In this document: positions 1 to 64,000 of the stretch, in pieces
How the letters are laid out: each line of letters begins with the position of its first letter
Numbering within the stretch: position 1 is the first letter of the stretch
DNA from: Hydrolagus affinis
Taxonomy: Eukaryota
Direction: 5' to 3'
Assembly (NCBI GenBank): GCA_012026655.1
Contig: JAAILG010001136.1
Coordinates: 1-64,000, forward strand
Length of the DNA: 64,000 bases
Notes under the pieces: generated by a model
Database searches by the model: none
What the model saw: only the letters and a program-made list of their open reading frames with translations
What the model was told of the DNA's origin: nothing
Made by a program: the position numbers and the translations under genes

Positions 1-689
1 ATACCTCATCAATTTATACCTCATTTGCTTCAGTAAAGTAGAATGGTTTTGCGTGGTTGATTGTCTGAACATACATTCATCACCCTGTCGTTGATGAGCC
101 ACGCCCTAAACAAGCTCATCAGTTTCGCCAGTTTTGCTTAAGGTGCACACATAAGTGTTTATGGCATGTTAAATGGTTTGTGAAGTCGTAGCTATTAAAA
201 CTACATTCCATACTGGATCCTTTGGTTGCAAACATGGCTGCAACGGGTCCAGCCAAGATGAACTAATGAAGTAAGCTAAATATTTGAGGTCTTCAGTTTC
301 TAATGCTTTGATCTAGGCAAACCATGTGTTGCATTTCCTTTTCTCATTAGCAGTGAGTACGTGATATTTGCAAAACACTGCGAAGGAGTGGTAGCAATAA
401 TGAAGTGCCAGAATCATACTTTGTGTTCTATCTGAAGGGCACTAGGATCAGACCCTTGGTTATACATACTGCTAGTTGCCGAGATGTTGGTACAGCAACC
501 CTATGTTTACAAGTCATTAATTACATATAACCATTCCTTAATCACCGGCAGTGAAATTGTGACTAAATAAAGGCCATGGGAGCGAGGGAAATTGCTTCCT
601 CGGTACACCGGGTAAATCTGTGCCGCACTGAGGCCCTTGATCTCTATTGCAAAACTGCCTCTTGAAGCAGTTCTGCAATATAAACTTAC

Positions 690-740
690 CACTGTTGTGA
701 TGTCCACCAAGTTGACTTTGTCGCTTACTTGCTGTTGTCT
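690..740 (-). CDS. Candidate additional 51-nt phase-1 exon of the same gene (ETTASKRQSQLGGHHNS)
   Basis: atgcag acceptor, GTAAGT donor, 51 nt, open in the frame required after exon 8272-8337; I recognise no homology. Confidence 0.4.
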
Positions 741-1089
741 CTGCATGATATTTGCAAATGGAAGGAACGCTCAAGGTTAATTGAAAAATTCAGATCCATT
801 AGATAAGTCAATTTAAAAAAGACAAACCATTAGTATTAAACTATGCAGATTAAATCTGCTGTGTTTACAATGACCTCAGTCACTTTTGGACCGACATTAT
901 TTCAAGATGATTTATCTTATGCATATATACACAGTAAACCATGAGAGTGCAATTATGTGTTCAAATCTTTTTCTAAACCAGGCAATACCGTTTTCTTTAC
1001 TATTGAGCATTCACACAGGATGAAACACATTATAACCAAACTTCATCAATGGCAGGTGATTGCTTCAGTAAAGTAGAATGATAAAGTAT

Positions 1090-1154
1090 TGTTTCGCTCT
1101 GGGACCCTACCCTACACGAGAGGCGCTATATAAATGCAAGTTGTCGTGGTTGTT
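1090..1154 (+). mobile_element. L2-type 3' tail fragment
   Basis: cgctctgggac...aggcgctatataaatgcaagttgtcgtggttgtt, same tail type as the L2 copy ending at 23651. Confidence 0.6.
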
Positions 1155-4090
1155 TCGAAGCTTGTGAATGAAAATGAATGGGTTATAATGTCACAGATGA
1201 AGGGTCTCAAAGAATGAATTATTTTCTGTTATTCTCCTAGCGTTCTGAAGCACCTGCCCCACAAGGCTACATGCATTCATATCCTGAGTTTCTGACCTTA
1301 TTATCCTCTCATCTATGCCACACCTACCAAGTTCAACATGCCCGACACGGAACGGTTTTGAAGGTAAAAAATGAACGCAATCTATTTGGATCTGAACCAA
1401 TCATTTTCCTTCCTCCCTCAATCCCTGTTTAGCACCTGTCAAACGAACCATTTCAGGGATACCTCATGTTGGCATGGTCAGAATCTCCTCACCACAATAA
1501 TCGAAACCTGTTCCAGTCGCGTTAGATCATTGTTTGGGAAGCGGACATCTCAGAAAGGGTTGACAGTTTAGATGCGGAAGTAACCATGTCGGGAATCATT
1601 GGAGTGAACCCATGGAACCAGAACAAAATGCATGACTTCAAAAAAATGTAGACAATTAGAATATTGAGGCCAATGGCATCCAATACAAGCAGAAACAATC
1701 AAGCCCAGGCATTAATTCTAGAAGAAGTAATCAACAATGGGACTCAACTGGCAATAGTTGGGAGGGGTGTATGAAACCAGGGCTTATAACTTGATAAGTT
1801 TATATCTTTACTGGTCTTTACTAGCATGACAACAAGGTAGCTTGGTTTATAAGGACATTGAAAGAAAGTCAGGAACAACTTTCATTGTGTGCATGGTTAT
1901 GTCACTGGAATATAGCTAGGCTGCATGAAATAGGTGATCGTATAAATTATGGCGTCATCATAAAGGGCAAAAACATCAGTTAGTAGCTGCAGTGTGCTGA
2001 GAATGTCAGTGCAAAAAGTAATTAAGTCACAAATTAGTCTAAGAGTGCAGACTTCTGTAAGTGCTGCTATTATGATGTCAATATAAATGATAACATTTGA
2101 AGCTCCCAATTAAATTTTTGATGATGAAAATGCTGTTTTCAAAACACAAAGAACTTATCTGATAATATTATTGAGAGACAATATAAGCTCTAAATAGGAA
2201 TGTTAGAAATGTGATTCAATTTCTCAGGTCTGCAAATGAAATGATCATGATATTGGAGCTACAGAGGTCCAACAGAATAACATCAACAACTGCTACACCA
2301 GAGATACAATGAAAAAAAGGTTCCTTATAATTTGATTAAGTGAAAAAAAAGATAAATGTATAACATAGCAGAAATGTTCAAAACACAACTTAGGTAAAAT
2401 TTTAATCAACCTGTAGAATATTAGGCCTATGTAGAGGAAATAAGAAATCAATGTTTGGTGGGTTTGATGTTTACAAAGATCCCCAGAAGATGCAGCAAGC
2501 TTATCAGCTTGACACAGATAGAAAATAATAATTGATACTGTAACCAACGGATGGTGGAAATATAAATGGAGCAGTGAGAATGAAGGAAAATGGCAGTTCT
2601 GCTTTTAGAACATGTTGATGAAAGATGAGCGATAAATTAATCATGGAGGAATAATCCTCGTGGATAATGAGATACTCCCAAAGATTAGATATCAATGATA
2701 GCTATAATTAACCCCATTGATATGAAAATGAAAATTTGGGCACACAGAGAATTAAACATCGATGAAGAAGAAGAACAACAAAATTATGTTTGTATAGCGC
2801 CTTTCATGTCAGGAGAACGTCCCAAGAAGTTCAAAGAGAAAAAACTAAGTGCAATAGTGAGCCATAGAATAACCAAAAGCTGCAAAAGCCTGAGCTATGA
2901 AGAATCAAATGAGAGAAATGCCTTTGGGTATTACAGTATGCAGAAAGGGTGAAAAGCAAATGTAAGATGCTGAGAGCAACAGCATTCGGGAAATTAAATT
3001 AACTTCAGGAGCACTCCATAGCAATGAATTTGAATTCAGAAATGAAACAATGAGATGGAAAGCTGAAGAAGCAATATTGAAACCATATACAGTATCGTAA
3101 AAATATCCGACTTTGACCACAACATCAAAATGACCAAGTAGTATTAAAAGATATGAAAGTAAGAGTGAAGTAGGAAATAATGATATTCAGCAATCTGTGT
3201 TAATATTTTGAATGAGTCCTGAACCACTAGAGAATCTCCTGAACACATAAAGAAATTAGTCATCTAATGAAAGCTTTGAGCACAATCATTTCACATCTTA
3301 CTTTAAGTCAAATGGAAAATACATTTCATTATTATACGGGAACGTGCTTTCAAAAAAGAAAAAAAGGGTTTTTGATTGGTAAGATTTAAACATCAAGGCT
3401 AATGACTGAAAAGTGCAGAACATGTGGAAAATACATCTATCTCTTTATCAATGTCAGATCAATATTTGGCGAAACAGATCAAGATTGAAATGATTATGAT
3501 TTTAAAGAAAACATAGCTACATTTGAGAAAATATCTCAAAAAGTGTCAATGAAGCGTTGGTCCGTGATAATAATAATCCTTGCATTTGTTTTTGGTTCCT
3601 AAGATATTCTTCTCCAGATCTGTTTAGCATCATCATGGAAGCCATTATATCAATAGGAATGATGTCTCCAAGCAATTTAAGATGCATTACTCTCATACAT
3701 ACAACTGCAAAGGAACTGCACATGACTTCAGATGAGATTAATGAACTCAGTTCTAAATTAGGATGACAATCGATATAGAGAAGGCAGGAGTTCAATTCTT
3801 TGGCACTGAATGCATCCGAATTGATCAGAACCCATCTGCAAAAGAAGCCTGAAGCAACTTGGTGAAATGTATCAAACAGAAAACTACCGCAGGGAAAGCT
3901 GGGGATGATGCTAAGATGATCAACTGAGACACCCGCCAATAACTTTAAAATCATCTGAACAACCAGAAAGAAGATGACATTAAAGCCATTTAAACGATGC
4001 CGTGTACAAATTATATAGACAATTAAGTTGTAAGGTAGCCCTCGGATCGACAAGTTCAAAAAAACACCATTAACACAAGCATTTATCATA
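1155..4090 (+). pseudogene. Putative endogenous viral element: decayed C-terminal half of a Bunyavirales-like L (RdRp) gene
   Basis: A-rich, low-stop frames on + strand in an order resembling bunyaviral L: RVSKNELFSV...VSDL (1201, motif D/E-like), EPFQGYLML, GVNPWNQNKMHDFKK, ILRP...LILEEVINNG (frame +2, 1382-1772, 3 internal stops in ~130 codons), VQKVIKSQISL (2003), VRNVIQFLRS (2202), WIMRYSQRLD (2661). Compared from memory only. Confidence 0.6.
2765..2830 (-). mobile_element. L2-type 3' tail inserted inside the putative viral L remnant
   Basis: aacaacaaaattatgtttgtatagcgcctttcatgtcaggagaacgtcccaag is the reverse complement of the L2 tail. Confidence 0.75.
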
Positions 4091-4319
4091 CCAGATTGTA
4101 AATTAATTTCAAACTGGGCTTCTTATCCTTGTGGCTGTTCGCTTCTTTGATTTGGGAGCTTTCGTTTCACTCTGAAAAATTTCCCATTTAGTGTATGACA
4201 TTTGAATGAATTGATACTGTGTGTTCCCCTGCAGAGTCTTTTAGATGAAGATGCTTGATTCTAATTTGAAAATATTGATTGTGTTAGAATGCAGAGTAGC
4301 ACTGAGTTGTTAGTTCATT

Positions 4320-4530
4320 TGGCTGTGGGTTAGATCATTGTGGTTTGAAGCCCAATGTCAGATTGACACGAGCTGAGATGAGATGTTATCCTGGGATCCC
4401 GTTTGCCTGTTTACATGGACAGTAAAGATCATGGTACCCTCCAGAATTTTCCTCTCTTCTCCAAGCAAACAATGTTACAGATTAATTGATCACTCATTTC
4501 AGTTATTAGTGGGACAATATAGCTGTTGTG
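4320..4530 (+). mobile_element. Old Deu-domain SINE fragment
   Basis: Degenerate match to the 38203 copy (gagatgtta...gtaaagatcatggtac...ctcatttcagttattagtgggac). Confidence 0.45.
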
Positions 4531-4550
4531 TTTGCTTTGAGTCACTATAA

Positions 4551-4775
4551 AAATAATCCTTGCATTTGATACAGCGCTTTTCACATCTTCTAGACGTCTC
4601 AAAGCGCTTCACAGAAGATACTGTAAAGTGAGTTGACTATATATTTGTAGGCGAATCGCGGCAGCCAATTGCGCACAGCAGTATCCCACAAGCAGCTGTG
4701 GATTGAAATAACCAATTTTATTATTGTTTTTTTGAGGAATTATTATCAGGCGTGTGGAGTAAGGAAACTTGCTCA
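4551..4775 (-). mobile_element. tRNA-derived SINE, 5'-truncated
   Basis: Reverse complement of the family core (tgggatactgctgtgcgcaattggctgcc) and (ATT)n tail. Confidence 0.85.
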
Positions 4776-4879
4776 TATGGTAATTAGCTGCGAAGAACTT
4801 TGAGATGTTTTTATGTGATAAAAATGCACACGCTTTTTTTAAAAAAAGAGAGGAATGAGTGGAAAAGAGATAATAATTT

Positions 4880-5340
4880 CTCAATATTCAAGATGTATGT
4901 AGACTGGAATAAAACATACCCAATGGAAGATTACTAAAGTTATAGACCACACAATTGCAGTTATGTAACTGGGCAGTGATCGATGGTGAAATGTTAGAAG
5001 CAGATAAAGGATTGCCTGTACTGGTACTAAAATAAGGAAGGAGAAGGTTTAACTTTTGGCAGATGGCACCATCGGTCAGACAAGTTTAACACTGTGGATT
5101 CAAGAACGTTGGAATTTATCTTTGTGGTATTACTGAACTTAGATATCAATGTACTCACATTTTCAAATCCAGAGGAAGTGGCACACCATTGATAAACTTC
5201 CCTAAACTCATTTTCAGTGATCCTACAATTTGTGGTCTTCTTGCGAGAAGAGAATAATGCTGCTTGGTAACGCCTGCCTTCCCCTGCATTCATGTAGCCT
5301 ACTGACACGCTTTGTAAGTTTATGCGTGAGTTTAATGAAG
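4880..5340 (+). pseudogene. Coding-like remnant, possibly a more N-terminal L-gene fragment
   Basis: GEGLTFGRWHHRSDKFNTVDSRTLE (frame +3, 5040) and LCGITELRY...PLINFPKLIF (frame +2, 5120) loosely resemble the PA-C-like region of bunyaviral L; a 110-aa antisense ORF overlaps. Confidence 0.3.
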
Positions 5341-5460
5341 CCTTATTGGTTTCTTTCAAGGGGGATGAGAGGAGGGTATTGTATTTAAAGTAAATCTTTT
5401 TACTAAATTGTTTAATTCTATTGGTGGAAATCTTTTTTTAAAAAATCAGCATCCTCTAAA

Positions 5461-6083
5461 TTAGTGGTTAGAGTACTTGCCTCGTAAGCAAGAGGACTTG
5501 GGTTTGATTCCCAGCAGGGTGAAACAATGGGCAAATTTCCTTACTCCACATGCCTTTGTTTACCTAGCAGCAAGTAGGAACCCTGTTTTTAGTCGAATGA
5601 CAGATCACTTTTCCAGTGGTAATAATACCATAAGAAAAAAAATAGAAAATAATTTGGTCACTTAATCCACGACTGTTTGTGGGACACTGCTATGCATAAA
5701 CTGCTATGCAATTTGCCTGCAAAATATAATAATTCTTGCAATTGATATAGCATTTTTCAAAGCGCTTCACAGAATATACTGTAAAGTGAATTGACTGTAT
5801 ATTTGTGGGAGAAACATGGCAGCACAGCAGTATCCCACAAACAGTCGTGGATTGAAATGACCAATTTATTATTGGGTTTTTTGAGGGCTTACTCAGCACA
5901 ATTTGCTTACTCAGCACAAGGCGTGCTGAGTAAGCAAATTTGCCCAAGGTTTCGCATGCAGGGAATTGAACCCAGGTCTCTCGCTATGCAGTAAATTCAC
6001 TTTACAGTATTTTCTGTGAAGCTCTTTGAGACGTCTCTAGGACGTGAAAAACGCTACATCAAATGCAAGGATTATTATTATTA
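5461..6083. mobile_element. Nested SINE cluster: + copy (5461-5720 and tail 5990-6083) interrupted by a - copy (5726-5990)
   Basis: tRNA-like head agtggttagag...ggtttgattccc on +; antisense copy ending gggaattgaacccaggtctctcgct; + tail resumes at attcactttacag. Confidence 0.8.
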
Positions 6084-7208
6084 CAAATAAAGGAAATCTA
6101 GCTCTCCTGTAAATAGAAATGGTTAATGAATCATTGTCTGCCCAGCACACAATCATGTTTAACAGAAAATTGCCCTTCAGGTCCTGGGAGTAACTGAACA
6201 ATGAGGAAAGGTCCGAAATACAAATGAGTTACATTCTGTGTGGGAGCTTTAGAAAGGCTGTCATGATTATGGTTTTGGAAGTTCAGAGAGGAGATTGCTG
6301 AAACCATCCTCACATTTAACAACATGATGTTATGGAACCTGTCAATGGCTTTGACAAGTTTTAATAAAAAATAATCAGTTTGGGCTTCGTAATTGGAAAA
6401 AGGTCAACATTGCAAAGATGGAAGGTCAGAATAATCCTCTTACTAACATAAAGGCAGACTCAGACAACTCAGCAAGTTTAAAGAATGTTGTCTAAGAACG
6501 CATGTGAAAACGCATGTGACGTTAGCATCGTGTCTGATTTCTTAGCTATCGCCAGTCTGCTGCAGCAATGCAGTATGTATCTGTGTGTAATGATTACATA
6601 ATTCAGAAATAACTAGGATTGCCTTCGGTGCTTTCAATCACTGATGTTTTATGAACATCAACTGTTGACCATTTTAATACAAAGAGCAATATCTTCTCAA
6701 TTCTCCAAATGTGTACATTGGGATATGATTTCTGGTGGTAGGAGGGAGCGTAATGTAAGCACTCAGAAGAAAATGGGGACTGACCTGAAAGAAAAAATGT
6801 TTTTTGCCTTGTTTTAACAAAATATCAACATAAATGTTTGATGGGTGTCCAGATTTGCTGTTTTACAGGAATCTTCCTATCATTCTTTGCAGGGAATGTC
6901 ACAGATTAGTTACTACTCTACCTGCACAATAAATCTGAATAATAACAAATAAAACAGCACATTGCATGAACCCCTGCAGACCCCATTTGTACATATGCCA
7001 AACATGAATGAGTGTTGCATACTACAGTTTGACAGAGGGTATATGTAAATTTCTTTGGTGAGTTTTTTTTTATCTGCTTTTCACATGGAGTTTTCAGATC
7101 AATTTAAATAGAATTTGATTGAATTAATCTCTTTCACTGCATTAACAGTTACTCTAACACAGCCAACAAGAAAATGGAAACAGCAAGAGGTTTTGGAGTA
7201 TATTTGGT

Positions 7209-7314
7209 AAAGTACATGAAGTGTGTTGAACAGTATAGTCATCCTGACTATTAACTAACCAAACTCAATGACAGCAATAGCAGACGTGTTTGAGGCCAAT
7301 ACGCTTACGGCAAC
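7209..7314 (+). repeat. Direct repeat copy 1 (~105 bp; partner 7974-8078)
   Basis: aaagtacatg...tcatcctgactattaactaaccaaactcaatgacagcaatagcagacgtgtttgaggccaa aligns by eye to 7974-8078 with scattered mismatches. Confidence 0.85.
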
Positions 7315-7319
7315 CGGGG

Positions 7320-7970
7320 CACATTTAACTCTTTGAAAAAATGTCACACTGTCGTCTAATCCATCTCAGCCCTATCATAATTCACACGTATGTTGCTTGC
7401 ATTCTCTTGTAAAGTAAAACACTGTTGTAATGTGACATGAAGCACATAGCACAGTAATCCTAGAGTTGACTGATTTAATAAAAGCTAGTGCCTTCGTGTG
7501 ATGATATTGTGAAGACCCTTTAGAGCGTTGTTTAGGTTGAGTGTCAACTAATCCAACCTCGACATGTAACCAGCTGTGTCTTGATCCTGACAGGATTGGA
7601 TATTCAAAATTCTACCGATACGCAGAGCTAATCTTAAGAACCTGTATTGTGAAGCATATCAGTGATGCCTGCGGCAAGCTTCAAGGAGCTTCTCAATTAA
7701 ACAGTCAAACGTTACCGCTTTCTTCACGCCTCATAATTCCGCTTCTGATGAAAATCATTGCTAAAGCATCAAACTAGCACACTCCTCCTCTTCACTTTGA
7801 ATAATATTTCGGCATTTAAATGAGTTTACCGGTGAGCATTTTATGGAAATTATAATTATGCTTTTCCATTTTCAACTTAACAGCAGATGTTAGTTCACCC
7901 TGAAACCCATACATCGCACCATCCTCCATTAGCATCCACTCGATGTCAAAGCCACTTGACAACTGACTGA
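7320..7970 (-). pseudogene. Putative decayed phenuivirus-like nucleocapsid (N) gene
   Basis: Minus-strand fragments DIEWMLMEDGAMYGFQGELTSAVKLKMEKH, AVTFDCLI, HHTKALAFIKSVN, HYNSVLLYKRMQ and GLDDS occur in the order of the recalled phlebovirus N motifs (FAYQG, LTLSRV, AHSLYLLQFSRVIN, VNSNF, FGLVD); span ~215 codons. Weak similarity judged by eye. Confidence 0.4.
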
Positions 7971-7973
7971 CGC

Positions 7974-8078
7974 AAAGTACATGCAGAGGCTTGAGCAGTC
8001 TTCATCCTGATTATTAAATAACCAAACTCAATCACAGCAACCGCAGACGTGTTTGAGGCCAACACTCCTACAGCTAAC
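7974..8078 (+). repeat. Direct repeat copy 2 (~105 bp; partner 7209-7314)
   Basis: aaagtacatg...tcatcctgattattaaataaccaaactcaatcacagcaaccgcagacgtgtttgaggccaa. Confidence 0.85.
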
Positions 8079-8271
8079 TGATTGGCAGGAAAGATTTCTA
8101 CTACTTGAACTGCTTGCTGTCTGATCTCTGCTCATTCTAATTAAAACTAATCTATTGCTCTAGGTGGTCAATGATTTGCAATATGTGAATACCCTGAACA
8201 GCAATAATGAAGCAATGATGGCGATTCACAAAAATTAGAAGGAATGCTGGACAAAGGCACATTACCTGTAC

Positions 8272-8337
8272 CTGAGGTGGGTGATTTGCAGCGTTCGAGC
8301 TCCAGTGATACAGGACTGTCCGAAAGTTCATTCAAGC
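8272..8337 (-). CDS. STXBP5L: Tomosyn-2 hypervariable-region exon, 66 nt, symmetric phase 1 (LNELSDSPVSLELERCKSPTS)
   Basis: Acceptor tttccag, donor GTACAG (second donor GTAATG 6 nt further); matches the recalled LTELNDSPVPLELERCKSPTS. Confidence 0.9.
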
Positions 8338-8635
8338 CTGGAAACATTAAAAACACACTAGATTACCAAGCTACTGTATATCAATAAAGAAACCTATTTT
8401 GAACACTCATAGGATATCCAAATATGTTTGTTATAGGATTCTAGAATAATCCCTACAGGAATTGTCATGCTATAAATCCATATTTAAGCCAATATACAAG
8501 GATCTGAAACCTAACCTTTACTTATGTTGTCTCTTCACTAACTCAAGACACCAAACAGTGATTTATACCTCAACCAAGTTGCTGAGTCCAGAGTTGTTCA
8601 GGCAAGTTGAAGTACTGTATGGTGGAATTGTATTT

Positions 8636-8745
8636 AATAATAATCCTTACATTGGATGTAGCGTCTTATCACGTCTTCAAGATGCCTCAAAGCACTTCAC
8701 AGTACACACTGCAAAGTGTAGTGACTGTATATTTTGTGGATGAAA
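8636..8745 (-). mobile_element. SINE 3' tail inside the putative viral L middle fragment
   Basis: aataataatccttacattggatgtagcgtc...aagcacttcacag matches the family tail. Confidence 0.75.
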
Positions 8746-9397
8746 TTTAATGTTGTATGAAATCCAAATAGTCTGGTGTGCTTGTGTTGTCATAGACCTA
8801 ACGTACATCAGTGTTGGCTTGTCAATCTCCCAAGCAGACCAATGTCAGTTACCATTTGAAATTTCTCTTTCTCCGAGATATTTGTTAGGAAGTGATGGTC
8901 CCCGGTAACGGGGAAATCACCCTGACATTTTCTAGACCACAAAATGACAGGAATAAATCCCTTCTTTGCTGACCTCTACAGTTCTTGAGAACAACCGTTT
9001 GTGTATGGAACTAGCTGATGTCACTTTTTTGGTCCAAGAGAAAACTTGGACAATTCATGAATTCGAATGTAAAGACCAACCCATTGGGACTGGCAGACTC
9101 ATTCATCTACTGAGGTGCACTTGTACTGAATGAAGACAAGCTGAAGGTTGCGAGGCAAATGGATCCCAAGGCTTACTTGTCAGTACATGGAGGATGCTGT
9201 GATGAAGAAAAATATACTTTTTTCACTGCTTCCTCCCTCTTTAATAAATCAATGAGCTCAAATAAGACTTTTCTGCTCCTGTGAGTTCAGTGAATGTTTC
9301 CATACAATTGAGTAAACACTCAATTATTTTATTTTTACTACACAATCATGGCAAATCACTGTTTAACCAAATGTTATTTCTACCAAGGAGAATGATA

Positions 9398-9530
9398 AAG
9401 AATCCTTGCATTTGATATATTGCCTTATTATGGCATTGAAACTTCTCAAAGTGATTCACAGGGTTTACCAAAAAGGCAGCGTCTGTGTGTCTGCAGGAAA
9501 GCACGGCAGCCATTTTACACACAGCAATTT
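9398..9530 (-). mobile_element. SINE 3' fragment inside the putative viral L middle fragment
   Basis: aatccttgcatttgatata...ggcagccattttacacacagca matches the family tail and core. Confidence 0.7.
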
Positions 9531-10679
9531 TTCAGAGGTGCTTTTCTAACGAATCAAGAAATCTTGGAAGGTGGTTAATAGATTGATCCACAGGAATTCA
9601 ACTGAAAGGAATTTCCTGATTGGAAAATACATATCCTCAAAAGGCAGCCACACTGGGTTTGACATCAGGTCAGTCTCCTTTCAGGGAATGCTCTTTGCCA
9701 CAAAATAATGGAAGATGAAATTATACATTTAACCTTTTATAAGACTCACATAATGCCAAATCACAGGCTGCACTGTAGCTTTCACTCTCTCTCGCAACCA
9801 ATGTGGGAGCACAATTTCTCATCTCCTAATTTCAGTTCAAGGTTAGATGTGAATCAATGATTTGACATCAGGTCAGAATAAATAGTCTAATTGAAATTCC
9901 TCTACAGTGTTTGTGGGCTGGTAATTTGCTACAGAGCGGCACACATTCTTATCAGGGGCAGAAGAGAATGTAAAGATTCAAAGACCGCAGTTCACCTACA
10001 CTGATTTAATTGGAACCCACTTTATAAAATAAACTTCAGGCATTTATCTGGCTTGATAAAAATAATAACATATAAGCATTTCTACTTAAATTCCATTAGA
10101 AACACGAATCAGTAAATTACTTTAAAAATAATTAAAGCAATAATTTGCAGCAAGCACGCAAATAAATGATTAAATTTACCCCCCCTTGTTTAAGCCACCC
10201 CACATCACAACACACTGCTCCAGAGTCGGTGGCCAAGCTGAAAGCTCCTGATCCCAGACCTCTGAATTAATGTTATGTCACTGATAGTCGATCAGAGTGC
10301 AGTACACAAACTCTTAGTTAGTCCTCGCCCTCAGAAGGAGATCAGGACCTAACACATCATGGTCAATGGGTTAAAAATTGCAATCTAGGAATTGTGAAGG
10401 GCAGGGTGTTGCACAATTGTGAGGAGAAAGTCCTGAGAAAATTGTATAACAACAGTTAACAGTTACGTTCCTTCAGGAAGCAGCACGAGACGACAAAAGG
10501 GGGCAGGAAGATTTAAAATAATAATAATACTAGTAGTCATCTTTGCGTTGACATAGTGCCGTATCTCGTCAAGCAATGCGTGTTAGGTAATGCGGTACAT
10601 GGGAGAAGCACCAGGAGGTTGATACACTGGTTTGATTTGTACTTTGTTGTGTTACTGATTAAAAAAACGACTCGGAAAG

Positions 10680-10729
10680 CACAGGCAACACCCCTGTGCT
10701 GCCTGTGCAGCACAGGGGTGTTGCCTGTG
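10680..10729. repeat. Perfect 23-bp inverted repeat with 4-nt loop
   Basis: cacaggcaacacccctgtgctgc-ctgt-gcagcacaggggtgttgcctgtg; the arms are exact reverse complements. Confidence 0.95.
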
Positions 10730-11229
10730 AATAGCGGCCAGGCCACTGGCAGAAGCCTATTGAAGTATAGCATAAATAAAGCAGCTCAGGTAGTTCATTC
10801 CTCTGGTTAGAGTGGATACAAGGCCTGACGCTTACCAGAGCAGCAAATTTAATGACCAAATTTGCAAGAGAAAGGATCAGTACATATTCCAAATATAAAT
10901 TGTGGGGAATGAAGGTGGGGGTGGGGAAGGGATGGTATTATTCTGGCTTTGCTTCTTAATGAGATTTGTTGGAAGCTGAATATCACCCCAAGGTGTTTGA
11001 GCAGGCGATGTGAGAGCCACTATAATGGATTATAGCAATCACTGTTATGGGAAGACTTCTCAAATTAGATTTAGTTGGCAATCCTGGAAAGTTTGGAGAC
11101 CGGTAATTTAAAAGATATTTTCACATTATAAAGATATGAGTTGAAGCCACGAGACGAATGGTGATTTATCTTGATGAAAAAGAAAAACAAGGAAAATGTT
11201 TGGACGTGGAGAGGTAGCCTACTGCCTCG

Positions 11230-11420
11230 ACAGCGCAAGATGCTGATTAACAAGGGAACTAGGAAGTCAGGGTGTATGGCCAGAAGTACGCAGTATAACT
11301 CTCAGCGATGCCTTAATGGAATCACACTTGGAATATTGTATTCAATTTGGGGTCACCAAGGCAACAAAAGCACATTGATGCACTGAAGAAGCCACGGTGA
11401 ACTGCAATAAGCACTATTTG
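11230..11420 (+). mobile_element. Degenerate CR1 LINE reverse-transcriptase fragment
   Basis: cacttggaatattgtattcaatttggg encodes HLEYCIQF, like the CR1 ORF2 motif HLEYCVQFWSP. Confidence 0.5.
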
Positions 11421-12033
11421 AAATTCTGGTTAACAATCTGAGACGGCAGGCAATGGGCTAAAATTATTTCCTTTAGCAAAGTAAATACCAAGATCAGATA
11501 CAAATCAAGGATTAAATAATGAGGAAGATATAAGTTTTTAGACAAACTGGGTCCTTGCTTAAGGTGGCTGACATGGGAAGTAAGATGCCTCCATGACACT
11601 GTTTCTTCCTCTCCATTTCCGCTCTGGGAGAATGTGTTGGACAGAACCTTAAACCGAAATTATGATAGTGATTGTTGGCTGAATATTTGCAGCATTATGT
11701 ACCCTAGTGGGCTTGAATCAGGAGATTACCATCAGATCTAGAAAAAGTGCCATATCCCCTTGCCGGGCATTTAAATTCACATACTGGATTTATCATTCAA
11801 ATAATCAAATAATTTGAATTTATCATTCAAATAAATTAACATTATGGCAATAAACCTATTCAAACTTCATGAATAACTAATATTGGAATACTAACCTAAA
11901 TAACGTTAACGAAAACATATTTCTAAATAAAAAACTTTACCTGTGAGCTCCTTCTGTTGTCTTTTTCTTTCCTATTCTCAGTTCCCATCCCAGTTTGATT
12001 TTGTTTACTTTTTTCCCCTATATTATCTACCTT

Positions 12034-12290
12034 GTGGAATTCTGTAGCTCAGTGGTTAGAGCACTCGCCTCACAAGCAAGGAATCTGGGGGTTCAGTTCC
12101 CAGGCAGGGCGAAATGTTGGGCAAGTTTCCCTGCTCCACACACATCTATTTGCCTAGCAGTAAGTAGGAACTGCAATTGGTTGCTGCGTTTTGCCCACAA
12201 AAAATATAGTCAAACCACTTTAGTGTTTATATCCCGTGAAGCACTTTGAGATGTCTAAGGCACTATTTCAAATGCAAGGATTATTTATAT
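12034..12290 (+). mobile_element. tRNA-derived SINE with internal deletion
   Basis: gtagctcagtggttagagc A-box, ggttcagttccc B-box, L2-like tail ending ggattattt. Confidence 0.85.
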
Positions 12291-14114
12291 TACATATATT
12301 ATCTATCTTCTCTCACGCTTTGTTTACAAAAATACATTTTAAACATATATATTTCCCATTTTCTTCTTTTTATCCAGCTCTTCGTGTTCATTCCGGAGGC
12401 GAGAAGACATTTTTGGCTAAAAATAGCTTTAGCAGAGTTTGGCTTCCTACTTATCAAAAACCCAGACTATAATTGGCATGATTCTAAAAACATACTTACA
12501 ACACACGTTGTCATTGTTGTTATTCACACACCACACCTGATCTGTCCCAACAATAAAACCAAGCTAGAAATAATTTCCTAATAGCTAAGTTCAAGCAGTG
12601 ATTGTGCCTCAAATGGCCAAATATTCTTCACATAACCTTCCCCCTCACCCCAATTTAGCTTTAGCCACCGCCAAAAAACCTTGTCAAAAGGACTACATTA
12701 TGCCACATTCCCTTTCATTAATTTGATATGCACCTGAAAGCAGCTGGATGGTTTACTGTTTGTAAATCATTACCTCTGTTGCATAGCCTCTGGGTGCAAC
12801 CTTTTCAGTTTGCTGAATTGGTGCTCGAGTAACACTTATTTATGTTGAAGCCTGTCTTTGATGTGACAAAGTTTTGGTGCAGGAAAACATACTATTTTTG
12901 GATTCTTTGTAGCAGTAAAAACACAAGGCCAGTACTTATGAGATTGGTGAAGGGAAGGCATTCGATTTGCTGGGTTGGGCACAATCCAAGCATTTGGATG
13001 TTGACAGTAATACAGTATGTTTCAACTCATTTTAGGATAAGCTAAGACCTCAACAGAAACAGAAGTAAAATACATTTCACTCCTGTCACAGCACAAGCCG
13101 TAGACATTTGATTTGTAATTCCTATTTTATTGATCATAAATATAAAGTTAATGGCTTGTCAGACACTTACCTTTTGCTCTGCTTCTGGTCCTCCAGCAAT
13201 GCTACATCCAGCAGATTAAACTCTGCTTCCAGCAGCCAGAGCAGTTGGATATTTAAAACATGGCAAACAACACTGGGGCAAAGTGCAAATGTTGTACCCC
13301 AATGCAATATGCCAGGTATATTAACAAAAAATCTAACTAAGGAAGCACATAGCTGAAGTGTTTATAGCAAGTTAACAACTGTTCACCAGTTTTGTTGAGG
13401 AAGAATGAGCTGCATTCTGAAGTAAATTGAGGGACAGGTCTCAATTGGAACCATTTAATTAAACTTGAAACAACATTTCCTTCATAGAGTTTCGGTATGT
13501 ATTTTTGGGGGGCTGGCTTGGATTGATCCCAGCTTCCTTATTCTCATTTGATTGTATTGTTTCAGTGATACATGCAAACATAACTTTTTTTCCCCCCATT
13601 TCTGTTAGCACCACTGATCAACCTAATTGAGTACCTTATGTGGTAGTCAGGTACAGTACTTGGAAATGAATTACAATAAGTTTCTCGTCCCAGTTAACAC
13701 AAGTAACCATTCAATTCAAAGGGCATTCACAGTATCTTGGATTCAAAGGACCATAATATACCTTCTCTTGGTGGTCTCCAATCTAAAGCCCCTGGATTGC
13801 ACTTCTGATCTTAGTCCATTCACAGAGCATTTATCTGAAGTTCACAATATTCCTTTCCTCACACGAAATGTGTGCGTAATGTGTAGACTGTGCGTATGAA
13901 TAATTCAGGGTCATATTCAACAGATTTGAAGGTTTCAATATACGTTTAGTTGAGATCAGGCAGAGATAAGGTTTAGCAGGCCACATAGGGTTTCCTGCAC
14001 CCAACTGTGTTTATTATCCCCCGATTCTATCGTTATGAGAACATACGTCGTTTTAGATATTGAACTTGTTTCAGCTCAAAAAGATCCAAGTTTGTTTTTG
14101 TACTATTTTAATGG

Positions 14115-14372
14115 TAATCCTTGCAGTTTATCCGTCAAAACGTTTTATAGAGTTTCGGTAATTACTACTAAGTGTAGTGGCTGTATAAGTCTACACGGCT
14201 GCTAATTCACACATACGTCCCACAAACAGTCAGTACATGATTGATCAATTTAACTGAACTATTGGTTTTGGAGGATACCAGGAGAAACTGCATCGTTTTG
14301 AATAGAGCAATAGGTTTTTTAACATCCAGGCAGATGAGACATCTCATCTGAAGGATGGCACCTCTGACTGCA
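14115..14372 (-). mobile_element. Old Deu-domain SINE
   Basis: tctcatctgaaggatggcacctctgac is the reverse complement of the Deu core; tail at 14115. Confidence 0.55.
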
Positions 14373-15417
14373 GTGACTCAAAATCGACAAAACTGCAACC
14401 TTGGCATGTTGCTGAATCGTTGCGTTTTGATCAAATCAGTTCATTCACAATAGAAGAGGCCACCATTTGCACACAAAAAAGTTCTGTGTAGAAAACAAAC
14501 AAACTGTGCTTTGATACAACCAATCAACACGATAAAATTTTGCCTCTTCTTCTACTGCTCTATTGTGGTTAAGAGCTGACCCAATCCATTCAACAAACCA
14601 TCACAGGTTTCAGCTGGCTGTGAGAATGAATGATTGAAGACCACCAATGAACCAAATACATTCTTAAGTTGCTCTACACAGTGGGTTCCATTTAACGCCA
14701 TTTCTTATTTGCTACTTCTCACTGGTAACGCAGCCACTGAATGCTTCTCTAAATTCCCAATGTCATTTCATCATTGTCAATTCTTGACCAATGTCCTTTT
14801 GCTACTGAAAATGTTCATTGTAATTTCCTGCTGCAAATGTTTGTAGATTCTTCAAAATGGACACTTTTACAATTCCCACAAAACGGCATAACTAGCTAGG
14901 GCATAAAGTGACCGCTTTTGTTTTTGGTGGGTGGGGGGGAATTTTACCGCAACAGAATAACATAATTCTGTTATTTCCACATCATGGTTCCTGACATGCT
15001 ATGGACTGGCAAACTGAAAAAGACAGTAAAAGGAAACCACAGTGTTGGAGTTTACTCAGCCTAATCAAAATGTGAGCACATTATAGACCATAGTTTTTTT
15101 TGCTTGAGGACAACACAGCCACCATGCTGAACTGTACTGGTTACTTATATTCCCATACGAAGTAAGATAAAGATGCCATATGTAAAAACAAAACTGCATT
15201 GGAGATGATGCATTTTATATAATAAATGTATAAAATTCATAAAGTTCCCCCTCCCCCATACGTATATTAAGATTAAAATGAAATGATTACATCAAAAGAA
15301 TTCACGCATTAGGGATCAACCGCATCTCTATCAGCATACACTTCAGTCTGGTGGCACAGAAGTCAACAATTCGGAAGCACTTTGTAAAATATGGTCTATA
15401 GACGTGTGTAAACTTAC

Positions 15418-15483
15418 TCTGATAAGATGTACGGAGTCGTTTCAGTGAGTACAAACTAGATAGGCCGCGCATGCAAACGTTTT
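15418..15483 (-). CDS. STXBP5L: Tomosyn-2 hypervariable-region exon, 66 nt, symmetric phase 1 (ENVCMRGLSSLYSLKRLRTSYQS); probably alternatively spliced
   Basis: Acceptor ctgacag, donor GTAAGT; matches the recalled STXBP5L-specific DNFCMRGLSNFYPDLTKRIRTSYQS, supporting STXBP5L over STXBP5. Confidence 0.88.
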
Positions 15484-17173
15484 CTGTCAGCATGCCAAAC
15501 CATCACCAGCAGCAGGCAGGCAGGCAGGCAGAGGAGAGGAGAGAAAAACAGAACACAGGCTAGAGTGAAAGAAAGTGACAGCATGTGGCCGTCAAACAGC
15601 AAGTCTTCATTCAGCAGCACGCAGGAGAAATTGTAAGTGGAAAAGTAAGTCATTCATTGTATGCAAGCTGAGGATAAAGCCATTCAAATGCAGTTACGAA
15701 CATAGGGAAATGAGAGTAAAATAGACAGACCCTAATGCCGCGTCTAAACACGGCAATGAACAATCAGGCTGGATTCTTAAAAATGCACTCTAATGTTCCT
15801 CTACGGAGACAACAATTAGGTTCTGTATATCTCAATGTGTTAACCTTAATTGGGTGTAATGTATACAAATGCCTAACTAAATAAACAGTAAATAAACAGA
15901 AATATCATGGTGGAAACATTCTTTATAATTTCTGAGTGGGTACTGAGCCAACGTATCTGGTCAAATGCCACAGCAGTTATTATACACATCATGTCGATCT
16001 ATTCCATCTCGATCATTTCAATTTCAACTCTTGGTTTTTGGCCATCTGAACATTTGTTTCATTTGAAACAATACACCAGTCATAATAGTCATCACGTTTC
16101 AATTTGGTGTTAACTATTTTGGTGTTAACTATGTTAACAAGTTTTGATATTCTTCTATTAGCTGATCAGATTGTAAGATGAGCGATCAGCAACATCTTCT
16201 AACTTTGAGAAATGTTGTTCTATTCTCCAGCAGTATTCCCCCCCACCCACCCTCACCCACCCACTCCCACCCCCAAGTCTTGGCTTCTGTCAACTTGCAA
16301 GTAAAGTCTCCTGGTTTAGGTGAGCAAGGTGAATATATATATATATGTGCATCTCTCAGTAATTTGGTTTGGATATTGAAACATGGGGATGGGTTTCCGG
16401 ATATACCAGACAACCAGCTGACAAAAACAAAATGATCCAGAGAACCGCAGTGATATTTCTGTATTAACGTTTAGAATTCAAACTTAATTTTAAAAAGGAT
16501 CACCCTGTAAATGACAAATTTATACTAGATTTGATATGCCTTAGCTCAACCTCATAATGTTCAGCACTGACACAACCTGTCAGCTACTGTAGAGCGGGTC
16601 AGCCAAGATAATCCTTTTAGGTTTGATTTTGAGGATTGGCTGATACTCTCGCCTGTCCTCCCAGCTACTGCTTAACTCCATATTTCAACAGCAATTGCCT
16701 GGACCCTGACGGATCATCATTCTGTACTATGCCAGGGCCATGGGAAGGCAAATTGTTTTCCTTGATGAAACTGTACTATCAGTTAACCATGAACATCCTG
16801 ATTTAAAGATGTTAACTGGTAGTTAATGATTCCAATAGGGACATAAAAGGAAACACAAAGGAATTAAAATGACAGAAAATTATTTTATGGCTGATAATAA
16901 AAAGATGAATTTTTACGTTATTGCACAGAAAGGAAAAGAACGCTCTATCGGTAATTAGGGTTCAAACCAATTCCTCAATTGGGTCCAAATGAGCACAATT
17001 TCATATCAATATTTTGTGAACATTCTTCATTTTGGTGAGCTTTCATAAAGGCTTTCTCCTTTTGCACTTTTATGTTTGTTAAAAAAATACACAGTAAAAA
17101 TGCTTCCACACCAAATAAATCATTTCAGTGTCCCTGTTCTCAGAAATTCCCTGTATTCGCCGCTTCTAGAGTC

Positions 17174-17463
17174 AATAATAATCCTTGCATTTGATATAGC
17201 GCCTTATCATGAGATGTCATAAAGCACTTCACAGAATAGACTGTAAAGTGAATTGACTGTATATTTTATGGGCGAATTGTGGCAGCCAATTGCACACAAC
17301 AGTGTCCCACAAACGGGCGTGGATTGAGTGACCAATTTTTAAAATTTTTTAAAGGGATTATTACCCCGAAAAAGTGACCCGCCACTTGACTAACAACCGT
17401 GTTTCTAGTTACTGCTAAGGTAAACAGAGGCGTGTGAAGCAGGGAAACGTGCCTAGTGTTTCA
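17174..17463 (-). mobile_element. tRNA-derived SINE (longer variant), 5'-truncated
   Basis: Family tail and core, plus the extra segment shared with the 5461 copy. Confidence 0.85.
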
Positions 17464-18264
17464 CTGTGGTAAAGTGGTAATGTTAAAAAAGCTTCATTCA
17501 CCTAACAGGATTGCCTGGTTCATAAAATAGATCTCTTTACAATTTGCCCTTCACCTCCATGTTGCTCCAGTACCAACCAAAAGGACATCTGTTTGTGGCA
17601 GACAGGGAAAGGGAATTGACTTGCAATCAGTCATTCTCCTGTTCAAGTGAACAATTTCTCTGGCACAGCCAATAGGCCATTTGCCAACTTTTCTATTGCG
17701 ATGACTAAATTTGTGTGTGAAGTATAAATGACCTCATAACTAAGTACTGTGGTATCATAGCCCCATTGTGTTTTAGTGGACTGGATGATAAATATCCAAC
17801 TTGGGTTAATAAATATTCTAAGTGGTTAATTTCAGAATCAGCTATGAACAAAATCCAGGTCTGACAAGATCAAAATCTTCTTGTCAGCAGCCTAACTGAG
17901 AATTGCCACATATATTTGAACTGTGACCATGAAATCTGTCTTGAAGCATCGAGCTTTGATTCTATTACATTGCAAAACAAACAGTTCAATATAAGCTCAC
18001 TTTAAAAGTTACTAAGATAATGCTTCAATCTTAGATATTAGCTATCAACGTTCAATAATGACATTGAAAAATCCAAACTGTCTGGAAGTATCTGCTGTTA
18101 AGGTTCCATAATCTGGGACGAGTTATGGAAAAAGGCATACTTTTCAAGTATAATGCTGAAAGTTAAATCATTCCCATGTTAAGAAAATCAGTACTTGGGG
18201 GAAAAACTCAGATAAACAGGGTGAACCAGATTTGCAGAAAGAACAAACTGAGAAAATAAAAGAA

Positions 18265-18442
18265 TACAATTCCATTTGTATAGTGCCCTTCACATTGGGA
18301 GGACGGGATCGGGAAAGGTGGAGGGCAAAGGGGAAGCAGGGTTGAAGAGGTGGGTCTTGAGAAAGGTCTTGACGGAGGCAAGGGAGGGGGTGTGGTGGAG
18401 GGACTGCGGGATGAAGATTCAGAGGGTGAGGGCAGAATGCCA
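18265..18442 (-). mobile_element. L2 LINE 3' fragment
   Basis: Reverse complement of the L2 tail plus ggtcttgaga...ggggtgtgg purine-rich 3' region. Confidence 0.65.
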
Positions 18443-18796
18443 TAGAATTTTTTAAAATGCAGTTTTGAATTAAAAGCTAAAGAAAAAAAGAGATAAATGT
18501 CTTACAACTCAGGAATGTTTCATTTTATAAATAACGTTATGAGTTTAAATAAGAATTGATGCATCTTTTCCAATTGGAATTATAGAAAAGCAGTAACTTT
18601 GGCCTTACTGAAATCTGTACATGACAGTAACCGACTATTTTATACCATCCACATTCCTTTCCACAAATTAAATTGACTGGATGAGCACATCAGAAGTAAC
18701 CACACTGATATACTATATGTGAACAAACACAATTTCATGCAATATGCACTTCATTATTGCAAGTGGCGCCATCATCTGCCACTTGTTTTTTCTTAC

Positions 18797-18948
18797 CTGC
18801 AGTGAGCTGCTTACTCTTTCGTGGAGATCTGGTCTGCCGCTGATAGGGGTCACTTGTACCGTAAAGGTCAATAGTTCCCATGCTGAGTAGAATGTTCTTC
18901 TGCATAAAGTCCACAACAGCCAAACCATTACAGTTTCCAAATGCCACA
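18797..18948 (-). CDS. STXBP5L: Tomosyn-2 exon, 152 nt (VAFGNCNGLAVVDFMQKNILLSMGTIDLYGTSDPYQRQTRSPRKSKQLTA)
   Basis: Acceptor tctacag, donor GTAAGA, phase 2 to 1; lies within ORF 18735-18971. Confidence 0.95.
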
Positions 18949-19199
18949 CTGTAGAGAAGTTGGAAACACATTCAGATAGTATTTCATTCTTTAATGTACA
19001 TTCAAATAAAACTAGAATGTTGTAACACTAAGCAGGAGAGCCTGAGGTCATGTGAACACTCTTTTTTGAGGGCGGTGAAGACCTGAAGTCTATTTACTTG
19101 CAATATTGGATGGCCGTTAGCAATTTTACGTAAGGCGCTGTACAAATGTAATTTTCTGTTCGTTGGCAACAGAATAACTGGACAATTTATGTTACTCAC

Positions 19200-19325
19200 A
19201 TGCCATAGGCTGAGCTGACAGCTAGGCTGGTGATCTGTTGAGGTGGTTCTCCGTCTACCCATACTAGTTGAATGACAACGTCAGCTTGGTACCCAGGAGG
19301 CATTTTCACAGAACGACACTTCACC
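19200..19325 (-). CDS. STXBP5L: Tomosyn-2 exon, 126 nt (VKCRSVKMPPGYQADVVIQLVWVDGEPPQQITSLAVSSAYG)
   Basis: Acceptor ctctaag, donor GTGAGT, phase 2 to 2; conserved QLVWVDGEPPQQITSLAVSSAYG. Confidence 0.94.
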
Positions 19326-20139
19326 CTTAGAGCAACAATTTACAGGATAAGATTTCAGATTAAATAAATGTGCGTTGAAAACTCAGGAAATTCTGAAATA
19401 TATTTGCATTATTGTTTTTATTTTAAATACCCCAAACCAAATTTAGTACTGTAGTAACTAGTTCTTTAATAGCTCTATAGCTGTACTGTAATTCCTTTTT
19501 ACACCTTTTTCAATTCCAAGGCCTCAATTACCCCCATTTATTGGTTTCCTTGGGAGACTGGGACAGAACTGCCAACAGACAACTCCTCGTTACCATAATA
19601 CTCCTTGTTTGAAAACCAAGAAGACAACAGTATTAAAAACAAACAGAAGAAAGCTAGAACCGAGTATAATATTGCTAGAGAGAATACAACAGTAAAGCAA
19701 AGAGGCTAACGGTTTCTTTTATATAAAAAAAAGGCATGGTAAAACATAGGGCACAAAACAAGAATTAACAAGAGATGAAATGTAAGCAATAGCCTATTAT
19801 TGAACATGGAGGAAGCTTAAAGAATAGAAAGAATGAAATTAATTTTTGGAAAAAGGAAAGACTTGACTAAGGAGCAGCTCTAGTGTTCGGGTAAGTTAGC
19901 TTGCAGAACGGGAGGATTAATAACCATAAAAATCTATTGTTATACAGGATTAAACTGTAAAAATGGAACATAGGAGCACAAGACTTGCTTTATAGCCCCT
20001 CATTCACAACTGTTATCTAATCGTCGAGGTATTGTCAATGGGCATGGAGTAGTCTGTAGCTCAGATTGTCCCTGCCTCTATGCTTGAAAGTGGATGAAAA
20101 GCAGTGGTGTGGGACTCGAGACATAAGCTCACATCTTAC

Positions 20140-20312
20140 TTGAGACATGGAATGCTGTCTTTTATTCCCTCTGGTGTTAATGTATTTGCACTACCAGAGA
20201 GGGCTTGACTCTTTGGAAAGGAAAGCTGAGAAGGATCGGATAATGGTGGAACGGATTCAGATTCTGGAGTAACAATATCTTCAACTTCATACTGTAACCG
20301 CACTTCCAGAGC
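20140..20312 (-). CDS. STXBP5L: Tomosyn-2 exon, 173 nt (ALEVRLQYEVEDIVTPESESVPPLSDPSQLSFPKSQALSGSANTLTPEGIKDSIPCL)
   Basis: Acceptor ttttctag, donor GTAAGA, phase 0 to 2; LEVRLQY and KDSIPCL match the recalled STXBP5L sequence. Confidence 0.92.
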
Positions 20313-21853
20313 CTAGAAAAACACAGGTTTATAAAAACTAGCATGTCACATTCAAAACTGCAATAACAACATACATTTATATAGCACCCTTCATGCAATG
20401 CAGTGTCTCAGACTCTTAATCTGCTAATTTTGTTAAGTATGTTTATTTTAAGGACGTTTGCATTCTTCTCAACCTTCCAACAATTCCACGTGGAACCAAC
20501 TACCAGAACCATACAATAGGCAATACTGTACATCTATATCCCTTTCCTGGGTAGAAGCAGCTGGCCTCCACTTGTCACCTTGACAAACTAGGAAGACTGA
20601 GGCTGGGAAATCAGTCAAGTGGGGGAATTGAGCTTTTGTCCCCACAGTACTCTTGTGTGCCTTGTGTTCATGTTTCCTACATTCTGCCTCACTGAGCAAA
20701 AGCTAAATTTCCTTACTTAGCACTTAGAAATTCCAGCAGCTGATTAGTACCATGACAGCTTGCATTTGATTTTATATAACTATTTCTTACTCTTCTTTGA
20801 CGGGATGAATTATTTCACATACATGTAAATAAGGTTACAGTACCACTTCCAGTGTTGTGGATGGAATACTTTTTGTTAATATTTGAATAGTGCCTCCAAC
20901 AATTACTCAAGCTATTTATAAGCCATCCATGCTGTGTTCTTTACAATACAGTACATCCAAATAACAACAACAGCAAAATTACACTTGTATAGCACCTTTC
21001 ACATAAGGAGGACATCCCAAGGCGCTGGGACGACGTCCCAAGGCGCTGTAATACAATAATAGGATGTTTTAGAAAATCTTGGAGCTCACGGGAGGTGACG
21101 CAAATAAAACTTTGCAGACGTTTCACTCTAATATTTATGAAATCAATTAATTTAGTTAAACAACGAAAGAACCAGCATTTAAAAAAATAAATTGGTGGGG
21201 GAGCTAATTTTGGTTTAGAACTCTGTAGTACTCTGGAGAGTATTAATTAGCAATTACTTTTATTATTCTATAATTAACAGAGCAGAACGTAATATCCAGG
21301 AGACAGAGAATTTAACATTTGAAACCCATACATATTGCAATCAAGAATGCCACATAGACTCTGTTGAAATTTTAAGTTTTTAGCATTAAATAAATGCAAG
21401 TCCTAAACAAACATAATTTGAGTGAACTCGGGCCTGTAAGATTTGAATGTCTCAATGTCATGGGCTGCTTAATGCTCGGAAACATTTACTTAGCCTTTGA
21501 TATTTGTTCCCTTTTTAAGTTATGTAATACATTTACTATTTTTCACGGCAATATCTTTGAAGTTCCGAGGTGCCCGCCTAAAATATATACATATATTTCA
21601 GCCTGCTGTGGCTGCCGTTGAAATCAAAAAAGAACATTTTAGTCATTAGTAATTGAGGAAATAGCCAGAAAGGGAAAGGATTTGATTGTTGTCAAATTGT
21701 TGTTTAGAATGCAGTGATGTGCGGAAAATGAATAGTGCACTCTGTCTTTGGGATTCGGGATAAAGTACAGTTGCCTGCAATCTGTGGAATAACTTAACCT
21801 CCCTGTGCTGCACTGTTTTGTAAAGAGCATTATTTAACAGCATTATACATTCT

Positions 21854-22153
21854 GTGGAGTCCTGTAGCTCAGTGGTTAGAGCGCTCGTCTTACAAGCGAG
21901 AGACCTGGGTCAATTCCAGTCAGGGAGAAACTTTGGGCAAGTTTCCTTACTCCACACGCCTAATAATAATCCCTACAAAAAAACAATAATTGGTCATTTG
22001 AATGCATGACTGTTTGTGGGACACTGCTGTACGCAATTGACTGCCACACTTCACCCACAAATGTACAGTCAATCCATTTTACAGTATATTCTGTGAAGCG
22101 CTTTGAGATGTCTAGAAGACGTCGCTATATCAAATGCAAAGGTTATTATTATT
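21854..22153 (+). mobile_element. Full-length tRNA-derived SINE (~300 bp) with L2-type tail and (ATT)n end
   Basis: gtggagtcctgtagctcagtggttagagc head, B-box-like ggtcaattcc, core gggacactgctgt, tail gtgaagcgctttgagatgtc...atcaaatgcaaaggttattattatt. Confidence 0.9.
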
Positions 22154-23046
22154 CTCTAGTTTCCTCCTTTCTACAGTCAATGTATACGAACCTTGATTTT
22201 ACAATAAAAACTGTCTTATCGAAATAAATTGTCTTATCAAGTACAATTAATCAATGTCGAATTATAAGTCAGGGGAGTTTCACATTGTAATAGATCCCAA
22301 ATCAATTTTATTTCGAATCAGTTGGCATTGTTCCTTTTTCAATGAATGGAGGCAGGAAACTTTCTACACAATGTAAAATTTGTAACCTCTGCTTAAAACT
22401 ATTTTTGGTGACGTTTGTGATTGGAGTGAAGTTTTTAGAAATGATGGTCTTCTCTCAATTCCCCAGCTTTGATCACGGCTGATATTTGACTCTACCCAGA
22501 AAGCAAAATGCCCTTCGCTTGCCTTCTGGAATTGCAATTGTTAAAAAATAAAATGCTAAGTTGGGAGTCCAATTTTTATTAAACAAAATCTAACCTTTAA
22601 TTCACACTGGTTTGCAAAGGTTACAATTTCAACCTCACCATGACTGCCATAGAGGCAAACATGCATCACTTCTTACTCTCTCCCTTTCCTCCTTCAAAGC
22701 AAATCTCAAGACCCTACTCTTTGATTGGGCATTTGGTTTCCACCCTCCTACCCCTAACCTTCCTGCCCTCCACCCCTCCTGATCCCAATCTCCTGCTTGT
22801 GTCCAAATCCCTGACAGTCCAGTGCCTTGGATGTCCCCCTGACATAAAAGGCACTATACAAATGCAATTTGTTGTTGTTGTTGTTCCATATCAATTATAA
22901 TATAAGTCCCAACTTTTATAACAATTATAATATAGTATAACTATAACAATTATAGTATAGTACTATACTATATAGTAGTATATAGTACTATATACTACCA
23001 GTATAGTAGTTGTTTGGAACAAGAAAATGCCTTTCAACAGCTTAAT

Positions 23047-23651
23047 TAAACAGCTTGACTATGGGAACTCTCTCCTTGTTGGCCTCCCCAGCTCCTCTCT
23101 TCACAGACTGCAGATCATTCAGAATTCTGCAGCTCGTGTACTCTCCCGCACCAGGCTTCGCGACCACATCACTCCCACCCTCGCCCGTCTCCACTGGCTC
23201 TCCGTCCTTCAGAGGATCGAATTCAAGATCCTTGTTCTCACTTTCAAGGCCATTCATGGCCTTTCCCCCACCTATCTCTCCGACCTACTGTCTCCCTATC
23301 TGCCTGCCCGTCCCCTCCGTTCAGGCCTGGTCCGCGTCCACCTCCCCAACCACCCAACCATTGGCAGCCAGGCTTTCTGCCTCTCTACTCCCACACTGTG
23401 GAACTCCATCTCGCAGCCCCTCTGCCTCGCTTCCTCCCTTTCCTCCTTCAAGGCCGGTCTCAAGACTTTCCTTTTCGACCGCGCCTTTGGTTGCCCAACT
23501 AACTCTTCCCCCTCTCCCACTCTCCTTCCCCTTCCCCCCTACCCCGACCCTCCCCCCGCCCCCCACTCGGGTCCCAACCTGACTGATCAGCGCTTTGGGA
23601 CGTCCTCCCAACGTGAAAGGTGCTGTATAAGTGCAATTTTGTTGTTGTTGT
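23047..23651 (+). mobile_element. L2 LINE 3' end (ORF2 C-terminus, 3' UTR, (TTG)n tail)
   Basis: ORF 23027-23683 contains LDYGNSLLVGLP...[12 protein letters not shown]...HITPTLARLHWL...EFKILVLTFKAIHGLSPTYLSDLL, typical of L2 ORF2. Confidence 0.92.
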
Positions 23652-25046
23652 TAGTATCAACCGTTACCTACAATGGCAATTGACCAGTTATCCGTATCTA
23701 AATATTTGTCTTGAGGCACATTGGCACCACATGTCCTCTTTGAGTTGACGGAGCACAGATATAGGATGAAAGTTTTTTTGATATCTAAATGTAAGATTTA
23801 TTTTATTGTAAAGAAATCTAAACTGGCAGAGAAGCCGTGAAACTCAAACAGGAACACGACTGGTGGAACTGAGAACTAAAATGTGGCGTTAAAATGCAAT
23901 TTCTAAACCATTTTATAGTTACAAAGTTAAGAAAATATAAATTGGTCATTTGTCATGTGTTTTCTTTCACCTGGTCAGTTCTGAAAACAATTATGATTGC
24001 GCATTCACAACTCAGCCTATCTTTCTGCTGTGAGGGTCAGATTCAGTGATGGATACCATGATGTGTTTATTTCTTTGTTTACTTCTTTTCCCATCACTGC
24101 CTTAGATGAGATCAACCTTGCAAGTGTGCGACCATCTAAATCCTTATTCATACTGAATGTAGCAGCTTTGGTGAAGTGACACGATTGAGATTTCAAGTTA
24201 ATTCAAAGCAAATCTCTTGCTTTAGAGCAAAATAGCATCAGAATTTTTCACTGACTTTTTTAAACAAAATGTTTACTTGTATAAAGATTCTGGTGCTCAG
24301 TGCTTCCTGCTAAGCCAGTCCATTAAAAGCAGATTAGTTTGACTTTAGCTGGCTATATTTTATCCATCGAGCTTATCTAAAAATGGTTTGGGCTTTTAGC
24401 AAAGTATTAAATAACTGAATTTATGCAACCACACGATTTTCACTGCCAGCCTATCATCACAGAATTAGCTATGCATATTAATGAATCATCAATGTACAAT
24501 CATAATGATGCAATGACTGGATAATATGTAAATACATGAACATTGTTAAATGCTGCAGTATAGTTTGACAGTGTAATTATTCAGTTCTGCTGCTGAATCC
24601 CTGCACAACGCTTTCTCAATCAGGCTGACATAATGCTTTCTCAATCAGGTTGACTGAATCCTTTTCTAGACGGGCAACTCAGACACACGTGAATTACTTA
24701 CACAGCAGGCTAACTAAAGGAATTTTCCATCTTCACATTTCCACGTTTTAAATTGACTGGAATTCGAATCACCTCCGCACCTGAAGTAGCAAATCTTCCT
24801 AATACTCCCCTCCCCTCCCACCCCCAATCCCTCATCAGTAAATCCAACCTCAGTGCTGATTGGGTAATTGAATGTAAATGTACAAATGACACTAAAATGA
24901 CAAGCTTACAACTGTAACCATTCTACAACATTACTTACATTATGATTTTAACTGCGAGCATCATAAAAGTTAGATGTTAACACGGAAATAACTTGGTTGT
25001 TCGGAGCAGGATAAGGGGAAGGAAATACATCTGTTTAGAGACTCAC

Positions 25047-25264
25047 CACTATCTCAGTAGTAATTTCATGTTTGCTGAACCTGTACACGATCACATGTGC
25101 TGAGACACCTGCCACACAGAAGATTCTGCTCTCCGGGCACCAACTGATCATCTGTATAGCGAAGGGATCTTCTTCTACAATCTCTGCTGTTTGCTTTCCA
25201 TCCTTTACCTTTTGCTTTTCAAATACTTTGGAAGTTTTCAGCTTGTACAGCACTTGCAGGGTTA
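25047..25264 (-). CDS. STXBP5L: Tomosyn-2 exon, 218 nt (TLQVLYKLKTSKVFEK...FSKHEITTEIV)
   Basis: Acceptor ttgccag, donor GTGAGT, phase 1 to 0; lies within ORF 25035-25457; conserved EDPFAIQMISWCPESRIFCVAGVSAHVI. Confidence 0.95.
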
Positions 25265-26139
25265 CTGGCAAAGGACAAGCAAGAACAAACCAATCACAAC
25301 CAAAACCTTGCATCATTTGAAAACACATTAAGCACTGAATATTGACCCATCGGTACGGGGATTTGAACGTAACGCAAGCTGACATGAAAAGTATTTGGGG
25401 ATTTATTTCAGTCAGCATTGCAACCCTATCAGATCTGATATCTACCTGATGTTGCAAGTATTAGATCTTTGTGTTTTTTTTCTTCAACAAAATATAAGTT
25501 GGCAGTAACCGATATAGCCTCTGGCAAATAATCATCCCTATATAACAAAAACATACCGAATTTCAATTCTGGGTATAATTTTTGAATCCCTGATTTAATT
25601 TCAAACTAATATGGCAGCATAGACACACACACCACTGTTTGATTTTGCAGGGAAAGAATGTCATTTATTTAATTCAGTTTCATTCTGTGTTGTGAATTTC
25701 TGCCAACCAACAATACCGGTGAGCAATTAGACCAACATTTTTAACCCTTTAGAGCCTCAAGACAAAGGTCAGCCAGCACGGCTCTCACAAAGTTGAGCTG
25801 AATTTGTACGCTGGTGTTACAGTATTTAGAAAAGTCACCCACCCTTGCATTACAATGTGGGTGTTATGCTAAATGAAGTTTAAAATGAGTCCTGTCGCCA
25901 CATAAGAGATGGTGTAGTTATCCTAAGGCTCACGGAATGGTTTAACAATCTGCCTTTTTATGTACTCCTGGAAACACTAAATTCTATGTTCTCCCACCCT
26001 TGGTTATCAAGTTTAGTTTATTTCAAATTACATCTCGAAAGTAAAATCCAAATGAAAGTAGGCTGCAATTTAATGATATGATCTGCACATTGCCTATTTA
26101 GCGCCTGGAAACCACATCAATAGATGACTAATAGACTTA

Positions 26140-26547
26140 TGGTGATGACACACAAGTCTACTTTGCCTCCTCCAGTATCAACTCCAGGTGTTCTATCAGC
26201 TTGTCTGGCAGACGTCAAGGACTGGATGAGTGTAAACTTCCTGCAGATGAATATGGACAAGACGGAAACCATACTCCATGGCTCCTGTCAACCATCCTGT
26301 GGATCAAACCTCCTCATCCTCCCTGGGCTCTCCCTCAGACTCACTGAACTAGTGCACAACCTAGATGACTGGTTCAACCCCCAGCTGTGCTCCCCCCACC
26401 CCACTCCACCCTGACATGGACCGCCTTCTTCCACCTCCACCACATTGCCCGTCTCTGACCGTACTTTACTCCAAATGCAGACAAAACACTCACTCTGAGA
26501 TGCTATCCTGCGTGGAAGGCGCTATGTAAGTGAAAGTTGTTGTTGTT
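26140..26547 (+). mobile_element. L2 LINE reverse-transcriptase fragment joined to a 3' tail
   Basis: tatggtgatgacacacaa (YxDDTQ-like), LSACLADVKDWMSVNFLQMNMDKTE, tail ending gttgttgtt. Confidence 0.85.
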
Positions 26548-29500
26548 AATTGAATTAAGTTGAAACATTCTAATACTGGGCGGGCGCTTTAAAGTATTGG
26601 GGACTATGGCTTCAGTGGCCCCAGGAGTTACGGCCTGTCTAGATGAGTAAGAATAAGTGATGCATATACTGGTACTTCTGACAAACATTGTATTGCTTGC
26701 TCTTTACATTTAGCAAGTTTGCCATGCCAAAATAATTTCCCTTGACATGCATCTGACTGTCGTCAGTGGAGGCAAAAGTACTGTAACCGTGTTAGACAGG
26801 CCATGATGGTTTGTTGAAACAATGCCTGGCTGTGGAAACTTGTCGTGGAGATTGTCTGTAATTGGAGGTATATGAAATGAGATCTGACACGGCCAAAAAT
26901 ATTTGGGGCCACAGAAGGCGGCATCTAACAAAAAGTGGCGAGGTAATTGTGTGTCAGTGGCAATTACTGTAAGAAAAGTCAGCACAACCGGCATCAGAAT
27001 CATGCTATGATATCACTTGATAGCACGTAACATTTAAGAAGACTTTTTGAACTGGTGTAGATGCCACAAAAAACCTTGTCATCAATTAGCGCAAAGAGAA
27101 CATTAAATCCATATACTTCCTTCACAAATTTGTACGCTATTTTCAGCAAAGTCAGCTGGCTGACAACACCTGGAATTAAACTCCTTTTTCTAGTTCGATC
27201 CTACAGTGAATCCAACTTTGCATCGCAGTTTGTAATCTATGTAGGGGGTGGGGGGGGGGGGAATTATAAGGCAGGTCACCCAATATTACTGCTGTTGGTT
27301 TCATAATCACTTCCACTCTGAAACCAACCAAAGTATTTATGCCAGGAAAAAAAATACAACATTGACAGGTAAAGGTAAATCTGCAACTAATAACTGCAGT
27401 GCAAACTATACCCATGCAGCAGAGAACTATTTTGTGCCTTATTATGAAATACTGCTGCAATCGGATGTACAGTAATCACAAATAACTAGGGTTCACACGG
27501 TGCAATCACTGCTACAATCATGCAAATTGAAATGCATATGGTATTAGCAGGACCACCCACGCAGTTCAATGACGCTGTGTTTTTCTGCAACTGCAGGGTA
27601 CAGTGACGTAGGCCATTCACTGCACCCAGTCAATCTGGAATCACAGCCCCTTTTTTCTGATAGTTATGTGAAATAGCGCTATTTCAATAAGTACAGTACC
27701 TGTACTACGCTAATGCTTTTTGATGAACAAGCAGTTGTATCGTGAGTAGTCTGTTGGAAAATATGATTTATTTTCTAAACCTAGGTCAGTTATGTGTAGG
27801 TACAATACTGCTGCCTACTGCATGGATGTAAACAAATGGTCCTTTAACCCCATTTTAAATATGTTGCCTTGAAATAAATTATGTTGACTGTGTATTTTAT
27901 AATCTTTGTTTACACTTATGAGGTCTGTTTGTAGTTTGCCTATTCCATGTACAGTATAATTGGGGAGGACGGGTTTGCGTGGTTATGGGGAGAGAGCTGG
28001 GGAGCGGGATTAAATTGCTCTTTTTAAAGAGCCAGCACAGACTTGATGGGCATAGAGTTCCATTTTTGTGCCGTAAGATTCTATGATAATCTTTTTGTAG
28101 CAACATTTGTCAGCGATACAAACCTGCTTCCTTTTACGTTAACTAGAATGTATACCATCATCCATTAGCTTTGTACTGGAGTCAACTTTGTAACGTTGAA
28201 TGTGCCAGCCATTTTTGGCCTCCTAATTTCTGCAGTAGACAGAACACTTTTGTATGTCAAAGAAACTTGTCAGATATAATTCTAATAATTATAGGAGGAA
28301 AAAGTGTTCATCTGAGTGTTTTATTATCTTGTGTCTAAACATTGAATGTAAGTATTCATCCAAGACGTTACTTATTCCACAGATATTGCAATGTTTTGCC
28401 CCTGCACCGCATTCTATTAATCATGGTCGAGCTGTCATAGCCAACTTCATGATAATAATGATAAATGTTACACAGGTCCAGCATTGTGCATTTCTTTTGT
28501 TTCCTGTGTGGAATTCCTATTGTAGCTTTGATGAGTGTCATAAAGTGCATTCATTTTCATACAGCACAGCTGGATTTGCAACATCAGCTGCTTTATGGTC
28601 ACTAAAGATCTCCTTTGAGTTGTTGAAACATGTTAAAAATTCTAAAACCAAGTCGCCATTGTCTAGCTTTTCACTGCAAGCTTCTCTAAATAATGCTGAA
28701 CACAGGAAGCTCTGGACGAAACATGGTCTCTTTGTGTGCAACCATTTAACATACATCAGAATTTCTGAATCATTGTTAGGAATCACAAGAAGAAAATATA
28801 AATATTTTAGATATTGTGTGGGTTGTACTTATAGGAAGGTAATATGTGTGACTTTTTCTCTAGGCAGGTTATGACATTTCTGGATCAGTTAATAAGTTCT
28901 TTGCGAGAACAGATTGAGATGACTGAGACAATCTTACTGTGTATGAAGTTATGATTTGGTGCTAGTCCACATAAGTAAGGCAAATTCCAATTGAGATTAT
29001 ATATAGTCTGTGCAAACAACATGGTACAAAAGACAGGTACAAAATCCATGGTCAGTGACAAGGTCTAATCAGGCGTAAGGAATATTTGATGCAAATGAAA
29101 GGAAAGTGGAGGTGGAGGTTTGGATTCAGATTACAGTAAATTGCTTGACAAGGTTGGATGCTGCAGGGTGTCAACAGACCGTTCTTTCAGGATGGGATTT
29201 AAATCCTACAGGAAAAATAGCTATTTTCTCTGCTGCATAGGAGCCATGTGCAAAATGAATCCGCACAGTTTCTGTTTAGTTGCCACCAGCAGTGAGTTCC
29301 CTTTGGAACTTGGGTTTAAAGAACAATCTTAAAACCATAGAAATGGTACAGCACAAGGGGTGGCCATTCAGCCGATTGTTTCTGTGCTGGTTCTTTAAAA
29401 AGCAATTCTTCCAGTCCCATCTTGGCACAGAATAAATTGATTTTGAATCATGTGATACCCGACTTGTGTTTGCTGGATGCTCTCAATAAAAGGATTTCTG

Positions 29501-29866
29501 CTGTTCGGTGAAGTCACAATTACAGAATGACTGACTTTATCAGCAAATTTTAGCCAGTTAGGTGACCAATTTGGAAGAAATGTCCCATTTCACTGCAGTG
29601 ATATCCTCTCATTGATGAGCACAGAAATACATCTTCCCTAAAAATGTTTTTAAAATGTCTGCCATACAGTTGAATACAGAAAAATAAACAGTTTTCTCCT
29701 TGCATCGCTTTTTAAACAAGAAAACAAAATTGTACTCGTTTGTACAAATATAAGATCAAGGTAGAGAAAGTGATAAATGAAGTTTAATGCAGAGTTAAAT
29801 AAATGACTGAATGGATTATTTTCATATATGTACATACAATGCAAAGATTGGAGCTTACACACTTAC

Positions 29867-29907
29867 TGGCAGAAGCATCCCAGAACTTCAAAGAACCATC
29901 AGCATGC
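29867..29907 (-). CDS. STXBP5L: Tomosyn-2 exon, 41 nt (HADGSLKFWDASA)
   Basis: Acceptor ctcatag, donor GTAAGT, phase 2 to 1; completes the WD40 GHADGSxKFWD signature. Confidence 0.93.
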
Positions 29908-32045
29908 CTATGAGAAACAGAAGCTTTGTTACAAATTAAAAGGAATCAGTCTCATAGCTGACTTGCCTGTGAGCTTTTCCGACCCCTGCAATAACCAATA
30001 AGGGATCAGAAAAGCCCTCTCGAGGAAAGTGGCAGCGTGGCTGATGTCTTACCATAAGAAAAGTGCCTTGTGATGGAAAATTCTTTTGAATCCAGAGAAT
30101 TGCCTGTTTGTCATCCTGAATGTGTGAGAACTTGGCTCTAAATTGAGCTTGCTGCACGGCTGAGCTCTTCACCAGCACTCGGAGTGGAATTTCCTGCACA
30201 AAATGTGGTTTGAGCTTTTCTGATAGTTAGTTGCCATCAGTAATGCTACTGCTTTCAAGAGAAGCACTTTTCAACCCCACTGTTACCGGTTAGGAAATTT
30301 GTTGGAAATCAGTAAACTTACATTACACAAAAGGGCGATAGTTAATGGCCTAATGTTTCCCACCCTGTGGCTGGTGAACATAGTATTACCAACAAACCTT
30401 ACCTGACACCGCTCCAAACACATCTGAAACAGGTAAAGTAACTTGCAGTACAAAACTCACAAAAGTTAGGTCTTATTCTCCAGAAATGTGTACCGCGATA
30501 AAGGGTTAACAAGCTGACAGCGGGGATTGTAAAACAACGCTATCATTGTAATATACTCACATCACCACACAGTGTTCAGAGGTGAGAAACCAACTTAGCT
30601 CTATTGAAGACATATCAATTGAACCATTTCAATGCAGAAAACCACACTTTCGTTTTTTTAAAATAGTCATACTGCTTATAATAGCAAGTAGATAAATATG
30701 ATCTAAAAATATTATCTTTTTTTTAAATCTAAAACCACATAGATAAAAAGATAAGATTCCTCCATCCAGAATATTTTTTGGGGGGTTTGTGTGTGAGGCA
30801 GATTACTTCTCATCAGTTTATTTTCAATAGTCTGTTCAAAATTAAAATTTTCAGAACAATATTGTGGCTATTGTATGTGCAATGAATGACCCACAACACA
30901 ATCAAGTCAGTATTTGCCAAATAATGCATTATCGCTTCCCTGTAAACCTCACCATCAACTAGGGCTATCAGTACCTTACGGCAATTGATAGCTACAGTAA
31001 GAAAACTGACCATGGCTTCTTCTCATTTAATCACAGTTAATTGTTCAGTGAGGAGAATAACGACAGTCTCTTAAAGAGTATATACTTGTATACTTGTGCA
31101 GAATCTCTCAGATTTCTTCCCTGACCACAATCTCTGACTAATGTATAATATCTGATAGAGAGTAGCTAAGTGATGCTTTATGAGGACACCATCATTGAGC
31201 TATCAACTAGACGCTCATTGATTCCACCTAATGTGAGCTGGTACGTTCATTTTGTCTCAACATATAAAATTACCAGAATTGTGGAAAAATCTTAAATCAA
31301 GTCTTAATTTGGAAGCAAGCGTTATGCAGGTTGTGGAAAGAACCAACATTCAAATTCAGATGAAATTTTGTTTTACGGATTAAAGTGAAGTTGAATTTTT
31401 GGGCCCCTGAATATGGGGAAGAGGTTCACCCATGACATCGCTCTAATTATCTGTTGTTAGCTAATTCCTCCTCACCATATCATTGTCTGTGAATGGGAAA
31501 TCATAACGAGGGGAGGAGAAGTGAAGCCAAGTTTCTACAATGGCCAACAACATTGGATGCTGATGCTCCAACGGTCCCCAATCACCACTTAACTTTTTTG
31601 TTGCTCATTTTAGAAACAGCTGAATTTTCCCAAACAAGCTAGAGCTAGACTGCCGATTGATTCTGGGATTCAATCCATCACATTCTGGCTGCAAGTCTAC
31701 TGCCAAAGTTATTGCTTCCTAATTTGCTTATAAATAACTTCACAATTACAATTTAGTTTTCTGTAAGATTATCCTGATATTAATATTTTGCTACGGGTAA
31801 GTAATATTTGAGATTGGACTTGTGTTTTCTCTATACGTACATAAAATGACATCTCTGAAGCCTGAGTGGAAAGGAAAGGAAATTGAACTTATTGGAAATC
31901 TAAAAGTAACTTTAATGATATTCCTGAGGCATATTATTCAAACCTATGAATAAATTGTAGCGGAGCAAACAACTTCAAAGAAAATACAACATCCAGCACT
32001 AAGAAGTTGTTGATTCCTTGCTCCACTGTTGAGTTTCCTCCTTAC

Positions 32046-32113
32046 CCAGTTATGATTATTTCAGGATATGTCTGTGAACCCAGATTCCATGTACCACCAC
32101 TGATTGGCCATTC
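32046..32113 (-). CDS. STXBP5L: Tomosyn-2 exon, 68 nt (EWPISGGTWNLGSQTYPEIIITG)
   Basis: Acceptor tctccag, donor GTAAGG, phase 0 to 2; conserved EWPISGG and YPEIIITG. Confidence 0.94.
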
Positions 32114-32527
32114 CTGGAGAGAAACAGAGATATAAACAGATGATATCAACAGAGATATAAACATATTCCAAGCTGAATACAATATATTTAAAATCCCTGG
32201 AAACCGAGTGAAATTTACTCGCCTTTTAGTAAAACGTCAAATGTTGTGCTTGGTTTACTAAATCCTCCAGTAATGTTCTAAAACGTTCTGCGCTCTACAA
32301 GTGTGATTTTGTTGTTGTTGTTGTTGTTAATAATCACACTGATTTAGTAACTAACCAGGTTAAAAAGAAGTTAACTGCCTTAAGGGCAGGAGAATTGTCC
32401 AAGGCTGTTAACAATAGTCCTTGCATTTGATCACGCCTTTGAGACGTCTCAAAGCGTTTCACCGAATATACTGTAAAGTGAATTGACTGTATATTTTGCA
32501 AACAAGATTAAATGATGAAAATGTTAC

Positions 32528-32678
32528 CTTTGTGCTATATCCTTGCTTCTTTTGTTGTTTGGCTCCCACTGAATAAAGAGCAGGTATCAGATCGGGAGGA
32601 CAATCAGCAAAGTACTCAGAGCAGGTCACTGGAGACTCATGTATGTCCATTGGATATGAGTTTTCAAAGATCGGAAAG
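32528..32678 (-). CDS. STXBP5L: Tomosyn-2 exon, 151 nt (FPIFENSYPMDIHESPVTCSEYFADCPPDLIPALYSVGAKQQKKQGYSTK)
   Basis: Acceptor catcag, donor GTAACA, phase 2 to 0; conserved YPMDIHESPVTC; lies within ORF 32459-32701. Confidence 0.95.
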
Positions 32679-32959
32679 CTGATGAACAAAAGCAGAAACA
32701 ATACTAAATCATAAACAGTAAAGAAAACTCAGACAATGAGAACAACACTCCACAGTTTATTGAATAATATGACTACAACTTCTCTTTCAGGGTAATTAAA
32801 TGTCAATAGTTACAGTTCAGGTTGTCTGAGTTGATAGCATTCTCCATTAGGGGAGTCACAGATTCGAACTGACTCGAGGCTGGCCTTCCAGACACTGGAG
32901 AATACTGTAAACCTGGAATTTCATTATAAATAATCTAGACAAAATGAGGAGGCAGAAAT

Positions 32960-33190
32960 AGCCAGTAGCAAATCTAAAAGGAAATATGTGGCCAACTTCT
33001 TTACACAGATTATGGATCTCACTGCTGGAGGCTGTGGTTGAAGCAGAAAGTGTCAACACATTTAAGAGTGGTGCATTCTTCAGGGGGAGAAACGAACAGC
33101 AAGGTCTGGGAGAAGGCATGAGGAGGGTGGAGGTTCACGTGAAGTATAAACACTGGCCAAATGGCCTGTTTCCATGTTTTTACCTTCAAT
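32960..33190 (+). mobile_element. CR1 LINE 3' fragment
   Basis: ttctttacacagattatggatctcactgc...gtggttgaagcagaaagtgtcaacacatttaagag (WNSLP..VVEA..F-like) and ggccaaatggcctgtttc tail. Confidence 0.65.
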
Positions 33191-33531
33191 GCAATTTATA
33201 TTGATCTCCAGTAATGTTGTAAATACCCTGATAATGAAGAGAAATGTTGAAATGTTACAAACTACGGATGTAAATAGCTGGCTGTTCTGACACTGATATC
33301 ATCAGTAGCCATGTTGTTTGAAAAAGATTTAGGTAACCGCTGAAGCAATGGTGAATAAGTACCAGTATAGTGCCTCTGGTTAAAGTCTTCATTCTTTTTC
33401 CAGCCTGTTTGAGACCACGAGTATTGCTTTTTGCAACCTTTCGTTATAGATCTTCACACGGAAAATGTCAAAAACGTGCAATTGTTGCAAACTTAAACTA
33501 GGCATGCACTTGCCTGTGCAAATATGCTTAC

Positions 33532-33604
33532 TTGCTTTGTGTTAGATCAACAACAATTAAGTCCTTTTCAAGTAGCACGACCACTGCATAAGGATCCTGG
33601 AATT
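33532..33604 (-). CDS. STXBP5L: Tomosyn-2 exon, 73 nt (FQDPYAVVVLLEKDLIVVDLTQS)
   Basis: Acceptor ttcacag, donor GTAAGC, phase 1 to 2; highly conserved PYAVVVLLEKDLIVVDLTQ. Confidence 0.94.
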
Positions 33605-34547
33605 CTGTGAAATAAAACCCAAATAGACAGGTTGCAGTTATAAATTAGCTTGTACATAATGAAAGCATGTGCCTAATTAATCATGAGTAGCTCCTCAAAT
33701 ATTTAAATCATCATTTCCTATTGTGCTCATAAAGATCCAAGGATTAGTTATCAAAATGAAGGAAAGCAATCTGGATGGGGGAGAGGCACATTTTCACATG
33801 AGATGACCACTGCGTTAGACTTTAATAATTACAGAGCACTGGAAGACTTGCTTCTATCCATTATGAACAATGGAAGCAGCTAAGATGTTGTTCTATTTTA
33901 ACTGTGAAAGCCCAAACAATTGTTCCCGGAGTAGTCTATCTATGTCTTGCTTATTCTGAATAGGATTTATTCCTGCAAATAACATAATGGAAGTAGAAAA
34001 TGATCCGCGTTGACATTCTATACAGTGTTCATTTTTTGCTGTTGGTTTGCCACAGGAATAGCTTGCCATTTATTTTCAGGCTAGCAACCGAACCCTATGA
34101 TGATGCAAATGGGAAGGGTCTTGAATACATCATTCACATTAGCATTAAACCATGACAGTTTAAAGGGTATAGAACCAATGTAGCATTTTTTCTGATTTTG
34201 AACACAGAAAACCTTAAGTGAGGATCTGGATCAAATTTGGATACTTATCAGAGCAGGTAACGGAAGAATAAAGCCTAAAGAAATGCAAACCAAGATATAA
34301 TTGGAGATTCTATTCGTTCATTGGTAATATATTAAAGATAAAAATGGAAGTTGCAAATGTTATTTGAAAAGTGTTTCTTTATAAAATGAAAAGATTTCTT
34401 TGGTGTAATGAAATTCTGAATTTGACATAAAACGTCTTGAGTAAGGAATATTTATGGTTATTTTTCAAAAGATTACTTTAAGCCCTGAAAATGTTCCAGT
34501 CTTCTAAAGAGGAAAATTAAACACTGCTTTCCCTCCTCTTAACTTAC

Positions 34548-34702
34548 CGTTTGGGTATGGTGTTTCACAAAGTGTTAGAAAATCCACAACAGGATAGTCC
34601 ATTTCCAGGACAGTAACGGACTTGCCGTGCATAATTGTCAGGCTGGGTCTTCTGCAGCCCTTATCATAGGAAAGTCCTCCAGAAAAGATTATAAATGGCT
34701 CG
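34548..34702 (-). CDS. STXBP5L: Tomosyn-2 exon, 155 nt (EPFIIFSGGLSYDKGCRRPSLTIMHGKSVTVLEMDYPVVDFLTLCETPYPN)
   Basis: Acceptor ttttcag, donor GTAAGT, phase 2 to 1; LLGL/tomosyn-domain peptide; lies within ORF 34504-34770. Confidence 0.95.
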
Positions 34703-35597
34703 CTGAAAACAAAATTGTAATTACAATACAACTTCTTTAAAAATAAGAAGAATACGGTTTCCTTCCTCAAGGTGTTAAGACATTTTCAGAATAAATTAAT
34801 GCTGGAAACTTATTGTTGTAAAACTAAAATCACTCATATTTTATGTTAAATTACTACACAATGATACATGCATGAATAACAACAATATTACACCTTTCAC
34901 GTCAGGAGGATGTCCCAAGGTGCTGGAGAACCACAGTATGGAAACTTACACTTTTTCCAATTTCCAAACATAAAAATCGCAGCAAACATTTCCAGGCCAG
35001 CCATGGGATGGGTTACCCTACAAGGCTGTGAGAATATATCTTAACTCTTAGCTTAGAACACTTCCAATATTTTTTTAAAAATTCTAAAAGCTCTTTGCTT
35101 GCAGAACTTGTTTGCTGAAACATTGTCAACTAACGGCAAATTTGTGCAGAGAACTGAGCTGAGACAATTTAAACCCATAACCTTTATCCAGAGGAAATCT
35201 GATGAAATTTGCGCATCAAATGGATTAAAAATTGCAGAAGCGGCAGAAAACATTCAAATTCATTGTGCACAAGATTCTCATTATCGGATAGATGGAAAAC
35301 TTCCTTCATCTTCGCCTGGGTCGAATTTTAATATAGTCCTCATAGGTGCAATGTGCTACTCCGAGCTACTGTATGACCTAGCCCTTACCACCAGAAAGAA
35401 TAGATTCTCATTCACTGTATGTCAGAATCAGCCATAGGTACCAGATATAATACAGCCATTGTTCTAACACCAGTTCTTACTTGCTGGAAGAATCTAGGAA
35501 AAATATACACCTCTAAATATACACTATCTAAAAGCAACAGAACCAGTACAATCTGCTCCTTTCCCCACACCAGCCACCCCCACCCTCCACACCCCAC

Positions 35598-35910
35598 ATA
35601 ATAATAATAATCCTTGCGTTTGATATTGCGCTTTTTCACATCTTCTAGACGTCTCAAAGCGTTCCACAGAATATACTATAAGGTGAATTGACTGTATATT
35701 TGTGGGCGAAATGCGGCAGCCAATTGCGCACAGCAGCGTCCCCTACAAACAGTCATGGATTAAAATGACCAATTTTTTTTTTTTCGAAGCATTATTATTA
35801 GGCGTGTGGAGTAAGGAAACTTGCCCAAGGTTTCGCCCTGACCTGCCTGGATTCGAACACATCTCACGTTTGGAAGGCGAGTGCTCTTACCACTGAGCTA
35901 CAGGACTCCA
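35598..35910 (-). mobile_element. Full-length tRNA-derived SINE
   Basis: Reverse complement of the 21854 family, ending ccactgagctacaggactcca. Confidence 0.9.
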
Positions 35911-36218
35911 AACTATCATCAATGTTTCTTTCAATGTTTGTCTCAAAGAACTTTATGCGCTGTGCTTTCACAGAATTAACTGTTGACTTCCCCAAAGAAC
36001 GTATCATATGAATTCTCTTTATGCACCGGTATCTGAATTGCCTCCATTGATTGACTTTCCCAGATCACAGCAATAATTACTGGTAGATACAACTGGCATG
36101 TATCAGAAATGAAGAAATGTCTGAATAAATACTGTGGTAAAGACAAGATCTAATGTCAGGATTATTATTATTATATTATTCTTATTTTTGCCTCTGCAGA
36201 GAAGAAGGATGGATATTA

Positions 36219-36510
36219 GAATAATTCTTGCGTTTGATGTAACTCCTTATGTCTTCAGGACGTTTTGAAGCGCTTCACAGAATATGCTGTAAAGTTAATA
36301 TACATTAACTGTATGTTTTGTGGGCGAAAAGGAACAGCCAATTGCGCACAGCAGTGTCCCCACAAACAATGGTAGATTGAGTGACCACATTTTTTTTAAG
36401 GATCTGACCAATAACTGTGTTCCTACTTACTGCTGGGTGCACAGGGGCGTGCGGAGTAAGCAAACTTCCACAACAATTTGCCCTATCTCCCGGGAATCAA
36501 ACCTAGGTTC
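36219..36510 (-). mobile_element. tRNA-derived SINE, diverged
   Basis: Family tail, core and partial head (cgggaatcaaacctagg). Confidence 0.75.
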
Positions 36511-36726
36511 ATGAAGCTTCAGGGCTCCATAGTTTGCCTGGAGTTGTGATCTGAAAAGATATGGCTAGCTCTTTCAAGTTTCTTGAAATAGGAAAATATT
36601 AAAAGATGCATTTATTTTTGGTGCACTTTTTGGCTGCCATAAAAATACTGTGAGGTAAGTATGAAGGAATTAATGAAAATAGAATTGACGAAAATGGAGT
36701 TGATAAATACAGGTAACCACATTTAC

Positions 36727-36805
36727 CTATTTTTATTTGTCTTGTAATCTGCTTTTAGGATTGGTTTGCACGGTTCAGGCTTTTTTCCATCACGCTGTGG
36801 TTTCC
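36727..36805 (-). CDS. STXBP5L: Tomosyn-2 exon, 79 nt (KPQRDGKKPEPCKPILKADYKTNKN)
   Basis: Acceptor actag, donor GTAAAT, phase 1 to 2; CKPILK motif of tomosyns. Confidence 0.9.
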
Positions 36806-37106
36806 CTAGTGATCAAAAGACAAAAAACACAATGTAATCACTTCAGAATTTTTCTTAATTAGAATGAACATTGGATTCGCTCAACATTAAAGTTACAGGA
36901 CTGTCAATTCAATTCAACTCTCAATTCTATTATCCTCTTCTGTTTTCTGGAGAGTCCCTCCATTGGTTTCCCCGCCATCACCTTTTTAATGACATACAAT
37001 GACTGTGCTATGCAATACTTTAGGTGATAAAACGATCACATTACTTCCTCGTATTATACCAGCATATTTCAATATTTCATATTTTATATATACCAGCATA
37101 TTTCAA

Positions 37107-37610
37107 CAGGCGGGCGGGTAACTAGACATGAGGTGTAGGGGGTGAGGAGGAGGCATGGTTGGGATGAGGGAGGGAAGAGAGGGCGACTGAAGGCACGGTC
37201 GAAGAGGAGGGTCTTGAGACTGGCCTTGAAGAAGGTAAGGGAGGGAACAAGGCGAAGGGATTGTGGGATGGAGTTCCAAAGTGTGGGGCAGAGAGGCTGA
37301 AAGCCCGGCCGTCAATGGCAGGCTGGGCTGGTCTGGCGGGAGACATGGAGCACGTCGGAGCCTGCTGAATGGAGGGAGCAGAAGGTTGAGAGTCAGCAGG
37401 TCACAGAGACAGCAGGAGGCAAGGCTATGGCGAGCCTTGAAAATGAGGACAAGGATCTTGAATTCAATCCTCAGAGGAATGGGGAGCCAGTGGAGTCGGG
37501 TGAGGGGAGGTGGTGGAGGTGATGAGATAGTGGGGCCTAGTTCAGGAGAGGACACGAGCTGCGGAGTTTGGGATGATCTGCAGCTTGTGGAGGGAAGAGT
37601 TGGGGAGGCC
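37107..37610 (-). mobile_element. L2 LINE 3' ORF2 fragment
   Basis: ORF 37103-37612 contains LTRLHWLPIPLRIEFKILVLIFKA. Confidence 0.88.
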
Positions 37611-37716
37611 AATTTTGGATGAAAGATAATCTGAATTATATTAATATTAAAAGGGAATTCTGGACATTAAGATAATGCATGTGTAGTTTTTTTTTTAGCT
37701 TTTCAGAATTACTTAC

Positions 37717-37840
37717 CATGTGGCACTGTGATCTGAAAGGGTTTGGTGGGATTTCTAAAATTCCAAAGGGTTAAGCTCCCATCTGAATGGCTACACATGA
37801 ACTGCCTTCCTTCATGATGCCAGCTGACAGAATGAATAGC
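37717..37840 (-). CDS. STXBP5L: Tomosyn-2 exon, 124 nt (AIHSVSWHHEGRQFMCSHSDGSLTLWNFRNPTKPFQITVPHG)
   Basis: Acceptor tttatag, donor GTAAGT, phase 0 to 1; conserved WHHEGxQFMCSHSDGSLTLWN motif. Confidence 0.94.
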
Positions 37841-38202
37841 CTATAAAATGGGATGTTACACAATAACATTATACACTTTTCAATGCAACACTATAGACAC
37901 TTGATTAAGTGTTTCTCGAGCTGCATAACAGCTGTATTGAGAATGGATGTCCAAGTACTGTATATTACTCAATAAAAAGTTCACAAAAGTTAAACTTAAT
38001 TGGCTTTATTCTCCTATATTGATTTGAAACCCAGGCACAGTGAATGTTAAATAAACCACTCTTATCAAACCAAAACTGGTATGAGAAGTGATTCTCTGAA
38101 GATCCTTGATGGTATGAAATTATAATCGGAAATTCCCAGGAAAGAATAAAACGCTCCCAAACTTACAGACCTTTGGGGAATCTCTCCTATGGAATTATAT
38201 GT

Positions 38203-38590
38203 GTGTCAGCTTGGCTCAGTTCTCCTTTGAGTGAGAAAATTGTGGGTTCAAGCTCCACATGTTGACTTGAGGTGTCACTGTAAGATGACACTCCAATGCA
38301 GTACTGGGGATGTGGTGTACTGTTGGAGATGCCATCATTCGGATGACGTGTTAGACTGAAGCCTATTTTTTCCTATTCAGGTGGACGTTAAAGATCCCAT
38401 GGTACTATTCGAAAATAGAAGAGTTTCTCTCCCAGAGTCCTGGCCAACAATTCCCCAAATCAATCACTTGTCGTGATTTTTGTGCAAATTGTCTGCAGAA
38501 GTTTGCCCACAACAAAGTCATTGTGTGCTTTGAGATGTCCTCCATATACGAAAAGATGCAAAACCAAATGTAAGGATTATCATTGCTATA
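38203..38590 (+). mobile_element. Old Deu-domain SINE (SacSINE1/AmnSINE1-like), near full length
   Basis: tRNA-like head ttggctcagt...gggttcaagc, Deu core tgttggagatgccatcattcggatgacgtgttagac...caggtggacgttaaagatcccatggtactattcgaa...gtcctggccaa, L2-type tail. Confidence 0.75.
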
Positions 38591-39212
38591 TTCTATACAG
38601 GTTAAGCAAAACAATTTCAGTCTGAAAGAATAGTGTCATAGAATAATCTACAAAATTGACAGGAAAAAAAATCAGAAAATGTATTTTATTAATCTGACTC
38701 ATTTTGCTAAACATTGATGCATCTTTCACACTGATTGTGGGCACCTCTTTATTTCCTGACACTCCTAGGCTATCTAGCTTAGTCAATGTGGTGGAGGTGC
38801 TATACCGATCAGATCACATATCTTTTGAGATCCCAACTAAGGCAGCTTTCAGCATGGAGCGGGTGTTTCTTGTGAAAACAACAATAAACTTGCCATTTTA
38901 AAATTTGGTGCCATTTATTTTTCATTGAAGAGAAAGACACCGCATTGTTGAAAACATACATTTTCGTTAAAATGAGTTTTCTTTTAACTAAAACTGCAAA
39001 TAATATACATTTATACATTTAATATATTTCAAATAATATACAGTTACCTTCAAAACATAAGGTAATCTTTCGGTGCTTTCCCATAGTAAATGTACCCATC
39101 TTGGCCTGATTGTTTTGTACATTTATAATGAGTGTGTAGTAGAAAAGCACACAAAAAGCAAATCAAATTGTGGATTCAACTCTTCAGATGATGCGTAATT
39201 AAAAGGCATTAA

Positions 39213-39540
39213 ATAATAATCATCCTTGCATTTGAAATAGCGCCTTAACACACCATTGAAAGGTCTCAAAGTGCTTCGTTACAAAATGTAGTGATTAAAT
39301 ATTTGTAGGTGAACATGACAGTCAATTTGTGCTTAGCAATGTCCCACAATAACTGTGCAGTGAATGACCAATGTTATCTTGTGCATTGTTGGCCAGGCAG
39401 CAGGAGAAACTCCCTTCTGTATTCAAATAGTGCCATGGGATCTTTAACAGCCACCTGAACAGGCAATCAGGACTTTGGCTTAATGTTTCATCTGAAGTAC
39501 AGCATCTCTGACAATTAAGACTGATGGAGTGGCATCCTAG
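39213..39540 (-). mobile_element. Old Deu-domain SINE
   Basis: ttggccaggc...aatagtgccatgggatctttaac...ccacctgaacaggca is the reverse complement of the Deu core; inverted relative to the 38203 copy. Confidence 0.75.
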
Positions 39541-39798
39541 AATTCTCGTCAAGTAAATAAATAAGTTGCTGAATCACATCATTTCAAAATCATTTCACGT
39601 GTATAAATAATAATCCCTACATTTCCAGTCAGGAGGAGATCACAAAATGCTTCACGGGATAACCCGTTAGGTGCAATGACTGTATACTTTGTACCATCCC
39701 CCTTTCTAATTGAATATAGTCTATGGAAATCAACACCATATTTTGATTCATGTTTTAGCCAACAATTTTAAAATGTAATTTTAAATGAATAATAACAG

Positions 39799-40085
39799 TA
39801 ATAATCCTTGCATTTGATAAAGTGCTTTTCACGTCTTCTCAATGTCTCAAAGCGTTCCATAGAATATATTGTAAACTGAATTGACTGTATATATGAGGGC
39901 CAAACATGGCAGCCAATTCGGCACAGCAGTGTTCCACAAACAGTCGTGGATTTAAATGATTTGAAGGAATATTATTAGGCATGTGGAGCAAGGAAATTTG
40001 CCCAAGGTTACACCTTGCCTGGAATTGAACCCAGATCTCTCGCTTGTAAGGCGAGTGCTCTAACCACTGAGCTACAGGACTCTAC
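39799..40085 (-). mobile_element. Full-length tRNA-derived SINE
   Basis: Tail, core and complete head (ctctaaccactgagctacaggactc). Confidence 0.9.
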
Positions 40086-43000
40086 ATTGCATTGTATTGT
40101 AACATTTGATAAGTTATTATGGTTTCCTCACTTTGGGCCAACAAAATTATTTTGAATCATTTAGACGGTTTCAATAACAAATACTTAACCGAGATTTGCT
40201 GAGTTTATTAGATTTTTGGCCAGTTTCAAACCCTCAAACGTTTTCTAAACATATCGAAAATTGGATTAAGATTGCGTAATGGTGCTTTGAATATTAAATA
40301 CAATACAATTTATATTGCCTTTCACACTGGGAGAACTTCTCAAAGTGCTTTTCACAGCTGTCTGAGCATCCAAGTGGGATAGAATAGACCCTCACTATCG
40401 AGTGCTACTCGTGAGACAACTAAATTGTACATTTCAGGCAGGGCAGTCGACCGGAACAAATAACTGAGAAAACATTTACAGCTATGGTTAACTCATAACA
40501 ATGTTTACACATATATATATATATCAGAAGTCCAATTTTTTTTCCTAGGGATTTTTCCTTGTAGGGATAATGAAAATACATGATGCAGATCAGTGACTAA
40601 TTTCTGTCCAATCGTTCCTTGATTGTGTTTTGTATTTATATGATGTGTTTTAAGAACTGCAACATAGATTTTTAACAAGGCCAGATCAATATAGGTTGAT
40701 TGTTTGTGCTGGCTTGAACAGAATTACTGACGAAAGTGGCTGTGCTGTTTACTTGTCATTTCAGGACCCTCATTTTTAAGTACAGTAGTTCTGTGTGTTA
40801 GTTATTATCAGCTGTAAAGCAGTCAGTGTTGGAACAATTCTGCTTCGGCAGGATTCAAAAACATATCTGCCAAATCCTGCAGACTCTGAGTCTAGATGCA
40901 GGTAGATTCAGAGATTCAGAGGTTCTTGCTTCTTCAATTAATTTTACGATTTCAATCTCTTCAGTTGTTCAAGCCAAGCTTGTGTTTTCCTTTCTCATGT
41001 AACCTATTTGTGCCTTTGATTAAGAACCTCCACAAACACATATTCTGTAAATACACTCAAAATAACCAGAAGGAGGAAATAATGCAATCATTTAGGACTT
41101 TGATGAAGTGTCAGCACCTTCATGAGGATTTGAATTGTTTAACCTATTTCAGCTAACCTCCACCCCCTCACCCCCACCGCTCACATTTATATTGAAGAAC
41201 AATGGGATGAATAACAAATAGGTCAGAATAGCAAGTATAATCAATAGACAGTACAGTGCCAAATGGAACAGATGAGACAATTAACATTCACGTTTAATTC
41301 ATGTAGGCAGCCCAACTAGCTACTTAAAGTGATGTGTCAGCCATTTCATTTTGTTCGAAGATGCAGAACTGACAGCCATCTTCAGTGTGCCCAGGGCTAT
41401 TTTACAAGTACAATCTCATAAGATATTGAATTCAACTAGGGAGTATCTTTGTCCTTTTTGAAAAATTGTTCAAAATGGCATTAGAATTTGTCGCAGTAAA
41501 TAATAAATTTTAATGAGAACCTATGATGTGGGAAGGAGAGGGGAGGGAGAACACATCCAAATATAATTACCTGCCAACACTGACTGTAAGGTTAGTAGAT
41601 TTTTGTTTATAACAAAACATAAACTGTTTTGTTACCTTTACTATGGCATCAACCAGAAAGGAACACAGCTGTCTGGGAAACACCCAGATTTCCACATTAA
41701 GGTGGTCTGCTACTTCCCCGAGATTCTTGTGCTCCTCTTAAATCATAGCAACCTGGGAGATTCAATAGTCGATTTATATTCTTGGAGGTTAGAAAGGGAA
41801 ACATGCAAAATATTGCTTGCCAGAAATATGTATTCTTTAACAGTTAAACCCATCAAATTCTCAGGTATAATATCCTTGGCTTCTGACCATTCCTTTCAGT
41901 TTGCTGCACAATTGGCTCAACTGAACAAAAAAAATTAAGTGGGAATTAATGAGTGGCATAGTTGGACTGAAGTTATGGAATTAATTAATGGGTGTTACTG
42001 TATAGCACAGGTCCACTGCTTTTTTTCTCTCTAAGGAAAGACCTTCAGCCCTAACAAAGTATATTTAAGTAACAGGAGAAAAGGAATGCAAAGATTCATC
42101 TAAGATAAAATCTCCACCATCTGTCAGTGTCAACGTGACTTGCTAATCATCTCACCCGAATTTGTTAAGCATTGAAAGATAACAATTTGAACATTGGAGT
42201 GTTTTACAAAGAATGTGGGAATCACTCAAGCGGAAGGCAAGGCAGAATTGAGGATGTTGATCAAAGGTACTGTACTTTCATAAGAGAGTGTTGATGGTGG
42301 GGACAGAAAGCGTGTGGCAAAGGGATATTGAGAAAGTATTGTAAAACTGAAATATGTAAATTATATATTATATAAATTTGGATAAATATGTAATTGTTAT
42401 ATATATCTATAGAACATGAAGTATTATTGCAGCATATTAGGTCCTAATATCAGTTTCCCCAACAAGCTCTGCAGTTGGACATTATTAGGCTCCTATTTAG
42501 TAACAAAACTGCTATTTGTTGAGCTCACTCAGTTTTTAACCACATTCTTAAGATATTTTATATAATTAACTTTTGGAAAATCAACTTTTTGTATCATGAA
42601 AAATGCCAAGACTGGAAGATACAGTAACAATCGTTAAGTTTATAATATGTTGGTGGCTTACACATTGAATGTAAACCATTGTCAATCTTGCCCCTGGTGT
42701 TGTGATCTTGTTGTTTGAGAGTTAGGTTCAGTTAGCAGGACTCATCAATTAGAAAGTTGCAGATTTAAACTTCATCTCAGAACTGTACCTTACATCTAAT
42801 CTGATACTCGTATGAAACACTGGGGAATTGCGAGAGAAGTTTCTCTTAGTGTGCTGACCGTGAATCCTCCAGCTTAATTGTGTAATCGCCTTGTGGCTGT
42901 TTGCACGTATAGCCATTAATCAAAAGAACTATGAGATTGAAGCATGGTGATTTGTCCCGTGAACTCATTCCTGCATCATTTTCACTCCCGTCATGCCATG

Positions 43001-44469
43001 CATAACAATGTGCGTAACTCTATCATTTTCACTTCTCATACTGTTCTTCTCATATTCTTGTTGCGTTTTTCCATCTCGGGAAAGCAATCTGCAAATATCT
43101 TTTACAAACAACAAAATTACATTTGTATAGCGCCTTTCACATCCGGTGGACATCCCAAAGCACTGGGCAGGCAATGTTTCAGACCCGAGCTGGGGTTGAG
43201 ATCGCGGGGGTGAGGGGGGTGGGGGATTTGGGGTTTTAAAAACAAAAGACTGTTTTTAAACAGACTACCAAGATTCGCTGTTAAAGGGAGAACGTTTTCA
43301 CGTGGCACATTTGATCAGTGAGAGAGGCATCTATGATGCTTTCTGATATTTGAGTGACCACAGCTGTTGCCAGTCAGTATAATGAGCAGTGCAATCAGGC
43401 TAGCAACCGGTAGTCCAGAAGAAAATGGGTTAGGAAAACATCTTGAAAACTTGCAGCAGTGCACCATTTGGGAAGCCTGTTATATTACATTAATCTCCCT
43501 CCTGCAGACCTCAATAAAGCTAGAGCAAAGAGCGTATTCTGTTTGCATTAATGTTTGCATTAATTAATCTTTCTAAAGCTTGATTGTATTTGTATTCATT
43601 ATTTTCAATGTAAATATTGCACACGTAGTGGGATTTTACAGGTGTAATTCTTGTTAATACAATTTGTAGAACATAGAAAATGAGAGCTTACAAATTTCGA
43701 GGACATTATCGTGAATAAATATCTCACGTAACCACAATGATTTGCTGTTAAATGTAGGGACTATTTTTGGAGGCAAATGCACAGACATTTGCATCAGGTC
43801 CCAAAGTATCCATAGGGCTGAATAACCAATTGATTTAAACTGAGAATACAAACAGAAACACATTTCCCTGTTTGAATGGTGTTATGAGATCATCAGCATC
43901 CAACTGAACAGGCAGAAGGCACCTCAATTAACATAATAATTATTAATGATAATCCTTACATTTGATATAGCGCTTTGTTATGCCATCAAGGCATCTCAAA
44001 GTGCTTGTCTGTCTGTCTGTCTGTCTTCTCCTATCTATTCTATCTACATACATTTTGCCCACAAATATACAGTCAATTCACTTTACAGTATATTCTGTGA
44101 AGTGCTTTGGGATGTCTACAAGATGTGAAAAAGCGCTGCATCAAACGCAAGGATTATTATTGTTATTAGTATACCAATAAAACTATAAAGCCTGTCTATG
44201 CTTGAAGAAGGATCTCAATAAATAATTGATGTAGAGACATGATTTACATCTCACTGGAAAGGCCTTGCACCTGGGAGTGACATGGTTATGTTTAGTTTGG
44301 GGGCACTGTATGTGCTATTGTTTATGAGCTGTTTTCAGTTTAGTATTTTTATCTGCAGGTACTCCCAGTGGCCCCTGAGTCAAAGTGGTCTGTGGGCATC
44401 ACAGAGCACCCACCGATATATCAAGCACACCCTGCAGCTACACCTGGCTGGTTGGTAGGGTGGCAAAGG

Positions 44470-44850
44470 CATGGGGGAGAGGGTTTGAAGATGAGGATCA
44501 GGATCATGAACTGTATCCTCTGTGTGATGGGAAGCCAGTGGAGTCGGGCGAGGATGAGGGTAATACGGTCACTGAGCCCAGTACGAGAAACAGACTGCTG
44601 AGTTCTGGATGATCTGCAGCCTATGGAGGGTGGAGTTGGGGAAAGTCCCGACAAGCAGGGAGTTTGCGTAGTCGAGCCTGGATGTTATGAATGCGTGTAC
44701 GGTGGCCTGCGGTGTGAGACAATTGTGGAACTGGGCAATGTGGAGGTGGGGGAGGCAGAGTGGGTCATGGCAATGATGTGGGGTAGAAAGGACAGTTGAG
44801 AGTCAAACAAGACCCCAAAGTTCTGGACTGGCTCAGTGAGGTGGATACCC
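44470..44850 (-). mobile_element. L2 LINE ORF2 fragment
   Basis: ORFs 44421-44654 and 44685-44870 give [18 protein letters not shown] and ILARLHWLPITQRIQFMILILIFK. Confidence 0.85.
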
Positions 44851-44963
44851 CACCAAAATAAAGAACACATCTGAAGCTAAGCTGCGGCAACAGCAACAAA
44901 ATTACATTCTAATAGCGCCGAGTCCTCCCGAAATAAATCCTTCTACAGGAATCCTCTCAGATG

Positions 44964-45065
44964 AATATATATCAAGATGAAATGTCTGTCTGTGTGTCAA
45001 TCTACATTCCATATTTGATCCTTTGGTTGCAAGCAAAGCTGCAAAGCATAAAGGGTACAGCTAGT
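44964..45065 (+). mobile_element. Possible short non-autonomous Helitron-like element; related copy at ~200-256
   Basis: atatatatcaagatgaaatgtctgtctgt start and gggtacagCTAGt end; ctacattccata..gatcctttggttgcaa is shared with 201-231. Confidence 0.35.
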
Positions 45066-45629
45066 CTTTAATACTTAGATACCAGCTGGCTGCGCTCTAA
45101 CATGCCTGGTGACTCGTGCTGGGATACAGTTTCATAAAGAAAGGCAGGCCACCGGTATCTTGCTCCAGTGATCATTCTTCATATGCAAGCCTAGATAATG
45201 AGTGTCAGCAGCTGTTCCACCATACAGGGCACATTAGCTGAGCCCAACACTGTTTTCCTTCAGTATCTGTTCTACCCAGCAGAGGTCATTTGATAGCTAA
45301 CACAAATAGGAAGCCTAGCTGATTTGTTTTCTCTGCGGAGCAGTAAGAAGAAGCAGTAAGGCCAATTTTAGCTCCCCAGCCCCAATCTCAACTAACATCA
45401 GCTACAACCAATGGAGTGAATAGCCAATTTAATTGGAGGATTGTTATCCAGGTCACAAAGGAGAAATACTCTTCTCTTTTTGAAGGGTGTCGCAGTCTGT
45501 GAATTGAATCTGACCGTCTGGTTTAGAGGTGCACAAGGTGAGGGGTAGACTATATGGAATGGGCTATCATGGGAACGCAGAGATACTCTTTACAACAAAT
45601 CACAGGTCCTTCGACTTCAAACAATAAGT

Positions 45630-45775
45630 ATGCTGTGTGCAATTGGCTGCTGCGTTTCGCCCACAAATACACAGTCAATTCACTTCACAGTATTTTTTGT
45701 GAAGCACTTTGAGACATCTAGAAGTCGATAAAAAGCGATATTCAAATGCAAGGATTATTATTATTACTATTATTA
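45630..45775 (+). mobile_element. SINE 3' half
   Basis: tgctgtgtgcaattggctgc core and ggattattattatt tail. Confidence 0.85.
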
Positions 45776-46144
45776 TCCAGCCCGGGATGCCATTTTCTTA
45801 GATGATGATTGATCTGTAACTCAATGCCGTCTGTCCACTTGGTCTCCTAACCTCCATTAATCCTTCCAGTTACTCACTCATTCCAAGTTGTAATCTTCAT
45901 CAACATACTTTACATGTTAATCACACATTTGCAAACCCCAAATATTTTCATCAGGCCATTGGGGCAAATGCTTTTATGCTTAACATTTTACCCAGAAAGG
46001 TACTGTAATACAAACCAAACTCCCTTCTAAACTTTTCAAAGATACCACAGATTCTCGAACGGAACACGAAACACATTTCTGTACCTGGCTTGCTCTTTAG
46101 ACAGGGGAGTCCTGTATTTTTCAAAACATTAATAACTTACTTAC

Positions 46145-46228
46145 CTCATCATAATAAAACCTGACATCTGCCCGTTTAGACCTCAAGTCCCACAACACAA
46201 CTGTTCCACTTTCAAATCCCATGAGGAG
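46145..46228 (-). CDS. STXBP5L: Tomosyn-2 exon, 84 nt (LLMGFESGTVVLWDLRSKRADVRFYYDE)
   Basis: Acceptor ttttcag, donor GTAAGT, 28 codons without stops; WD40 peptide matching tomosyn LLIGYENGTVVFWDLKSKRAELRVYYDE. Confidence 0.93.
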
Positions 46229-47587
46229 CTGAAAAAGAAAATTGGAAAATTTAATCAACGCACAAGACATATGTTAAAGCCTATTTCAAAACTTCCAGAA
46301 TATAGTTGTACATTAACTAGAATATTTTAGTGAACCAATATGATGAGGCATATGTAACTGTTACATCTTATACTTCCATACAATGAGAAAAAATTACATG
46401 GGAATACAAAATGCAAAATTTACATATATTATTTAGATGGAATAATAATGTAAAGATGACATACATTTTTAAATGCAACATCTATCCACTACCCAACTAC
46501 CCATAAGCTGAAGTTAACAAACACTCCAAAATGATGAGAGTTCTAGAAAGTAGCAATCTAAACCAATGTATGCAAAATTCCTAATGTATTAAGGATAAGC
46601 ATAAAGTAGATATGAATTTACCCATCTTTCCAGTACTTAGCCTCAAGACAATGATTCAAATGTGAACATTGACAGACTATTCAATTGCGAGTAGTGTTTT
46701 AGGTGAGCCCAGAATCTGGGAATCAAGCCCAGGACCCAGCAAGGGAAGACAGCAGGTTGTGATACACAAAATCCCTAGTATTGCTTTGTCTCTGCTACCA
46801 GAGATTCAACTTGAGGTGCAGAATACCAATAAGAAAACTTACTTTGTAATAAAATTGTTTTGGGCAAATTAGGAATTAGAAATTTTAAGCAAAAGTGCTC
46901 TGCTAGACATTCCTGCTTTTAAAAATAATGGGTTACTAAAGCCAATTTGGTGTGACAAAGCATACATTATAACGGAAACTACAAAACATTAAGAATTAAA
47001 AGGCTAATGGAAATATCAATTGTGATACTCATCAATTCTGTGAAAAAAAATCAATAACTCTGCAGGATCCGAGAAACAGACCTAAATTTAAAAATATGCA
47101 AATGTTTTTGTTCTCGTTGCTAATGTTATATTGGTACGTGCCATTAATTTTGATCTTCCAAGCTTGCAAAGTTTTAATATTGAAACAATTTCCGAGTATT
47201 AACAATGACTTAACACACCACCTGCTTGTGTTCCATTAATAAGATCTCCAACTGAAAGCTTTCCTGTTCTGTTTTGTTTTGTTCTGAAAACACAAACATC
47301 ACGTAGAACCAACACCTATTAAGCAAAGGCCTTCTTGTCATTTGTTGCTTGGCTGCCAGCCAGGAAGGATCAAACCAGGTAGTACCAAAAAAATTTCCAT
47401 TAAAGCCAACCGTACAATACTGTACTGTAATGATTTTCTAACAGACGACCTTTCCCCATCACTCTCCATAATCACACATAAAGGGTGATGTTTTAACTTC
47501 TCTAGATCTTGGGGGAAGCAATCTTAAGATTAATGTAAAGGAGGACAATGGCCCTCCTTTCTGGCATGGACTGTGGACACTGTGTTG

Positions 47588-47962
47588 CGGAGTCCTGTAG
47601 CTCAGTGATTAGAAGCACTTTGAGATGTCTCGAAGACATGAAAAGTGTTTTGTCAAATGCAAGGATAATTATTGTTATTGATACAACCTTACATTACAAG
47701 CGTGAGACTTGAGTTCAATTCCCGGCAGAGCAAAACTGTGGGCAAGTTTCCTTACTCCGCACGCCTAATAATAATCCCTCAAAAAAAATTGGTCATTTCA
47801 ATCCATGACTGTTTATGGGACACTGCTGTGTGCAATTGGTTGCTGCATTTAGCTCAAAAGTACACAGTCAATTCGCTTTAAAGTGTATTCCGTGAAGCGC
47901 TTTGGGAGTCTGAAAGATGTGAAAAGCGCTATATAGGGTGCGAGGATTACCATTATTATTAT
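47588..47962 (+). mobile_element. tRNA-derived SINE with a second tail fragment inserted in its head
   Basis: ggagtcctgtagctcagtg head, tail fragment 47615-47680, then B-box, core and tail. Confidence 0.8.
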
Positions 47963-48019
47963 TAAACTTTCCTGAAAAAATTAATGTCTTGAAAAATAAT
48001 GTATGCAACATTCCTATTA

Positions 48020-48225
48020 AATAATAATCCTTGCATTTGATGCAGCACTTTATCAAGTCGTTGAGACATCTTAAAGCACTTCACAGAGTATACAGTAAAG
48101 TGAATTGGCTGTATATTTTGTGGGTGAAATGCGGCAGCCAATTGCGCGCCCTGTTGGGATTCAAACCCAAGTCTCTCGCTTGCGAGGCGAGTTTTCTAAC
48201 TGAGTTCTGAGCTACAGGAGTCCAC
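48020..48225 (-). mobile_element. tRNA-derived SINE with internal deletion, tail-to-tail with the previous copy
   Basis: Family tail and head (ctgagctacaggagtccac). Confidence 0.85.
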
Positions 48226-50352
48226 AAAAATGTAAACAGAAATAGAAACATTGTAATGACAATAAATTGGATCCGAGTGGTTTTTGCTCTTGTATTGTTT
48301 TAAGTACAGTTCGTGGCAAATGCATTCTGTTTCATTCTGGTAACTAATGAATACCCTTATCTAAGACAACCACACACACAGCTTTCCAGCCTCGATCGGA
48401 GCCTTGCTCTGAGCTTGGAGTGCTATCTTGGACAGCAGCATAATCTTAAATCTACAATGGAAATGTTCACATTACCTGAACATGTGTCAGTAAATTTAGT
48501 AACACAAAACAAAGAAATAAATCCTGTTTTTAACCATACAACAATTTGTATGCATAGAATGCATTACAGAGACAAAATACTTGCACGGATTACAAATAAC
48601 ACACCAGGAACTGGCCTGAAATATTTGAATTTAAATTCAAACCCTATTTTTTTTGTAATGCACGGTAAAGAGCACAGTTAATGTGTTTTGGTGTGAGATT
48701 GCATTATTGGAACTCTTTTAATACCATCAGGAATTCGGAACCCCCCCCAAATTCTAACACATAACCAGAGCCAAATGGAAGATTCATTCTGTTCCCAATT
48801 ATAATTTTAAAATCATTTTTTCTTCAGGGATTATTATCAGGCATGTGGGGTAAGGAACCTTGCCTAAGGTTTCACTCATTGTATATGCTCATGCATTCCC
48901 AAACTGTTTAAAATCGTTGTCAAAATTATCAAAATCCAAAGAACTTTTTTGGTATCCACGGAATCCGAAAATGTTTCTCATTCTACAACTCAAACAGTCA
49001 CCAGAGATTAACCGGTCATTCGTTGGGTAACCTCAAGAAATCTTAAAATGCTTTGTTGCTTCTTTTAAAAGGAACTCAACAATTTTCTAAAGGTTATTTT
49101 CAGCTCTTGCACACACAGTGCATTGAGGTACTGACTGGGAACATTTCAGGTTCAATCTCTGGTTGTTGTAATCTCCGGTTGTGCTTAGTTTTCCATGCGA
49201 CTCTGGGATACCGCAGGGCAGCAGAAAAACTGCACTAACATAGGCCGCTGACTCTTGGAGGAGAGGTAACCGGGGAGGAAAATATTTATCAATAAGGTTA
49301 AATTTGAAGACAACAAGTTAAGGGAGAGATTTGCATAAATCCATAATTGCCTAAGACGTAAATTCACCCGAGTCCCTCCCATTCAATTTACTATCAAAAC
49401 CACTCAGAATTCTTTGCACTACTCCTAACTCATAACGTTGTTTCCATCTCCTCCATTACTCCCGCACTTACTGACTGCGTTGAAGTATGGGAAACATGAT
49501 CCGTTTGCACGCGCAGACGAACTTCATTCCCCCGTCATTCAATGTGATTCCAACGATTGCCAGAAAGTGGCAACGAATCAAGATGCACCAGCATCACGGG
49601 AAATATAGTTTTGGGTCTGTTACCACGTGTGCACTTACTGACCGCTGTGAATTATGTACGTGCGGTGTCGTTTGCCTACAACTTGGACTCCCCCCCACAC
49701 CCTCCCACCTGGGTCGGAGACAGGCCTCCACCACTGTTAAGCACTCTGAGACGCTACCCGGTGTGGAGGGGTGCTATATTATAATAATCCTTGCATTTGA
49801 TCTTAGTGCAAGTTGTGGCTGTATCTAATGAAGGTCGGTTCCTGAGCAATAAGGTATGGAGCATCTTGTGTCAGGTGCATTTTATTTTCCAATTTGTAAA
49901 CGACAGTACCCTGCCAAGCAAGTGTTGCACAACTTTTCCAAATGTAATCTAAACACAGTTAATGAGCACTCTTGCTAATCAGTAGCTTTTTGCTTCAGGC
50001 TGAAAGCCTTACAATGTGCCTCGGGACATCTTCCTGACATAAAAGGCCCTATACAAATGCAATTTATAATTTATTGTGAAATAAACCACCTTGTTTTTTC
50101 ACATGACTTGTGACACAATACTAATTAAAGGCCTCTATATTTACCTTGCTTGATTTCTGAAATAGAAATAAATTAGCTGAAACTAATTTGTAGGAATAGA
50201 GAAGCATAGAGCAAAGCATCAGAAATATTGCTGTAACTACAAGTTGTACATGTCAAAAAACATCTGTGTTTCATTTTGAAAGCCCAAATATTAAGTACCT
50301 GCAGGATAAAGATTAAAAGAAAGAAACATTCTACATTATTTTTCTTACTTAC

Positions 50353-50416
50353 TTTGCCCTCATCCCTTGGGCTGTCACTTAAATGAACAACAGAACCTGG
50401 GTGAGTTTTTGTAGAT
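50353..50416 (-). CDS. STXBP5L: Tomosyn-2 internal exon, 64 nt (STKTHPGSVVHLSDSPRDEGK); most 5' exon found in window
   Basis: Flanked by cag acceptor and GTAAGT donor; peptide matches the recalled vertebrate STXBP5L STKTHPGPVVHLSDSPRDEGK; ends in phase 0, compatible with the next exon. Confidence 0.93.
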
Positions 50417-52663
50417 CTGCAAAGAGAAAACAGTGTTATTTTTTTTAAAAAAAGAGAATTTAACACGTAAACCTTGCACTAAAAACGTTTAACATATTAG
50501 TAACAGAATTCGACTGTTCTTTTGATATGCAAGAGTTAGTCTCCGCCACAAAAAACTCTCTTTAATGCTCACAGCCTTAAGATACTCAAAGAGAAAACAA
50601 AATCTCCTTCATGAAAGTCAAACTGAGAGCTTTCTGCATCTAGCAGGGAGTCAGAAGACTGTCTTGAAGCAATAATAAACTCCTGTTTTAATTTTTCATC
50701 ATGTTTGGAACAGTGCAGCAATTCAATGGTAATACTTCCCCTCTCCCCACACTGCAGCAAAATTAAATATTCAACTTTACTAGCAAACCGATGTCAATAT
50801 TTACCTGAATTCAGTCAGATGGTGGAAGCTGATGGCTAAACTGTAGATTGGAGACTGTGCGAATAATTTGGTACCTAATCAAGCGACGTTATGTTCCATC
50901 AATTTATTGGCAACTTTAATGTTTCTGACGGTGTGTCAAAATATGCATTGTGAAGAACGCTCTTGTTTGTCTCTTTTGTATTCGTTTCGCAATATTACAT
51001 ATTTGCAAGACTATGATGAGAACATAATCCCAAGAGTTGAATAGCCTGCCAACACCAAATGTCAAGGTTTATGTGGGAATAATGGCTACTGAATGGTATC
51101 CGGGCAGGAGATAAAACACCTTCAGGAGAGAAGTGGGAGAATACAATACTGGAGAAAATTTAGCAAAAGTAAAATAATGTTGGTTAAGATGTGATCCTTT
51201 CTCAGAGCATCAGAAATAATGATGGGTCACACCGGCAAGGCCAATCTATCTTTCTCTTTTACGCTATTACACATTTATTATATTCTTATTTAACAGTAAT
51301 ACATTATTTATTACATATTATTTTAAAAAGAGGAAAATTCTCTCGTCTGTCCTGGCCAACAATCCTATAAATATTAGTGTACTCATTGCTGTTAAGTGAA
51401 CTGTTAGAAAATCTGTAACAAAACAATGCAACATACCTATAAATAATCATCTGTATTTATACAAAAGTTAAAACTACTCTTCGTGTTATCCATGACAAAA
51501 TCTCGATCTCAAAATCAGCTCATCATGTCCACCACTGACCCTGGTCCATAGTTGTTGGGAGGTGTCTTTTTGAACAAAATATCATTCCAAATACTGTAAA
51601 TATCTACGATATACAGGGATAACCTTTTTACTGGTTTAGTGTTAGAACCACGGTTCCCTGGCTTTATTGAAATAATTCCTGCATGGAGTGCCTCTTGGTG
51701 GCAGATTGAGTGCAACAAACGCTGACAACGATAATCTATTCCCACATTTCAAAGCAAGCCTGCGTGCGGTTGATAACCAGTAACATTGGCAAGTGCAAAG
51801 TAGTCCCCAGCTGAGACGGTGCTCTATTCTAGCTGAAGGCGGACAGCATACAGGCAAAAATAAGGAAAATTGCAAAGAGTGAAATTCAAAACAGCTACTG
51901 TAACAGGAGGCTGTCTCCCACACAGTGGGAAAAAGCTTATTTCAAAATGCTAAATTGTCACGAATATGTCATGGCGTCTCTCTCTATTAACAAAATCCCA
52001 TTATCTGCACAGCACATTGTCAGTAAGAACACACATGAAGCAAATGCATTTTAAAAACCAGATAATGCTCCTGCGTTGCCCCGGTGAGTTCAGCCAGCAT
52101 GAGGCCACACTGATCAGAAAGGCTGCAAATTCTGATCGCAGTGTGAGTTCGGTCAGGTGATTTCACCTGTGTCAGCAGTTGGGCTGCTAAAATTGTCCAC
52201 AGAACCCTTAGGTTAGTGAGTGTAAAATCAGGGGGACTGATCACTGGCTGGGCTGTGCGTCTGACTACAGTAATCTCCCTAGGTCTGAATAATCTACCAA
52301 CGTCAACTGTCAAGGCGCAGGTCTGAGTTCACAGCCACTTGGGCAATGTAATGGACAGTGGCCAGACAACCAGTAGGAAGAAAAAGGAGCAATTACTACA
52401 AGAGAATAATTGGTGAAAAGAATGCGTAATATATGACCCGTTTGTCAAATGCCAGTGAGAATGATGGGCAGGCACGTTGCATAGCCATCATATCGGTGTT
52501 TGTGTCAAGTTCAGCGTGACTGATAAACTAACCAATGTGACTAAAATCACAGTAAAGCTGGAGCAAAAGGATTGACTACAGTGAAGAATCTGTTGATTGC
52601 CTCCTCTAAAAGTAATTGAATTCTATTGTTCTCCATATCCAATATGGATTTCTGTGTTTGTGA

Positions 52664-52813
<150 letters not shown>

Positions 52814-52816
52814 TGA

Positions 52817-53088
52817 TAATAATAATAATAATCCTTGCTTTTGATATAGCGCTTTTCACATCTTATCGACGTCTCAAAGCGCTTCACAGAATATGCTGTA
52901 AAGTGAATTGCCTGTATATTTGTGGGCGAATCGGGGCAGCAATGGCGTACAGCAGTGTCCCACAAACAGTCGTGGATTGAAATGACCAATTTTATTCTTG
53001 TGTTTTTTTTGGACGGATGTTTTGTGGAGTAAGGAAACTTGCCCAAGGTTTCGCCCTGACCTGCCTGCATTTGAACACAGGTCTCACA
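52817..53088 (-). mobile_element. tRNA-derived SINE; further + strand 3' halves at 53418-53583 and 53981-54143
   Basis: Family tail and core, and gtaaggaaacttgcccaaggtttcgccctg. Confidence 0.85.
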
Positions 53089-56000
53089 CTTGTACAGCAC
53101 CTGCACATGAGGCAGACAGGCAGGCCGAGTTGTCTTATAATGAGGAAGAGGATGGTGATGGTGGGGAAGAAGACCTGTAAGGTGTGCTTTGGCTTTTTTT
53201 CTTTGATACCAAATCTGAGTTACTGGCCGATTATATTCTCTTGCATCTCCCGCCCCCCACAAACCGCAAGGTCGAGGTTCAGTGGATTGTCAGTCAGGTT
53301 GAGTTCCCCTATTTCCATGTAGTATTTATCTACAGGGTATTCAAGTGATTAGATAGTGTTGCATAAAAACACTTTTCCGGAGGTTAATACGCCCTTCAAA
53401 AATATATTTTTTAAATGTGATCACTCAATCCACGACTGTTTGTGGGACGGTGTTTTGTGCAATCGGCTGTTGCGTTTTACCCACCAAAAATGCAGTCAAT
53501 TCAATTTACAGTATATTCTGCATATTCTTATTGAGACATCTCAAAGACATGATAAGGCGCTATATCAAACGCAAGGATTATTATGCACCCACAAAAATGC
53601 CATTGCACTTTCAGATGCCATTACACTGTCTTGAAAAGCATTTCTCATTTCTTCCAAAATTCTGGACAACAATCCTGCAGGTTAAGCAGCTGTACAAAAG
53701 ACCTGGTGTACATGGCTGCTGGGTTTCCCTCCGAAAAAGGTCACTACGCTTGATTGTAACGACATGTGAAAGGTAGACGGTTTTACATGATAAGATGTGA
53801 TCAAAATGAAAACTGTTTCATGAAACAGATATCTTGGTATTCCATTGTATACTGCACAGGGTATATAAACACACATTATTTAAACTACATCACAAGGTGT
53901 ATGATGATCGTCTATTGACCCTTAGTGACTTTCATAGTAAATAGTATGCATTTATTATGCATATTTAACCAATAAATTGTTCATTTCAATCCGCGAATGT
54001 TTGTGGGACACTGCTGTGCGCAATTGGCTGCCACGTTTCGCCCACAAAAATATAGTCAATTCACTTTACAGTATATTCCGTGAAGAGCTTTGAGACGCCT
54101 GAAAGACATGAAAAGCGCTATATTAAATGCAAGGATTATTATTAGTGTGCAAAACAAACCCCTGCTGTTTTGGCCAAGCAAATGATTACTATATCTGTTT
54201 TCAAGCCTCCTAGATACCTCAGGAATTCCTATGTGCAGAGCCAAACACCACTTAAAAATTGCAGTACATAGGGACAGTTTAACTGTCTGCTGCATTGAGT
54301 CAATTATCTGTGGAGCTGAGTAGGCCATCTTGAGAACAAGGCTGCATGCAGGCTGAAAGTGTCATTTTACGTAAATTAATGCTGAATAAAAAATATCTAA
54401 TGCTTATTAAAGTAATGCCACAATCACAGGGGTTCTATAGTTTTATGCTGGGATAGGTTTGGACAAACAGCATTGACATCCACCATGAAATGTACAAGAA
54501 CATTTTTAGAAAAACTCAAAGCTGCGAGTTTTGCTCTTTTATGATAATAATCCGTGCATTTGATAATAATGCCTTATCATGTCACTGACACATCTCAAAG
54601 TACTTCACAGAGTATATTGCAAAGTGGATTGACTATGTAATTTGTGGGAGTTTTCCAATGCACTAGACAGCAGGAATAAACCAGGCAGAAATTCTACAGG
54701 ATTTCAAAAGCTTCTCACTTTAATTGAACTTGTACTTTTAGTATTAATCCCAGTGGGCCATTAAATGTACAAATATTGTGTGGTGTTAAGGATTGCAATA
54801 GAGGTCACTGCCAGCTTCCAAAGAACTTGGAATGATGGATTTAGCACTATCCTCTATTGAACAAACTTCAAGGAACCTGGCTCTGAGTTTTGATGGTAAG
54901 TATAAGTAGGAAGCTTCACCCAGACTTTTGGAGATAAAAAAAAATCTGACCCCGAGATCGGTTAAATATGTATTCTGGCATTCTTAGCAAATAAACGTAG
55001 AAATGAATACATGGCCAATATTTTTCACAACTCCATAATACAATATATATGATTCACTCAAGGGCTGGCATGAAACAGATAATCAAGGAAAGAATCACAG
55101 TATGAACCTGGGATACAGTACTGTATATAGAACAGTTTATCCATCTTTCATTTTGGGCAGAATGTATTTTGCAGGGCACTGATAAAGTTCACTGAAAAAG
55201 CATAGATACTATAAGAGGCAGTCAGTGGGATTTTAGGAGGAATTGGTCATATCTCAGAAATATCCTCACATTTTATGAAGAGCTAACTAACCACATTAAT
55301 CGACAAGAGCTATTCACTTGTTATAGTTAATTAGAATATTTAATGGTCTTCCAATTGATTTTTTGAAGATGATTAAACAGCACCTAATAAATGGCATGCT
55401 GGGCTGGAAATCCTCTTGGCTGTAAAAAGAAGGCAACAACTGGGTAGGTTTTGCAGAAAATTTGAGGTTCCCTGTTTACAGTATTTATACATTGTACTGA
55501 GAGTATGCCTAGGCAAGATAACAAGATATCGGATTAAAATGGGAAAATATCCAGATCGACAACTGCTCAAAAACATATAGATTTGAGTAAATAGGAGGCA
55601 TTGCCATCAAACTCCCCTACTTGATATCCACACATGGAATCTTTCTGGCAGGTAACCCGTGTAATTGCAGCTTGTCAATTAATTCATCACAAACTTGCCT
55701 TCAGTTACCTAAATTTACATAAAGGCACACAATAAGAATGGGTTGCCAGGGCTCTTATTGTAAGTAAAATTGACTTAACTGAAAAAGCACATGTTTTTAA
55801 AAAGCTGCCCTGATGATACACATGATACAATACAGTATAGTCCTAAATAATTCATTGTATTACCCACCAATTTTTTTTGAAGAAATCAAAGCAATATAAA
55901 CCAAATGCCTAGTCAAGCAAAAACTGTGGCTACACTTGTTTCTATTCATGTACATAAGGGAAAATCTTTCTCAGCCTCTTGGCATCGAAGAGTCAACTAT

Positions 56001-56899
56001 CAGTGTAAAAAACACATCCACTCCTGACTTATCTTATCCAAACACATAAATGAGGCAAAATAAATTGGACCCGAAGGAAAACACTCTTGGGTGGTGTTAT
56101 TTCTGGGTAGACGGTCAAAGAATAATAATTTACTTTATTTTTTTGCGTTTTTTAACTAAACATCACTTTCTGAAACACTCAAAAGTCAATGCAACCTGAC
56201 TACATCAGCAATAATGTTAAGTTCAAGGAAATGTGCAGCTCAAAATGGTGTTCATTTTACCATTTGCCATCATCCAAGCTAAACACAAATGTGTTTTCTC
56301 TCATAAAGTCAATACTCTTAACAACTATCATATTTCCAACTTGGATCAAAATCTGAGTATGCTCCCAACATGAAAAGTGTTATATAAGTACAATTTTGTT
56401 TGTTGTGTTGTTTGTACAGTACTAACAAGGAATAAAACATTCAGTTTACATTGGCTGATGAGAGCCAAACTTAATGTTTAATGATATATTAAAGCATGGA
56501 TATAAAGTTTTTGACCAAATGAATTCACCCAAAATGTAACTTAGGTGCTAGACATACCTTTGTATGGTTCCTGAATAATATTTTTAATTATGTTTCAACC
56601 GCTGTATTTGTGAATGAGTAGTTTACCTCCAAGAGATTTCCCACTGATTTCCAAACAAATGACCCTGTATCTTGATTAATGAGAAAGGAAAATGAGTCAG
56701 GTTGCTACACTGTATTTGCCAAAAATTCCCAAAAGAGAACCCATGGAATGATAAGCTATGCTAAGAGAGTATGAATCCTTCACAGAATAATTTATACTCA
56801 GTATTCTCCTGTACAATATCAATATTTGGAAACCAAGCATAAAGATGGAGCAGCTGGATACCCCAGCAATAAAAACAGTTGGAGAATCTTTATTATAGT

Positions 56900-57075
56900 T
56901 ACTAACATAATATCCATCTGACCTATCTGCTCCACTATCGGTGAGTGGGCTTTGAGACATTCTGTCTCCACTCTGAACCTCCGATTTGCTCCCTCGATTC
57001 CCATTGTCAAGGTACATCTCAAAACTCTTTGACCGCACTTTTAGTGATGCTGCTTTCCCCACCCCAGCTACTTTG
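56900..57075 (-). mobile_element. Degenerate CR1 LINE 3' fragment
   Basis: Minus-strand KVAGVGKAASLKVRSKSFEMYLD resembles the CR1 ORF2 end (VVEA.SL..FK..LD.YL). Confidence 0.4.
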
Positions 57076-57317
57076 GAATATTCTCCCAACATGAAATTTC
57101 GATTTCAACTTTATTATAATGTGGGAATTCAATTTTGTGCCAGTTCAATAACAGGTCTTAAAAAAGGATTATACAGACAGCTGTTTTCTGATCTGCCTTG
57201 CTGACCTTTCCCCATGCAGAGACTTGAGTTGGTATAGTAGTCTATGGAGGAAAACCAGTTCCACACATAAATATGCCTGTATTTTGATCTGCAAATACAC
57301 TGGTTGCATTTTATTAT

Positions 57318-57606
57318 GTGGAGTCCTGTAGTTCAGTGCTTAGAGCACTTGTCTCACAAGCAAGAGACCTGGGTTCAATTACAGACAGCGTGAAACCTTG
57401 GTCAAGTTTCTTTACTCCACACGCCTAATAATAATGGCTCAAAAAAAAATTGATCATTTCAATCCACGACTGTTTGTGGGACACTGCTTCGTGCAATTGG
57501 TTAGCCCACAAAATACAGTCAATTAATTTACAGTATATTCTTTGAAATGCTTTGAGACGTCTAGAAGATGTGAAAAGTGCTATATCAAATGCAAGGATTA
57601 TTATTA
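57318..57606 (+). mobile_element. Full-length tRNA-derived SINE
   Basis: gtggagtcctgtagttcagtg head, ggttcaatt B-box, core and (ATT)n tail. Confidence 0.9.
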
Positions 57607-59223
57607 GTAGTACAGTATTATTATTGATGCAGTGTTAAGAGGGAACCTCTTACCACTGGTACAAATGAGCAATTATCTGGATGGAAATTGGCTGTACTTA
57701 ACATGATGTAGCAGCAGAAGATTATTAAATAAAGCTCTTCTGAAGAGCAGATACCGTATAATATCCCTTTTAGATATAGATCAGTCCTAACCTTAACAGC
57801 TGGGCTAGAGTATGAGATTGATTGCTGAATAGTATTGTTGAATTCAACAGTCATCTTCCACTCGAAGCTTATAAGATGACCATGTCAAATTTTGTTTGAA
57901 ATAGGAAAAAAAACTCCAGTTATCAAAAATGTTCCTTAAATAAGTCGAGGAATATTTTAAAACAACCTCACATTTTACACCATTTCCCCCTCAGAATAGA
58001 GGCTATAAGGAACCAACAACAAAAGCGGTTAATGCTGAGTCCAATGAATCATTCAATCATAAATGTAACTTGTTGGAAACAGTTATGAGGATAGGTACAA
58101 ATTGTACTGAACAAATATTCAATGGACCACCCAAAATATTTTCATAGTGTCAGGGAACAGACTCGTAAACCTTGCTGCAATGTTAAACTGTGCTCTATTC
58201 TGCACCTTATTTGAAACTTATCAAAGCCAAAAGAAATAAATACAGAACTAATCTCTTTCTGACAAATAGAAAACAATAAAACACCATCTCGAGAACACGG
58301 AAGGTAAACACAGTTCCAATAACATGTGAGGTACCTGCCTATACATGATGCAAGAAGAGAATCAGATGGGCACCATCTGAACGAAGGTACCAATAAGGTC
58401 AATGTTCCTTTCAGCAAGTGGGACCTATTTCTGCAGTATATCGATATTTATACTTTGACAATATTAGAAAATGCACACAATACAATAGATTCAGTGATTA
58501 AAAATATTCAACTGTTAATCATTAGCTTATTGGAAAGTACAACTCCGAAATATCAGTATTCTACTTTACTCAATCACTCAAGATAGTTACTGCACCACAA
58601 CCTGGGCTACTTGATAAGCTGAACAACAACAACAAAGTTACATTTGTAGAGCGCCTTTCACGTTGGGAAGATGTCCCAGATGGCGAAGTTGAAGTTGTAC
58701 AGAAATTACCAAAAGGGTAATTTTCTTCTGATCATATTGTCAAAGATTTGTCCATTGCTCAAGCATCCTGCGCAGCATTCTAATGCAGTAGAATGTATTT
58801 TTTTGTGAGTGGGGGTTATTTTACAATTCAGTACCAGCAGAGGTTAGAACCAACCATACAATATTAAACTGACATGTACCAGCTTTAAGATAATATAAAG
58901 CTGTAAATCAATACAGCCAATGCCCAAACACAAACGGGAAAATGAAATGATTTTGACCCCCTTATTGAAGAATGGGTTCAGCAAGCTGTAACTACGGCAG
59001 CTAAAGAGCGAAAGACTAAGTTGTGCTTCTAATTAGATCTAGCTGTGAATTGGTAAATGAGTTAAGGCATTATTTACAGTACAAACATCCATGTGGGAAT
59101 AATTACATCAGAATCACACATCGATAAATCATGCTCTGTCTGAGTAGTTAAAAATATGATAAATATTTTTGGATTGTCATTGCTTTTGACAAGGATTTTA
59201 TTCTCATACCATACCATGTTGTT

Positions 59224-59545
59224 ATAATAATAATGATCCTTGATTTGATATAGCGCTTTTCACGTCTTCTAGATGTCTCAAAGCACTTCACAGAATGTAC
59301 TGTAAAGTGAATTGACTGTTTATATTTGTGAGCGAAATGCGGCAGCCAATTGCGCACAGCAGTGTCCCACAAACAGTCGTGGATTGAAATGACTGATTTT
59401 TATTATTGTGGGTTTTTTTGGACGGATTATTATTAGGGCATGTGACATAAGGAAACTTGCCCAAGGTTTCACCCTGACCTGGCTGGATTCAAACACAGGT
59501 CTCACGTTTGTAAGGCGAGTGCTCTAACCACTGAGCTACAGGACT
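59224..59545 (-). mobile_element. Full-length tRNA-derived SINE
   Basis: Reverse complement of the 57318 family, ending ctctaaccactgagctacaggac. Confidence 0.9.
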
Positions 59546-60459
59546 TGTTGTATATTAATCAATAATCTGTCCAACAAAGCGAAAATAAAAGCAGGGAACA
59601 GTTTGCCTAAACAGTCTAAGAGCACTCCTGCAGTTGAATTATTTACAACTTTAGTGTGAGCAATTGTACAGTTGCAGTTTGAGAAAATGTTTGTTTCTAA
59701 AAAGGAAGCAGATATCAATCCAGCATTTGGGAATTTAAATTTAACATCTAGGCATATAAATTCAGCACTCTGTGATATAAAATGTACAGATCTGAAGTCA
59801 AAATGTAGACAAAAAGTGCTGCACTTTATAGTGTTTGACTTGCGTGCTGGAAAGCTACTGTATATAAATAGCTTTGCACTCTGGAGCCCATTGTTCGAAC
59901 AATTTTATACGTGTTTTTCACTGAACCGTTTTCCTTTCCAGTGACTGCAGGTCCACATTCAAAAAGAAAGTCTGGTTCTTAGCCAAGTGGAATTTTCAAG
60001 TAAGAATTAACAGGCACTGCAATATAACTGAATCACATTTGGTCAAATCACTTCAAGAAGAGCAATCCCTCAAAGTTTCTGGAGTAGTGAAGTAGAGTGA
60101 GAACTATAATCAAGAAATTCAATACAATCAATTCAATGTATCTGTATACAGTATATATATAGATATATATAAAATAATTGCAGCATTGAGATCCATCAAC
60201 TGACAATGTGAAATGCAATCTGATAAAATAACTCTTCCATTTTGATTTAGTGCCTTTCATTTTGGGAGGATTCCTTGAAGTGTTTCAACAACAACTTGCA
60301 TTGCTATAGTGCCCCTCACAAAAGGTAATGTAGCAGAGCACTTGAGAGTTGCGGAGCACAATGCTGAGCTAAGAGAGGAGGTGACCATCGGCACGGTTGA
60401 ATAGGATGGTTTTCAGGGACGACCTGAAGGTGGGGCAAGGCTTCACAAGATATATGGCA

Positions 60460-60760
60460 ATGACTATGCAACTTATAGGTAAATGTGGCAGCCAATTTGC
60501 GCACAGTCATGAAGTAAATGACCAACTTATTTAGTTGGTCTGCCCATGTGACTTTCTCATATGAAAGGCCACAACCTTTAGTGTCCACATGAACAGGCAG
60601 ATGGGACCTCAGTTTAATGTCTCATCTGAAGGTTGGCACCTCCACCAATGGAGGATTTCCTGAGCTCTGGATTGGAATGTCAAGCTGGAACAAGTGAGTT
60701 CAAAATCCTAACGTGAAGCTGAAACACACAATCTTGACTCAGAGGCGAGAGCTACCAACT
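60460..60760 (-). mobile_element. Old Deu-domain SINE
   Basis: tgaacaggcagatgggacctcagtttaatgtctcatctgaaggttggcacctcc (Deu core, antisense) and gactcagaggcgagagctaccaact head. Confidence 0.75.
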
Positions 60761-62183
60761 AAGACAGGCTGACACACATGTACTGGTCCTTTGGATAAAC
60801 TTGTCTGAAAGAATACATCAAAAGCATAAGCCTTGCAGTAAAGGTAAATATGTGCACAGTTCTCACACCAGAAAGTTTAAATTGCATCCTGCCTAATTGG
60901 CAGGCTATTGCATAACTGTCATTTTGAGTAAACCACCTCCAAAAATGAGCAACTAAAAATAACATTCAGTGTTATTTTGTATTAAGATTCATCTGTGGAT
61001 AACTGCTGCTACATTAAGTAAGGGATTGACAATCCGGACATGAATCATAGTTCAACATTGTTAAAACATCCCTTCTTGTCTGCCTTGGAACTGACCAATC
61101 CTAAACTTTGGCTCGTGGGGTATAAACAGTGGCACGGTTGGGCTGAATAGCCTGTTTCTGTGCTGTATGTTCTGTTCATTCTTTGCAAACGTTTTAAAGG
61201 CATTTCACGATTGGCAATATGATTCATGTCAAAAGATCAGCAATATAAACATAGTCACACAGCCAACTTTTAAACATGTTTGGGGTCCACTTTCGTAATA
61301 CCATCACTCACATCACTAAAGAATATCCATCAGTTTGGGGTGTTGGGCGGCAGGTCACATGTTGTTGTTGTTGTTGTTATTATTATATGTGTACAACTCA
61401 CAGCATGAACCATTTTACTGTAGATACGTGAAGAGGCAGAATGTTAGCCTGGGTTACCTAACGTTCTATTCTAATGGCTACCTTGACAGGCAAGAATGCT
61501 GAGTCATGTCCCCATGTCCTTTTAAATCAAGCAACAATTCTTTACGTAGGATCCTCTCACTACGTTTCTGGATACTATCCATTCATAAGAGACTACTGCC
61601 TTTGTTTTGGGAGAATGCCAAAGCTCCAGTTCATAGATACATGAATACTTTGGTCTCCTAAGAGGATGAAATTTGCTTGCCAGCAAATTTTGGAAAAGCA
61701 CATTAAACATTTAAAATCTCTACATAAATCAAACAAAACAGCGAGTGTGTATGAATAACGGTTTAACACCAGACGGACTTGGGCTCTTTCCTAACTGTTA
61801 AGTGTCTGAGATCAGATTACTAATACTCATTCTTGAGGCTGAAAATCTAACATTCACAAACTTGAAGTCATTGCATCTGTGAGGACAGTTTAGCAGAATC
61901 CAAATATTCTCTTTAATTTTTGGTAGAAGCCACTCGACCACCCTTCAGATGAGCATTCTGCAAAGATGAGATCAAATGGGCTGAAGGTCTGTTTCATTTT
62001 GGGAGATCTTGGGATGACTGTGGCTGTTGGATAGACCTATCTTGCTGAAGGAAATTCAAACAACTACAAATTCCCTACAAACACGGAAAGCCTCATACAA
62101 ACATGGTTTCTTGAATATGATTCTCAAATTGCCAATACTTCTTCTCAGCATGATTCACTGACCCAGATGTAATGACATCATAT

Positions 62184-62830
62184 CAACAACAACAACAACA
62201 AAATTACACTTGTATAGCGCCTTTCACATCAGGAGGACCACCTAAGACGCTGGACAGTCACTGGTGACGGAATGGGGGAGGGAAGGGGGGGAGTTGCCAA
62301 TGGGTCAATTGAAGAGGAGAATCTTGAGGTGAGACTTGAAGGAGGCCAGGGAGTGGGGCGAGGTGGAGGGACTGAGGTATGGAGTTCCAGAGGTTGGTGG
62401 CAGAGTGACTGAAGGCTCGCCCGCCAATGGTGGCATGGGTGAGTCGGGGAATGTGGAGCAAGCCAGAGCCTGGTGAGCAGAGGGAGCAGGCAGATTGGTA
62501 AGGGGTTAGGAGGTCACAGATGTAGGGTGGGCGAGGTTGTGGAGGGCTTTAAATGTGAGGACCAGGATCTTGAATTGGATTCTTTGATTGATGGGGAGCC
62601 AATGGAGTCGGGCGAGGATGGGGGAGGTGAGGTCATAGAGTTTGGAACGGTAGAGGACACGGGCTGCAGAGTTCTGGATTATCTGCAGCCTGTGGAGGGA
62701 GGAATTAGGAAGGCCGACAAGCAGGGCATTTGCATAGTCGAGCTGGGATGTATTGAAAGCGTGAGTGAGGGTTTCAGTGGCTATGGGGGGTGAGGTAGTG
62801 GCGAGTCGGGCAATGTTGCAGAGATGGGGA
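62184..62830 (-). mobile_element. L2 LINE 3' end with (TTG)n tail
   Basis: (aac)n tail, ORF 62258-62461 LHIPRLTHATIGGRAFSHSATNLWNSIP, and upstream L2 ORF2 C-terminal sequence. Confidence 0.9.
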
Positions 62831-63021
62831 AAGGTTTATGCACCATCTATGTCATAATTGGCACATAAAGGAGGCACTTCACAGCTAAGCACCTTTCTCT
62901 TCGACTGCGCCTTTGGTCATCTTTCTACCCCTGCCCCTGGCTTGGTCCTGGGATCGCTACTGTGAAGCGCTCTGAGACGCCGTCCGGCGTGGAGGGCAAT
63001 ATATAAATCGTTGTTGTTGTT

Positions 63022-63324
63022 GTGGCATGTAGCTCAGTGGTTACAGGCTCACAAGCGAGAGACCTGGGTTTGATTCCCAGCATGGCAAAACCTTGGGCAG
63101 GTTTCCTTATTCCACACGCCTAACGATAATCCCTCAAGATAAACAAAACAAAAATAATTTGGTCACTCAATCCATGATTGTTTGTGAGACACTGCTGTGT
63201 GCAATTGGCTGCCGCATTTCCCCCACAAATATACAGTCAATTCACTTTACAGTATATTCTGTGAAGCGCTTTGATACATCTAAAAGATGTGAAAAGTGCG
63301 ATATCAAATGCAAGGATTATTATT
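63022..63324 (+). mobile_element. Full-length tRNA-derived SINE directly following an L2 (TTG)n tail (62880-63021)
   Basis: tgtagctcagtggtta head, ggtttgattccc B-box, core and tail. Confidence 0.88.
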
Positions 63325-64000
63325 TTTATATAGATCGATTTCTAATTTAACTGTAATTCCAAAATACAGACCCAAAGTATAAGGATCAGATTGGACAATA
63401 TGATAACAACATTTTGTAGACTTCCCCACTAAACAGAATGCATCTGCGGTACGCAATCTAATAATATCCACTGGTTACAGTCAATCAGTTAGATCTGCAG
63501 ATAGTATTGTGCTTTCGTTCCATGCAGAAAACACCTTGAGCAGGCAGAATGGTTCTCTTTTGATAGGCATATTGGAATCCATAAGCTTTGCTGACTACAA
63601 AATGGATTGCTGGATACTGTCTGGCTCTGGACTCTTAGCAGTCATCAATTATATACATGTTTGCCTTTTTGATATACAGTACATAGCACAACCGTCAATT
63701 TTGTCCTTCAAAACTGTCTGCCTTTACTAAACAGGCCTCAGCTTCAAATGTGAGACAACCATGTCTCAAAAAGGCCCAGGGAGAGGAACACACAAGACCT
63801 CCTTATGTGTAGTTGATCTATTGTCTAATTTCTACTGTCTGTTCAAGTTAGCATAGCTTATTTTCGTGGGTTGAGCACTCTTACACAGTAAAAAGTGACC
63901 AGATCGAGGCTTTGGTAGCAGGTCTGCATCAGCGCAATTCTCCATGGTAAACCTAATGCACGTGAACCAAGCAATGGCTGGGCCATTAGAAAATTGTCAA

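Follow-up and report, generated by a model that had tools for sequence, protein, structure and literature searches.

Phenui-like non-retroviral integrated sequences occur in ticks and other arthropods, where they were found by tBLASTn at E ≤ 1e-3 combined with a reciprocal search (PMC6580184). In vertebrates, the nucleoprotein EVEs described in PMC3205384 and PMC11521997 include those of bornaviruses (EBLN), filoviruses (NP), chuviruses and paramyxoviruses and that of a shrew nairovirus, and LINE-1 hallmarks were reported for the bornavirus and filovirus EVEs (PMC3205384). A screen of 295 vertebrate assemblies added chuvirus, paramyxovirus, benyvirus, nairovirus and hepacivirus EVEs; in its main text, neither "phenui" nor "phlebo" occurs (PMC11521997). 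Among the matches listed in our literature search, which lay mostly outside subscription papers, no title or abstract described a phenuiviral nucleocapsid (N) EVE in a vertebrate.

Three further kinds of system bear on the anatomy described below. Host reverse transcriptases copy circular templates, as reported for circRNA-derived pseudogenes (PMC4897178) and for circular viral DNA in insects (PMC5857290). Zeta virus-like circular RNAs, as described in the preprint, are 324-789 nt long, are mostly multiples of three and have reading frames that run around the circle (bioRxiv 10.1101/2020.08.07.241729). In the case of ZfL2-2, 1 of 25 insertions in wild-type cells was reported with a long target duplication, of 1228 bp (PMC2666801).

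The locus analyzed here lies in a 64-kb window, that is, the whole stretch of DNA that was analyzed. If it were derived from a phenuivirid N gene, it would be a fossil of the same kind as the arthropod integrations; in contrast to these, it gave no significant match and belongs to a vertebrate. The vertebrate nucleoprotein EVEs are likewise gene-sized, decayed, single-locus insertions, from negative-strand viruses. The circular-template retrocopies provide a precedent for the route, whereas for the present segment the searches yielded neither a parent gene nor a virus.

The segment measures roughly 870 bases in total (7209-8078) and carries the same 105 bases at both ends. The two copies of this direct repeat (7209-7311/7314 and 7974-8074/8078) are 83.5% identical over 103 columns (blastn E 2e-26) and are spaced by 763-765 nt. 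The first-pass annotation had described diverged direct repeats bounding an insert of ~660 bp, and its coordinates were borne out. Copy A (7974-8078, minus strand) is upstream in the host sense and contains the single 2-nt gap of the alignment, near 8002; copy B (7209-7314, minus strand) is downstream. Between them lies an interior of 659 nt (7315-7973, minus strand) that is single-copy, CpG-rich and decayed, with many stops and probable frame breaks. The similarity between the copies ends sharply on both sides, and the DNA outside the repeats is not homologous (six DNA and four translated flank comparisons, p 0.07-0.57), by which a longer tandem duplication was rejected. Neither a third copy of the repeat nor a second copy of the interior was found in the 64-kb window.

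The composition of the segment was compared with that of its surroundings. The observed/expected ratio of CpG is 0.66 (23 CpGs) in 7209-8078, against 0.25 in 6100-7208, 0.20 in 8079-8630 and a median of 0.39 in the window; a ratio of 0.66 is reached by 0.9% of the other sliding windows. Since all CpGs within 6750-8221 are confined to 7285-8048, with five of the segment's CpGs inside the repeats, the edges of the CpG-rich zone match the outer edges of the repeats. The segment thus looks foreign to the surrounding intron. A further segment that is CpG-rich (o/e about 0.7) and for the most part single-copy is present at 48800-49700; its six frames gave no Pfam match, and it appears to be a second orphan insert.

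The rest of the window is rich in repeats, with 50 repeat intervals in a self-comparison, many of them derived from an abundant tRNA-headed SINE. This SINE family occurs at 5450-6086 and at about 20 other sites, with heads that score as tRNA (3 by ARAGORN, 8 by Rfam); we take its tail to resemble those of cartilaginous fishes. By eye, an A-rich region at about 2000-4120 on the plus strand, antisense to the host gene, looks like a decayed LINE reverse-transcriptase region, of which 3517-4123 gave no Pfam match. L2-like 3' fragments were likewise seen by eye at 22979-23683, 37103-37666 and 62269-62793, the first without a Pfam match. A perfect 23-bp inverted repeat with a 4-nt loop is located at 10680-10729.

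A scan for splice sites and open frames revealed short exons on the minus strand from about 46200 down to 8266. One of them matches Pfam LLGL (E 1.8e-13) and another, weakly, WD40; we take the exon peptides to be those of tomosyn-2 (STXBP5L). The exon directly upstream of the segment (8266-8337, minus strand) in this tomosyn-family (STXBP5/STXBP5L-like) gene ends at 8266. The intron that holds the segment begins with the GT donor at 8265, on the same strand and at a distance of 187 nt from the repeat, in agreement with the earlier statement that the segment lies in the host sense direction about 200 bp downstream of an exon donor. A second GT donor is present at 8271, 6 nt from 8265 and in the same phase, so that the two are possible alternative 5' splice sites. 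A 136-codon open frame in the host sense (5027-5437, minus strand), without a Pfam match, lies between two SINEs and may be an alternative exon or due to chance.

The first-pass annotation had also proposed that the segment could be spliced into host transcripts. Candidate acceptors do exist at 8077 and 8073, and the only internal donor-like site, at 7259, is weak. By frame arithmetic, the reading from the acceptor at 8077 would meet a stop after about 16 codons and that from 8073 after about 42. Inclusion of the segment would truncate the host protein, and a functional fusion of the two seems therefore to be unlikely on the basis of the sequence.

We then consider whether the segment once encoded a protein. 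A frameshift-tolerant codon model gave -3.0 on the minus strand, a score reached by 3.7% of 408 other windows, and -26.0 on the plus strand. In its calibration, simulated decayed ORFs had medians of +4.9 (d 0.087) and -0.9 (d 0.17), and the null median was -14.2. The interior alone scored more weakly (top 9% of 412 windows). In 40-codon windows, 8100-7981 in the P0003 frame exceeded the 99th percentile, 7980-7861 in the P0001 frame was at the 99th, and 7920-7801 and 7560-7441 were at the 94th; six host exons, as controls, scored 1.6-5.1. The signal is highest in copy A and the next 120 nt, and copy A itself has the top 40-codon score of the region, above 99% of the null windows. In the interior, it is the P0001 frame that carries the signal, first in 7980-7801 and again in 7560-7441; between these the signal is ambiguous.

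Copy A is open in the P0003 frame, and copy B follows on from the end of the interior in the P0001 frame and has one stop, at 7257. In the frame of copy B, the repeat passes both repeat/interior junctions without a stop. The P0001 frame contains 11 stops in 7209-7973, a number that is equalled or undercut by some frame in 81% of the other windows, so that no depletion of stops relative to other windows was observed in the segment. The 16 differences between the copies are distributed 10:5:1 by codon position (chi-square p 0.022; permutation P 0.010). The pN/pS of the pair, 0.45, is not significant (best-of-six-frames permutation P 0.30), nor is a BLOSUM test on the repeat differences (P 0.29). 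These modest pieces of evidence suggest that the segment was probably once protein-coding on the minus strand. Together with the CpG excess, the coding score supports the earlier view that a foreign-looking segment, probably coding in the past, was inserted in the sense direction of the host.

It is worth noting that a three-base periodicity does not stop at copy A: in 150-nt windows (chi-square 13-22) it can be followed ~180 nt further upstream, where the DNA is CpG-poor. On the minus strand of this CpG-poor stretch (8079-8260), the periodicity is accompanied by G-first codons in the frame of the host exon, and the reading is open from 8131. A clean boundary of the insert at 8078 does not account for this periodicity; either the insert extends past the repeat, or the periodicity is due to chance.

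No homologue of the segment was found. In Pfam, which includes a model of the tenuivirus/phlebovirus N protein, six frames and 32 slices matched no viral family and gave five weak unrelated matches (E 0.03-4.4). Seven NCBIfam queries gave one chance match to a small membrane protein, twice, and PHROGs gave none. Among PDB sequences at E ≤ 10 there was no N, the only matches being at E ≥ 0.2 (BUBR1, IMP dehydrogenase, nitrite reductase and ChlI); a BUB1-family retrocopy was rejected, its E values being only 0.2-0.45 with no Pfam domain. A word-seeded search of 5.8 billion proteins yielded 0 of 264, 0 of 3 and 0 of 279 candidates, and phmmer, with the P0001 frame alone, against 1.84 billion representatives found no viral protein; its sole match (E 5e-4), a tandem-repeat protein of 2359 aa, was rejected as chance (pairwise E 0.04). 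Two stop-free frames of 78 aa had no usable match in the ESM Atlas, with recognition values of 1223 and 1299, the same as for shuffled sequence. Further, blastn against phages and plasmids gave one 23-nt chance match in two records and otherwise none, tblastn against phages gave none, and a GTDB scan with one frame confirmed 0 of 197 stretches. Three Rfam matches were all judged to be chance, by which a structured RNA was rejected, and a scan for bacterial promoters and terminators, irrelevant here, stayed at chance level.

The fold check proposed earlier was performed on predicted models. The single-sequence, single-frame models had low confidence (pLDDT 36.7 and 40.9). With these, Foldseek against BFVD and PDB gave nothing at E ≤ 0.001, and VIA-align returned generic helical bundles (best Z 8.1, rmsd 2.5, 73 aligned). 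No viral protein emerged from these comparisons; since the pLDDT values are too low to judge whether the models have the all-helical, two-lobed architecture of N with its N-terminal arm, they count neither for nor against N. The negative results of the searches are also weak evidence, because each search used one frame and was blind to frameshifts, because the deepest one covered P0001 alone, and because 11 control frames from other decayed, CpG-rich or LINE-like segments in the window also failed to match any Pfam family (0 of 11). Orphan decayed inserts are therefore ordinary in this window.

The analysis favours the view that the repeats are part of the insert rather than a duplicated host target, that is, that the segment represents about 1.14 head-to-tail copies of a 765-nt (255-codon) unit. 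The repeats are read in this way because they are the most coding-like part of the segment, bear CpGs, and have a frame that crosses both junctions, and because the period is 255 codons. Of the two insertion routes offered in the first-pass annotation, a concatemeric or circular template thus seems to fit better, and a long target duplication less well. Foreign, once-coding DNA would have entered the germ line in an intron of the tomosyn-family gene. Its template would have been head-to-tail or circular, with the 765-nt unit, and copying or cutting ~105 nt beyond one full turn would have left ends that repeat each other. Insertion was probably the work of a LINE reverse transcriptase resident in the genome, or else of the repair of a double-strand break, although no hallmark of the event survives. 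The source may have been a virus or a mobile element that is not recognised, rather than the N gene of a phenuivirid, and the insert would since have decayed neutrally, by up to about 9% per copy, most likely with no function. What is observed in this account are the repeats, their sharp ends, the CpG excess, the weak coding signal on the sense strand and the failure to find a homologue. As a whole, a dead insert of foreign, once-coding DNA from a circular or tandem template and a non-phenuivirid source, decaying neutrally, has in our judgment a probability slightly short of even. Overall, we regard the region 7209-8078 as genuine but most probably unremarkable, an orphan insertion that is now dead and whose ends are redundant.

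The 765-nt unit falls within the size range of the zeta-like RNAs and is a multiple of three. Zeta-like RNAs, however, are marked by a rod-like fold and by hammerhead ribozymes in both polarities. The unit is not zeta-like despite its size, because it has no rod-like fold (circular folding z +1.0 and +1.8, 25 shuffles each) and Rfam found no hammerhead ribozyme; its coding signal, moreover, is on one strand only. A zeta-like or ribozyme-bearing circle was rejected on these grounds.

The divergence of the repeats had been proposed as a means of dating the event. It is measurable (K2P distance 0.174, which corresponds to at most about 9% per copy), but the age is uncertain in view of its pattern. 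The differences are rich in transversions: 10 were counted alongside 6 transitions, whereas the local transition/transversion ratio is 1.74 (P 0.03). Because of this excess and of the uneven codon positions, part of the divergence may predate the insertion, and any divergence already present in the source would cause the repeat pair to overestimate the age of the insertion.

An alternative, which we consider unlikely, is that the 105-mer is host intron DNA doubled around a foreign piece of 659 nt, as could happen if an L2/CR1 enzyme placed its second nick far from the first. Such an event would explain the sharp ends and the presence of just two copies in the window, and the periodicity that passes from the upstream DNA into copy A is consistent with it. 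L2 integration sometimes gives long duplications (PMC2666801), and the segment shares with those ZfL2-2 insertions the long direct repeats around an insert, in a window that holds L2-like remnants. The SINE and LINE copy pairs in the window have a median identity of 78.9%, which is comparable to the 83.5% of the repeat pair, so that neutral decay from identical copies is plausible. The excess of transversions, however, counts against this alternative. Furthermore, the doubled DNA would have to be the most coding-like part of the segment, with CpGs as in the interior. In contrast to ZfL2-2, the interior lacks a tail and cannot be recognised as LINE sequence. No poly(A) separates interior and repeat. 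A LINE-mediated retrocopy would carry its 3' poly(A) beside the downstream target duplication, but the minus strand shows no run of A at 7315-7330, and one has to pass copy B to reach the nearest A10, at about 7063-7072.

It is somewhat more doubtful that the segment is an N gene of a distant phenuivirid, fossilised in the germ line of a vertebrate (resembling a cartilaginous fish, to judge by the SINE) and broken by several frameshifts and stops. Under this interpretation the repeat would stem from a target duplication or from a circular or concatemeric cDNA, the latter giving the 1.14 units. The unit of 255 codons is close to the length of N (RVFV N extends to residue 245 in PMC5764413). The best single argument for an N-like origin is an F-x-K-x-V-N block on the minus strand (7467-7482), in which F, K, V and N at 7482, 7476, 7470 and 7467 have exactly the spacing of F176, R178, I180 and N181 of RVFV N as given in PMC5764413, two being identical and two conservative by eye. 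The background rate for a block of this type is about 0.02 in 870 nt of one strand, and the whole window contains two, both strands included. An A-A and a D-x-L in the P0003 frame (7625-7675, minus strand) lie 64 and about 49 codons upstream of the F176 block, where 67 and 50 would be expected for A109/A110 and E124/L126; this was a post hoc choice. The F176 block and the two smaller blocks occurred jointly once in 8 Mb of simulated sequence, having been picked post hoc from seven blocks. In the 120-131 block of N, which the A-A precedes, two of seven positions match and five fail, with a change of frame needed and again chosen post hoc.

The two main motifs of the first-pass annotation sit where their frame scores at the 94th-99th percentile, the local indel rate of 0.124 per substitution would permit four to five frameshifts, and other decayed elements in the window likewise escape the searches. 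Against these points, only about 10 of the 27 published RVFV N positions (PMC5764413, PMC3093367) match by eye, the misfits including Y30, D34, W24, F28, K67, K74, P127, P147, F149, P199 and A202. Of the arm and hinge residues W24, V25, F28, Y30, F33 and D34 (PMC5764413), one of six is identical in the motif of the first-pass annotation, no matter whether W, Y or F serves as the anchor. The basic RNA-binding cleft (R64, G65, K67 and K74 in PMC3093367 and PMC5764413) is represented by at most two of four residues, displaced by ~9 codons, and P147/F149 and P199/A202 have no counterpart (0 of 4) at the distance expected from F176. The frame model takes a third frame over 7821-7358, which drops both C-terminal motifs. 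In addition, a V-x-x-F-x-Y in the repeat itself fits V25/F28/Y30 better than the motif originally chosen, which indicates that such matches arise easily. The lack of a viral match in any search and the absence of phenuiviruses from the main text of the 295-genome screen (PMC11521997) also argue against an N gene.

The peptides quoted in the first-pass annotation are present on the minus strand, but not in a single frame: DIEWML..., HHTKALAF... and GLDDS are in P0001 and HYNSVLL is in P0003. A single N-like frame of ~215 codons was not confirmed. No profile, sequence or fold search supports the phlebovirus-type N identity that had been assigned; as the searches are blind to frameshifts, the fold models had low confidence and one residue block fits, the identity is not refuted, but we do not assign the segment to phenuivirid N.

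There is a small chance that the segment is a non-autonomous retroelement with the repeats as its termini, such as a TRIM-like LTR pair, a DIRS/Ngaro split repeat or a Penelope-type partial tandem. The direct-repeat anatomy agrees with this, and the CpG excess resembles that of the window's other mobile DNA. LTR elements and TRIMs are characterised by TG...CA termini, a flanking duplication of 4-6 bp, a primer-binding site and a polypurine tract. Here, TG...CA ends, a short flanking duplication, a primer-binding site and a purine tract are all absent by eye on both strands. There is also no further copy in the 64 kb, no reverse transcriptase, integrase or recombinase domain in Pfam, and no ribozyme.

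We regard as very improbable a purely local, non-coding rearrangement, in which break repair placed a copy of a short piece of host DNA at a distance of 765 nt and both the CpG excess and the coding signal arose by chance: every coding test is borderline taken singly and there is no homologue of any kind, but the CpG excess is restricted to the bracketed segment and the strand asymmetry of the coding score is strong (-3 versus -26).

At present, the segment adds one decayed insertion to an intron already rich in repeats and is of little importance. If the derivation from an N gene were true, it would be the first vertebrate fossil of a phenuivirid and notable for paleovirologists. It would then record an unsampled phenuivirid-like lineage that infected vertebrates together with a circular-template route to endogenisation, and the redundancy of its ends would likewise be an uncommon genomic record of such a template.
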